Part shown: positions 1 through 64,000 of the stretch, one piece after another
Layout: each line of letters opens with the position of its first letter
Numbering within the stretch: the first letter of the stretch is position 1
DNA from: an uncultured Candidatus Binatia bacterium
Lineage (GTDB): Bacteria; Desulfobacterota; Binatia; UBA9968; JAJDTQ01
Reading direction: 5' to 3'
NCBI GenBank assembly: GCA_965242525.1
Contig: OZ251459.1
Coordinates: 160,001-224,000 of the forward strand
Length of the DNA: 64,000 bases
Notes under the pieces: generated by a model
Told to the model about the DNA's origin: nothing
Seen by the model: only the letters and a program-made list of their open reading frames with translations
Databases searched by the model: none
Translations under genes and position numbers: made by a program

Positions 1-3000
1 GAAGACCTGATCGAAGACCATGCCATGCTCATGGCCGAGCAGATGCATGAGGCCGCGAAATGGGCCGGCTCGGAGGAGGACGTGCGCCATGCGTGCAACA
101 CGCTCATCGACGACTTCATCAAAAAAGCGGGGCTGACCGTCAAAGGTCGGCATGAATACGGCTTGGCTGGTGGGCGCATCGACTCGAAATACGGCGGCGT
201 GGTCATCGAATACAAGCATCCCAAGGGCGCTGGCCGGATCACCGAGAACAAGGACGCGCCAGGCGTCAGGGCTGTGGTCGAGCAGGTCAGGAAGCGGTTC
301 CGGGACTTGCAGGCGGAAGAGCACGTCGGCATGGAGCGAATCCTCGGCGTCGGGTGCGACGGCGATACGCTCGTGTTCGTGCGGAAACACGGGAGCACGC
401 TCGACGCCGAAGACCCGACGCCGGTCACGCCGCAGGCGGTCCAGCGCCTGCTACGCGCTATCGTCTCGCTGGGAGCGCGGGGGCTGTCGTTCACGCCCGA
501 GAATCTGACCGTCCACTTCGGCGCGGAGGGCCAGAGTGCGCAACAGGGCATCCGCCTCATACACGACCTGATCCGCACGACCGACAGTCCCAAGGCCCGG
601 ACGTTTTTCCGCCAGTGGCAGATCCTCTTCGGCGAGGTCTGCGGTTACGACATCCACGGCCGAAACGACAAAGTCCGCAAACTGGCCGACCATTACCAAG
701 CGCCCGACCCGCACCCGGCCGAACTCCTGTTCGCCGTCCACAGCTATTACGCCCTTTTCATGAAAATGCTGGCCGCGGAGATCGTCGCGTCCTTTTCGCC
801 ACTAGGCACTTCGACGCTGAAGAAACTCGTCTCTGCGCCCACGTCGGCCAAATTACGGGACGAACTCCGCAATCTCGAACAGGGCGGCATCTGGTCGCAA
901 CTCGGTATCCGCAACTTTCTCGAAGGCGACCTGTTCTCCTGGTATCTCGACTCCTGGAACGAGGGCTGCGCGGAAGCCGTCAGGGCCATGACAGCCTCCT
1001 TCGACAGATTCGACCCGACCACTCTCAGCGTCGATCCCGCGGAGTCCCGCGACCTGCTCAAGCAGCTCTACCAGCAACTTTTTCCCAAGTCGGTGCGCCA
1101 CGACCTGGGCGAATACTACACGCCCGACTGGCTGGCCGAACTGGTGCTCGACGAACTCGGCTACGACGGCAACCCGGACAAACGGCTGCTGGACCCGGCC
1201 TGCGGCTCGGGCACCTTCCTGGTCATGGCGCTGAACCGGGTCCAGACCTGGTACGACGCGCACCGCCACGAGTGCGGCTTCGGGGAAGACGAACTATTGC
1301 GCAAAATCCTGCGCAACGTCATCGGCTTCGACTTGAACCCGCTGGCCGTCATGGCCGCCCGGACCAACTATCTGCTGGCTGTTCGCGAACTGCTGCGCCA
1401 CGCGGATAACGTCGAGTTGCCCGTCTATCTTTGCGACTCCATCATGACGCCTTCGGAGTACGGCGACATGTTCACCGGGGGCGCCAGTAACGCACGCCAA
1501 CTCAAGACCAGCGCCGGCGATTTCAACATCCCCACGGAAGTTACCGAAAACCGTGAACATATAGGGCGCTACGCCGATACGCTCGAAGCCTGTATCCGCA
1601 ACGGCTATTCACCCGACGAGTTCCTCGAACGGTGCGCCGCGGAGGCCATCCCTGCAACGCAAGGCCAACTGCATCAAGACCTCTACCGCCATCTCCAACG
1701 ACTTGCCGCGGACAACGAGAACGGCATCTGGGCGCGCATCATCAAAAACGCCTTCGCGCCACTGTTCATCGGCGCCGTGGACTACGTGGCCGGCAATCCG
1801 CCGTGGGTAAATTGGGAGCACCTGCCGGAAGGCTACCGCGACGGCATGAAACCGCTCTGGGACAGGTACGAACTCTTTACGCTTTCCGGGTCCGCCGGCC
1901 GCTTGGGCGGCGGCAAGAAGGACATCTCGATGTTGTTCACGTATTCCGCTGTGGACAACTACCTGTCCGAAGGCGGACGGCTCGGATTCGTCATCACGCA
2001 AAGCGTGTTCAAGACCTCGGGGGCAGGTGACGGATTCAGGCGATTGCGCTACAGGCGGAACGACACCGAAACGACCTGGTTGAAACCGCTCATGGTCCAC
2101 GACCTGAGCGCAATGCAGGTCTTCGAAGGCGCGGTCAACCGCACCGCGGTTTTCGTCTGCGAAAAGACGCCGCAGCCTTTCCGGTATCCCGTGCCATACA
2201 CGATGTGGACCGGGGCCGGTCGCATGGCTCAAAGTGAGTCGCTGTCGGATGTCCTCGAGGGGAGCAGACGAGTGCAAATCGAGGCCATCCCGGTCGTTGG
2301 CGCGAAAAATTCTTCCCCGTGGCTCACGGTCCCGCAACGCGCCCTGTCCGGCATTCGGAAAGTGATCGGCGCCAGCGGCTACCGGGCGTATGCGGGCTGC
2401 TGTACGTGGTTGAACGGCGTGTACTGGATCAACGTCGTCAAAACCCTGCCCACCGGCGAACTGCTGATCGAAAACCTTTCGGAAGTGGGGAAAGTCAAGA
2501 TCAAGCACGTACAAGCTGTGGTCGAACCGGACCTGGTCTATCCGTTGCTGCGTGGAAGAGACGTTCGACGCTGGCAGGCTGAACCTTCATCGCACATTAT
2601 TTTGGCCCAGGACCCGAAAATGCGAAAAGGCATCCCCGAAGCCGAAATGAAGCGCCGCTGGCCGAAGACATATGCCTACCTCAAGCAGTTCGAGGGCAGT
2701 TCCGAAGGACCTGAACGCGGGACGTTACGAGGGCGTTCCGGTTACCGGCGGTATTTCAACCCTGACGACGATCCATTCTACTCCATGTACAACGTTGGGC
2801 CTTATACGATGGCGAAATGGAAAGTTGTGTGGAGAGAACAGAGTTCCCTATTCCAGGCTGCCCTTGCCGGATCGAGTGCACGACGGGCCACGTTGCCCGA
2901 CCACAAGCTCATGCTGGTATCCTGCAAAAGCCAACAGGAAGCGAATTTTCTCATTGGAATGCTGAATTCCGCTCCAAGCCTCTTGGCAATTTACTCTTAC

Positions 3001-3246
3001 GTCATTTCAACTTCGACCTCGACACATGTTCTCGGCAATGTGTCCGTCCCCCAGTTCGACAAGGCCGACGCCGCTCACACTCGGCTGGCTGAACTCTCAC
3101 GCCAATGCCACGTTGCGGCAAGAAAAACCGGCGCGCAGGAGTTGAAGGAATTGGAGTCTGCAATCGATGAGGCGGGAGCCGGAATCTGGGGCATTACGAC
3201 GCCCGAACTGAAGGCGATTCAGGAGGCCTTGGCCGATGCGAAATGA
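1..3246 (+). CDS. Single-chain restriction-modification enzyme (type IIG/Eco57I-like: nuclease + N6-adenine methyltransferase + specificity domain); probably 5'-truncated by the window edge
   Basis: N-terminal PD-(D/E)xK-like motif (RIDSKYGGVVIEYK), GEYYTP, motif I LDPACGSGTF, motif IV GNPPW. The frame is open from base 1 (EDLIEDHAML), so the true start may lie upstream of the ATG at 25. Confidence 0.88.
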   Translation, partial: EDLIEDHAMLMAEQMHEAAKWAGSEEDVRHACNTLIDDFIKKAGLTVKGRHEYGLAGGRIDSKYGGVVIEYKHPKGAGRITENKDAPGVRAVVEQVRKRFRDLQAEEHVGMERILGVGCDGDTLVFVRKHGSTLDAEDPTPVTPQAVQRLLRAIVSLGARGLSFTPENLTVHFGAEGQSAQQGIRLIHDLIRTTDSPKARTFFRQWQILFGEVCGYDIHGRNDKVRKLADHYQAPDPHPAELLFAVHSYYALFMKMLAAEIVASFSPLGTSTLKKLVSAPTSAKLRDELRNLEQGGIWSQLGIRNFLEGDLFSWYLDSWNEGCAEAVRAMTASFDRFDPTTLSVDPAESRDLLKQLYQQLFPKSVRHDLGEYYTPDWLAELVLDELGYDGNPDKRLLDPACGSGTFLVMALNRVQTWYDAHRHECGFGEDELLRKILRNVIGFDLNPLAVMAARTNYLLAVRELLRHADNVELPVYLCDSIMTPSEYGDMFTGGASNARQLKTSAGDFNIPTEVTENREHIGRYADTLEACIRNGYSPDEFLERCAAEAIPATQGQLHQDLYRHLQRLAADNENGIWARIIKNAFAPLFIGAVDYVAGNPPWVNWEHLPEGYRDGMKPLWDRYELFTLSGSAGRLGGGKKDISMLFTYSAVDNYLSEGGRLGFVITQSVFKTSGAGDGFRRLRYRRNDTETTWLKPLMVHDLSAMQVFEGAVNRTAVFVCEKTPQPFRYPVPYTMWTGAGRMAQSESLSDVLEGSRRVQIEAIPVVGAKNSSPWLTVPQRALSGIRKVIGASGYRAYAGCCTWLNGVYWINVVKTLPTGELLIENLSEVGKVKIKHVQAVVEPDLVYPLLRGRDVRRWQAEPSSHIILAQDPKMRKGIPEAEMKRRWPKTYAYLKQFEGSSEGPERGTLRGRSGYRRYFNPDDDPFYSMYNVGPYTMAKWKVVWREQSSLFQAALAGSSARRATLPDHKLMLVSCKSQQEANFLIGMLNSAPSLLAIYSYVISTSTSTHVLGNVSVPQFDKADAAHTRLAELSRQCHVAARKTGAQELKELESAIDEAGAGIWGITTPELKAIQEALADAK

Positions 3247-3300
3247 CGGCTATGGAAGTCGGTCGGATCTCCGAGGACATGGGGCAGGGGGGCGAGGATC

Positions 3301-5052
3301 ATGGCGCAGGCTCCAGTGAACGAGACGAGGTCCACCACCGCCGAAGACACCCTGGCGGCCAAGAGCCGGGACCGGAGCGTGGTCTCCGGCGGCCATCTGG
3401 TGGCGTCGGCGCTCAGGAACGAGGGCGTCGATACCATATTCACGCTGTGCGGCGGCCATATCATCGACATCTACGACGGCTGCATCGACCACGGCATCCG
3501 GGTGGTGGACGTGCGCCACGAGCAGGTGGCGGCCCATGCTGCGGACGGCTACGCCCGGCAGACGGGCCGGCTGGGCTGCGTGGTGACCACCGCGGGGCCC
3601 GGCTTCACCAACGCGTTGACCGGCATCGCCACCGCGTTCCGTTCCGAGAGCCCGGTGCTCCACATCGGCGGGCAGGGCGCCCTCACCCAGCACAAGATGG
3701 GTTCGCTGCAGGACCTGCCGCACGTGGACATCGCCGCGCCCATCACCAAGTTCTCGGCCGGAGTGCGCTCCACCGAGCGCATTGCCGACATGGTGACCAT
3801 GGCCGCGCGCGAATGCTTTGCGGGGGCTCCGGGTCCCAGCTACCTGGAGATCCCCCGGGACGTGCTCGACCGGGAGGCGCCGGTGGAGAAGGTCGTGGCG
3901 CCGCAACCCGGAGGTTACCGGGCGTCCACCAAGTCCATCGGGGACCCCGCGGACGTGGAACGGCTGGCGGAGCTCCTGGTCCGATCCGAGCGTCCCGCGG
4001 TCCTGCTCGGCAGCCAGGTGTGGACCTGCCGGGGACACGAGGCGGCCGCGGCCCTGTTCAAGTCCCTCAACGCGCCCTGCTACATGAACGGGGCGGCCCG
4101 GGGCATCCTGCCGCCCGGCGACCCACACTACTTCAACCGCACCCGGGCCGACGCCTTCCACGAGGCCGACGTCATCGTGGTGGTGGGCACGCCGTTCGAC
4201 TTCCGCATGGGCTACGGCCGGCGGCTGCGCGCCGAAGCGGCCGTGGTCCACATCGACATGGACTACCGCACGGTGGCCAGGAACCGCGACGTCTCCCTGG
4301 GGCTGGTGGGCGACCCCGGCGCCGTGCTGAAGGCGGTGCACGACGCAGTGGAGGAACGCAAGGACAACGGCGCCGGCGCCCGGACCGGGTGGCTCGAGCG
4401 TCTCCGGGACCTGGAGGAGGAGAGGCTGCGGAAGCTCATGCCGCTGTTCCGCTCCGACGCCAACCCCATCCATCCCTACCGGGTGGCCTGGGAGCTCAAC
4501 CGGTTCCTCACCGAGGACACCATCTACATCGGCGACGGCGGCGACGTGGTGACCATCAGCGCCCAGGCGGTGGAGCCTCGTGCCCCCGGCAACTGGATGG
4601 ACCCGGGGGCGCTGGGGTCGTTGGGGGTGGGCACCGGGTTCGCGCTGGCCTCGAAGCTGGCGCACCCGGAAAAGGAAGTGCTGTGCTACTATGGGGACGG
4701 CTCCTTCGGCATGACCGCCTTCGACATGGAGACCGCCAACCGGTTCGGCGCCCCCTACATCGCGGTCATCGGCAACAACTCCGCCATGAACCAGATCCGC
4801 TACGGCCAGCTCTCCAAGTACGGCGAGGAACGCGGCAACGTGGGGAACCTCCTGGGGGACGTGCCCTTCTCGAAGTTCGCCGAGATGCTGGGCGGGTACG
4901 GCGAGGAGGTCACCGACTGCAACGAGGTCGCGCCGGCGCTGGGCCGTGCGCGGCAGGCGGTGCGGACTTCCGGCAAGTCCGCGGTGGTCAACGTCTGGGT
5001 GGACGCGGGGGAATGGGCCCCCGGCACCAAACGGCAGACCATGTACCGGTGA
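3301..5052 (+). CDS. oxc: ThDP-dependent enzyme, oxalyl-CoA decarboxylase/2-hydroxyacyl-CoA lyase-like
   Basis: VRHEQ..AHAADGYAR, ThDP motif GDGSFG...NNS; directly upstream of formyl-CoA transferase. The fold call is firm; the oxc assignment rests on context. Confidence 0.75.
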   Translation: MAQAPVNETRSTTAEDTLAAKSRDRSVVSGGHLVASALRNEGVDTIFTLCGGHIIDIYDGCIDHGIRVVDVRHEQVAAHAADGYARQTGRLGCVVTTAGPGFTNALTGIATAFRSESPVLHIGGQGALTQHKMGSLQDLPHVDIAAPITKFSAGVRSTERIADMVTMAARECFAGAPGPSYLEIPRDVLDREAPVEKVVAPQPGGYRASTKSIGDPADVERLAELLVRSERPAVLLGSQVWTCRGHEAAAALFKSLNAPCYMNGAARGILPPGDPHYFNRTRADAFHEADVIVVVGTPFDFRMGYGRRLRAEAAVVHIDMDYRTVARNRDVSLGLVGDPGAVLKAVHDAVEERKDNGAGARTGWLERLRDLEEERLRKLMPLFRSDANPIHPYRVAWELNRFLTEDTIYIGDGGDVVTISAQAVEPRAPGNWMDPGALGSLGVGTGFALASKLAHPEKEVLCYYGDGSFGMTAFDMETANRFGAPYIAVIGNNSAMNQIRYGQLSKYGEERGNVGNLLGDVPFSKFAEMLGGYGEEVTDCNEVAPALGRARQAVRTSGKSAVVNVWVDAGEWAPGTKRQTMYR

Positions 5053-5072
5053 CCCGCGGACCAGGGAACGTC

Positions 5073-6353
5073 ATGGACAAGGCACTCTCCGGCATTCGCA
5101 TCCTGGACATGACCCACGTGCAGGCAGGCCCCACCTCCAGCCAGCTCATGGCCTTCCTGGGAGCGGACGTCATCAAGCTCGAATCCCCCGCGGGGGACGC
5201 CACGCGCCGGCAACTCCGGGACATGCCGGACGCGGACAGCCTCTACTTCACCATGCTGAACTGCAACAAGCGGTCCATCACTGTGAACCTGAAGAACGCC
5301 CGAGGCAAGGAGGTCTTCACCCGGCTGGTGCAGGCGTGCGACGTGCTGCTGGAGAACTTCGGCCCCGGCGTGCTGGAGCGGCTCGGTTTCGGCTGGGAGA
5401 AGGTGCACGAACTGAACCCCCGGCTGGTCATGGGCTCCATCAAGGGCTTCGGCAGCGAGGGGCCCTACGCCTCGTTCAAGGCCTACGAGAACGTGGCCCA
5501 GGCCATGGGCGGGGCCATGAGCACCACCGGGCTGTTCGACGGCCCTCCGGTGGCCACCGGCGCGCAGATCGGCGACTCGGGCACCGGCGTGCACCTGCTG
5601 GCGGGCATATTGGCGGCGCTGCTCCAGCGGGAGCGCACGGGACGCGGCCAGTACGTGGAATGCGCCATGATGGACTGCGTCATGAACCTCTGCCGCGTCA
5701 AGTGGCGGGACCACCAGCGCCTCGACCGCGGCCCGCTGGCAGAGTACTCGGTGCAGGAGTTCGAGGACTTCACGCCCCGGGCGGGCAACGACTCCGGCGG
5801 CGGGCAGCTCGGCAACGCGGTGCCGTGCAAGCCCGGCGGCGCCAACGACTACCTCTACGTGGTGGTCCAGGAGCACGTGTGGAACGCCCTGGCCGCCCGC
5901 ATCGGCGGCGGTTCGCTGGCCGCGGACCCGCGCTTCGCCGACATCGACGCCCGGCGCGCCAACCAGGCGGAGATGTGGCGCCTGCTGGCGGACTTCGCCC
6001 GGGACTACACCAAGTGGGAGCTCATGGAGATCCTCAACGAGCTCGACGTTCCCTGCGGCCCGGTCATGAGCACCGCGGACCTGGCCGACGACGAGCACGT
6101 CCAACTCCGGGAGATGATGGTGGAAGTGGATCATCCCGAACGCGGCCCGTGGCGCAACGTGGGCTGCCCCATCAAGCTCTCGGACTCCCCCGTGGAGGTC
6201 CGCCCCTCCCCCCTGCTGGGCGAGCACACCGACGAGGTCCTGCGCGAGGTCCTGGGCTACGGCGCTGAAGAGGTCGCCCGGCTCCGGCAGGAGGGGGCGT
6301 TCACGCGGGAGCCGCCGGCTCAGTCCGGCAACGTGAAGAAAGGTAAGTCTTGA
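5073..6353 (+). CDS. frc: Formyl-CoA transferase (CoA-transferase family III)
   Basis: MDKALSGIRILDMTHVQAGP, DSLYFTMLNCNKRS, catalytic-Asp motif QIGDSGTG, PRAGNDSGGGQ. True start is the ATG at 5073 inside the 3243..6353 ORF. Confidence 0.92.
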   Translation: MDKALSGIRILDMTHVQAGPTSSQLMAFLGADVIKLESPAGDATRRQLRDMPDADSLYFTMLNCNKRSITVNLKNARGKEVFTRLVQACDVLLENFGPGVLERLGFGWEKVHELNPRLVMGSIKGFGSEGPYASFKAYENVAQAMGGAMSTTGLFDGPPVATGAQIGDSGTGVHLLAGILAALLQRERTGRGQYVECAMMDCVMNLCRVKWRDHQRLDRGPLAEYSVQEFEDFTPRAGNDSGGGQLGNAVPCKPGGANDYLYVVVQEHVWNALAARIGGGSLAADPRFADIDARRANQAEMWRLLADFARDYTKWELMEILNELDVPCGPVMSTADLADDEHVQLREMMVEVDHPERGPWRNVGCPIKLSDSPVEVRPSPLLGEHTDEVLREVLGYGAEEVARLRQEGAFTREPPAQSGNVKKGKS

Positions 6354-7114
6354 TGGCCAAGTGCAGACTGGCCGATTGGCAGGCGGAGAGTCTGCGGCTC
6401 TCCGCTTTCTTGGCCGAAGCGATGGACCCGACGAAGATGCGCTTCTGGGAGTCCCTGGTCGGGAGCCCGCCGGAAGAGCTGCGCAACCGGCCGCAACAGC
6501 AGTTGTTCACCGAGGAAGGTCCCTTCCTCGATGGGCGGCTTCGTGTCCAGGCGAGCAACAATCGAATAGACTGGATGTTGTTCCCGGCCCTCGACAATCC
6601 TCGTTCCGAACTGCCTGTAGTCGGGCCGTATGACGTTCTGGATCAGGGTTTCCGGGAATTGATGCGAAGATGGATCGTTGATTGTCCGCCTGTCAACAGG
6701 CTTGGATATGGCGGCGTGTTGCTGCTGCCGGTCGGAAGTTTGCCGGATGCACACGGAAGACTCGACGGGTTGCTCCCGGCGGTTGAGATCGACCCCGGGA
6801 ATACGCGGGATTTCATGTATCGAATCAACAGGAGACGTGTTTCACGCTGTTCCATTGAGGGACTGGAAGTCAATCGCCTGTCAACGTGGTCTGTGGTTCA
6901 GGTCATCGAAACCCTCGTCGAGTTGTCCGCAGACGGCCAGCAAACGCCGAAAGTGACCCACCAGCCGGGATCGAGGAGCATTTGCAGACTGGAGATCGAC
7001 ATCAACACCGCCCCGGAATTCAGCCGGGTACTCGACAGGGATGCCGTACCCGAAGTCTTCGAGGAGCTTGTCGATATCGGCAATGAAATCGCTATGGAAG
7101 GAGACGTTCGATGA
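6353..7114 (+). CDS. Hypothetical protein, TIGR04255-like (first gene of a three-gene cassette)
   Basis: ATG overlaps the frc stop (TGATG); lower-GC codon usage than the flanks; RIDW, VNRLGYG and LEIDINT motifs recall TIGR04255-type proteins (recognised from memory, not searched). Confidence 0.7.
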   Translation: MAKCRLADWQAESLRLSAFLAEAMDPTKMRFWESLVGSPPEELRNRPQQQLFTEEGPFLDGRLRVQASNNRIDWMLFPALDNPRSELPVVGPYDVLDQGFRELMRRWIVDCPPVNRLGYGGVLLLPVGSLPDAHGRLDGLLPAVEIDPGNTRDFMYRINRRRVSRCSIEGLEVNRLSTWSVVQVIETLVELSADGQQTPKVTHQPGSRSICRLEIDINTAPEFSRVLDRDAVPEVFEELVDIGNEIAMEGDVR

Positions 7115-7797
7115 ATGGCGAAGTCGTTTCGACGGAAACCGCCTCTGCACTGCGGAATACGTTCGGTGAACTTGCCACAGGCATGGAATCAGCGTCTCTG
7201 GTGTGGCTTGTGCCAGGTGACGCCACCGAAGACTTGCGGCGGTGGAGTAGTAGGGCGTTTCGAGATCCAACCGGGAACATCATACGGCTTGCCAATGCCC
7301 GGCCGTTGGAGGAGATTGCGGGTGTTGTGGACGGTTGCGCCACCGTCAACAAGAGCACGCCGGTTGCTTCCATCCCTCGCCAAGTGGGAGAGCAATTGAA
7401 CCGCTTGTGTCTGGCCGCTCATGACGAGCAGTTCGAAGCCGGCGTCGAGAGCCGGTTTTCCAGAGGTCTCCAACAACTATTCGCATATGATCCAGCATCG
7501 GTGTTGCAAGCTCTGAGGGTGCGATTGACGAATAACGACGCAAGCTCGGAGGTGTTGGCCGAAATATTGCAGTGGACTTCGCGTCAGGAGGCGGACGCCA
7601 TACGCGCCCTTGTCGTCGATCTGCTGTCAACGGGACTCCATCACACGGCGTCGTTGGTGCGGGACGCGGCAGCGTCAGGGCTGGCCTATCTGGATGAAGG
7701 CGCAGCCATTTCCCACCTCCGGCAAGCCCTCGCAAGAGAGAAGGTGCCCGAGCTTCGGCAGGATTTGGAGGATCTCATCTGCTCGTTGGAGTCCTGA
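7111..7797 (+). CDS. Hypothetical protein with C-terminal HEAT-like repeat (second gene of cassette)
   Basis: ATGA overlap with upstream gene, RBS GGAAGGAG; HEAT-like LVRDAAASGLAYL...AISHLRQALARE..PELR. Confidence 0.7.
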   Translation: MNGEVVSTETASALRNTFGELATGMESASLVWLVPGDATEDLRRWSSRAFRDPTGNIIRLANARPLEEIAGVVDGCATVNKSTPVASIPRQVGEQLNRLCLAAHDEQFEAGVESRFSRGLQQLFAYDPASVLQALRVRLTNNDASSEVLAEILQWTSRQEADAIRALVVDLLSTGLHHTASLVRDAAASGLAYLDEGAAISHLRQALAREKVPELRQDLEDLICSLES

Positions 7798-7802
7798 AGC
7801 TC

Positions 7803-8303
7803 GTGTCGGCGCTCTTCCGAAAGCTGAGCCAGAAACGGCATTGGGATGCCGAGTCCTGGCTTGAGCCGGGAGACCTCCAGGCGGATGCGACCAAATGTCT
7901 GGCGACGAGTGAGAACAAGCTGTCCGTCTTCGTGTTGGAGGAACCTGACGAACAGGTGGAAAGAGTCGTCGCCGCGTTGGCCGTTACTCGAGACAGCTTG
8001 GCGCATCTTGATATGGCCCTTGCCCCTGAAGAGATCCTTGCGCGATGTGGGATTCGACGGGACGGAGTTCCAGGACAGACGGCTGATTTCAAGGTCAACG
8101 AATGGCATCAGGATCTCGTTGAGTTGACGGTTATGAAAATCGCGCGATTCGCTGCCGCCATAAGAAGCGGCGGAGAGATCAGGCGCTATAATTGGAAGAA
8201 AGTGGGAGCGGCAATCCGGCAGTCCTTGAACGCCGGCTACATCGGCCCTGAACACATCAATGGGAAACTGTTCCAGTCGCTGAGAAGGCGAGGGATCCTC
8301 TAG
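7803..8303 (+). CDS. Hypothetical protein, possible ADP-ribosyltransferase-like toxin (third gene of cassette)
   Basis: GTG start 5 nt after the previous stop; N-terminal strand Arg (LFRK), Ser motif (NKLSVF), later His (WHQDL). Function is inferred. Confidence 0.6.
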   Translation: MSALFRKLSQKRHWDAESWLEPGDLQADATKCLATSENKLSVFVLEEPDEQVERVVAALAVTRDSLAHLDMALAPEEILARCGIRRDGVPGQTADFKVNEWHQDLVELTVMKIARFAAAIRSGGEIRRYNWKKVGAAIRQSLNAGYIGPEHINGKLFQSLRRRGIL

Positions 8304-8318
8304 GGGAGGTCACATAAG

Positions 8319-10463
8319 ATGGCAAACAACCATGAAGGACAGGAGGAAGTCCGTGCACTGCTGCACCGGGCGCAGTCGGAAGGCCGGTCGGTGCTCACCA
8401 CGCAGGAATGCGCCGCGGTGTTGCGGGCCTACGGCGTCGCCGTGCCCCGGGACGGCGTGGCCCGCTCGGCCGCAGAGGCCGCGGAGACGGCCGCGGAGTT
8501 GGGGTTTCCGGTGGTGATGAAGGTCGTCTCCGGGGACATCCTGCACAAGAGCGACGCCGGCGGCGTGCTGGTGGGGGTGGCCGACCGGGAGGCTGCGGCG
8601 CGGGGCTACGATACCCTCATGGAGAACGCCCGGGCCTACAAGGCGGACGCGGCCCTGGACGGGGTGCAGGTCCAGGAGATGGTCCCGCACACGGGCGCGG
8701 AGGTCATCGTGGGCGCGGTCACCGACCCGAGCTTCGGCAAGGTGGTGGCCTTCGGGCTGGGCGGCGTGCTGGTGGAAGTGTTGCGGGACGTGACCTTCCG
8801 GCTCGCCCCGGCGAGCCGCGCGGAGGCCCTCTCCATGCTGGACGGCATCGCCGCGGCCCAGGTGCTCCGGGGGGTCCGGGGCCGGAACCCGGTGCACCGG
8901 GAGGCGCTGGCGGACGTCATCGTCAGCGTCTCGGAACTGGTCAACGATTTCCCCGAGATCCGGGAAGTGGATCTCAACCCGGTGCTGGCGGACGCCGCTG
9001 GCGCCACCGCGGTGGACACGGTGATGACCGTCGATTTCACGCCGGGGCCCGAGCCGTACCGGCCGAGCCGGGAGGCCATCGTCTCCGCCATGCAGCGCAT
9101 CATGAACCCCAGGGCCGTGGCGGTGGTGGGCGCGTCGGACGGGGAGGGGAAGATCGGCAACTCGGTGATGAAGAACATCATCAACGGCGGCTATGCCGGC
9201 GCCCTCTACCCCATCAACCCCAGGTTGGACGAGGTCCTGGGCAGGAAAGCCTACAAGAGCGTCAAGGACGTCCCGGGCGAAGTGGACGTGGCCATCTTCG
9301 CGGTGCCGGCCAAGCTCTGCCGGGCGGCCATGACCGAGGTGGGAGAGAAAGGCATACCCGGCGCGGTGATGATCCCGTCGGGCTTTGCCGAGGTGGGCGA
9401 GAGGGAGATGCAGGAGGAGCTCCTGGCCGAGGCGCGGAAGCACGGCGTGCGCGTCATGGGGCCCAACATCTACGGCTTCTACTACACTCCCGCCAACCTC
9501 TGCGCCACGTTCTGCACGCCCTACGACGTCAAGGGTCCGGTGGCGCTGTCGTCCCAGAGCGGCGGCGTGGGCATGTCCATCATCGGCTTCAGCCGCACCA
9601 CCCGCATGGGCGTCTCCGCCATCGTCGGCCTGGGCAACAAGTCGGACCTGGACGAGGACGACCTGCTCACCTACTTCGAACAGGACGACAACACCCAGGT
9701 GGTGGCCATGCACGCCGAGGACCTGAAGGACGGCCGCAGCTTCTACGAGGTGGCCCGGCGGGTGTCGAAGAAGAAGCCCATCGTCATGCTGAAGGCGGGC
9801 CGGACGCAGCTCGGGGCCCGGGCCGCGGCCTCGCACACGGGCGCCCTGGCCGGCGACGACAAGGTCTATGACGACCTCCTGAGAGCCTGCGGGGTGGTGC
9901 GCGCGTACTCCCTCAACGACATGCTCCAGTTCGCCCGGGGGTTGTCGGTGCTGCCGACGCCCAAGGGCGAAGAGATCGTCGTCATCACCGGCGCGGGCGG
10001 GTCGGGGGTGCTGCTGTCGGACGCGGTGGTGGCCAACGGGCTCTCCCTCATGAAGTTCCCCAAGGACCTCGACGAGGGGTTCAAGCAGTTCATCCCCCCG
10101 TTCGGCGCCTCGGGCAACCCGGTGGACATCACCGGCGGAGAGCCCCCCGCCACCTACGAGCGGACCATCCGGTTCGGCCTGGAAGACGACCGCATCCACG
10201 CCCTGGTCCTGGGCTACTGGCACACCATCATCACCCCGCCCATGGTGTTCGCCGAACTGTGCGCCAGAGTGGTCCAGGAGGGCCGGGACAAGGGCATCCA
10301 CAAGCCCGTGGTGGTGTCGCTGGTGGGCGACGTGCAGGTGGAGGAGGCGTCGGAGTACCTCTACGAGAGGGGCATCGTCGCCTGTCCCTACACCACGGAG
10401 CTGCCGGTGGCCGTCCTGGGCGCCAAGTACCGGTGGGCTCGGGGCGCGGGGCTGCTCGGATAG
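8319..10463 (+). CDS. ADP-forming acyl-CoA synthetase (acetate--CoA ligase family; ATP-grasp + CoA-binding domains)
   Basis: FPVVMKVVSGDILHKSDAGGV, AVAVVGAS, GPN, SQSGG, GLGNKSD, phospho-His motif AASHTGALAG, NPVDITG. Confidence 0.9.
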   Translation: MANNHEGQEEVRALLHRAQSEGRSVLTTQECAAVLRAYGVAVPRDGVARSAAEAAETAAELGFPVVMKVVSGDILHKSDAGGVLVGVADREAAARGYDTLMENARAYKADAALDGVQVQEMVPHTGAEVIVGAVTDPSFGKVVAFGLGGVLVEVLRDVTFRLAPASRAEALSMLDGIAAAQVLRGVRGRNPVHREALADVIVSVSELVNDFPEIREVDLNPVLADAAGATAVDTVMTVDFTPGPEPYRPSREAIVSAMQRIMNPRAVAVVGASDGEGKIGNSVMKNIINGGYAGALYPINPRLDEVLGRKAYKSVKDVPGEVDVAIFAVPAKLCRAAMTEVGEKGIPGAVMIPSGFAEVGEREMQEELLAEARKHGVRVMGPNIYGFYYTPANLCATFCTPYDVKGPVALSSQSGGVGMSIIGFSRTTRMGVSAIVGLGNKSDLDEDDLLTYFEQDDNTQVVAMHAEDLKDGRSFYEVARRVSKKKPIVMLKAGRTQLGARAAASHTGALAGDDKVYDDLLRACGVVRAYSLNDMLQFARGLSVLPTPKGEEIVVITGAGGSGVLLSDAVVANGLSLMKFPKDLDEGFKQFIPPFGASGNPVDITGGEPPATYERTIRFGLEDDRIHALVLGYWHTIITPPMVFAELCARVVQEGRDKGIHKPVVVSLVGDVQVEEASEYLYERGIVACPYTTELPVAVLGAKYRWARGAGLLG

Positions 10464-10508
10464 GGGGTCCGGGGACGGGCCGCCAACCACTTGCGGGAGG
10501 GAAGACTC

Positions 10509-11468
10509 ATGGAACGATTGCCTCGCGGGGCGAACTTTCAACGGAGCCTGATGCTGTGGCAGGTCGGGCTGCACATCGCGGGAGACCCGGCGACGCCGTA
10601 CTACGGCAACCGGGACATGTGCATCGCGGTGGGGAGCGGGTCTGCGGAGGACTTCCGCCCCTGGCTGCGCATGTCCACGGGTTCGCCCATCATCGCCCGT
10701 GCGGTGGCCCGGGGGGACCTGGAGATGGCCATGGTCAACCCTTCGGCCTTTCTCACCCAGGCGTACCGGGGCACGGGACTCTTCGATGAGCCGCTGCCTC
10801 TTCGGGTGGTGGCGTGCTACCCGTCCTGGGACCGTTTCGTGTTCATGATCCACCCGCGCACCGGGCTGACGTCGCTGTCGCAGATCAGGGAGCGGCAGTA
10901 CCCGCTGCGGCTGTCCATCCGCGAGGACGCCACCCACTCCACCCGGGTGCTGCTGGACCAGACGCTGGAAATCTACGGGTTCACGCTGGCGGACCTGGAG
11001 TCCTGGGGCGGCAGCCTCCAGCGCAACGGCGGGCCGGGGGACCCGCGGCGGCTGGCGGCGCTGCGGGACGAGACCATCGACGCGGTGTTCGACGAGGGTC
11101 TGGTGCTGTGGTTCGACCAGGCCCTGGAGCGCGGCATGGCGCCGGTGACCCCGGAGGACTTCGCCCTGGAGGCGTTGTGCGCGCTGGGTTGGCGCAAGGT
11201 GACCATGCCCGCGGGCTGCTTTCCTCACCTGGAGGCGGACCACACCTGCCTGGACTACGGCGGGTGGCCGCTCTATGCGCGGGCGTCCCTGCCGGAGGAG
11301 GACGTGTACCGGGTGTGCGAGGCGTTGCAGGAGCGTCAGGCCGAAATCTACTGGGAGAGTTCGTTCACGGGCATCCGGCAGTTGTGGAAGGACACCGAGG
11401 CCACGCCCCTCGACGTGCCGCTCCACTCCGGGGCGGAGAAGTGGTGCAGGGAGCAGGGTTACCTGTGA
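10509..11468 (+). CDS. TAXI/NMT1-like periplasmic-binding-fold protein without an evident signal peptide
   Basis: TGSPIIARAVARGDLEMA, LRVVA, LPEEDVYRVCEAL, C-terminal VPLHSGAEKW typical of TAXI-family receptors. Confidence 0.65.
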   Translation: MERLPRGANFQRSLMLWQVGLHIAGDPATPYYGNRDMCIAVGSGSAEDFRPWLRMSTGSPIIARAVARGDLEMAMVNPSAFLTQAYRGTGLFDEPLPLRVVACYPSWDRFVFMIHPRTGLTSLSQIRERQYPLRLSIREDATHSTRVLLDQTLEIYGFTLADLESWGGSLQRNGGPGDPRRLAALRDETIDAVFDEGLVLWFDQALERGMAPVTPEDFALEALCALGWRKVTMPAGCFPHLEADHTCLDYGGWPLYARASLPEEDVYRVCEALQERQAEIYWESSFTGIRQLWKDTEATPLDVPLHSGAEKWCREQGYL

Positions 11469-12922
11469 TGGACCTCCAGGACTTGACCATCGCCGAGGCG
11501 GCGCGCCGGATCGAGGCCGGCGAGCTCTCGCCGGTGGAGTTGACCCGTTCGTACCTGGAACGCATCCACCGCCTGGACCCCGAGATCAACGCGTACGTCA
11601 CCGTGACCCGGGACCGAGCGTTGGCGGACGCGGCCCGGGCCGAAGCCGACCTGGCCGCGGGGGGTTGCCGCGGCCCGCTGCACGGCGTTCCCGTCTCCGT
11701 CAAGGACAACTTGGCCACTGCGGGGGTGCGCACCACCGCGGGCTCGAAGATGCTGGCCGATTGGGTCCCGGACGAGGACGCCACGGTGGTGGCAAGGCTC
11801 AGGCAGGCCGGGGCGGTGGTCCTGGGCAAGACCAACCTGCACGAATGGGCCGCGGGTTGCTCCACCATCAACCCCTACTACGGCGCCACGCGCAACCCGT
11901 GGGACCGGAACCGGGTGCCGGGCGGCTCCAGCGGCGGCTCCGCGGCGTCGGTGGCGGCCGGCCTTGCGCTGGGGTCCATCGGCACCGACAACGCCGGCTC
12001 CGTGCGCAACCCCGCGTCCCTGTGCGGCGTGGTGGGGCTCAAGGCCACCTACGGCCGGGTGAGCCGCTTCGGCGGGGTGGCCGGCACCGGCGGTTACTCC
12101 ACCGACCACTTCGGCGTCCTCACCCGGACCGTGCGCGACAGCGCCCTGATGCTCCAGGCCATCGCCGGTTTCGACCCCCGGGACCCCCTGTGCAGCGACG
12201 CCCCTGTGCCGGATTTCGGCGCCCGCGTGGGCGAGGATGTGGCGGGCTTGCGGGTCGGGGTCGTCCGCGGCTACTTCGACGCCCTTGCGGTGGACGAGGT
12301 CAAGGAGGCGGTGGCGAAGGCCGTCGGGCTGCTGGAGTCCCTGGGCATGTCCGTGCAAGAGCTGTCGATCCCCCACATGGAGCACGTCCCCGCGGTGCAG
12401 AACTGCATCTCCCGGGTGGAGAACCTGTCCCCGGCCGAGCCCTTCCTGCGCGCCCGTCCGCGGGACTACAGTCCGGAGTTGTTGCACCGGCAGGTGCGCG
12501 CGCTGGCCATCCCCGCCCACGGCTACGTGACCGCCCAGCGGGTGCGTCGACTCATCTGCGAAGCCTTCGACGAGGCTTTCCGGCAGGTGGACGTGATCGT
12601 AGGTCCGACGGTGGGCATGCCCGCGGAGACCATGGAGGAGTGCCGGCGCGGGTACGTGGAATCGCCCGGGGGGCGGATCCCGTTGCAGGACGCCCGCGGC
12701 ACCCGGGGCACCCTGTGCACGATCCCGTTCAACCTCACCGGCGCGCCGGCCATCAGCGTGAACTGCGGGTTCTCCGCCCGGGGCCTGCCCATCGGCCTGC
12801 AGATCGCCGCAGCGCCTTTCGAGGAGCCGACCCTGCTCCAGGTGGCCCACGCCTACGAGCAGGCGGCCGGATGGTACGCGAGGAAGCCGCGGCTGGATCC
12901 CGTTGGAGCAGGCGAACCGTAG
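11468..12922 (+). CDS. Amidase signature family protein (GatA-like amidase)
   Basis: GPLHGVPVSVKD, GKTNLHE, PGGSSGGSAA, GTDNAGSVRNPA; TGATG coupling with the upstream gene. Confidence 0.9.
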   Translation: MDLQDLTIAEAARRIEAGELSPVELTRSYLERIHRLDPEINAYVTVTRDRALADAARAEADLAAGGCRGPLHGVPVSVKDNLATAGVRTTAGSKMLADWVPDEDATVVARLRQAGAVVLGKTNLHEWAAGCSTINPYYGATRNPWDRNRVPGGSSGGSAASVAAGLALGSIGTDNAGSVRNPASLCGVVGLKATYGRVSRFGGVAGTGGYSTDHFGVLTRTVRDSALMLQAIAGFDPRDPLCSDAPVPDFGARVGEDVAGLRVGVVRGYFDALAVDEVKEAVAKAVGLLESLGMSVQELSIPHMEHVPAVQNCISRVENLSPAEPFLRARPRDYSPELLHRQVRALAIPAHGYVTAQRVRRLICEAFDEAFRQVDVIVGPTVGMPAETMEECRRGYVESPGGRIPLQDARGTRGTLCTIPFNLTGAPAISVNCGFSARGLPIGLQIAAAPFEEPTLLQVAHAYEQAAGWYARKPRLDPVGAGEP

Positions 12923-13062
12923 GAACCGCTGAACAGTCGGGACAGGGGAGGCATGAGCGCGTCCTTCGACTCCGCTTCGCTACGCTCAGGACGAACGGGG
13001 ACAGGGGCCAGGGTGGAGGAATTGGGAACCCATCCCGGATGTCTCGGTTGTTCAGAGGTTCC
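12922..13062 (+). mobile_element. 141-bp MITE-like element copy 1 (imperfect terminal inverted repeats, internal REP hairpin)
   Basis: Ends GGAACCGCTGAACA...TGTTCAGAGGTTCC; internal TCCTTCGACTCCGCTTCGCTACGCTCAGGACGAACGG; same length as and colinear with 15375..15515. Confidence 0.7.
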
Positions 13063-13191
13063 CGTAGCGGACGCAGGGAAACGGACCCGTTCCACTGCCT
13101 CGCAGCGGATTCCCTCTTGCCCGGAACGGCGTCCGGGTCAGCGGCAGGGGCGGTCCGGGAGCCGTCCCGCAATCCGGGAGGTACGACGACC

Positions 13192-14262
13192 ATGAGATAC
13201 CGGGACTTGGGAGTGCTGGTTTACGACAAGGCCAAGGCAACGCCGGGTTACACGCTGATCGTGCCGCAGTCGTCGAGGAAGGCGTACCTCATCGGGCTTC
13301 GGGGAGAGGTGCTGCACGAGTGGAGTTTTCCCCTGTGCCCGGGAAACTACGCCTACCTGCTGCCCAACGGCAACCTGCTGTGGGCCGGCCGGATGGAGGA
13401 GGGACCGCCGTTGCGCCGGGGCAAGGGCGGGCTGCTGCGGGAGTACACATGGGACGGGGAGGTGGTGTGGGAGTACTGCGACCCGGCCCAGCACCACGAC
13501 TTCCGCAGGCGGCCCGACGGCAACACCATCTACATCGGCTGGGAGCCGGTCCCGGCCGACGTGGCCCCCAGGATACGGGGCGGCCAACCCGGCAGCGAGC
13601 GCGACGGGGTCACCTACGGCGACTACGTGCGGGAGGTCTCGCCCGCGGGCGAGACGGTGTGGGAATGGCACGCCTGGAGCGGCCTGGACCTGGACCGCTG
13701 GGAGATCTGCCACTGCTGCGGCCGGGACGAGTTCGCCCACGCCAACGCCTGTTTCCCGCTGGAGGACGGGGGCGTGATGCTCAGCTTCCGACGCTTCAGC
13801 GCCCTCATGATGATCGACCGGGAGACCCGCAAGGTGCGCTGGTCCCAACAGGACGTGACCTGGGGCCACCAGCACGACTGCACGCTCCTGCCCAACGGCA
13901 ACGTCCTGTTCTTCGCCAACGGCATCCACGGCATCGAAAACCCCTTCTCCCGGGTCATCGAGCTCGACCCGGAGTCGGGCGAGACCGTCTGGGAATACCG
14001 GGGATCGCCCATCTGGACCTTCTTCAGCCCCAACATCAGCGGCGCCCAACGCTTCGAGAACGGCAACACCCTGGTCTGCGAGGGGCAGATGGGGCGCGCC
14101 TTCGAGGTCACCCGCGCGGGCGAGATCGTCTGGGAGTACGTCTGCCCGTACTTCGCCGACTACGAGGGCCGCGGCCCCGGCAACAGCATGTTCCGGGTCT
14201 ATCGCTACGCCGCGGACTCGCCGGAGATCCGCGGGAGGCTGGCGACGCCGGTGGCTTGGTAG
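13192..14262 (+). CDS. Arylsulfotransferase (ASST) family beta-propeller protein
   Basis: KATPGYTL, QHHDF, HANA, HQHD, SGAQRFENGNTLVCEG, VWEY, FRVYRY. Start is the ATG at 13192 with RBS GGGAGG. Confidence 0.88.
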   Translation: MRYRDLGVLVYDKAKATPGYTLIVPQSSRKAYLIGLRGEVLHEWSFPLCPGNYAYLLPNGNLLWAGRMEEGPPLRRGKGGLLREYTWDGEVVWEYCDPAQHHDFRRRPDGNTIYIGWEPVPADVAPRIRGGQPGSERDGVTYGDYVREVSPAGETVWEWHAWSGLDLDRWEICHCCGRDEFAHANACFPLEDGGVMLSFRRFSALMMIDRETRKVRWSQQDVTWGHQHDCTLLPNGNVLFFANGIHGIENPFSRVIELDPESGETVWEYRGSPIWTFFSPNISGAQRFENGNTLVCEGQMGRAFEVTRAGEIVWEYVCPYFADYEGRGPGNSMFRVYRYAADSPEIRGRLATPVAW

Positions 14263-14307
14263 GCGCCCCGGGCCCACGGCGTCGGCTCCAGGCAAGGACT
14301 TCCAGAG

Positions 14308-15242
14308 ATGGACCCCGAAACCAGTCCGTTCCGACCCGGACAACCTGCGCCGGTGGAGTTGTTCGTCGGACGCAGCCGCGAGGTCGAACGCCTTTCGGCG
14401 ACCGCGTCCGCAAGGTGGGACTGTTCGGCGTGACGATCGAGTTGGACCTTGCGGACCGGGACCTTTCGACCCTCGCCCATGACTTCGTTCCGACCGTGGC
14501 GCGGCTTCTGGACGGCATCGGCAAACGGAAGAAGGGCCTCTTCCTGATCCTCGACGACATCAACGGCCTTGCAGGATCCGAGGGCTTCGCCGACTGGCTC
14601 AAGAGCACCGTGGACGAGATGGCCACGTCCCGGCGGAAGGCGCCGCTCTGTGTGCTGGTGGTGGGACTGGAAGAGCGGCGGCGGGAACTGGTGGCAAGGC
14701 AACCGTCCCTGGCCCGGGTCTTCGAGTTGATCGACGTTGCCCCGTGGCCGGACGACGACGTCATGGGTTTCTTCCGCAGCTCGTTCGGTTCCGTGAACGC
14801 CGCGGTGGGGGAGGCGGACCTGCGCGAGCTCGTCCGGTTCAGCGGCGGACTTCCGGTGCTGGCGCACGAGCTCGGCGACGCCGTATGGCGCAGGGCCAAG
14901 CGTCCCGACATCGGTTCGAAAGAAGTCCAGTCGGGCATCTGGACCGCGGCCGAGATGATCGGACGCAAGCTGCTGGAGCCCCAGGTCTTCAGCGCCATCC
15001 GCAGCGAGCGCTACCGGTCGATCCTGCGGAAGACTCTAGACGAACCCCGGTTGCGCTTCCGCAGGTCTGAACTGGTGGAACGCCTGACGAGCGGCGAGCG
15101 CAAGGTCATGGACAACTTCCTGCAACGCATGAAGCGCCTGGGCGCCCTGGAAACCGACCCCGAAGTCCAGGGCGGATACCGGTTCCCCAACCTCCTCCAC
15201 GCACTGTATTTCTGGATGGAGTCGCAGCGGGCCGCCCGGTGA
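14308..15242 (+). pseudogene. AAA/P-loop ATPase (ATPase + winged-helix type) with an internal deletion and frameshift
   Basis: N-terminus MDPETSPFRPGQPAPVELFVGRSREVERL in one frame; from about 14393 another frame carries Walker B (LFLILDDING), SGGLP and the C-terminus. No Walker A is present. Confidence 0.75.
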
Positions 15243-15287
15243 GGTCCGCCGGGCGGGCGCGCCAGCGAACGTCCCTTCGAGGACCGT

Positions 15288-15341
15288 CCCCGGCAAACGC
15301 ATGTTTCGGGTGTACCGCTACGCTCCGAACTCGCCGGAGAT
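15288..15341 (+). repeat. Diverged copy of the 3' end of the arylsulfotransferase gene (matches ~14176..14229)
   Basis: Encodes PGKRMFRVYRYAPNSPE versus PGNSMFRVYRYAADSPE in the intact gene. Confidence 0.75.
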
Positions 15342-15374
15342 GCTTTCCGGCTCTTCCGGCTTTCGTGTGGGTAA

Positions 15375-15515
15375 GGAAACCCTGAACAATCGGGACAGGG
15401 GACATGAGCGCGTCCTTCGACTTCGCTACGCTACGCTCAGGACGAACGGGGATAGGGGCGTCAGGGTGAGGGAATCGGGAATCCATCCTGGATCTCTCGA
15501 TTGTTCAGAGGTTCC
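15375..15515 (+). mobile_element. 141-bp MITE-like element copy 2
   Basis: GGAAACCCTGAACAATCG...CGATTGTTCAGAGGTTCC with the same internal REP as copy 1. Confidence 0.7.
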
Positions 15516-15552
15516 ATAAGGCAGGACGGAAAGGGGAGCGACAGGGGTCACG

Positions 15553-16015
15553 CCGTCATTGCTCCGTAGCCGCCCACTCCGTTATTCCCGCAGCCGCCCA
15601 CGCGCGTCCTTCGACTTCGCTACGCTACGCTCAGGACGTAGACATCTGCCCCGTCATTCCCGCAGCCGCCCACCCCCGTCATTCCCGCGAAAGCGGGAAT
15701 CCAGAGAGAGAGAGAAGGCGTTCAAGAAATGGAATCGGGCATGGAAGATCGAGCTGATCGAGAAGAGTAATCCGAGCCGGAGAGGTTTGTACAACGAAAG
15801 CGATGAAACTGGATGGATTCCCGCCCCCGCTTCCGCGAGGACATGCTTTCGCGGGAATGACGGAGGTGGGCTTTCGCGGGAATGACGGCGTGGGGGTACA
15901 AACCGGGAACATGGTTTACACAGGGTCACCCCATTGAGGCCCATGAAGGCGGGAGAGATCGATGGGATTCCATCCCCGTTTGTCCTGAGCGTAGCGAAGC
16001 GAAGTCGAAGGGCGC
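15553..16015. repeat. REP cluster (GTCATTCCCGCGAAAGCGGGAATCC-type and CTTCGACTTCGCTACGCTACGCTCAGGACG-type palindromes)
   Basis: Several full and half copies of two palindrome families in both orientations. Confidence 0.8.
15703..15810 (+). pseudogene. C-terminal remnant of a small GIY-YIG nuclease between inverted REPs
   Basis: REKAFKKWNRAWKIELIEKSNPSRRGLY matches the typical C-terminus of ~95-aa GIY-YIG proteins; the N-terminal GIY-YIG motifs are absent. Confidence 0.75.
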
Positions 16016-16101
16016 ACTCTCCTTCTGGAACAGGGTTGGGGAGAGGGCGCGGGCAGGTGCAGTGCTTGCATGTCAGGCCGCACTCGGCAACAAAGGATGC
16101 G

Positions 16102-19100
16102 ATGACGGCAGCGAACGAAACCAACCTGACCGCGGCGGCCGAAGCGTACTTTGCCGACCTGGGGCGGGTGCGGGCCTCGGGTGGGGCCACCGGGGAGCGG
16201 TCCAGCTACGGACCGCTGGCGCAACTGCTGAACGCCGTTGGCGCGGCCCTCAAGCCCAAGGTGTTCTGCGTCCAGGAGCTTGCCGACCAGGGCGTGGGCC
16301 ATCCCGATTTTGGTCTCTTTGCCGCAAAGCAGGTCCAGAAGGGCCAACCGCGCGAAGGCCAGACGCCGGAACGTGGAGTGGTGGAAGTGAAGGCCGCGGA
16401 CGATGACGCATGGCTTACGGCAGCAGGGGACCAGGTAAGCCGCTATTGGGGCCGTTACCGGCTGGTGCTGGTGACCAACACCCGTGACTTCGTGCTGGTG
16501 GGAGAGGACGCCACGGGCCGGCCGGCGAAGCTCGAAACCTTCCGGTTGGCGGATAGCGCGGACGACTTCCGGCGCAAACTGGAAAAGCCGCGCACTTTCG
16601 CCCGGGATGTGGGCGCGGGGTTGGGCGAGTACCTGTGCCGGGCGCTCTCGCACCGGGCCGCGCTGGCCGAACCCGGGGACTTGGCATGGCTGCTGGCCTC
16701 CTATGCACGGGACGGGCTTGCACGGGTGGAGGCCGCGGGCGACGCGCCATCGTTGGAAGCGGTGCGCAAGGCGCTGGAAGAGGCGTTGGGCGTCCGCTTC
16801 GAGGGAGAGAAGGGCGTGCGCTTTTTCCGTTCGACCCTGGTGCAGACGCTCTTCTACGGCATCTTCTCCGCCTGGGTGCTGTGGGCGCGGGCCAGTGGTG
16901 TGGGAGGCGATGTCGGTGACAGCGGGCCATCGTTCTCCCGCGGCGCTGCACGCTTCGACTGGCGCACCGCGGTATGGCACCTGCGCGCGCCGGTGCTGGC
17001 GGCGTTGTTCCAGCAATTGTCGCAACCCGGCCGCCTGCAACCGCTGGGTCTGGTGGAAGTGCTGGACTGGACCGCAGCGGCGCTGGACCGTGTGGACCAC
17101 GGGGCCTTCTTCGCCCGCTTCCACGAAGGCGAGGCCGTGCCCTATTTCTACGAACCCTTCCTCGAAGCCTTCGACCCCGAACTGCGCAAGCAACTGGGCG
17201 TCTGGTACACCCCTTCCGAAGTGGTGCGCTACATGGTGGCCCGGGTGGACCGGGCCTTGAAGGACGATCTGAACATCCCCGAGGGGTTGGCTGCGGAGAA
17301 CGTCTATGTGCTGGACCCGTGCTGCGGCACCGGGGCCTACCTGGCGGAGGTCTTGCGCCGCATCGCCGCCAACCTGGAAGGCAGCGGCCTGGGAGCGTTG
17401 GCCGGGGCGCGGGTGAAGCAGGCGGCCACCGAGCGGGTGTTCGGCTTCGAGATCATGCCCGCTCCCTTCGTGGTGGCTCACCTTCAGGTGGGACTGACCA
17501 TGCAGGACCTGGACGCGCCCTTGGCGGACGACGGGGCGGAACGGCCCGGGGTCTTCCTCACCAACGCGCTGACCGGCTGGGAGCCGCACACCATCAAGCC
17601 GCTGCCCTTCCCGGAACTGGAGGAAGAACGCGACCGTGCGGAGCGGGTGAAGCAGGACAGGCCCATCTTGGTGATCCTGGGCAACCCTCCCTACAACGGC
17701 TTTGCCGGCATGGCGGTGGACGAGGAGCGGGAACTGTCGGAGTCCTACCGAAGGACCAAGCGGGTGCGGCGACCGGAGGGACAGGGGTTGAACGACCTGT
17801 ACGTGCGCTTCTTCCGCATGGCGGAACGGCGCATTGCGGAGAAGACGGGTCGGGGGGTGGTCTGCTTCATCTCCAACTACTCGTGGCTCGACGGCCTGTC
17901 GTTCACGGGGATGCGGGAACGCTACCTGGAAGCGTTCGACGCGGTGCGCATCGACTGCCTGAACGGGGACAAGTACAAGACCGGGAAGGTAGCGCCGGAC
18001 GGGAGGCCGGACCCGAGCATTTTTTCGACGGATGGGGACCCTGTGGGGATCCAGGTGGGGACGGCGATAGCGACGCTGGTGCGCAAGGCGGAGCATGCGC
18101 CGGCGGAAGCGGTAGGTTTCCGCCATCTGTGGGGTCAGGCGAAGCGGGTGGAGTTGCTGGAAACCGCGGAAGCGGATCCGGACACGGTGTATGCTGAGGT
18201 GTCCCCGCTTCTGCCCCTAGGCCTGCCGTTCGTGCAAACGGCGGTCAGCGAGGACTGGTTCGACTGGCCGGCGTTGCCCGACCTGTTTCCGGTGTCGTTT
18301 CCGGGGGTGCAGACCAGCCGCGACGGGTTTCTCGTCGATACCGACCTTGATCTGTTGAAGGCGCGGATCGGCGATTACTTCGACCCGACTATACGCCACG
18401 AGGAGGTCGCGCAGCGCTATCCATCAGCCATGAAGGATACCGTGTGGTTCGATGCGCGAGCAGTGCGAGACGTTCTGCTCTCACGGGGCGGCCCGAATGA
18501 AGACGGCTTCGTTCGTCATGCCTACCGCCCGTTCGATAACCGATGGCTGTATTGGGAGGCGGATGGAGGGTTGCTTGACCGTCCCCGCGCCGACTACCGT
18601 CCCCATGTGTTCAGGGACAACCTATGGCTATGCAATGCGCAACATGTGAGGAAGGGAGCGGATGAACCGCAAGCGTATTTTACGCGACATACCGGCGCAC
18701 GGCACTTGATAGAACGCGGCGCGAATTGGTTTCCGGCATGGTTGCGCGACGACAGCCAAGGTATGGGCCGCCATCCCAATCTGTCAGGCGATGCGCAACG
18801 CTACCTCGACCGCCTCGGTCTCGGCGTCGAGGACCTGTTCCACCACGTCCTGGCAACCCTCCACGACCCCGCCTACCGGGAGGCCAATGCCGGCGCGCTC
18901 CGCATGGAGTGGCCGCGCATCCCGCTTCCCGGCTGGCCTGCCCCCGGGACCGCAAGGGTATCGCCGGCTTCGATCCGCTCTGCCTTGCCCCCCACCCCTG
19001 CGGGCGGGACGCCCGCGCTCCCAGGGGGGTCCCTCGCTTATGAGGGCCATGAGCCAGCCGGGGAAAGCGCCTTTCCTGGGAACGCGGGCGTCCCGCCCGC

Positions 19101-19695
19101 ATCCGAACAAGGCTCCGCATCCTCGGACAGGGAGACCACCGAAGCGGCTGACGCCCTCGCCCGATCAGCCGCCCGGGGCCGCCAACTCGCAGCCCTGCTC
19201 GACCCCGATACGCCGGTCCCCGGCGTCACCACGGGCGCGCTGCGCCCGGAGATAGCCGCCATCGCCGTGCCCGCCACCACCGACGGACGCAACATGACCG
19301 GCCAGGATTTCGCCCTCACCGCAGGCTGGGGCCACGTCGGAGCGGGCGGCGCGGTCATGCCCGGCCAGGGCCGCATCGTCGAGCGCGCCTTTACACCGGA
19401 CGAACGCGCTGCCTTGAGCAGCGCCCTCCCGGCCCTCGGCGAGACTACCTTCGACGTGTACCTGAACGACCGCGCTTTCTGGCGCAACGTTCCCGCCGCG
19501 GTCTGGAGCTACAAGCTCGGCGGCTACCAAGTCCTCAAGAAATGGCTCTCTTACCGCGAACGCGGCATCATCGACCGTCCGCTGCGCCCGGAGGAAGTCG
19601 GGCGCTTCACCGATGCCGCAAGGCGAATCGCCGCGATTCTGCTGCAAAGTGGATTCCCGCCCCCGCTTCCGCGAGGGCATGCTTTGCGGGAATGA
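16102..19695 (+). CDS. Single-chain restriction-modification enzyme (nuclease + N6-adenine MTase + type ISP/LlaBIII-like C-terminal specificity domain; no helicase)
   Basis: HPDFG...VVEVK nuclease motif, FYEPFL...GVWYTP, LDPCCGTGAYL, GNPPY, YRPFD, WPRIP, WSYKLGGYQVLKKWLSYR. Confidence 0.9.
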   Translation: MTAANETNLTAAAEAYFADLGRVRASGGATGERSSYGPLAQLLNAVGAALKPKVFCVQELADQGVGHPDFGLFAAKQVQKGQPREGQTPERGVVEVKAADDDAWLTAAGDQVSRYWGRYRLVLVTNTRDFVLVGEDATGRPAKLETFRLADSADDFRRKLEKPRTFARDVGAGLGEYLCRALSHRAALAEPGDLAWLLASYARDGLARVEAAGDAPSLEAVRKALEEALGVRFEGEKGVRFFRSTLVQTLFYGIFSAWVLWARASGVGGDVGDSGPSFSRGAARFDWRTAVWHLRAPVLAALFQQLSQPGRLQPLGLVEVLDWTAAALDRVDHGAFFARFHEGEAVPYFYEPFLEAFDPELRKQLGVWYTPSEVVRYMVARVDRALKDDLNIPEGLAAENVYVLDPCCGTGAYLAEVLRRIAANLEGSGLGALAGARVKQAATERVFGFEIMPAPFVVAHLQVGLTMQDLDAPLADDGAERPGVFLTNALTGWEPHTIKPLPFPELEEERDRAERVKQDRPILVILGNPPYNGFAGMAVDEERELSESYRRTKRVRRPEGQGLNDLYVRFFRMAERRIAEKTGRGVVCFISNYSWLDGLSFTGMRERYLEAFDAVRIDCLNGDKYKTGKVAPDGRPDPSIFSTDGDPVGIQVGTAIATLVRKAEHAPAEAVGFRHLWGQAKRVELLETAEADPDTVYAEVSPLLPLGLPFVQTAVSEDWFDWPALPDLFPVSFPGVQTSRDGFLVDTDLDLLKARIGDYFDPTIRHEEVAQRYPSAMKDTVWFDARAVRDVLLSRGGPNEDGFVRHAYRPFDNRWLYWEADGGLLDRPRADYRPHVFRDNLWLCNAQHVRKGADEPQAYFTRHTGARHLIERGANWFPAWLRDDSQGMGRHPNLSGDAQRYLDRLGLGVEDLFHHVLATLHDPAYREANAGALRMEWPRIPLPGWPAPGTARVSPASIRSALPPTPAGGTPALPGGSLAYEGHEPAGESAFPGNAGVPPASEQGSASSDRETTEAADALARSAARGRQLAALLDPDTPVPGVTTGALRPEIAAIAVPATTDGRNMTGQDFALTAGWGHVGAGGAVMPGQGRIVERAFTPDERAALSSALPALGETTFDVYLNDRAFWRNVPAAVWSYKLGGYQVLKKWLSYRERGIIDRPLRPEEVGRFTDAARRIAAILLQSGFPPPLPRGHALRE
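18999..19101. repeat. Inverted REP pair inside the R-M coding sequence
   Basis: TGCGGGCGGGACGCCCGCGCTCCCAGG (18999-19025) and CCTGGGAACGCGGGCGTCCCGCCCGCA (19075-19101) are reverse complements at 26/27 positions. Confidence 0.85.
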
Positions 19696-19835
19696 CGGGG
19701 TGGGCTTTCTCGGGAATGACGGGATGAGAGGGAATGACGGGATGGGAACCTCTGGACAATCCTGGCTTGAGGCGCCTCTCCCTATGGAAAGCGCGTCCTT
19801 CGACTTCGCTTCGCTACGCTCAGGACGAACGGGGA
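19650..19835. repeat. REP cluster and partial MITE end downstream of the R-M gene
   Basis: TGGATTCCCGC...GCGGGAATGAC plus two more GGGAATGACGG units, GGAACCTCTGGACAAT at 19745 and the CTTCGACTTCGCTTCGCTACGCTCAGGACGAACGG REP at about 19790-19833. Confidence 0.8.
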
Positions 19836-20121
19836 TAGGATAGTCAGGATGAGGGGGAGGGTGCGAGTACGTGTCACACTCACGCCGGATACAACGTGTT
19901 CATCACTTGGAGGCTGTTGCGGTGACGTGTGAGCGCGCGCGTCACACTGCGACGCCCGCTTCGGCGCGGCGCAGCAGGTTCAACACGGCATGGGCGCCGG
20001 CCGAACAGGAGCGGGCCATGTCCAGGGGCGTAGCGCCGTCCAGCAACGGATGCGGACGCTCGAGGAAACGGGCCGATGGTGGATGGTGGCTTCCGGAAAC
20101 CGGACGGCGGCAGACGGTCCT

Positions 20122-21906
20122 TCAGGACGATGCGACCTGTTCCTCGTTCGGATGGGCTCGTTCGAAAAGGTCCTTCAACAGGTCGAGTTTCTCGCTGACT
20201 TCCCCGGGAATGGACGACGAATGAACGAAGCGCGCGAGTCGGTGCAGTTCGCCTTTTCCGAGCAGCATCGCGTGTCCGGTCTCGTTCGCGAGACGGCGAA
20301 AGAACTCCTCGGCGAAGTCGCTGAGCTTCAACCGTTCGGTTCTGGCCTGCCACAGCAGTCGGGCCGCGTCAGGTCCGGCGTTCTTCCAGGTAGCGAGGTC
20401 CTCCTCGCGACCCTTGAAGGTCCGTTCCAGGATCAGCGCGTCCAGCACCTCGTCGGCCCGGTGAACGAACGGCGACGAGTCCCCGTACTGCTCCACGACT
20501 TCGCTACGGAGCACCTCCGGCGTGACGAGATAATTCTCGACTTCGTAGCGCGTCCAGTAAACGATGCGAAGGCCGCTTTCCTCGGAGTCCATGCGCTGAC
20601 GGCCGTCGTTGTCCAGGATGGCGAGACCGTGCAGGCCTGGCGCCATGTGGCGCAAGGCGTGGAAGTGCCTCTTCGGAGGCATGCCGAATCCTCCCTCCAC
20701 ACGCTCCAGTTCGGCGTCCGGATGGTTGTCCTGCACGTAGAAGACGTTGATTCGTTGGTCCCATACGGTCAACACCGGATGGTCCAGCCGTTGCGCCAAA
20801 GCCCGTAGTACGTCGAGGTCGGTTCGTCCCTCCACGTACAGGACGTAACCGCGCTCGAAGGCCCGGACGTAATGCTCGGCGCCAAAGTGTTTGAGCGCGT
20901 TGCTGATGTCGGTCTTGGCGGCCAAGTCGTTCGCTTGTCCTCGTAACAGCAGCGTAAGGTTTCGTTCGAGTCCCTCGTCGAGGATTACCTCCGAATGGGT
21001 GACCAGTACGACCTGCGACTCGTTCTGCGCCGCGATCTCCCGCAGAAGGACGTAAACCTGTCTTTGCCGGAGGATTTCCAGGTGCGCGTCGGGCTCATCG
21101 ACGAGCAGCACGGCCCGACGATGGGAGTAGAGGTAGGCGAAGATGAGGAGCATCTGCTGGAATCCGCGGCCTGCGAGCGAGACCTCCAGCGGCTCCTTCA
21201 CGTTGGCCTGACGGTACGAGAGGGCGATGGTGCCGCGCGCGGTTTCGGTGGGTTCGCTCAGCTCCACCAAGAACAGCCACGCCATCAGTTCGGTAATCCG
21301 ATGCCAGTTCTCCGGGGCGTCCTCGAACACCAGGAGGCACAGATTGCGGAGCACCTGGGCCGTCTGCCCCTGCCCCAGCAGCACGTCGATACGACCGGGT
21401 TGCAGGATCGGCTCCTCGGTATCGAGACCCGACATCGGGTAGAGCAGCGCCACGTCCAGTCCTGCCGCGGTCTTCACGACGTCCGGCCTCTGCAGGGTCG
21501 CTTCGTCGGGAGTGCAGTAGATCAGTTCGTCTCCCTGGTTGCGGAAGCGCATGGTGACCGGCTCCACCCTGTTCTCGTGCAGGACGCCCATCGTGATCGA
21601 GAGTGGAACGTCCCGGTTGCCGCGCCGTACCATGGCGTTGTGCCAGAAGTAGCGGGTACGCCGGACCGGCGCCGAGACGATGTTCAGTCGGTTGAGCGAA
21701 GTCGCCGTGCGCTCCCTGGGCGTGGAACGTCCCTTTGCGTCGAACCACGTTCTGACCGCCTGGGACCAGAGCGCGATGGCCTGGATCACCGTGGTCTTGC
21801 CACAGTTGTTGGGACCGATGAGTACGGCCGGATGGTCCAGTTCGATCCGCTGACGTTCGCCGAAGCGCTTGAAGTTCTGGATCTCGACGTAGTGAAGCCG
21901 TCTCAT
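20122..21906 (-). CDS. ABC-type ATPase fused to a TOPRIM-like domain (OLD-family-like ATP-dependent nuclease)
   Basis: IQNFKRF, Walker A GPNNCGKT, signature AGRGFQQ, Walker B LLVDEPDAHL, H-loop VTHS, TOPRIM VLYVEGRTD and DND. Confidence 0.85.
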   Translation of the reverse strand: MRRLHYVEIQNFKRFGERQRIELDHPAVLIGPNNCGKTTVIQAIALWSQAVRTWFDAKGRSTPRERTATSLNRLNIVSAPVRRTRYFWHNAMVRRGNRDVPLSITMGVLHENRVEPVTMRFRNQGDELIYCTPDEATLQRPDVVKTAAGLDVALLYPMSGLDTEEPILQPGRIDVLLGQGQTAQVLRNLCLLVFEDAPENWHRITELMAWLFLVELSEPTETARGTIALSYRQANVKEPLEVSLAGRGFQQMLLIFAYLYSHRRAVLLVDEPDAHLEILRQRQVYVLLREIAAQNESQVVLVTHSEVILDEGLERNLTLLLRGQANDLAAKTDISNALKHFGAEHYVRAFERGYVLYVEGRTDLDVLRALAQRLDHPVLTVWDQRINVFYVQDNHPDAELERVEGGFGMPPKRHFHALRHMAPGLHGLAILDNDGRQRMDSEESGLRIVYWTRYEVENYLVTPEVLRSEVVEQYGDSSPFVHRADEVLDALILERTFKGREEDLATWKNAGPDAARLLWQARTERLKLSDFAEEFFRRLANETGHAMLLGKGELHRLARFVHSSSIPGEVSEKLDLLKDLFERAHPNEEQVASS

Positions 21907-22037
21907 GCGGTCTCCCTCCAGCCCTTCGGGCGGGTGCACCTGCAAGCTTCTCCCGGAGACGGTTGTCATCGCCTTGCAGGAGTGGTTCCTCGTGCCGGTC
22001 CTCCGTGCGCAGGACACCCGTCCGCTCCGATGGGAAT

Positions 22038-22067
22038 TTGTGCCTTGGAAAGCGTTGGTGGTATCAT
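22038..22067 (+). promoter_or_regulatory. Putative sigma70 promoter of the D-aminoacylase/amidohydrolase pair
   Basis: TTGTGC-N18-TATCAT with an extended -10 TG. Confidence 0.35.
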
Positions 22068-22144
22068 CTTGGCCAAGGTTGGTCCACCATCGGCGATCCG
22101 TATGACGGCGTGCGCGAATCCGCAGTTTCGGGAAGGACTGGAAG

Positions 22145-23737
22145 ATGGCGACTTACGATACCGTGGTTCACGGCGGGGCGATCATCGACGGGGCCGGCAA
22201 CCCGTGGTTCTACGGCGACTTGGCCATCGCGGACGGGAAGATTGCGGCCGTGGGCAGGCTCGACCCCGGGTCCGGCCGGCGCGCCATCGACGCCCGGGGC
22301 AAGGTGGTCGCTCCGGGTTTCATCGACATGCACACCCACAGCGACCAGCCGCTGGTGGCGGACGGCAACGCCGAAAGCAAGGTCCGGCAGGGGGTGACGC
22401 TGGACATCATCGGCGAGAGCCAGACCGTGGCGCCGCTGGTGGGGCCGGTCTTCGAGGAGTACGCGGCCGAACACCGTTACCGGAGCGGCATCGAGACCGA
22501 CTGGTCCACCTTCCGCGAGTACTTCCACCGGCTGATGGCCGGCGGGATCTCCATGAACGTGGCCTCCGGCGTCTCCCCGCAGCAGGTCAAGCGGGTGGTG
22601 GTGGGGTTCCAGGAACGCCCCGCCAGCGCGGAGGAGCAGGAACGGATGAACGCCTACGTGGCCGCGGCCATGGAGCAGGGCGCCCTGGGGCTCACGGCCG
22701 CGTGGCACGCCAAGGGTCCCGAGTACCCGGACGAGGTGGTCTCCATGGCCCGGGTCGCGCGGCAATACGGCGGCTATTACGGCGTGCACCTGGGCAGCGA
22801 GGGCTTCGACATCATGGAGGAGCTGGAGAAGGCGCTCAAGGTGGGACGGGAAGCGGACATCCCCCTGCACGTCTATCACCTGAAGATGCGCTCCAAGGAG
22901 AACTGGGGGCGCGTCATGCAGGTGGTGGAGCAGATCGAGGAGGCCCGGCGCGAGGGGCTGGACGTGACCGCCAACCAGTACCCCTACACCGCCATGCAAC
23001 ACCCGTGGCGGCGGCTGTTCCCTCGCTGGGTGCAGGACGCCCCGGTGCAGGAGACCATCGGCCAGTTCATGAGTCCGAGCTTCCGCCAGCGGGTCATGGA
23101 CGACCCCGAGTTCCACCAGTACGTCAGCGAGCACGGCGGTTGGGAAGGCGTGGTGGCGGCGCGCCTGGACAAGCCCCAGCACAAGGGGCTGGAGGGAAAG
23201 ACCATCGCCCGGATCGCGGAGATACGCGGCCAGGACCCCGCCAGCGCCTGCTTCGACCTGATCTACGGCGAGGGCGTCTTCATCCATGGCATCCACCACA
23301 CCATGCGCGAGCAGGACGTGCAGGACGTGATGCGGGTTCCCTGGATCTCGGTGGCCTCGGACGGCAGCGCCCTGAACTTCCGGTCCCCCGGCGTGCCCCA
23401 CCCGCGCAGCTTCGGCACCAACCCCCGGGTGCTGGGCCGGTACGTGCGCGACGAGAAGGTGCTGACCCTGCCGGACGCCGTGCGCAAGATGACCTCGCTG
23501 CCGGCCCAGGTGCTGGGCCTCAAGGACCGGGGGCTGCTCCGGGAAGGGTACTGGGCCGACGTGGTGGTGTTCGACCCCGACACGGTGGCGGACCGGGCCA
23601 CGTTCGACAACCCGAAACAGTATCCCGGGGGCATCGAGTACGTGCTGGTCAACGGCGGCGTGGTGGTCGAGAACGGCGACCATACCGGGGCCCGGCCCGG
23701 GCGCGTCGTCCACGGTCCCGGGAAGAAGGAGGCATGA
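22145..23737 (+). CDS. N-acyl-D-amino-acid deacylase family amidohydrolase
   Basis: APGFIDMHTHSD, ANQYPYTA, ASDG, PHPRSFGT, KMTSLPA, GYWADVVVFDP. Confidence 0.9.
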   Translation: MATYDTVVHGGAIIDGAGNPWFYGDLAIADGKIAAVGRLDPGSGRRAIDARGKVVAPGFIDMHTHSDQPLVADGNAESKVRQGVTLDIIGESQTVAPLVGPVFEEYAAEHRYRSGIETDWSTFREYFHRLMAGGISMNVASGVSPQQVKRVVVGFQERPASAEEQERMNAYVAAAMEQGALGLTAAWHAKGPEYPDEVVSMARVARQYGGYYGVHLGSEGFDIMEELEKALKVGREADIPLHVYHLKMRSKENWGRVMQVVEQIEEARREGLDVTANQYPYTAMQHPWRRLFPRWVQDAPVQETIGQFMSPSFRQRVMDDPEFHQYVSEHGGWEGVVAARLDKPQHKGLEGKTIARIAEIRGQDPASACFDLIYGEGVFIHGIHHTMREQDVQDVMRVPWISVASDGSALNFRSPGVPHPRSFGTNPRVLGRYVRDEKVLTLPDAVRKMTSLPAQVLGLKDRGLLREGYWADVVVFDPDTVADRATFDNPKQYPGGIEYVLVNGGVVVENGDHTGARPGRVVHGPGKKEA

Positions 23738-25410
23738 GCATGGCGCTGCCCGATTGTCTTTTCGCCGACACGATCCTGGTCAACGGCAACGTGGTCACGG
23801 TGGACGACGCCCGCCCCGCCGCGGAAGCCGTGGCCGTCAAGGGCGACCGCATCCTGTACGTGGGCGGCAACGACGAGGCGCGCCAGTGCGCCGGCCGGGC
23901 CACCCGGGTCATCGACGTGCGGGGCAAGACCGTGCTGCCGGGCTTCATCGAGCCCCACACCCATTTCATGTCCTTCGGCACCCGGCTGGCGATGGTGAAC
24001 GTCCGCACCCCGCCCAACCGCTCCATGGAGGACGTGCTGGCGCGCATCCGCGAGCGGGCGGCGGTGACCCCCAGGGGCCAATGGATCCAGGCCCAGGGCT
24101 ACGAGCACACCGCCATCGCGGAGAAGCGTTGGCCCACCCGGGCCGAGCTCGACGCCGCGGCCCCCGACCACCCGCTGCTCATCACCTACCGCTCGTCCCA
24201 CGTGTGGATGGCCAACAGCGCGGCGTTGCGGCTCGCGGGCATCGACGACCATACGCCCCAGCCCGAAGGCGGCCACATGGACCGGGACCCGCGCACCGGC
24301 AAGCTCACCGGGGTCTTGCGGGAGAAGGCGGCCAGCCGGCCGGTGACGAGCCTGGTGCCGCACCCCACGCTGGAGGAACTCAAGGACGGCGTGGAGCTGG
24401 CGGGCCGGGAGTACAACTCGGTGGGCATCACGTCCACCCACGACGCCGGCACCGGCGACACGCCGGACTACTACCGCGCCTACCAGGAGGCCATCGACGA
24501 GGGCCGGCTCAAGGTCCGGGTCTATCTCATGATCCACGACCTGCCCTACAAGCGCTTCTACCTGGAGCGGGACTTAGGTCTTCGCACCGGCTTCGGCAGC
24601 GACTGGCTGCGGCTGGGCGCGGTCAAGACCTGCAGCGACGGCTCCATCCAGGTGCATACCTGCGCCTTCTACGACCCCTACGTCACCAGCGACACCGACG
24701 ACCCCACCAAGGACCCTTGCGGCGTGCTCCAGTACTCGCCGGAGGACCAGAAGAAGATCGTGCTGGAGGCCCACGCAAAGGGCTACCAGGTGGCGGTCCA
24801 CGCCCAGGGGGACCGGGGCATCGACGTGACCCTGGACGCCATCGAGAACGCCATGACCCTGGCGCCCCGGCCGAACCCGCGCCACCGCATCGAGCACTGC
24901 CAAGGGGTGACCCGGGCCGCGCTGGAGCGCATGAAACGGCTGGGGGTCATCGCCTCCTTCTACCCGCACCACCTCTGGTACTGGGGCGACCGCCACATCC
25001 ACGACTTCCTGGGCATGGAGCGCGCGCAACGGCTGGACCCCATGCGCACCGCCATGGACTTGGGCGTGGTCACCGTGGCCCACTCGGACACGCCCATCGC
25101 CCTGCCCAAGGACCCGCTCTTCGCCACCGATCCGCTCTTCGGCATCTGGTGCGCGGTCAACCGCACCACCCGGGCCGGCGTGGTGCTGGGTCCCGACGAG
25201 CGCATCACGCCCATGGAGGGCATCCGCGCCTACACCATCAACGCCGCTTATGCGGCTTTCGAGGAAGGAATCAAGGGCTCCATCGAGGTGGGCAAGCTGG
25301 CGGACCTGGTGGTGCTGGGGGAAAACCCCCTCACGGTGGACCCGTGGGAGATACGCCACATCCCGGTGGAGCAGACCATGGTGGGGGGCGAGGTCGTCTA
25401 TCAGGCCTGA
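23734..25410 (+). CDS. Amidohydrolase 3 (YtcJ-like) metal-dependent hydrolase
   Basis: LPGFIEPHTH, KTCSDGS, HAQGD, RHRIEH, HSD, GSIEVGKLADLVVL; ATGA overlap with the upstream gene. Confidence 0.9.
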   Translation: MSMALPDCLFADTILVNGNVVTVDDARPAAEAVAVKGDRILYVGGNDEARQCAGRATRVIDVRGKTVLPGFIEPHTHFMSFGTRLAMVNVRTPPNRSMEDVLARIRERAAVTPRGQWIQAQGYEHTAIAEKRWPTRAELDAAAPDHPLLITYRSSHVWMANSAALRLAGIDDHTPQPEGGHMDRDPRTGKLTGVLREKAASRPVTSLVPHPTLEELKDGVELAGREYNSVGITSTHDAGTGDTPDYYRAYQEAIDEGRLKVRVYLMIHDLPYKRFYLERDLGLRTGFGSDWLRLGAVKTCSDGSIQVHTCAFYDPYVTSDTDDPTKDPCGVLQYSPEDQKKIVLEAHAKGYQVAVHAQGDRGIDVTLDAIENAMTLAPRPNPRHRIEHCQGVTRAALERMKRLGVIASFYPHHLWYWGDRHIHDFLGMERAQRLDPMRTAMDLGVVTVAHSDTPIALPKDPLFATDPLFGIWCAVNRTTRAGVVLGPDERITPMEGIRAYTINAAYAAFEEGIKGSIEVGKLADLVVLGENPLTVDPWEIRHIPVEQTMVGGEVVYQA

Positions 25411-25524
25411 GCGCCGCAGCGGGCGGGTGGGGGGTGCAGCCGCGCCGCGGGATGCGGCGCGGCTGCCGGAGAAGTCCATGATCGTTCCCTCGGCGTTGCC
25501 CGCAAGGGGGCGCCGCCTACGGGA

Positions 25525-27066
25525 TCAGGCCTTGATCTTCATCTCTTCGAGCAGGATCTTCTCGTCCGGGCGCGGGTTCCAGTCGATGTTCCGGGCCGCG
25601 CCGTAGTGGTCGAACAGTTGGTACAGCGGGATCAGCGGCGCCTCGTCCATGATGACCTCGCTCATCTTCCGCAGGATGGACAAGCGCTTGGCTTCATCTG
25701 ATTCGGCCTGCTCCGCGTCCACCAGTTGGTCGAACTCGGCATGGCTGAAGTTGGTGCGCTTGGAGCCGCCGGTGCGGAAGTACTGGTACAGCGGCGTGTC
25801 CGCGTCCAGGACGCTGCCCCTGCCGATGTAGTAGAAGGGGACCTTGCCGCCGTTGACTCCGCCTCGGCCCCAGAAGACCACCCATTCCTGCGGCACGATC
25901 TCGACCCGGAACCCGCCCTTGGACATCTGGTTGGCCACCACCTGCACCAGTTCCGTGTCCTTCTCGTACTTGCCCGGCGAGAAGTGCAGCTTCACGTCCA
26001 CGCCGTCGGGATGGCCGGCCTTGGCCAGCAACTCCCTGGCCTTCCCGGGGTCGTAGGGGTAGCGCTTGACGTCGGGGTTGTAGCCGATGACGCGGGGTCC
26101 CACCGGTCCCTGGAGCACCTCGCCGTTGCCGTCGAAGATGTTCTTGACGATGGCGTCGGCGTCCACGCAGTGGTTGGCGGCCTGCCGCACCAGCTTGTTG
26201 TCCCAGGGCTTGTAGTTGACGTTGAAGGCGAAGAAGTAGATCCGCAGGCCGGGCACGCTGCGCACCCCGACCCGGGGATTGCGGTTGAGCCGCGCCACCT
26301 CGTGGACCGGCACCCGGTCCATGACGTCGGTCTGCCCGGCCTCCAGGCCGGCCATGCGCGACGAGACCTCCACCACCTTGCGCCACACCAAGTCCCGGAC
26401 CGCGGGTTTCCGTCCCCAGTAATCGTCGTTCCGGGTCAGCACCAATTCACCGTCGCGCTTGAAACTGACGAACTTGTAAGGCCCGGTGCCCGTGGGGTGC
26501 TTGTCCACGTCCTGGCCGTACTTGTCGGCCACGGCCTTGCTCATGACGAAACGGTTGCGCACGCCCCGGGACAGGAACGTCACCGAGGGCTTCTTGGTCA
26601 CCACCACCACCGTGTGCTCGTCCGGCGTCCGCACTTCCTGGACGTTCCGGAACGACCGCCGTTGCAGGCTCTTCTTGTCGTTCTTCATGCGGTCGATGGA
26701 GAACGCCACGTCCTCGGAGGTCAGGGAGCTGCCGTCGTGGAACCGGACGCCCTTGCGCAGCTTGAACTCCCATTCCTTGCCTCGGTACTCCCAGGACTCC
26801 GCCAGCCGTCCCACGAACCTGGCCTGCTGGTAGTCGAACTCCACCAGCGGCTCCATCATGTGCTGCCACACGCCGTACAGCGCGCCGCTGCTGTGGTCGT
26901 AGGGATGCAGGTTGTCGAGCCCGCTCGCGTTATAGACGATCACCCGGTCCCTGGACGCCGCCCACGCGAACCGGCCCAGCGAAGGATGCATCATGGCCGC
27001 AAGCCCTACTGCGGCGCCCCCCTTGAGCACGTCCCGACGACTGATGCGTTTCCTGTCGTCACTCAT
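25525..27066 (-). CDS. ABC transporter substrate-binding protein, family 5 (DppA/OppA-like), Tat-exported
   Basis: Twin-arginine signal SRRDVLK; LAESWE, LRKGVRFHDG, GTGPYKF, VRQA. Confidence 0.9.
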   Translation of the reverse strand: MSDDRKRISRRDVLKGGAAVGLAAMMHPSLGRFAWAASRDRVIVYNASGLDNLHPYDHSSGALYGVWQHMMEPLVEFDYQQARFVGRLAESWEYRGKEWEFKLRKGVRFHDGSSLTSEDVAFSIDRMKNDKKSLQRRSFRNVQEVRTPDEHTVVVVTKKPSVTFLSRGVRNRFVMSKAVADKYGQDVDKHPTGTGPYKFVSFKRDGELVLTRNDDYWGRKPAVRDLVWRKVVEVSSRMAGLEAGQTDVMDRVPVHEVARLNRNPRVGVRSVPGLRIYFFAFNVNYKPWDNKLVRQAANHCVDADAIVKNIFDGNGEVLQGPVGPRVIGYNPDVKRYPYDPGKARELLAKAGHPDGVDVKLHFSPGKYEKDTELVQVVANQMSKGGFRVEIVPQEWVVFWGRGGVNGGKVPFYYIGRGSVLDADTPLYQYFRTGGSKRTNFSHAEFDQLVDAEQAESDEAKRLSILRKMSEVIMDEAPLIPLYQLFDHYGAARNIDWNPRPDEKILLEEMKIKA

Positions 27067-27171
27067 ATTGTAACTCCTTTCTTCCTGGATTCCAGGTCCT
27101 GGTTGTGGCCTTCGTTGCAGGTTCCTTCAGGGTCTCGACCACCTGTGGCTGCGCGGCCTCCCCTTGCAGCC

Positions 27172-27459
27172 CTAGGCGATGTAGCCCCATTTGCGGAAGG
27201 TGGCTTGCAGTTCCGGATCGTCTCGGAACGCCTGGTAGTAGATATATTCCGGGGCCAGGTCCGTTCCGTTGGGCCAAACGATCGTCTGGAGTTCTTCGTC
27301 CACCCGGAACTTCCTGAACGCCTCCAGCTTCTTCAGCGGCTCGAACACCGGTCCCTCCAGCGCCTCCGTGAGGTCCGCGACGCCCTGGCGCCCGTCGTCG
27401 AAGCATACTTCCACCCTGTAGCCGTCGAGGGGTCTTGCCTTTGTCACGTGAAGGAACAT
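27172..27459 (-). CDS. DUF2442-domain protein (antitoxin-like), orphan
   Basis: LHVTKARPLDGYRVEVCFDDG...GPVFEPLK...TIVWPNGTDLAPEYIY. Confidence 0.8.
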   Translation of the reverse strand: MFLHVTKARPLDGYRVEVCFDDGRQGVADLTEALEGPVFEPLKKLEAFRKFRVDEELQTIVWPNGTDLAPEYIYYQAFRDDPELQATFRKWGYIA

Positions 27460-27563
27460 CGAAGTTGCATGGTGGAGCACGCCGCTTCGGGCCGCTCAAC
27501 TCAACAGGGTTGCTGGAAGCCTTCCGCCGAGTTCAGGCCGCTTATGTTGGCGATGGGCATGGC

Positions 27564-28652
27564 TCAGAACACTACGACGCCCCGGGCCGCTTCTCCCTGC
27601 TTCAGCCGTTCGACCCCTTCGTTGATCTCTTCGAGCTGGTAGCGGTGGGACACCAGCCGGTCCAGGTCCAGGCGTCCGGCTTGGTAATGCTGCACCATCC
27701 TGGGGATGTCGATGAGTTGGCGCGCGTTGCCGTAGCCCGTGCCGGTGAGGGTCTTCTGCTCGCGCACGAAGCGCAGGGGGTCGATGGACGCCCGGTGGTC
27801 CATGGGGGCCATTCCTACTACCACCACGGTCCCGCCCACCCGCGCGCATTCCAGCGCCTGTTCCACTGTGGGACCGAGGCCGATGGCCTCGAAGACGTAG
27901 TCGGCGCCGCCGTCGGTGATCTCGCGCACCCGCTTGGCCACGTCCTCGCGCGCGCCGTTGACCTTGTGGGTGGCGCCGAACTCCTGGGCGTATTCGAGCT
28001 TGCCGTCGAGGATGTCGATGGCGACGATGGCGCTGGCGCCCACCAGCCGCGCCCCTTGGACCACGTTCAGGCCCACGCCGCCGCAGCCGATGACCGCCAC
28101 CGTGTCCCCGGCTTCCACCCGTGCGGCGTTGGTGACGGAGCACACGCCGGTGGTGACGCAGCAGCCGATGAGGGCCGCCACCTCCGGGGGAACGTCCCCG
28201 GTGACCGGGATGGCCTGCTCCGCCGGACACACCACCTGCTCGGCCCAGGTCCCGAGCCGCGCCGAGACGAACAGCGGCTGCCCCTTGAGGCTCACCCGGG
28301 CGGTGCCGTCGTGCATGAGCTGGCGCGGGGAGTCGTGGCCGTTGCACAGCACCGGGATGCCGCGCACGCAGTTCCTGCACCGGCCGCAGTTGGGACGGAA
28401 GGAGAGGATGACGTTGTCGCCGGGCTTCACGTGGTCCACGCCGGCGCCCACCGCTTCGACCGTGCCCGCGCCCTCGTGGCCCAGGATCGCCGGGGTCCGG
28501 TTGTCCCACTCGCCCTTGATGTTGTGCAGGTCGCTGTGGCAGATGCCCGTGGCGCCGATGCGAACCTGCACCTCGCGTTCCCGGGGTCCCTCGACGTCCA
28601 CCTCTTCGACCGCCAGGGGCGTGTTCGTCCCCGTCAGGACCGCGGCTTTCAT
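27564..28652 (-). CDS. Zn-dependent alcohol dehydrogenase (class III-like MDR)
   Basis: GICHSD, GHEGAG, CGRCRNC...C, GCGGVG. Confidence 0.92.
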   Translation of the reverse strand: MKAAVLTGTNTPLAVEEVDVEGPREREVQVRIGATGICHSDLHNIKGEWDNRTPAILGHEGAGTVEAVGAGVDHVKPGDNVILSFRPNCGRCRNCVRGIPVLCNGHDSPRQLMHDGTARVSLKGQPLFVSARLGTWAEQVVCPAEQAIPVTGDVPPEVAALIGCCVTTGVCSVTNAARVEAGDTVAVIGCGGVGLNVVQGARLVGASAIVAIDILDGKLEYAQEFGATHKVNGAREDVAKRVREITDGGADYVFEAIGLGPTVEQALECARVGGTVVVVGMAPMDHRASIDPLRFVREQKTLTGTGYGNARQLIDIPRMVQHYQAGRLDLDRLVSHRYQLEEINEGVERLKQGEAARGVVVF

Positions 28653-28701
28653 GCGCGCGCCTCCGCCTGCGTCACGAACGGGACTCCGGCCGCGGCGTTC
28701 C

Positions 28702-30243
28702 TCACTCGGTGATCCTCATCTCCCAGGTGCGGATGCGCTCGTCGGAACGGGGCGACCACTCGATGTTGGCCGCGGAGCCGTAGATGTCCGCCAGGTTCCA
28801 CAACGGCACCCACGGGGAGTCTTCCTTCAGGATACGGCCCGCCTGGTGCAGCAGCTTCGCCCGCTTCGCGGGGTCGGCTTCCGCCTGCTCCGCGTCCATG
28901 AGCTTGTCGAACTCCGGGTTGCTGTATGAGATCCGCGGGCTCATGCCGGTCTTGAAGTACTGTTCCAGGTGGGTGTGGACGTCGATGACGCCGCCGCGTC
29001 CGATGTAGTAGAACGGGGTCTTGCCGCCGTTGACCCCGGACTTGCCCCAGAACACCCCCCATTCCTGGGACACGAGCTCCACGTCGAAGCCCCCTTGCTT
29101 CATCTGGCCGGCAATGGCCTGGAGCACCTCGTTGTCCTTGGGATACCGTCCCCCGGAATAGTAGAGTTTCACGGACACGCCGTCCGGGTGCCCGGCCTTG
29201 GCCAGCAGTTCCCGGGCCTTCTTCGGGTCGTAGGGATAGCGCTTGGCGTCGGGGTCGTAGCCGATGGTCTGCGGCCCGCCGGCGCCCTCCACCACGAAAC
29301 CGGCGCCGTCGAAGATGTTCTTGACGATGGAGTAGGCGTCCACCGAGTAGTTGGCGGCCTGCCGCACCAGCTTGTCGTCCCAGGGCTCGAACGCCTGGTT
29401 GATGGCCAGGAAATAGATGCGCGACCCCGGCACCGACTTGATGTTGATCCTGGGGTTCTTGGAGAGGCGCGCCACGTCGTGGGCCGGCACCGCGTTGATG
29501 ACGTCCACCTGCCCGGATTCGAGGGCCGCCACCCGCGCCGCCTCTTCGGTGACCTTCCGCCACACCAGGGTCTTGACCTGCGGCTTGACCGCGCCCCAGT
29601 AGGCGTCGTTGCGCTCCAGCACCAGGTCGCCGTCGCGCTTGAAGCTCACGAACCGGTAGGGTCCGGTGCCGGTCGGATGCTTGTCCACGTCCTCGCCGTG
29701 CCTGTCCGCGGCCGCCTTGCTCATGATGAAGCGGCTCTGGAGCTTGTCCAGGAACACGACGTTGGGCTTGTCGGTGACCAGCACCACGGTATGGTCGTCC
29801 GGCGTCCTCATCTCCACCAGTTCCCGCAACTGGCGCCTCTGGCGGCTCTTCTTGTCCGCTTTGACGCGGTTGAAGGAATACACCACGTCCTTGGACGTGA
29901 ACGGCGAACCGTCGTGGAACTGGATGCCCTTGCGCAGCTTGAAGACCCATTCCTTGCCCTTGAACTCCCAGGACTCGGCGAGCTTCGGCACGTACTGCTT
30001 GCGCTTCTGATCGACTTCCACCAGCGGCTCCATGATGTGCTCCCAGATGCCGTAGGCCGGGCTCAGGCTGTGGGCATAGGGATTGAGGGAGTCGATGCTG
30101 CCGGCGTGGTAGATGACCACCCGCTCCTTGGAGGCGGCCCAGGCCGCCCCTGACGCGAGCACGCCCAGGACCAGCGCCGAGGCTGCAAGCAGCATCCACG
30201 CCCTTTGCCGTGGTTTCTCGTGGGAAAGCATTCGAGGTTTCAT
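28702..30243 (-). CDS. ABC transporter substrate-binding protein, family 5 (paralog of 25525..27066)
   Basis: Signal peptide ending AAWAA; LAESWE, LRKGIQFHDG, GTGPYRF; colinear similarity with the downstream SBP. Confidence 0.9.
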   Translation of the reverse strand: MKPRMLSHEKPRQRAWMLLAASALVLGVLASGAAWAASKERVVIYHAGSIDSLNPYAHSLSPAYGIWEHIMEPLVEVDQKRKQYVPKLAESWEFKGKEWVFKLRKGIQFHDGSPFTSKDVVYSFNRVKADKKSRQRRQLRELVEMRTPDDHTVVLVTDKPNVVFLDKLQSRFIMSKAAADRHGEDVDKHPTGTGPYRFVSFKRDGDLVLERNDAYWGAVKPQVKTLVWRKVTEEAARVAALESGQVDVINAVPAHDVARLSKNPRINIKSVPGSRIYFLAINQAFEPWDDKLVRQAANYSVDAYSIVKNIFDGAGFVVEGAGGPQTIGYDPDAKRYPYDPKKARELLAKAGHPDGVSVKLYYSGGRYPKDNEVLQAIAGQMKQGGFDVELVSQEWGVFWGKSGVNGGKTPFYYIGRGGVIDVHTHLEQYFKTGMSPRISYSNPEFDKLMDAEQAEADPAKRAKLLHQAGRILKEDSPWVPLWNLADIYGSAANIEWSPRSDERIRTWEMRITE

Positions 30244-30403
30244 GGGGGAGTCCTCCTTCCGGAACCCGAACCCGTCGCGGGTCCGTACCCGCGATACATA
30301 GGAAATTGTCCCGTGGAAAGTCAACCGGAAAGTCACCGGGCGCCCTGTCCCCGAGCGCACGGCCGCGGGATTGACCTTCACCCGCGAGGTCGATATGGGT
30401 AAG

Positions 30404-30664
30404 GGAACGTCTGGACAATCGAGACATGGAGGGTGGATTCCCTCGCTCGACCTTCCTGTCAAGGGTCTTGGAGCAGGCGCCATTGACAGGAAAGGAACCG
30501 GGGTGAAGGGCCTGTAGCCTGTGAACAGGGGCGGCTACCGCGCTATCATACGTCCTTGTAGCGGCAGCTACTCCAGGATCCGCAATATTCCCGTTCGTCC
30601 TGAGCGTAGCGAAGCGAAGTCGAAGGGCGCGCTCATGCCCTCTGCCCAATCGTTCGGAGTCTCC
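30404..30664 (-). mobile_element. Inverted, longer (261 bp) copy of the MITE-like element
   Basis: GGAACGTCTGGACAATCGAGA matches the reverse complement of the right end; 30591-30664 matches the reverse complement of the left end plus REP; about 120 extra internal bases. Confidence 0.6.
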
Positions 30665-30713
30665 TGATGTTCGCGCGCCGGCGTCCGCCGGCAGCCGCGA
30701 GTGGAGGTGTCCC

Positions 30714-32366
30714 ATGCCCCGAAACCACCTGCCGTATCCCGACACGGCGTTCGTCAACGGTAAGGTCCGCACGTTCGCGGCCGGGACGCAAACGGCGCAA
30801 ACGGTCCAGGCGGTGGCCTGCTCTGGCGGGCGCATCGCCGCGGTGGGGACATCGGACGAAGTCCTGCGGCTGTGCGGCGCCGATACCCGGGAAGTGGACC
30901 TCGGGGGCCGCACCGCGGTCCCCGGACTCACCGACGCCCACGTCCATCTGGCGGACAAGGGACTGGCCGAGCGGGAACTCGTGGACTGCCGGGACTTCTA
31001 CGGCCCGGTTGCGAGCATCGCCGACGTCCTGGCCCGGCTGTCCAGACAGGCCGCGGACACCCCGGCCGGCCGCTGGGTGGTGGGGCAGGGCAGCCCCATG
31101 CAGGACTTCCGCATGGCGGACAAGCGCTTCCCCGACCGGAACGACCTGGACGCCGCGGTCCCGGACCACCCGGTGTCGCTCTCCTTCGGCGCCCACGTGA
31201 CCGTGGCCAACAGCCGGGCCCTGGCCTTGGCGGGGATCGACCGGGAGACGCCGGACCCGGCCGGCGGCTCCATCGAGCGGGACCCTGGCGCCGGCGAACC
31301 CACCGGCGTCCTGCACGAGCGCGCCCAGCTCATGGTGGCCGGCGTGACCCCGGACTTCGACGCGGCCCAACGGAAGCAGGGCATCGCGTACGCGGTGCAA
31401 CAGAGCCTCGAACGGGGCGTGACCACCATCCACGACATCGTGAAGGACCCGGCCGCGGTGCGCGCCTACCAGGAGTTGGCGCGGGAAGGCGGACTGCACA
31501 TGCGGGTGAGCCTGCTGCTGCGGGTCATCGAGTCCGCCATGAGCACGGACAGCGTGCTGGAGACGGGCCTGCAGACCGGCTTCGGCAACGAGTGGCTGCG
31601 GGTGGGCGGCGTGAAGATGAGCATCGACGGCGGCATCACCGGCAGGAACGCGCTCTTCTACGAACCCTACCTGGACGCGCCGGGGCACCGCGGCCTCATC
31701 CGCATCCGGCAGGACGAGCTGGACGAGACCGTGGCCCGGTGCCACCGGGCGGGCCTCCGGTGCTGCGTGCACGCCATCGGCGACCGCGCCTTCGACATGG
31801 CGCTGGAGGCCTACGAGAAAGCGCTGCGCACGTCTCCCAAGGACGACCACCGCCACCGCATCGAGCACATGGGCAACTGGCTCATGTCCCCGGAGCGCAT
31901 CGAGAAGCTGGTGCGCATGGGCATCGTGGCCATCCCCAACATTTCCCTGGGTTACTTCGTCGGGGACTCCATCCGGGAGTCCATCGGCGCCCATCGTCTG
32001 GCGGGCGCGTTCCCGTTCAAGACGCTGCTGGCTGCGGGCGTGAAGATGGCGGGCGGCTCCGACGCCCCCGGGTACTGGCCGGTGGACCCGTTGCGCGACA
32101 TCGGCGCCTACGTCTCGCGCCGGACCCTGTGGGGCGAGACCCTCGTGCCGGAGGAGGCCCTGGGCGTGCGCCAAGCCTTCGAGCTGCACACCACCCACGC
32201 CGCGTTCGCCGGTTTCGAGGAAGACCGCAAGGGGACCCTGGAAGTGGGCAAGCTCGCCGACATGGCGGTGCTGGCGGAAGACCCCTTCGAGACGCCCCCG
32301 GAACGGATCAAGGACCTGAAGGTGGAGATGACGGTGGTGGGCGGCGAGGTCAAGTACCAGGCATGA
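30714..32366 (+). CDS. Amidohydrolase 3 (YtcJ-like) metal-dependent hydrolase
   Basis: VPGLTDAHVH, KMSIDG, HAIGD, RHRIEH, GSD, GTLEVGKLAD. Confidence 0.9.
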   Translation: MPRNHLPYPDTAFVNGKVRTFAAGTQTAQTVQAVACSGGRIAAVGTSDEVLRLCGADTREVDLGGRTAVPGLTDAHVHLADKGLAERELVDCRDFYGPVASIADVLARLSRQAADTPAGRWVVGQGSPMQDFRMADKRFPDRNDLDAAVPDHPVSLSFGAHVTVANSRALALAGIDRETPDPAGGSIERDPGAGEPTGVLHERAQLMVAGVTPDFDAAQRKQGIAYAVQQSLERGVTTIHDIVKDPAAVRAYQELAREGGLHMRVSLLLRVIESAMSTDSVLETGLQTGFGNEWLRVGGVKMSIDGGITGRNALFYEPYLDAPGHRGLIRIRQDELDETVARCHRAGLRCCVHAIGDRAFDMALEAYEKALRTSPKDDHRHRIEHMGNWLMSPERIEKLVRMGIVAIPNISLGYFVGDSIRESIGAHRLAGAFPFKTLLAAGVKMAGGSDAPGYWPVDPLRDIGAYVSRRTLWGETLVPEEALGVRQAFELHTTHAAFAGFEEDRKGTLEVGKLADMAVLAEDPFETPPERIKDLKVEMTVVGGEVKYQA

Positions 32367-32387
32367 TGCGGGAGCGGCGCGGTTCGG

Positions 32388-35000
32388 TCAGCCGGAGCCT
32401 CCGGGAGCGCTCGCCCGGTCCAACGGGAACTCGGCGCTGCCGGCGTGCAGCGTGCGCCTGACGCCTTGGATCACCACGTCCAGAGGCGCCCCGGACTCCT
32501 CATCGTCCAGTGAGATGCGCACGCGGGCGCGGGTCAGGTCCAGGGCCAGCCGCCGCCCCCTGTACAGGAACCCCAGCCGCAAACCGGGCAGCTCCTCGGG
32601 CAGGCAGGGGTCGAGGCTCAGGGTCTCTCCCATCGTGTCGATGCCGGCGTAGCGGCTCAGCACCAGGTCGTCGATCCCGCCCATGGCCCCCAGGTGGACG
32701 CCTTCGGGCGTGGTGCCGCCCTGGATGTCCGCCACGTCGCTCTGCAGCGCCTCCCGGAAGTAGCGCCAGGACGTCCGGGGGTCGGACCGGGCCGTTACCG
32801 CGGCGTGGACCACCCGGCTCAGGGTGGAGCCGTGGGAGGTGCGCGCTGTGTAGTAATCCACCGTCCTGCGGATGGTGCCATCGTCCAGGTCGTAACCCAG
32901 TTGCCGGAACAGGGCTTGGAGATACTCGGTCCGCAGCAGGTAGAACAGCATGAGCACGTCCGCCTGCTTCGACACCTTGTAGCGGTTGGTGGAGTCGCCC
33001 TCCGCCTCCAGGATGCGGTCCAGCCGCTCGATGTTGCCGTACTTCTCGCGGCAGCCGCGCCAATCGAACTCCTCCAGTTCGTCGTAGCCCTCGAACTGGC
33101 TGACGACGCCCTCGCCGTGGAACGGCACCGTCATCTTCCGGGTCATGTCCCGCCACCGCCGGAGGTCTTCCGGGCCGAGGCCGATCTCGCCGGAGAGTTC
33201 CGCCCGCCGGCCCTCTCCGAGCAGCGCGAGCACGTCCAGGGCCCGTTCCAGCAGCCACGCCACCATCACGTTGGTGTAGGCGTTGTTCCTCAAGCCGCCG
33301 GCGTCCGAGTCCGGATAGCGGTCGTGGTACTCGTCCGGCCCCATCACCCCGGTGATCTCGTAGCGCTGCGCGTCTTCGTTCCACCGGGCGAGGCTGGCCC
33401 AGAAGCGTGCGATCTCCAGGATCATCTCGGCGCCGTAGCGCTCCATGAAGTCCCGGTCCCCGGTGGTGCGCCAGTAGCGCCAGAGGTTGTAGGCGATGGC
33501 GATGTTCACGTGCCGCTGGCGATGGCTGTGGTCCTCCAGCCAGCGCCCGGAAACGGGGTTCAGGTGCAGCTTCTGGGTCTCCTCCGAGCCTTCGCTGCCG
33601 CTCTGCCAGGGGTACATGGCGCCGTCGAGGCCCTCCTCCCGGGCCGCCCTCCGCGCCGCGTCGAGCCGGTGGTAGCGGTACAGCAGCAGGGTCCGGGCGA
33701 TCTCGGGCGTTCGCGCCATGGAGGAGAACAGGATGTAGAGTTCGTCCCAGAAGACGTGGCCCCGGTACGCCTCGCCGTGCAGTCCCCGGGCCGGCGCCCC
33801 CACGTCCAGACCGACGGTGTTGGGAGACATGACCTGCAACAGGTGGAAGAGGTGCAGGCGCAGGATCTTCTGTTCCTCCGGCCGGTCCGGCAACTCCACG
33901 TCGCACCGGCGCCACAGGGAACGCCACGCCTTGGAGTGGGATTCCAGCAACTCGCCGAAGCGGCCGCATTCGGCCACCGCCATGCGGGCGGCGTGCCCGC
34001 ATTCGGCCACGGCCCGGTCCCGGGACGAGTACAGGGCCACCGCCTTCTCCACGGCCACGGCCCGGCCCGGCTCCAGGGCCACCGTGACCTCCTGGGCGAT
34101 GGCTTCCGGTTCCTCGACGGTGCGCCGGCGGTCCTCCGCGAGCCTCTCGTCATGGGATGACGGCCCGTTCGGGTTGCCGTCTTCCTTCGGTTCCTTCTCC
34201 GCCGCTTCGGTCCTCGCCTTTTCCTCGGACGCGGTCGAATCCTCGAAGCTCGGCTCGGATGCCGCGTCCACGGTCTCCCGGTCCGGGCTTCCCGTCGAAT
34301 CCTCGAAACGCTCGAAACTCGGCTCGGAGTCCTCCTCTTTCGGCCGGTACAGCCGCGTGGCCGCGGCCAGCGCCACCCGTATACGCGACTGGCTGGTCTG
34401 GGCCACAAGGTACGTTCCGTCCGGTCCCGCGGCCCCCTTTTCGAGCACTTCCAGGTGCTTCGAGTTGAGGTCTCGGTAACGGGGCACGCCGGAGTTGACC
34501 ACCGCGCCGTCCAGGGCCCACCGAAGGGTGGCGGTCCCGGACCAGTTCTCCGCTTGCAGGGTCATCTCCAGGGCAGCCAGGTGACGCTGCTTCATGTGCA
34601 CGAGCCGCCGGCTCCGGACGGTGGTGACGCGGCCCGCCCGGTCGCGGAACCGCACCCGCCGCGTGAGCACGCCGTTGCGGAAATCCAGCTCCTGCCGGTA
34701 GGCCAGGATCTCCACCGAGGAGAGGTCGAACCAGGGACCGTCCTCCAGGCGAAAGCCGAGGCACAACCAGTTGGGCAGGTTCACCAAGTCTTCGTTCACC
34801 ACCACCCGGCCCCCCACCGCGGTTTCCAGCCGGTTGTAGCACCCCGCCAGATAGGTCCCGGGGTAGTGGACGTGGTCGGCCCGGGCCTCCTCCGCGGCCC
34901 CGCGGGCGGCGAAGTACCCGTTGCCGAGGGTGCACAGGGCCTCCCGCAAGCCCTGCCGGCCCGGGTCGAAGCCGTCGTATGCCAAAGTCCATTCACTCAC
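32388..35000 (-). CDS. Glycoside hydrolase family 65 (trehalose/maltose phosphorylase or hydrolase-like)
   Basis: REALCTLGNGY, ARGLHGEAYRGHVFWDE, GAMYPWQS, GPDEYH, KQADVLML, HGSTLS. GTG start at 35000 overlaps the upstream stop (GTGA). Confidence 0.9.
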   Translation of the reverse strand: MSEWTLAYDGFDPGRQGLREALCTLGNGYFAARGAAEEARADHVHYPGTYLAGCYNRLETAVGGRVVVNEDLVNLPNWLCLGFRLEDGPWFDLSSVEILAYRQELDFRNGVLTRRVRFRDRAGRVTTVRSRRLVHMKQRHLAALEMTLQAENWSGTATLRWALDGAVVNSGVPRYRDLNSKHLEVLEKGAAGPDGTYLVAQTSQSRIRVALAAATRLYRPKEEDSEPSFERFEDSTGSPDRETVDAASEPSFEDSTASEEKARTEAAEKEPKEDGNPNGPSSHDERLAEDRRRTVEEPEAIAQEVTVALEPGRAVAVEKAVALYSSRDRAVAECGHAARMAVAECGRFGELLESHSKAWRSLWRRCDVELPDRPEEQKILRLHLFHLLQVMSPNTVGLDVGAPARGLHGEAYRGHVFWDELYILFSSMARTPEIARTLLLYRYHRLDAARRAAREEGLDGAMYPWQSGSEGSEETQKLHLNPVSGRWLEDHSHRQRHVNIAIAYNLWRYWRTTGDRDFMERYGAEMILEIARFWASLARWNEDAQRYEITGVMGPDEYHDRYPDSDAGGLRNNAYTNVMVAWLLERALDVLALLGEGRRAELSGEIGLGPEDLRRWRDMTRKMTVPFHGEGVVSQFEGYDELEEFDWRGCREKYGNIERLDRILEAEGDSTNRYKVSKQADVLMLFYLLRTEYLQALFRQLGYDLDDGTIRRTVDYYTARTSHGSTLSRVVHAAVTARSDPRTSWRYFREALQSDVADIQGGTTPEGVHLGAMGGIDDLVLSRYAGIDTMGETLSLDPCLPEELPGLRLGFLYRGRRLALDLTRARVRISLDDEESGAPLDVVIQGVRRTLHAGSAEFPLDRASAPGGSG

Positions 35001-36139
35001 GGGTGAAGCCCAAGCCCCTGGAGGACGCCGCCCCGGATGGTGTGGCGGGCGGCGATGCGGCGTTCCGCGGTCCGCCGGTTGCCCACGCTGTCCTGCAGGG
35101 TCGTCTCCTCGTCCACCAGTTCCAGCACCGCCACGTCCGCCTCGCGGCCGACTTCGAGGACGCCGAGCCGGTCTTCCCAGCCCATGGCCCGGGCCGGGTT
35201 GACGGTGCAGTCGGCCACCACCTCGTCGAGGCTCAGGCCCAGGGTCAGGAACTTGGTCATGGTGGTGGGCAGGTCCACCACGTGGCCCGCGCCGCTGCGG
35301 CTGTGGAGGTCGGTGCTGATGACGTCCGGAGCCAGTCCCTGGTCCATGGCCCGGGCCACCAGGTCGAAGTCGAAGTGCCCGTTGGCGTGGGCCACGTCGA
35401 AGACCACGCCCCGGCGCCGGGCCTCCAGCACGGCCGGGCGGAGCCGGCCGGACGGCTCCACGATGGCCGGCTGCTTGGGCGTGTAGCAATGGGTCACGAT
35501 GTCCCCCGGCCGCAGCGTTTCGACGATCTCTTCCATGGAGACGCCGGTGTTGCCCACGTGGACCATGACCGGGGACCGGCAGGCTTCCCCCGCTTGGACC
35601 GCCAGGCCCAGGGCCTCCCGGCCGTTCCGCCCCACCGATGTCACGTGCAGCCGGACCTTGATGCCCACCGCCACGTCGGGGTTCTCCCGCACGGTGCGCG
35701 CGGCCCCTTCGGGGTCCGCGAAGGCGATGTTCTCCAGCTCCCCGGGGACGCTCAGGACCCCGTGCTGGGCCAGCGCCACGAAGGACAGCATGCGGGTGCG
35801 GGAGCGTTGGTGCACCAGGCGCCGGAAACCCGGGAAGTTCACCGGTCCCGCGGAGCCCGCGTCCGCGGCGGTGGTCACGCCGGTGGCGCGGCACACGGGG
35901 TCCGCGTCGAAGCCGTAGGGGTTGACGCCCCAATAGCTGTGCACGTGGAGGTCGATGAGGCCGGGGGTCACGAAGCAGCCCTCGGCGTCGATGACCTGCC
36001 CGGCGCCCTCGGGGGACAGCCCCGCCTGCATGGCCGCGATGCGGCCGCGGGAGATGCCCACGTCGAGCCGCCGCCGAGTCCCCTGCACCGGGTCCAGCAC
36101 CGTCCCGTTGACCAGCACCAGGTCGAATGCCCCGCTCAC
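34997..36139 (-). CDS. Amidohydrolase/deacetylase family metallohydrolase (dihydroorotase-like)
   Basis: PGLIDLHVH, DAGSAG, GIKVR, MVH, GDIVTHCY, DVAH, ISTD. Confidence 0.88.
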   Translation of the reverse strand: MSGAFDLVLVNGTVLDPVQGTRRRLDVGISRGRIAAMQAGLSPEGAGQVIDAEGCFVTPGLIDLHVHSYWGVNPYGFDADPVCRATGVTTAADAGSAGPVNFPGFRRLVHQRSRTRMLSFVALAQHGVLSVPGELENIAFADPEGAARTVRENPDVAVGIKVRLHVTSVGRNGREALGLAVQAGEACRSPVMVHVGNTGVSMEEIVETLRPGDIVTHCYTPKQPAIVEPSGRLRPAVLEARRRGVVFDVAHANGHFDFDLVARAMDQGLAPDVISTDLHSRSGAGHVVDLPTTMTKFLTLGLSLDEVVADCTVNPARAMGWEDRLGVLEVGREADVAVLELVDEETTLQDSVGNRRTAERRIAARHTIRGGVLQGLGLHP

Positions 36140-36215
36140 GCCGAAGGCCCCCTCGCGTGGGTCCCCTTCACGCGGGTCCGTTCCCGTGTCGGTCCGCTCC
36201 CGCGCCGTCCGGCCC

Positions 36216-37259
36216 TCATGACGCGGGCCGGTCCTCCGACAGGCCGTAGAACCGCGCGGGGTTGTCGTGCAGGATCCGGTCGATGACGCGGGGCTCCAAT
36301 TCGCCCTTCTCCTTGAGGCCCTTGAGGGCGAGCAACTCGCTGGCGTTGTCGGCGTGGCCGTAGTCCGAGCCGATCATGATCATGTCCTCGCCCGCGTGCC
36401 GGATCACGTAGGGCAGGTCGTCGTCGGTCTGGCAGGCCACGTAGATCCGGTTGGCCCGGAGCAGGTCGCCGTCGGGCTCGACCCCGCGCTTGCGCTGCCG
36501 CAGGGCGATGTCCTTGACCACGTGGGGGATCCATTGGGCGGCGACCTCGATGGCGCCGATGCGGAGTCCCGGGAAACGCCGGGGGACGCCGCGCATCACC
36601 AGGGCGTGGACCGCGCCGATGACCGTGAGCTTGGCGGTGCGGAACGGGTCGTTGCCGAAGGCCTCCGCCACCGCGGCGTTGCCGATGCCCGAGTGGACGC
36701 CGATGGGCACGTCCAGGCGGGCGGCCTCGTCGTAGAGCGGGAAGAAGTAGGGGTGGTGCAGCGGGTGACGGGTCTCCAGGCCGCGCATGGACACGGTGCA
36801 GGCGCCGTGGTCCGCGGCCCAGCGCAACTCGTCCAGGGCCTCCTCCATGCTCGACAGCGGCAGTTGCGCCGCCCAGCGCAGCCGCCCCTTGCCCGCGGCC
36901 CAGATGTCCCCGAGCCAGCGGTTGTACGAGCGGCACAGGGCCAACTCCACGTCGGCGCGGTCGGTGACGGGCCGCAGGAACAGGGTAGGGTAGAGCACCT
37001 GGACGTCGGTGCCGATCTCGTCCATGTGCCTGAGGCGGGCGTTGATGTCGGCCATGTCCCGGGATTCCCTGGGCGTGTCCAGGCCCACGTTGTCGCGCCC
37101 GCCGATGAGCCTGCCGTTGATGACCCAGTAGTCGCGGGTCCCGCCCTCGGGCAGGTCCACGGACACCGGAACCGGGCGGAACCGCTTGTCGCGCCCGGTG
37201 AGGTAGTCCCATGTGTGTTCGGTCTCGATGACGTGTGCGTCAGCGTCGATGGCCAGCAT
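36216..37259 (-). CDS. Amidohydrolase 2 family protein (decarboxylase/hydratase-like)
   Basis: IDADAHVIE, VLYPT, YNRW, GSDYGH, NPARFYGL. Confidence 0.88.
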   Translation of the reverse strand: MLAIDADAHVIETEHTWDYLTGRDKRFRPVPVSVDLPEGGTRDYWVINGRLIGGRDNVGLDTPRESRDMADINARLRHMDEIGTDVQVLYPTLFLRPVTDRADVELALCRSYNRWLGDIWAAGKGRLRWAAQLPLSSMEEALDELRWAADHGACTVSMRGLETRHPLHHPYFFPLYDEAARLDVPIGVHSGIGNAAVAEAFGNDPFRTAKLTVIGAVHALVMRGVPRRFPGLRIGAIEVAAQWIPHVVKDIALRQRKRGVEPDGDLLRANRIYVACQTDDDLPYVIRHAGEDMIMIGSDYGHADNASELLALKGLKEKGELEPRVIDRILHDNPARFYGLSEDRPAS

Positions 37260-37405
37260 GTCGTCCGTCCTCCACTCTGTGGCTCCGGCGCCGCCGCGGC
37301 CATGCGGCGGCGTCCGGCGCGTCCCTCCATGACCGCCTTCGCCCGCGGCCCGTCCGGGGTTCCTCCATCACGACCTCTCCCCGGGCGCCCGGGCGCGTCA
37401 TCGGG

Positions 37406-38497
37406 TCAGATGCCGTAGAAGGCCCTGGGGTTGTCCTGGGTGATCCGGGCCACCGTGGAATGGGAGATCTCGCCCTTGTCGGCGCGCTCCTTCAGGAGGC
37501 TGAGGAAGTCCATCTCCTGGGCGGAATCGTTGTGGGTGTAGTCCGAGCCCACGAGGAGTTGGCCGTCTCCCGTATGCCGGATGAGGTAGTCCAGGTCCTC
37601 GTCCACCTGGCACGATACGTACATGCGGTTCCGCCGCAGGAGGTCCTCCGGCAACTCCTCGACCTCCATGGTGGAGCGCAGCACGCTCGTGGGCCTCTCC
37701 CTGTTCTTCTCCAGCCGGCGGCGGATCTCGTACAGCACGAAGGGCACCCACGAGGCGGTGGCCTCGATGAACCCGAAGCGCAGGGCGGGGAAGCGCTCCG
37801 GCACCCCGTGGACGATCAGGGACTGGAACGCGTGCACCACCGGCAGCAGTATGCGGTAGAAGCGGCTGAAGGTGAACTCGCGCGCGGGGGTGAAGTCCGG
37901 CACGCCCGAGCCCGTGTGGAAGCAGATGGGCATGTCGAGTCCCTGGGCCTCTTCGTACAACGGAAAGAAGTAGGGGTCGTTGGCCCACAGCCCGGCCTCC
38001 CGGTCGCCCTTCTTGAGCACCCCGCAGGCGCCGTGCTCCCTGGCGAAGCGCAGCTCGTCCGGGGCCGCGTCCATGGTCAGCGTGGGCGGCAGCGCCACCC
38101 AGCGCAACCGCCCGTCGGACCGGGCCCAGCGCTCGGCCATCCACCGGTTGTAGCTGCGCCGAAGCGCCAGCTCGACTTCCGGCTTGTCGGTGAACTCCAC
38201 CAGGAACAGGGTGGGGTACATGACCTGGAAATCTACTCCCATGCGGTCCATGTCCTCCAGGCGCCTCTCCACGTCCTTCAGCTCCCGGGCGCCCTCGGTG
38301 GTGTGGGTCTCCTCGTCCCTGCGCACGAAGCGGATCTGCCGCTTGCCGTCGATGATCCAGTAGCGCATCTGCGCGTTGCTGGCGTCCTGGTTCCTGGGGT
38401 AGGCGGTGACGGGCCTGAACGCCTGGTCGCCGTCGGGCATGAACGCCCAGGTATCCTCGGTCTCGTCCACATGGGTATCGGCGTCGATGACGGGCAT
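37406..38497 (-). CDS. Amidohydrolase 2 family protein
   Basis: IDADTHVDE, VMYPT, YNRW, GSDYTH, NPRAFYGI; start at 38497 with RBS GGAGG. Confidence 0.88.
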   Translation of the reverse strand: MPVIDADTHVDETEDTWAFMPDGDQAFRPVTAYPRNQDASNAQMRYWIIDGKRQIRFVRRDEETHTTEGARELKDVERRLEDMDRMGVDFQVMYPTLFLVEFTDKPEVELALRRSYNRWMAERWARSDGRLRWVALPPTLTMDAAPDELRFAREHGACGVLKKGDREAGLWANDPYFFPLYEEAQGLDMPICFHTGSGVPDFTPAREFTFSRFYRILLPVVHAFQSLIVHGVPERFPALRFGFIEATASWVPFVLYEIRRRLEKNRERPTSVLRSTMEVEELPEDLLRRNRMYVSCQVDEDLDYLIRHTGDGQLLVGSDYTHNDSAQEMDFLSLLKERADKGEISHSTVARITQDNPRAFYGI

Positions 38498-38579
38498 GAC
38501 CTCCTCCGGGTCCGGCGCAAGAACGTAGAACGGAGTCGAACGTGGAAAGGAGTCGATTACCAGAACCGGGCAGGCTTGG

Positions 38580-39017
38580 CTAGGCACTGCCGCGGGGCCG
38601 GAACTTGGGCAGGCTGATCTCGCTGCTGGCCGGGTCGAAGACCACTTCCACGGCCATGCCGATCTCCACCCGGTCCACCGGGCACTGCACGATGTTGGTG
38701 TAGAACCGGGGTCCCTCCTCCAGATCGACCCAGGCGATGACGTAGGGGATGTCCTTCTCGAAGGCCCGGGCGCCCCGCCCGGCCAACTGGCGGATGACGG
38801 TAAAGGAATAGACCGAGCCGCGGCCGCCGAGCTCCTGCCAGTCGAGTTCCGGGCTGCCGCATTCCGTGCACGCGGGACGGGGGCACCACACGTACTCCCG
38901 GCACGTCCGGCAGCGCTGCATCACCAGCCGGCCCTCCCGGGCCGCCTGCCAGAAAGGCGCGGTGAGTTCGGTGACCTCGGGCAGGGGCCGCCGGGGTTGC
39001 CGTTCCGTTTCAGCCAT
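38580..39017 (-). CDS. DUF35 Zn-ribbon/OB-fold acyl-CoA-binding protein
   Basis: PFWQAA, CxxC...CxxC, GSVYSFTV, PYVIAWVDLEEG. Confidence 0.9.
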   Translation of the reverse strand: MAETERQPRRPLPEVTELTAPFWQAAREGRLVMQRCRTCREYVWCPRPACTECGSPELDWQELGGRGSVYSFTVIRQLAGRGARAFEKDIPYVIAWVDLEEGPRFYTNIVQCPVDRVEIGMAVEVVFDPASSEISLPKFRPRGSA

Positions 39018-40206
39018 GTTGGTTGCCCAGCAGGGCCACGGCCGTGGACCCCAGGTTCTTCCCGTAGGGGAGGCCGCCGAGGCCGGTGACCAGGCCCGTG
39101 CGCGCGTCGGCCACCTGCCTCTCGCCGCCGTCGCCCCGCAGTTGGGTCACCGCCTCCAGGATGTGGACCATGCCGCCCGCGGTGGACGGCTGCCCGCAGT
39201 TGATCATGCCGCCGCCGGTCTGGAGGGGCAGGACGCCCTTGCAGGAGAAGTCGGTGGTCTCGAAGTACCGGACGTCGCCCTTCTCGCAGAAGCCCAGGTC
39301 CTCCACCTGCATCAGCTCGATGATCACGTAGTCGTCGTAGATCTCGGCGAAGTCCACGTCGGCGCGGGCGGCGCCGGCCATGGCGAAGGCCCGGGCGCCG
39401 GCGTCCTTCACCCCCATCACCAGCGCGTCCGAGTGGCTCCGGGGGCCGTAGCTCGGGTTGTCCTGCTCGCCGAAGCCCATGAGATAGACCGGCTTCCGGC
39501 GCTGCCGGGCGCGGGCTTCGGCCGCGGACGCCAGGATGAACGCCTTGCCGCCGTTGGCGGGCATGACGCAGTCCAGCAGGCGCACGGGGTCGGCCACCAG
39601 CCGGGATTCCTTGTATTCGTCGAGGGTGAGGGGCTTCCTGAGGTAGGCGTTGGGGTTCAGCGACGCGTGGTAGCGGGCGGTGACGGCGATGTTGCCCAGC
39701 GCGTCCAGGGTGGTGCCGTACTCGTGCATGTGCCGCCGCATCACCAGCGCGATGGCGCTGTTGGCGCCCATGAGGCCGTAGGGGACCTCGAAGTCCCGGT
39801 TGTCCCGGGGCTCGACCCCGGGATGGTTCTCCACGAACGCCGCAGACGCGGCCACGCACAGCACCCGTTCCACCAGCCCGCTGTGGATGGCCGCGGCCGC
39901 CTGGCCCAGGGCGGACACCGCGCTGGCGCCGCCGTTGGCCGAGGCCAGGGACAGGGCCGGGGCGACGCCCAGTATGGCCGCGGCCTCCTCCGGCCAGAAG
40001 GGTTGCAGGTAGTTGGTGGTGTAGATGGCGGCGAGCCCCTGGCCGTCGAAGTCCTTGCGTTCGAGCCCGGCGTCCTCCATGGCCAAGCGCGCGGCCCAGG
40101 CCAAGTACTCCGGGATGGTCCTGCGCCGCTCGCCCGGACGCCGCCCCAGGCGGTCCACCGGAGTCTCGCCGATGCCGATGACGGCCGTGCTGCCGCGAAT
40201 GCTCAT
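39010..40206 (-). CDS. Thiolase-fold protein (SCP2/Ltp2-like)
   Basis: IGIGET, HASLNPNA, RLLDC, EIYDDY, QTGGG, EAVTQLRG; overlaps the DUF35 gene. Confidence 0.88.
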   Translation of the reverse strand: MSIRGSTAVIGIGETPVDRLGRRPGERRRTIPEYLAWAARLAMEDAGLERKDFDGQGLAAIYTTNYLQPFWPEEAAAILGVAPALSLASANGGASAVSALGQAAAAIHSGLVERVLCVAASAAFVENHPGVEPRDNRDFEVPYGLMGANSAIALVMRRHMHEYGTTLDALGNIAVTARYHASLNPNAYLRKPLTLDEYKESRLVADPVRLLDCVMPANGGKAFILASAAEARARQRRKPVYLMGFGEQDNPSYGPRSHSDALVMGVKDAGARAFAMAGAARADVDFAEIYDDYVIIELMQVEDLGFCEKGDVRYFETTDFSCKGVLPLQTGGGMINCGQPSTAGGMVHILEAVTQLRGDGGERQVADARTGLVTGLGGLPYGKNLGSTAVALLGNQHG

Positions 40207-40248
40207 GGGGTAGAAGGACTGCGCGCCGCCGTGCGCGCGGGTTCCCGA

Positions 40249-40291
40249 ATCATACGCGACTTTGCTTTCGCGTCAAGGGTTCGACTATAAT
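40249..40291. promoter_or_regulatory. Overlapping divergent sigma70-like promoters
   Basis: Plus strand: TTGCTT(40262)-N18-TATAAT(40286). Minus strand: TTGACG(40276-40271)-N16-TATGAT(40254-40249). Confidence 0.55.
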
Positions 40292-40378
40292 TTCTCCCGC
40301 GGCCGTACGCCGCCCGGGGCATGGCCCCGCGGCGGGTCCACCGCGCGGGCGCGACCGCCATCGAGGAGATTGCCACCC

Positions 40379-41992
40379 ATGTCGGAGTTCAGGTTTCAGC
40401 CCATTTTCGAGCTCGGCGAGGACGCCACCGAGTACCGGAGCCTGGGAACGGAGGGCGTGTCGGAGGCGAGGGTGGACGGCCGCTCCCTCCTGAAGGTGGA
40501 CCCGGCGGTGCTGCGCAGGCTCACGGCCGAGGCCATCCGCGACGTCTCCCACCTGTTCCGGCCGAGCCACTTGGCGAAGCTGCGGGCCATACTCGACGAC
40601 CCCGAGGCCTCGAAGAACGACCGCTTCGTGGCGCTCCAGCAACTCAAGAACGCCAACATCGCCGCGGGCGGCGTCCTGCCCGCGTGCCAGGACACGGGCA
40701 CCGCCATCGTCATCGGCAAGAAGGGGGAGGACGTCTTCACCGGCGCCAACGACGAGCAAGCCTTCTCCGCCGGCGTCTTCGACGTCTATACGGGCACGAA
40801 CCTGCGCTATTCGCAGCTCGCGCCCCTGACCCTGTACGAGGAACGGAACACCGGCACCAACCTGCCGGCGCAGGTGGAGATCCACGCGGCCCCCGGAGAC
40901 GCCTACGAGATCCTCTTCATCACCAAAGGAGGGGGCTCCGCCAACAAGACGTTCCTGTACCAGCAGACCCCGGCCCTGTTGAACGAAGCGTCCCTGGCGG
41001 CGTTCCTGGAGGAGCAGATCAAGACCATCGGCACCGCGGCCTGTCCGCCGTACTACCTTGCCATCGTCGTGGGCGGCACTTCGGCCGAGTTCACCCTGAA
41101 GACTGTGAAGCTGGCGAGTTGCCGCTACCTGGATGGGCTTCCCACCACCGGGAACGAGTACGGCCGGGCGTTCCGGGACCTGGAGCTGGAGGCCAGGGTC
41201 CAGGACATGAGCCACAGGATGGGCGTGGGCGCCCAGTTCGGCGGCAAGTACTTCACCCATGAGGTGCGGGTGGTCCGCTTGCCCCGGCACGGCGCTTCCT
41301 GTCCCGTGGGTATCGGCGTCTCGTGCTCCGCGGACCGGCAGGCCAGGGCCAAGATCACCCGGGACGGGGTGTTCCTGGAGCGGCTGGAGACCGACCCCGC
41401 CAGGTACCTGCCGGACTTCCACGAGGAGGACGATGCGGACACGGTGGTGCGCATCGACCTGGGCCGGCCCATGGACGAGATCCGCGGCGCCCTTTCCAGG
41501 CATCCGGTCAAGACCCGGCTGTCCCTGAACGGCGTCATCGTGGTGGCCCGGGACCTGGCCCACGCAAGACTGAAGGAGCGGCTGGATGCGGGCGAGCCGT
41601 TGCCGGACTACTTCAAGGACCACGTCATCTACTACGCCGGACCGGCCAAGACCCCCGAAGGGTACGCCTCCGGGTCGTTCGGCCCCACCACCGCCGGACG
41701 CATGGACTCCTACGTGGAGTTGTTCCAGTCCCACGGCGGCAGTCTGGTCTCCCTCGCCAAGGGCAACCGGTCGCGGCAGGTGACCGAGGCGTGCAAGAAG
41801 CACGGGGGGTTCTACCTGGGCTCCATCGGCGGCCCCGCGGCGGTGCTGGCCAGGGACCACATCAAGCGCGTGGAGGTGCTCGACTATCCCGAGTTGGGCA
41901 TGGAGGCGGTGTGGAAGATCGACGTGGAGGACTTCCCGGCCTTCATCGTCGTGGACGACAAGGGCAACGACTTCTTCTCCGACCTGCGGTAG
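40379..41992 (+). CDS. fumA: Fumarate hydratase class I (Fe-S)
   Basis: [51 protein letters not shown]. Confidence 0.93.
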
Positions 41993-42004
41993 CGAGGGTC
42001 AGGC

Positions 42005-42098
42005 CGTCGTTCCCGCGGACATCCCCTGCCATTCCCGCGGACGCCCATGCCATTCCCGCGTATCCCCACTCCGTCATTCCCGCGAAAGCGGGAATCCA
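42005..42098 (+). repeat. Three half-REP units followed by a full REP palindrome
   Basis: TTCCCGCG-containing units at about 21-23 bp spacing, then GTCATTCCCGCGAAAGCGGGAATCCA. Confidence 0.8.
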
Positions 42099-42136
42099 TC
42101 CCTTCTTCTACCCCTTCCGTTGCTCAGTTCCGTTAC

Positions 42137-43357
<1,221 letters not shown>

Positions 43358-43549
43358 CACTTCCGTTTCGCCGCGGCGGTCTTCCTCGAGGGACCGGAGC
43401 AGGCCGCCGTCCCGTCGTCATGGACGAGGGTGCTGGCGGCGGGTCCCCGCATGGCGTCGAGGGAGGGCAAGAGCATGGCCCATGACCGGGTTTTCGTCAA
43501 CCCGACGCCACAGAAGACCGTCGTCGGATTCCCCTTCACGGGTTTAGTT

Positions 43550-43640
43550 GTTTACTTGTTGCAAATAAACCGGAAATATGCAAAGGATCGTCGATCGTTT
43601 ATCGACGCGCAACATTATTTACACGCAGGCAGCAAATAAT
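43550..43640. promoter_or_regulatory. Two AT-rich palindromes, candidate ROK operators
   Basis: GTTTACTTGTTGCAAATAAAC (43550-43570) and ATTATTT-N13-AAATAAT (43614-43640) in an AT-rich patch between divergent genes. Confidence 0.55.
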
Positions 43641-43703
43641 GGGAACCTGTCCGAGCAAGCGAATGGCCCCGAGAGGCAGGCAAGTCAACCGCACACGGAC
43701 CGG

Positions 43704-46700
43704 ATGAAGCGCCGTATCCACAGGCACAGGGCCGTGGCTTGCCCGCGCACTGCTTTTCTGCGGGCGTTCCTCGCGGTGGCCGCGGTCGTTGCGCTGCTGA
43801 CGTCCGCCCTCCCCTCCGGGGCGCAGACCGGCGCGCCCGAGGTGCGTGGGGTCTACGTCACGTCCAGCCCCAGCAAGGCGTCGGAGACGGAGTTCCGGCC
43901 CTACGACCAGGGCGACCACGTCGACGTGCAGGTCCTCTTCAGCCAGGCGGTCACGGTCACCGGCGCGCCGCGGCTGGCCCTCACCATCGGCTCCCGCACT
44001 CGCCATGCCGCCTTCCGGTCGGTGTCCGGCGGCAACGTCTTCTTTCGCTACGAGGTCATGGGGGGCGACCGGGACGCCGACGGCATCTCCGTCGCCGCGG
44101 ACGCGCTGACGCTCAACGGCGGCGCCATCGAGGCGGGGGGCGTGGCCGCCGCCCTCGGCCTCGGCAGCCACGCGCTGGGCAACCAGGCCAACCACCGGGT
44201 GGACGGCGGCTGGCCGACCTATGGCGGCGTGGCGCAGCCCGCCTACGCCTTCACGCGCGGGACGCGCGGCAGCTTCACGCTGCCGGCGGCCGCGGACGCG
44301 AATTCGTGGACGACCTACGCGCTGGCGGCGCCGCCGGCCCTGCCCGGCGGCCTCTCCTTCGACCCGGCGACCCGCGTCCTCTCCGGCGCGCCGCAGGTGG
44401 GGATGGCGAAGACGGCCTACACGCTCAACGTCTTCCATCTCGTCGGGCCCGGGCGCAACGTGCTCGCGGACTCGCTGACGTTCACCGTCACGGCCGCCGG
44501 CGCCACGCCGGCCGTGAGCGGGGTCTCCATCGCCTCCTCCCCGGCCAGCGGCGCCAGCTACGCGACCGGCGAGAACATCGACGTGGAGGTCACCTTCAAC
44601 TACCCGGTGACGGTGACCGGCGCGCCGCGGCTGGCGCTCGCCATCGGCTCCGCCACGCGGCAGGCGGCCTACCGGACGCATAGCGGCTCGACCGTGAGCT
44701 TCCGCTACCCGGTGGCCGCGGCGGACGTGGACCGCGACGGCATCGGCATCGCCGCCGGGGCGCTCACTTTGAACGGCGGCAGCATCGAGGCGTCGAACGT
44801 CGTCGCCGCCCTCGGCCTCGGCAGCCACGCCATCACCAACGACTCCGGCCACTCGGTGAACGACCCCCAGCCCTCCTTCGGTTCGGCGACCGTGGCGGAC
44901 CGGCACTGGACCGCCGGCACGGCCGCCAGCCTGCAACTGCCCCAGGCCACCGGCGGCGACGGCACGGTGAGCTACACGCTGACCGGGCCGGGCGCGGTGA
45001 CGTCGCTGAGCCTGCCCCAAGGCCTGGTCTGGAGCGCCGCCACCCGCACGATCTCGGGCACGCCCGGCGCCGCGGCCGCCGCCGCTTCCTACACCTGGAC
45101 CGCGACCGACGGCGACGGCGATACGGCGCGGCTTTCGTTCGACGTCACGGTGGCCGCGGCCAACGCGCCGAAGCCGATAGGACTGGCGTTTCACACGCAG
45201 CCCGGCTTCGACGGCGACTACGCCGCGGGCGAGCGAATCGAGGCGTACATCCAGTTCGATCAGCTCGTCACGGTGACCGGCTCGCCGCGCCTCGCGCTCG
45301 ACGTCGGCGGTGTCGTCCGCCATGCGGCCTATTCGCGCAGCAGCAGCGACGTGGACGAGCTCGCCTTCAAGTACACCGTGACGTCGTCGGACTTCGACGG
45401 CGATGGCGTCAGCATCCGCGCGGGGGCGCTTTCGCTCAACGGCGGGACCATCGTGGGGGCCGACGCCGCCGCGGTGCCGGCCTCGCTCGCCATCGCCGCC
45501 TACGCCAGGATCAACGCCGCCGGGCATACGGTGCGCGATACGCAGCCCGCCTTCTCCGGGGCCGCCAGCGCCGCGGCCCGGTCGCTGGCCAAGGACGCGG
45601 CGACGGCCACCGACCTGCCCCGGGCCACCGGCGGTGACGGGGCGCTCACCTACGGCATCTCGCCGGCGCTGCCCGCCGGCCTGGCGCTCGGGAGCGCGCG
45701 CCCCACCATCACCGGCACGCCCACCGCCGCGGGCGCGACCACGCACACGCTCACCGCCACCGACGCCGACGGCGACGCGGCGACGCTCGGCCCGTTCACG
45801 ATCACGGTGGTGGACGGCGCGCCGGCGATTTCCGACGTGACCATCGCCTCCGTTCCGTACGCCAACGGCTCCTACGGCCTGAAGGAGCTGATCCAGGTCA
45901 CGCTCAAGTTCGACCGCGGCGTCGTCGGGCGCAATTTGTCCCTGTCCAGGCTGGCCCTGGACGTCGGCGGGACGACCCGCCTGGCGCGCTACAACGGCTT
46001 TCACCGCAACGGCGGCTGGCTCTACGAGTACGTGGTGCAGGCGGCGGACCTCGACACCGACGGCATCAGCATCGGCACGGACGCGCTGGCCCTGAACGGC
46101 TCCGCCCTGACCCACCACGAGACCGGCGTGGCCGCGTCGACGGTGCTGGGGACCCACGCCATCACCAACGCTGCGGCGCACAAGGTGGACGGCTCGGCGG
46201 CCACCGCCCTGGCCGTGGAGTCGGTGCGCATCCTCAGCACCCCGGCCAGCAGCGACGGCTACGACGTGGGCGAGAAGATCAGGACCCAGGTCACCTTCTC
46301 CCGGCCGGTCACGATCACCGGCAATCCGCGCCTCGCGCTCGCCATCGGCAACGACGTGCGCCAGGTGACCGGCTACCCCCCCTCGTGGGTAACCGACGAG
46401 CTCGTGTTCGCCTACACGGTCACCGCCAACGACCGGGACGCCGACGGCGTCTCCGTCGGCGCCTCGGCGCTCACCCTGAACGGCGCCACCATTCGCGACG
46501 CCGACGGCGCGGACGCGGCGCTCGCTCTGGGAACCAACGCCATCACCAACGCCTCGGCACACAAAGTGTACACGCCGGCGCGGGTCACCGGGGTGACCAT
46601 CAGCTCCAGCCCCGGCGCGAACGGCGCCTACGACGTGGGCGAAACCATCGACGTGGATCTGTCCTGGTCGCAACGGGTCGTCCACAGCGGGAACGGGGGG

Positions 46701-61700: not shown

Positions 61701-64000
61701 GCGAGCGTGACGCTCACGATTGAGGACGACGAGGCGGCGCCGACGGCGACGCTGGCGGTAGCGGACAGGGCCATCAACGAGAACGGCGGCACGACGACGG
61801 TGACGGCGACGTTGAGCCACGCATCAAGCGTGGCGACGACGGTCACCGTGCAGCCGAAGGCGGGCGCCTACACGGTGGGTGCGGACGCCACGATCACGAT
61901 CGCTGCGGGCGAGACGGAGAACGCGGCCGACGGCGTGACGATCACGGCGGTAGACGACGCGATCGACAACGTGGTGAACCGCACGGCGACGGTGACCGGA
62001 ACGGCGCAGAACGGCCACGGTGTGGGGACGGTCACGGGCGCGAGACTCACCCTGACCGACGACGAGGGAGCGCCGACGGCGACGCTGGTGCTGAGCGATG
62101 CGACGATCGACGAGCACGACGGGACCAATCCCGGGTCGGCGACGGTGACCGCGACGCTGAACCGGGCCTCGACCGAGGCGGTAACGCTGACGGTAGTCGC
62201 CGCCGCCGGAACGAACGCGGCGGCGACGGACTTCAGTCTGTCGAGTACAAAGACTCTGACCATCGCGGCCGGGGACACGAGCAGCACCGGCACGGTGACG
62301 GTGACCGCGATCGACAACACGGTCGACGCGCCGGACAAACGGGTGAGCATCTCGGCATCGGTGAGCGGCGACAGCGGGGTTGCCGCGCCGACAAGCGTGA
62401 CGCTGACCATTGAGGACGACGAAGCGGCGCCGACGGTCGCGCTGGCGGTAGCGGACGCCTCGATCTCCGAGAACGGCGGCACGACCACGGTGACGGCGAC
62501 GCTGAGCCACACGTCGAGCGCGGCGACTACGATCACCGTGGAGCCGGAGGCGGGCGCCTACACGGTGGGCGCGGACGCGACGATCACGATTGCGGCGGGC
62601 GAGACGGAGAACGCGACCGACAGCGTGACGATCACGGCGGTGAACGACGCCGTGGACAACGTAGGCGACCGCGCCGTGACGGTGACCGGAACGGCGCAGA
62701 ACGGCCACGACGTGGGGACCGTCACCGGAGCGGCGCTGACGCTGACCGACGACGAGGAGACGCCGGAGGCGACGCTGGCGCTGAGCCCGGCGGCGATCGA
62801 CGAACACGACGGGACGAATCCGGGGTCGAGCACGGTGACGGCCACGCTGAACCGTGCATCGACCGAGGCGGTGACGCTGACGGTGGCAGCGACGGCAGGG
62901 ACGAACGCGGCGGCCAGCGACTTCAGCCTGTCGTCCGCAAAGACGCTGACCATCGCGGCGGGGGACACGAGCAGCACCGGCACGGTGACGGTGACCGCGG
63001 TGGACAACACGGCGGACGCGCCGGACAAGCAGGTGACGGTGTCGGCGTCGGTGAGCGGCGACAGCGGCGTGGCGGCCCCGTCGAACGTGACCCTGACGAT
63101 CGAGGACGACGAGGCAGCGCCGACGGTAGCGCTGGCGGTAACGCACAACCCGATCTCCGAGAACGGCGGCACGACGACGGTGACGGCCGCGTTGAGCCAT
63201 CCGTCGAGCGCCGCGACCACGATCACCGTGTCGGCGGCGGCCGGGGATCACACGGTGGCGGCGGACTTCGAGCAGACAGGGACGGCGCTCAGCATCGCCG
63301 CCGGAGACACGACCAGCACCGGAACGGTGACGATCGCGGCGGTGGACGACGACGAGGACGCGGCCCACGACAAGACGGTGACGGTGACCGGTTCCGCGCA
63401 GAACAGCCAGGGGGTGGGTAGGGTGACCGGGGCCAGCCTCACCCTCACCGACGACGACGTGAACAAGGTTCCGAGCTTCGGGACGGTGATCGAGGACCAG
63501 GAATGGCCGGTAGCGACGGAAATCGCGCGGCTCGACCTGCCGCAGGCGACCGGCGGGGACGGCCCGCTGACGTACACGATGTCGCCGGCGCTGCCGTCGT
63601 GGCTGACGCGGGACGGGTTTGCGGTGACCGGGACCACGCCGGCGCTTTCGGTGGCGGGCAGGGACTACACGTGGACGGCGCGGGACTCCGACGGGGACGT
63701 GGCGGAGCTGACGTTCGAGATCGCCGTGTCGGAGACCACGGTGGACCCGGAGGGCGGGATGCTGTCGCTGGCGATCTCATCGCCGCGCGTGACGGAGGGA
63801 GCATCGGGCGCGACGGCGGCGCTGAGCTACGCGGTGACGCTGAGCTCGGCGAGCACCGAGCAGGTGACGGTGAAGTATGCGGACGCGGGTACGGGGACGG
63901 CGGCGTCGGGGACCGACTACGCGGCGCTCAGTGCGGGGACGCTGACGTTTGCGCCCGGCGACACGAGCAAGACGGTAACGGTGACGGTGACCGGCGACGG
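43704..64000 (+). CDS. Giant secreted repetitive surface protein/adhesin (at least 6765 aa; Ig-like, putative-Ig and Calx-beta-like repeats); 3'-truncated by the window
   Basis: ATG at 43704 gives a signal peptide (MKRRIHRHRAVACPRTAFLRAFLAVAAVVALLTSALPSGA|QT). The same frame reads sensibly at every point checked through to DTSKTVTVTVTGD at the window end. The ORF track lists no closed ORF in this frame, consistent with no stop. Confidence 0.9.
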   Translation, partial: MKRRIHRHRAVACPRTAFLRAFLAVAAVVALLTSALPSGAQTGAPEVRGVYVTSSPSKASETEFRPYDQGDHVDVQVLFSQAVTVTGAPRLALTIGSRTRHAAFRSVSGGNVFFRYEVMGGDRDADGISVAADALTLNGGAIEAGGVAAALGLGSHALGNQANHRVDGGWPTYGGVAQPAYAFTRGTRGSFTLPAAADANSWTTYALAAPPALPGGLSFDPATRVLSGAPQVGMAKTAYTLNVFHLVGPGRNVLADSLTFTVTAAGATPAVSGVSIASSPASGASYATGENIDVEVTFNYPVTVTGAPRLALAIGSATRQAAYRTHSGSTVSFRYPVAAADVDRDGIGIAAGALTLNGGSIEASNVVAALGLGSHAITNDSGHSVNDPQPSFGSATVADRHWTAGTAASLQLPQATGGDGTVSYTLTGPGAVTSLSLPQGLVWSAATRTISGTPGAAAAAASYTWTATDGDGDTARLSFDVTVAAANAPKPIGLAFHTQPGFDGDYAAGERIEAYIQFDQLVTVTGSPRLALDVGGVVRHAAYSRSSSDVDELAFKYTVTSSDFDGDGVSIRAGALSLNGGTIVGADAAAVPASLAIAAYARINAAGHTVRDTQPAFSGAASAAARSLAKDAATATDLPRATGGDGALTYGISPALPAGLALGSARPTITGTPTAAGATTHTLTATDADGDAATLGPFTITVVDGAPAISDVTIASVPYANGSYGLKELIQVTLKFDRGVVGRNLSLSRLALDVGGTTRLARYNGFHRNGGWLYEYVVQAADLDTDGISIGTDALALNGSALTHHETGVAASTVLGTHAITNAAAHKVDGSAATALAVESVRILSTPASSDGYDVGEKIRTQVTFSRPVTITGNPRLALAIGNDVRQVTGYPPSWVTDELVFAYTVTANDRDADGVSVGASALTLNGATIRDADGADAALALGTNAITNASAHKVYTPARVTGVTISSSPGANGAYDVGETIDVDLSWSQRVVHSGNGGWPRLALTIGANTRQVPWNHAAYGIAPYRYSYTVTASDWDGDGISIGADALTVPSGSHLKGNGNVAAVLSLGTHAIANDSGHTVRDGKPAFGSVAARPYLLNVAVSDELPAATGGDAPVTYALTGPGTAATLSLPAGLSWEADTRTLSGAPQSETAAASYTLTATDTDGDTATASFDLSVVTEPLVTGLTITSSPASGDTYAAGETITAEVTFDQVLTVTGAPQLALSVGDATRQAAGSHTTGESKIAFRYTLGTADRDADGISVAAGALTLNGATIRNAKGEDARLGLGANALAAQTGHKVSAPPKITGVELHSNRLRCCWGVQPDGWADSRQTDHNRFPPALVYVEVTFDQTVAVTGTPHVALRIGSATRQAVYDSFLSRILANRAHQPGDVSVAGFYYELQPGDHDGDGVSVAADALTLGSGEIRDAEGEDAVTGLGAHAITNDPDIRVADTAPSFAASAESTRRYLLNLRANDRLPAATGGDGTVTYTLTGPGAATTLSLPAGLAWSAATQTISGTPTTAAAAASYTLTATDADGDAATVTFSLAVVTDPVVTDVAITSSPASGDAYAAGETITVDVTFDQSVTVEGTPNLALTIGSEARKAGGSHLPGQSKITFSYRVAANDRDANGISIAADALTLNGGTIRNAKGEDMRLGLGAHAVVGAAGHKVSAPPRVVEVKLDTTDLACCWSTQPSGWADPRQTATNRFAPAVVIAAVTFDQAVVFGGSGTPSLALTIGARTRQAAYNGYISRRMARSTGRDLARVLAFQYTLQPSDFDGDGISIRAGALSLPSGMTMRDREGEPAVLGLGAHAIANDPAYRVRDTAPSFGTAAIQPQHWLARVAGSLTLPTATGDGSISYALTPAQRPSWLAFDAATRVLSGTPPGSVERTTWTWTATDGDGDATALTFPLTVASARAPRVFDVKFISTPAAHSTYPPGAMIKAGVKFDKGVTVTGVPTLDLDIGGAARQAAYVGTQNGYLVFDYTVLQEDYDTDGVSIGSGALAHPATGNGGIFDAANGATRAALGLGSHAITNAIGHQVGSPPRVTGVSVRSTPQQAGTYTRGATITVQVDFDQTVTVTGAPRLALAIGGQTRQAVAAAGTGTAYIRFSYTVAAADADTDGIGVAAGALTLNGATIRDADGQDAVLDLGSHARAAFANAKVDGSMTGLWPVFGAAAGPDLALTVGTAATHALPTATGGDGTLRYAVSPALPAGLVVNAATGVLSGTPGMESPRTAYTLTATDTHGDAATLVFHLKAAGTRPVVSGVTVASTPLSGDTYGASEEIRVDVTFERTGTGAMMVRGAPRLALTIGGRTRQATFLSVSGATLRFRYTAQAEDRDTDGIAVAAGALTLNGGLIRDAAGNNAILGLGSHALGAQASHKVDGSAGRAPAVTGVRVISTPASGDTYSYGETIEVEVRFDQAVGVSGTPNLALTLGSATAPAAWNRAGTSPTKQIFRRVVAAADVDPDGLSVAAGALTLNRGTIRNVAGTNAALGLGSRALGNQASHKVNGANAAAPAVTGVAIRSFQSDGWYDHGETIEARVTFSKAVTVTKATVRGEDFWPELTLTIGGTARKASYHAASGRSVDFRYTVRDPDHDPDGISIGARALDSHGAITYDVGAAADRVLSGVVDLGSHALGNQTSHKVDGRTAAVTGVTINTTPANSAGYGAGETIRVQVNFSDLVDKWSGSSRLALTIGDNTRHASLSHSIGPRHSRSLYYEYTVRSTDRDADGISIAAGALTGSLRRREGNPVNFALGSHALGAQAAHKVTGAVVTPRVTSVTMIGFPQSNQTFTLGEEIRVRVTFDVPIVASGGAPRLALAIGNATHRLNGQLLALIHALEFSHTVGPSDRDADGISIAAGALTLPAGATLRSRLGAAAALGLGSQAMTNDARFKVDGSSNPAAAGEVKLSGSARHDTFLTGERFKISVHYDKTVTVTGTPTVALQVGSVTRRVPLSNNIGRTLSSYRGRAPNFYYTVQHGDRDPDGISIGADALRLEGASITGPGGKAAQLRFTNSIVNDSMFKVGGAARPTPTFGAAVVPARVWTVGVPVDFTLPPATDGDGTLTYALTGPGTSAATLSLPRGLTYSATSTGAFGGGRISGTPAVDANPATYRLTATDTDGDAATLDFTIRVMRDLTPRFEATVDDREWIEDAAIDAFDLPAAVSGNGTLTYTLSPALPGGVSRADRRVSGAPDAAAARTEYTWTATDADGDEGSLTFHVTVAEDTAPSFGDATIDDQSWKQGSQITAVILPEATGGNGPLTHVLRQEGLPAGVELDGRVLQGTPTAVWELVEYTWRATDQDGDRAELTFDLEVYADLQPSFGDATLDDRTWIERQAITAFTLPAATGGDGDLTYALTPALPAGVSRDAATREVSGTPSATLAATVYTWTATDADGDRAELSFTAAVDGIPTFGDRTIAEAEWVKGVAIAAFTLPEVTGGDGRVTYALTADAPHTGLPAGVVRDAATHEVTGTPTATRARAEYTWTATDTDGDEASLSFHAAVVEPPVVTLALSPAAIDEHDGTNPGSAEVTATLDKASRADVTVTVAAAAGTNAAAGDYALSNAVTLTIAAGETTSTGTVTVTAVDNAVDAPDKEVTVSATVSGNSGAADPASVTLTIRDDEAAPAVVLAVADGAVAEDGGTTTVTATLSHASSAATTVTVAGVEGAYTVDSSDATITIAAGETENATDTVTITAVNDDVDNVGDRAVTVTGTAANAQAAAESETVAVTGAALTLTDDEATPVATLALSAAAIDEHDGTNPGSATVTATLDGASSEAVTLTVAASAGTNAASGDFSLSGTNTLTIAAGETSSTGTVTVTAVDNTADAPDKEVTVSATVSGDSGVADPASVTLTIDDDDAAPTVTLAVADGAIAEDGGTTTVTATLSHASSAATTVTVQPEAGAYTVDADATITIAAGETENATGSVTITAVNDAVDNVGDRAVTVTGTAANAQAAAESETVAVTGAALTLTDDEDTPAVTLLLSDATIDEHDGTNPGSATVTATLDRASSEAVTLTVAASAGTNAEGGGVSLPGAQSPTDGPGERTSTGAVTGTSTDDRDFTLSSARTLTIAAGERTSTGTVTVTAVDDTVDAPDKQVTVSATVSGDSGVADPSSVTLTIEDDEAAPTVVLAVADASISENGGTTTVTATLSHMSSAATTVTVQPEAGAYTVDAAATITIAAGETENAADSVTITAVNDDVDNVGDRAVTVTGTAANAQAAAESATVAVTGAALTLTDDEATPEATLALSPATIDEHDGTNPGAATVTATLNRASTEAVTLTVAATAATNAADGDFSLSSAKTLTIAAGDTSSTGTVTVTAVDNTADAPDKEVTVSAAASGDSGVADPASVTLTIEDDEAAPTVALAVADASISEDGGTTAVTATLSHASSAATTVTVQPEAGAYTVGADATITIAAGETTNAADSVTITAVNDAVDNVGDRAVTVTGTAANAQAAAESATVAVTGAALTLTDDEDTPEATLALSPATIDEHDGTNPGAATVTATLNRASTEAVTLTVAAAAGTNAAATDFSLSAAETLTIAAGETSSTGTVTVTAVDNAVDAPDKEVTVSATASGDSGVADPASVTLTIEDDEAAPTVVLAVADASISENGGTTAVTATLSHASSAATTITVQPEAGAYTVGADATITIAAGETTNATDSVRITAVNDAVDNVGDRAVTVTGTAANAQAAAESETVAVTGAALTLTDDEDTPVATLALSEATIDEHDGTNPGSATVTATLDRASSEAVTLTVAAAAGTNAASGDFSLSVAKTLTIAAGETSSTGTVTVTAVDNTADAPDKEVTVSAAVSGDSGIAAPTNVTLTIEDDEAAPTVALAVADASISENGGTTTVTATLSHASSAATTITVEPEAGAYTVDADATITIAAGETENATDSVTITAVNDAVDNVGDRAVTVTGMAANAQAAAESETVAVTGAALTLTDDEATPAVTLALSDAAIDEHDGTNLGSATVTATLDRASSEAVTLTVAVAAGTNAAASDFSLSSTKTLTIAAGETSSTGTVTVTAVDNTVDAPDKQVTVSATVSGDSGIAAPTNVTLTIEDDEAAPTVALAVADASISENGGTTTVTATLSHASSAVTTITVQPEAGTYTVGAAATITIAAGETENAADSVTITAVNDAVDNVGDRAVTVTGTAANAQAAAESATVAVTGAALTLTDDEDTPEATLALSPATIDEHDGTNPGAATVTATLNRASTEAVTLTVAAVAGTNAATTDFNLSSTKTLTIAAGDTSSTGTVTVTAVDNTADAPDKEVTISASVSGDSGVADPSSVTLTIEDDEAAPTVALAVADASISENGGTTAVTATLSHASSAATTITVQPEAGAYTVDADATITIAAGETENATDSVTITAVNDAVDNVGDRAVTVTGTAANAQAAAESATVAVTGAALTLTDDETTPTATLALSPATIDEHDGTNPGSATVTATLNRASSEAVTLTVAAAAGTNAAATDFSLSAAKTLTIAAGETSSTGTVTVTAVDNTADAPDKEVTVSATVSGDSGVADPASVTLTIEDDEAAPTVALAVADASISENGGTTAVTATLSHASSAATTVTVQPEAGAYTVGADATITIAAGETENATDSVTITAVNDAVDNVGDRAVTVTGTTANAQAAAESETVAVTGAALTLTDDEDTPEATLALSPATIDEHDGTNPGSATVTATLNRASTEAVTLTVAAAAGTNAAATDFSLSAAKTLTIAAGETSSTGTVTVTAVDNTADAPDKEVTVSATVSGDSGVADPASVTLTIEDDEAAPTVALAVADASISENGGTTAVTATLSHASSAATTVTVQPEAGAYTVGADATITIAAGETTNATDSVTITAVNDAVDNVGDRAVTMTGTAANAQAAAESETVAVTGAALTLTDDEDTPVATLALSDATIDEHDGTNPGSATVTATLNRASSEAVTLTVAATAGTNAASGDFSLSAAKTLTIAAGETSSTGTVTVTAVDNTADAPHKQVTVSATVSGDSGVAAPASVTLTIEDDEAAPTATLAVADRAINENGGTTTVTATLSHASSVATTVTVQPKAGAYTVGADATITIAAGETENAADGVTITAVDDAIDNVVNRTATVTGTAQNGHGVGTVTGARLTLTDDEGAPTATLVLSDATIDEHDGTNPGSATVTATLNRASTEAVTLTVVAAAGTNAAATDFSLSSTKTLTIAAGDTSSTGTVTVTAIDNTVDAPDKRVSISASVSGDSGVAAPTSVTLTIEDDEAAPTVALAVADASISENGGTTTVTATLSHTSSAATTITVEPEAGAYTVGADATITIAAGETENATDSVTITAVNDAVDNVGDRAVTVTGTAQNGHDVGTVTGAALTLTDDEETPEATLALSPAAIDEHDGTNPGSSTVTATLNRASTEAVTLTVAATAGTNAAASDFSLSSAKTLTIAAGDTSSTGTVTVTAVDNTADAPDKQVTVSASVSGDSGVAAPSNVTLTIEDDEAAPTVALAVTHNPISENGGTTTVTAALSHPSSAATTITVSAAAGDHTVAADFEQTGTALSIAAGDTTSTGTVTIAAVDDDEDAAHDKTVTVTGSAQNSQGVGRVTGASLTLTDDDVNKVPSFGTVIEDQEWPVATEIARLDLPQATGGDGPLTYTMSPALPSWLTRDGFAVTGTTPALSVAGRDYTWTARDSDGDVAELTFEIAVSETTVDPEGGMLSLAISSPRVTEGASGATAALSYAVTLSSASTEQVTVKYADAGTGTAASGTDYAALSAGTLTFAPGDTSKTVTVTVTGD
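54237..63460 (+). repeat. 13 tandem coding repeats of about 705 bp (235 aa, paired Calx-beta-like domains)
   Basis: Marker ATCGA(C/T)GA(G/A)CACGACGG at about 54270, 54978, 55683, 56481, 57186, 57891, 58596, 59301, 60006, 60711, 61416, 62106 and 62796; all spacings are multiples of 3. Confidence 0.92.

Follow-up and report, generated by a model that had tools for sequence, protein, structure and literature searches.

The oxalate operon of an uncultured Candidatus Binatia bacterium carries, between frc and the gene for an ADP-forming acyl-CoA synthetase, a cassette of three genes (g1, g2, and g3) that is foreign to the operon, was acquired horizontally, and belongs to a widespread, undescribed family of three-gene modules. 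We give a probability of roughly 55% to the reading that this cassette is a tripartite toxin–antitoxin-like conflict module, in which g3 would be the effector and g1 and g2 would keep it under control. The cassette lies in a window of 64,000 nucleotides (the whole stretch of DNA that was analyzed; contig OZ251459.1, positions 160,001–224,000).

All three genes are encoded on the forward strand: g1 (P0001; 6353–7114, 253 aa, ATG start at 6353), g2 (P0002; 7111–7797, 228 aa), and g3 (P0003; 7803–8303, 166 aa, with a GTG start and a GGAG 10 nt 5′ of it). The tight coupling reported in the first-pass annotation can be read directly in the sequence: the final A of the frc stop codon (TGA, 6351–6353) is the first base of the g1 ATG (TGATG), g1 and g2 share an ATGA at 7111–7114, and a gap of 5 nt separates g2 from g3. 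Upstream are a full type IIG restriction-modification enzyme (25–3246; PADLOC, 1061.7 bits), oxc (3301–5052; TPP_enzyme N, M, and C domains), and frc (5100–6353; CoA_transf_3, E = 8.5e-104); the synthetase gene follows at 8319–10463 (ATP-grasp_5, CoA_binding_2, Succ_CoA_lig, and Ligase_CoA_2). The cassette sits precisely in the frc–synthetase spacer and is probably cotranscribed with the operon; because of the start/stop overlaps, and because a scan from oxc to the synthetase gene found no promoter-like or terminator-like sites, expression from the oxalate operon promoter is plausible.

These translational-coupling-type overlaps, together with the uninterrupted stretch from oxc to the synthetase, would suit a trio that serves as an accessory part of oxalate/oxalyl-CoA metabolism and is conserved with the oxc–frc operon, but the distribution of the cassette contradicts this reading, which we regard as highly improbable. 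Among 23 other genomes of the same genus that have frc, one (G023) carries the cassette at this site, so it is not a conserved part of oxc–frc operons. In 14 of the remaining 22, frc directly adjoins the synthetase gene (24–167 nt between aligned ends), and in eight the site is filled with other content. Two related species (G002 and G012) have a PDC-M07A-type ATPase there (E = 3.2e-59 and 3.8e-65), and the junction may be a recurrent landing site. The trio also occurs in unrelated contexts: in L012 and L014, the same-genus loci with scanned flanks, it is bordered by UbiD and ThiC genes, and in other phyla it stands beside many different genes.

Base composition likewise sets the cassette apart from the operon. 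The lower GC of the trio, remarked on beforehand, is plain in the figures: GC and GC3 are 0.583 and 0.685 in g1, 0.590 and 0.646 in g2, and 0.569 and 0.659 in g3, far under those of oxc (0.700 and 0.930), frc (0.691 and 0.935), and the synthetase gene (0.694 and 0.944). With 14 of 22 same-genus sites empty, the cassette shared by G023 alone, and a GC3 of 0.65–0.69 against 0.93–0.94, the cassette is an insertion. Its left junction falls at 6318–6353 (forward strand) in an alignment of frc 3′-end DNA from G000, G023, and ten empty-site genomes, where the frc frame departs from the empty-site sequence, gains about 8–10 codons, and ends in a new TGA overlapping the g1 start. The right junction (8304–8318, forward strand) is a short spacer holding the ribosome-binding site of the synthetase gene (GGGGAGG ... 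ATG at 8319).

The trio is conserved as a mobile unit, and the expectation that its genes co-occur elsewhere was borne out. A g2 HMM match lies directly upstream of g3 in 22 of 23 g3-seeded loci from many phyla, the remaining locus beginning at g3 itself; a g1 match is found further upstream in 14 of the 23, and in four more an ORF of 216–256 aa that is not recognized as g1 fills the first place. Of 50 metagenome loci that were seeded with g1 and have a third ORF, 37 show the order g1-g2-g3, mostly with 4-nt overlaps; this count overstates independent support because several of the loci are near-duplicates. Distribution is sporadic: a search of 41 related genomes found g3 in nine, and among 400 other genomes from the phylum two yielded a P0001-type g1. 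Most flanking genes are housekeeping genes; in 11 of 26 loci, as a raw share, a defense or mobile-element domain is encoded no more than 3.5 kb away, and in the window the type IIG enzyme is a defense neighbor of this kind farther upstream. The temperate Acinetobacter phage Ab105-1phi has, after its tail-fibre genes, a 226-aa ORF that is not recognized as g1, a g2-like ORF (E = 2.4e-7), and a g3 homolog (E = 1.5e-37), with a GC of 0.28 compared with 0.39 in the rest of the stretch read. PADLOC-DB 2.0.0 gave no match for P0001–P0003 at E ≤ 1 and none for two canonical trios at E ≤ 0.01, and the Pfam and NCBIfam scans matched none of the three proteins to a known defense or toxin–antitoxin model.

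Variant cassettes headed by a P0001-type g1 differ in their third gene. It encodes a PIN domain in L209 (31 bits, over cut-off), a Fic-like protein in L187–L189 (Pfam E = 4.3e-4, under cut-off; PADLOC PDC-S04, E = 1.9e-5), and a weakly HEPN-like protein in L066 (HEPN_IX, E = 6.1e-4, under the curated cut-off); in L152 the second gene matches PDC-M32A (E = 4.2e-9) and the third, weakly, PDC-M32B (E = 0.0094). PDC-M32 and PDC-S04 are candidate systems whose models, judging from the model names, contain no g1-type gene, and g2 and g3 of the window match neither. Because these third genes are PIN or weakly Fic- or HEPN-like, the sequence matches point to an exchangeable toxin gene that follows a g1-g2 module which is itself conserved. 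The general traits of toxin–antitoxin modules (small, adjacent, co-oriented genes, a sporadic and mobile distribution, and an exchangeable toxin position) are all seen in the cassette.

The g3 family has at least 513 members and matches phrog_10743 (E = 1.6e-17). The AF2 model of g3 (pLDDT 82.4, pTM 0.78; residues 10–30 unreliable, with pLDDT under 50) looks like the split β-sheet NAD+-binding fold of ADP-ribosyltransferases (ARTs), followed by a C-terminal two-helix extension. An unbiased VIA search of 48,161 chains and a second VIA look gave Tpt1/KptA chains as the best matches (Z 5.6–6.1, rmsd 2.7–3.3 over 81–88 residues; at the top of the lists, rmsd 3.1–3.3 over 86–88 residues), with DarT (Z 4.5–4.9), the RES toxin of Xre-RES (4.4), MbcT (3.8), ParT (3.2–3.6), NarE, and cholera toxin also matched; Z values under 8 can stem from a common arrangement alone. 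Going by the entry titles and the known folds of those proteins, we take rows 1–9 and 11–21 of the unbiased search, and the first 18 rows of the second look, to be ART-fold proteins, and since Z is low it is the uniformity of these match lists that carries the assignment. The ART-like layout proposed at first pass is thus upheld by structural lists dominated by ART-fold chains, but not by the Pfam ART families (DarT, RES, PTS_2-RNA, and others), which match none of 51 g3-family members at E ≤ 10. Foldseek returned nothing for the model at E ≤ 0.001, and hhalign comparison of the g3 family with RES, DarT, and Tpt1 alignments gave probabilities of 0.5 or less, a comparison without power because those families score no more than 1.4 against each other.

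Conservation in the family peaks at the Arg, Ser, and His singled out beforehand. Across 80 distinct members, R6 (in LFRK, residues 4–7) is present in 74, S41 (NKLSVF, 38–43) in 79, and H102 (WHQDL, 101–105) in all 80, while D104 is present in 77; in the model R6 lies on strand 1 (2–6), S41 on strand 2 (40–45), and H102-x-D104 on strand 5 (102–106). ARTs of the R-S-E type carry R, S-T-S, and E-x-E motifs on strands 1, 2, and 5, and an alternative catalytic set on these strands is H, Y, and E. In the predicted fold, R6, S41, and H102-x-D104 would occupy the places of the R-S-E motifs, with Asp/His as the candidate acid and without the Glu of known ARTs. The toxins of DarTG, Xre-RES, MbcTA, and ParST are structural neighbors of g3, and those systems resemble the cassette in being small, mobile, and made up of adjacent genes; however, they have two genes rather than three, their catalytic sets differ from R/S/H-x-D, no HMM or profile match links them to g3, and no macrodomain, Xre, or DUF2384 type of partner is found here.

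The conserved middle gene, directly upstream of g3, encodes an N-terminal part and a C-terminal HEAT-like repeat. The claim of such a C-terminus in g2 found weak backing: Pfam HEAT_2 matches at E = 7.6e-4 (20.1 bits, below the 27.7-bit cut-off), a g2-position profile matches alphaRep/HEAT-like repeat proteins in the PDB (E = 5.3e-12), and precomputed PF13646 is assigned to 19 of 59 relatives (46–97% identity). The second gene of one variant cassette reaches 38.1 bits with HEAT_2. We propose that g2 may be an antitoxin or adaptor.

The g1 family is large and without a name (2,709 cluster representatives at E ≤ 1e-3, 487 at E ≤ 1e-30), and P0001 has no match in Pfam, NCBIfam (E ≤ 1), or PADLOC. 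Its AF2 model (pLDDT 95.5, pTM 0.91) is a tandem β-α-β4-α fold with two lobes, similar to TBP and AdoMetDC: Foldseek matched AdoMetDC/prozyme (E = 1.6e-4) and TBP (E = 7e-4), and VIA matched AdoMetDC/prozyme at Z 8.1 and TBP at Z 5.5–6.5 over 139–152 residues, with the McsB kinase domain and similar folds also among the structural matches. The suggestion that this cassette includes an analog of a SecB-like chaperone is not supported by this confident model; no SecB row appears among the g1 matches listed, although such a listing does not exclude SecB. We propose that g1 may act as a sensor or adaptor.

A resemblance of g1 to TIGR04255 (NCBIfam "sporadically distributed protein") had also been proposed, and it holds for position in the cassette but not for sequence. 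Both kinds of protein are about 250 aa long and occupy the first place, and TIGR04255 is the first gene in all three sister cassettes scanned (61.9–125.2 bits, E = 3.7e-36 to 8e-17) and leads three-gene cassettes with other partners in all seven TIGR04255-matched loci examined. Neither P0001 nor any of 60 relatives matches the TIGR04255 HMM (curated NCBIfam cut-off, 30 bits), and the P0001 family is without the N-terminal motif of the TIGR04255 consensus. In hhalign comparisons with the TIGR04255 alignment (A5), the g1-family alignments scored under 1% (A6, probability 0.4, E = 0.14; A8, probability 0.25), compared with 97.1 for the positive control (g1A). Membership of g1 in TIGR04255 is rejected on these grounds, and the likeness is one of position only (a first gene that overlaps the second). 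A literature search on the word TIGR04255 found no paper.

The best structural match of g3 allows another interpretation, namely a cassette that repairs or modifies nucleic acid, with g3 acting like the NAD+ lobe of Tpt1/KptA, g1 as nucleic-acid binder, and g2 as scaffold; we consider this unlikely. Tpt1/KptA enzymes have RNA 2′-phosphotransferase and 5′-phosphate ADP-ribosylation activities, and g3 resembles them through the NAD+-binding ART lobe, with 14% identity to the Aeropyrum enzyme. The alignment is confined to their C-terminal lobe (chain residues ~92–185), 166 aa leave no room for the other lobe, and PF01885 matches 0 of 51 g3-family members. TBP matches of g1 would fit a nucleic-acid binder, since TBP-like domains, such as those of RNase HIII and RNase LS (PMC3710099), bind DNA or RNA–DNA hybrids. 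Against repair, the PIN and weakly Fic- or HEPN-like third genes of sister cassettes are typical of toxins and not of a repair enzyme, the cassette behaves genomically as a mobile element, and a selfish or defense role would fit its scattered occurrence, its low GC, and its presence on a phage.

It is also conceivable, though in our judgment quite improbable, that the roles are reversed or different, with g2 (or g1) harmful and g3 a neutralizer or regulator, or that the trio is a nontoxic regulatory or structural set carried on mobile elements. The toxicity of g3 is itself inferred, the C-terminal helices of its family give weak matches to small helical domains (SAMD1_SHD, matched by 18 of the 51 members scanned, at best with E = 0.0022), and in G023 g1 and g2 are intact while g3 is shortened to 132 aa, which fits toxin decay and also the loss of any dispensable gene. 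Recognized toxin domains (PIN over cut-off) taking the third position in variants argue in the other direction, as do the enzyme-like, near-invariant polar residues that g3 bears on an ART-type fold; HEAT-type repeats, like TBP-like saddles, serve for binding and are not typically toxins.

The preferred reading of a conflict module suggests the following mechanism. g3, a minimal ART-fold protein and putative toxin, would most likely use NAD+ to modify nucleic acid (or protein) or would destroy NAD+, and thereby arrest growth. g2 and g1, as a conserved control unit, would restrain g3 until a trigger arrives, g2 being the likelier direct neutralizer and g1 the likelier sensor or stabilizer. The trigger would probably be infection by a phage or the loss of the cassette itself, with defense a presumed function. 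CmdTAC and other toxin–antitoxin–chaperone (TAC) systems (Vassallo, Doering, and Laub 2024, PMC11618068) likewise have three genes, for an ART-type effector and two accessory proteins, are sporadic and mobile in distribution, and follow an abortive-defense logic that may also apply here. The cassette differs from CmdTAC in having a TBP/AdoMetDC-like two-lobed accessory protein, with no SecB-like match seen, where CmdTAC has a SecB-like chaperone; in addition, its middle protein is HEAT-tailed, its effector gene comes last, and g3 has no sequence match among the Pfam ART families, the set with which it was compared.

A broader and more tentative proposal, which we think possible but would not favor at even odds, is that g1-type proteins are TBP-like saddles heading a large and so far undescribed superfamily of effector-swapping, three-gene immune or addiction modules spread across phyla and temperate phages. 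The saddle would sense a phage or nucleic-acid cue, and the HEAT-tailed middle protein would then release the toxin (here from a new clade of minimal ARTs whose active site would be R/S/H-x-D). The saddles would comprise the P0001 family and possibly TIGR04255, with at least two such modules in the genome from which the window comes.

If these interpretations are correct, the cassette would represent a widespread, unnamed tripartite toxin–antitoxin or defense architecture, with thousands of g1 and hundreds of g3 relatives outside any Pfam family; g3 would define a small branch, new among ART-fold enzymes and marked by an unusual set of conserved residues, and the orphan TIGR04255 family would gain its first functional context. 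For the bacterium itself, this would mean a selfish or defense module resident in a metabolic operon, where it gives frc a different 3′ end and seems to rely on transcription of the operon.

The genome encodes three predicted proteins of 253, 228 and 166 amino acids (P0001, P0002 and P0003) in a cassette, g1 (6353-7114), g2 (7111-7797) and g3 (7803-8303), situated between frc (5100-6353) and the gene for an ADP-forming acyl-CoA synthetase (8319-10463), downstream of oxc (3301-5052). The tight couplings described in the first-pass annotation are exact: TGATG at 6351-6355 joins frc to g1, ATGA at 7111-7114 joins g1 to g2, and a 5-nt gap precedes g3, which has a GTG start codon with GGAG 5' of it. 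The lower GC of the cassette is equally real, with GC3 of 0.65-0.69 for its three genes against 0.93-0.94 for oxc, frc and the synthetase gene, and a trough at this point is also visible in the composition profile of the window. A search of 3000-10600 yielded no sigma-70-like promoter and no intrinsic-terminator-like site, and co-transcription of the cassette with the oxalate operon is plausible for this reason. Directly upstream of oxc is a full-length type IIG restriction-modification enzyme (25-3246, plus strand; Pfam Eco57I/N6_Mtase; PADLOC REase_MTase_IIG, 1061.7 bits) whose GC (0.606) and GC3 (0.763) are both below those of the genome, so that foreign-looking defense DNA flanks the oxalate operon on that side too.

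The cassette is an insertion and not part of the oxalate operon. A search for frc recovered the gene from 23 of the 24 other genomes of the genus; one of these (G023) has the same cassette after frc, with protein identities of 86.6% (g1), 88.6% (g2) and 94.6% (g3). In 14 of the remaining 22 genomes the synthetase gene starts 24-167 nt past the aligned end of frc, and in the other eight different genes follow frc, the synthetase being absent from the 1.5 kb examined. Alignment of the junctions indicates that the insert replaced the short spacer between frc and the synthetase gene and that frc gained approximately 8-10 new C-terminal codons from it; no terminal repeats, a signature of transposition, flank the insertion. 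Two of the eight genomes (G002 and G012) carry at this site an AAA_21/AAA_15 ATPase matching the PADLOC candidate PDC-M07A (L041:2827-4227, E 3.2e-59, and L056:172-1479, E 3.8e-65, respectively), and defense-type cargo may land repeatedly at the frc/synthetase junction. The other six have yet other content there, glycosyltransferase-like by eye. Besides the window's genome, only G023 has the cassette here; its g1 and g2 are intact, and its g3 (L009:5549-5947, minus strand) is shortened to 132 amino acids, the last ~37 codons having been swapped for ~130 bp of unrelated sequence ahead of the synthetase start, which may reflect decay of the effector.

Gene neighborhoods bear out the initial treatment of the three genes as one module, as they co-occur in other genomes as a conserved, mobile unit across phyla. 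Relatives of g3 are present in nine of 41 related genomes (the window's own included); apart from that of G023 they share only ~25-31% identity with g3, each is preceded by ORFs of ~256 and ~233 amino acids with low GC3, and alignments place the same family at all three positions. In the same-genus loci with scanned flanks (L012 and L014), a sister cassette is flanked by UbiD and ThiC genes. Species-representative genomes, scanned by pattern, provided 23 loci, in Acidobacteriota, Alpha- and Gammaproteobacteria, Burkholderiales, Chloroflexota, Planctomycetota, Rhodothermales, Latescibacterota, Desulfomonilaceae, Heliomicrobium and Acetivibrio. In 22 of them g3 is immediately preceded by a g2 HMM match (the last begins at g3), and 14 have a g1 HMM match upstream; among the nine loci lacking the latter, four have an unrecognized ORF of 216-256 amino acids overlapping the g2 start, three seem to be truncated, and two are interrupted by the end of a contig. 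Because the alignments behind the g1 and g2 HMMs include the window and the relatives, matches to those eight sequences are by construction; the matches at the 23 loci are not.

The P0001 family comprises 2,709 cluster representatives at E≤1e-3 (487 at E≤1e-30). Scanning metagenomes with its closer members yielded 80 loci, with a readable third ORF in 50; 37 of these are g1-g2-g3 by HMM and in 13 g1 is followed by two different ORFs of comparable size, counts that overstate independence because some loci are near-identical (L187-189, L190-192, L194-195 and L206-207). The other 30 meet a contig end or have no adjoining ORF. Within the phylum the distribution of P0001-type g1 is sporadic, as only two genomes in a sample of 400 others have such a gene. 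A metabolic accessory role for the cassette is contradicted by its distribution; we reject this reading as extremely improbable.

The third position is exchangeable. Behind a P0001-type g1, the third ORF contains a PIN domain at L209 (E 4.2e-7, 31 bits, above cut-off), is weakly Fic/Doc-like at L187-189 (Pfam E 4.3e-4, below cut-off; PADLOC PDC-S04, E 1.9e-5), and has a weak HEPN_IX match at L066 (E 6.1e-4). A variant pair at L152 matches the candidate system PDC-M32A/B (E 4.2e-9 and 0.0094), and a variant second gene at L160 has a clear HEAT_2 domain (38.1 bits). Several of these annotations score below curated cut-offs, and hhalign gave no signal between the variant second and third genes and g2 and g3.

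The resemblance of gene 1 to TIGR04255 proposed in the first-pass annotation applies to the sister cassettes, whose first genes are bona fide members (three of three scanned), but not to g1, which neither HMM nor profile comparison places in that family. TIGR04255 genes are found in 20 of the 41 related genomes; at all seven matched loci examined, an overlapping ORF of 223-250 amino acids and then an ORF of 134-289 amino acids follow, all with low GC3 and none with a g2 or g3 HMM match. One of the seven is a second cassette in the window's own genome, outside the window (C1:3197057-3198977; L221:1557-3477), led by a true TIGR04255 gene (70.7 bits) with overlapping ORFs of 227 and 152 amino acids behind it (GC3 0.67-0.70); its third protein is g3-like by eye, with an Arg in the first strand and an LSV-x-W motif, and has no hhalign relation to g3. 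A weaker third candidate (C1:16307-17029, minus strand; 27.1 bits) is below cut-off. The first gene is thus conserved, the middle gene is often HEAT-tailed, and the last gene varies, with known toxin domains among its forms; it is mainly this pattern that leads us to read g3 as the effector; that the roles within the trio are instead reversed seems decidedly unlikely.

Homologs of g3 also occur in three Acinetobacter phage records. The temperate phage Ab105-1phi encodes three consecutive hypothetical proteins of 226, 215 and 197 amino acids (KT588074.1 38458-40396; L229:2156-4094) after tail-fiber genes and a "secretion activator protein" gene; the first is unrecognized, the second resembles g2 (E 2.4e-7), and the third is a g3 homolog (E 1.5e-37). 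GC is 0.28 in this trio versus 0.39 elsewhere in the stretch read. Within the linear record the trio is close to the end, next to a transposase and a fragment of UmuC; it is also present in two related records. Flanks were scanned at 26 loci (138 ORFs, leaving out three long ORFs and the five of L010), and most consist of housekeeping genes. Defense- or mobility-type domains lie within 3.5 kb at 11 of the 26, a count without a baseline that provides context, not enrichment: a PIN-TPR-GreAB-C system, patatin with HTH, helicase/DUF4391/DNA methylase, integrases, three transposases, NYN with Fic, T5orf172 with AAA_14, an Eco57I-type enzyme and DUF5131. In a Caldilineaceae genome (L019:2-4085), a g2-g3 pair adjoins a PIN-TPR-GreAB-C type conflict system (HTH_upst_double_PIN, PIN-TPR-GreABC and Permuted_GreAB-C).

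The g3 family has at least 513 members. It has no match in Pfam, NCBIfam or PADLOC and matches one PHROG of unknown function; in a cluster atlas, g3 and g1 fall only into unnamed clusters, and PDB sequence searches with g3, g1 and TIGR04255 profiles returned no useful match. An AlphaFold model of g3 from a 51-sequence alignment (pLDDT 82.4, pTM 0.78; residues 10-30 unreliable) found nothing by Foldseek at E≤0.001 in PDB or viral BFVD. The ADP-ribosyltransferase (ART)-like fold suggested for gene 3 is nevertheless favored by structure alignment (VIA) against 48,161 representative chains, where the list is strikingly uniform but every Z is low: KptA/Tpt1 (5.6), VPA0770 toxin (5.2) and DarT (4.8, 4.7, 4.5), next Tse2, AvrPphF ORF2, Xre-RES, NarE and Tne2, and further down IcmQ, MbcT, CopC, PltA, TreX, RhsP2, pertussis toxin, heat-labile enterotoxin, ParT, SPN and Scabin. 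Most of these share the ART fold, as the entry titles in part state. When the top 1,000 Foldseek chains were re-aligned, the first 18 rows were of ART type, with Tpt1/KptA at Z 5.6-6.1 and rmsd 2.7-3.3 over 81-88 residues. Because a VIA Z below 8 can reflect a mere common arrangement, the reading of g3 as a predicted ART-fold protein derives from the homogeneity of the match lists, each match being weak individually.

In R-S-E transferases, strands 1, 2 and 5 carry Arg, Ser-Thr-Ser and Glu-x-Glu. The g3 model places R6, S41 and H102-x-D104 on strands 1, 2 and 5; H102 and G91 do not vary among 80 distinct members of the family, and S41 (79/80), D104 (77/80), D28 (75/80) and R6 (74/80) are highly conserved in them. 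Comparison of the g3 family by hhalign with RES, DarT and Tpt1 alignments (from genome hits) was blank and carries no weight, since these families are also blank against each other. With Tpt1 among the structural matches, the trio could alternatively serve to repair or modify nucleic acids in the manner of Tpt1, which we consider rather unlikely.

The g1 model is very confident (pLDDT 95.5, pTM 0.91) and has two tandem beta-alpha-beta4-alpha units. Foldseek matched it to AdoMetDC/prozyme (E 1.6e-4) and TBP (E 7e-4), and VIA to AdoMetDC/prozyme (Z up to 8.1) and TBP (Z 5.5-6.5 over 139-152 residues, covering the model from end to end); g1 is accordingly modeled as a sheet platform with two lobes, a type that binds nucleic acids or ligands, the likeness being at the level of fold only. 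No SecB-like chain is among the listed VIA matches, a listing that does not exclude SecB likeness. Two longer relatives, P0248 (417 amino acids) and P0295 (342 amino acids), have the g1-like part C-terminal and may be fused forms. The HEAT-like C terminus noted for g2 is present as a single repeat; the N-terminal half has no match.

A search of the literature (supplements and subscription papers were outside it) found no description of the g1-g2-g3 trio and no occurrence of "TIGR04255", and PADLOC-DB 2.0.0 has no model for the trio. In CmdTAC, the chaperone senses a capsid protein and the ART toxin modifies mRNA (PMC11618068); CmdTAC is the closest worked example for the mechanism proposed below, differing in the folds of the accessory proteins, g1 and g2, and in gene order, which is reversed. 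As with all that is said here of function, we infer that the trio is a tripartite toxin-antitoxin- or defense-type module with an ART-fold effector, drawn from unnamed families. In such a module g2 would hold g3 inactive, and g1 would act as sensor, stabilizer or co-neutralizer; a cue, possibly phage infection or the lost supply of a labile partner, would free g3, which would then either spend NAD+ on a target, nucleic acid or protein, or just degrade the NAD+, and growth would stop.
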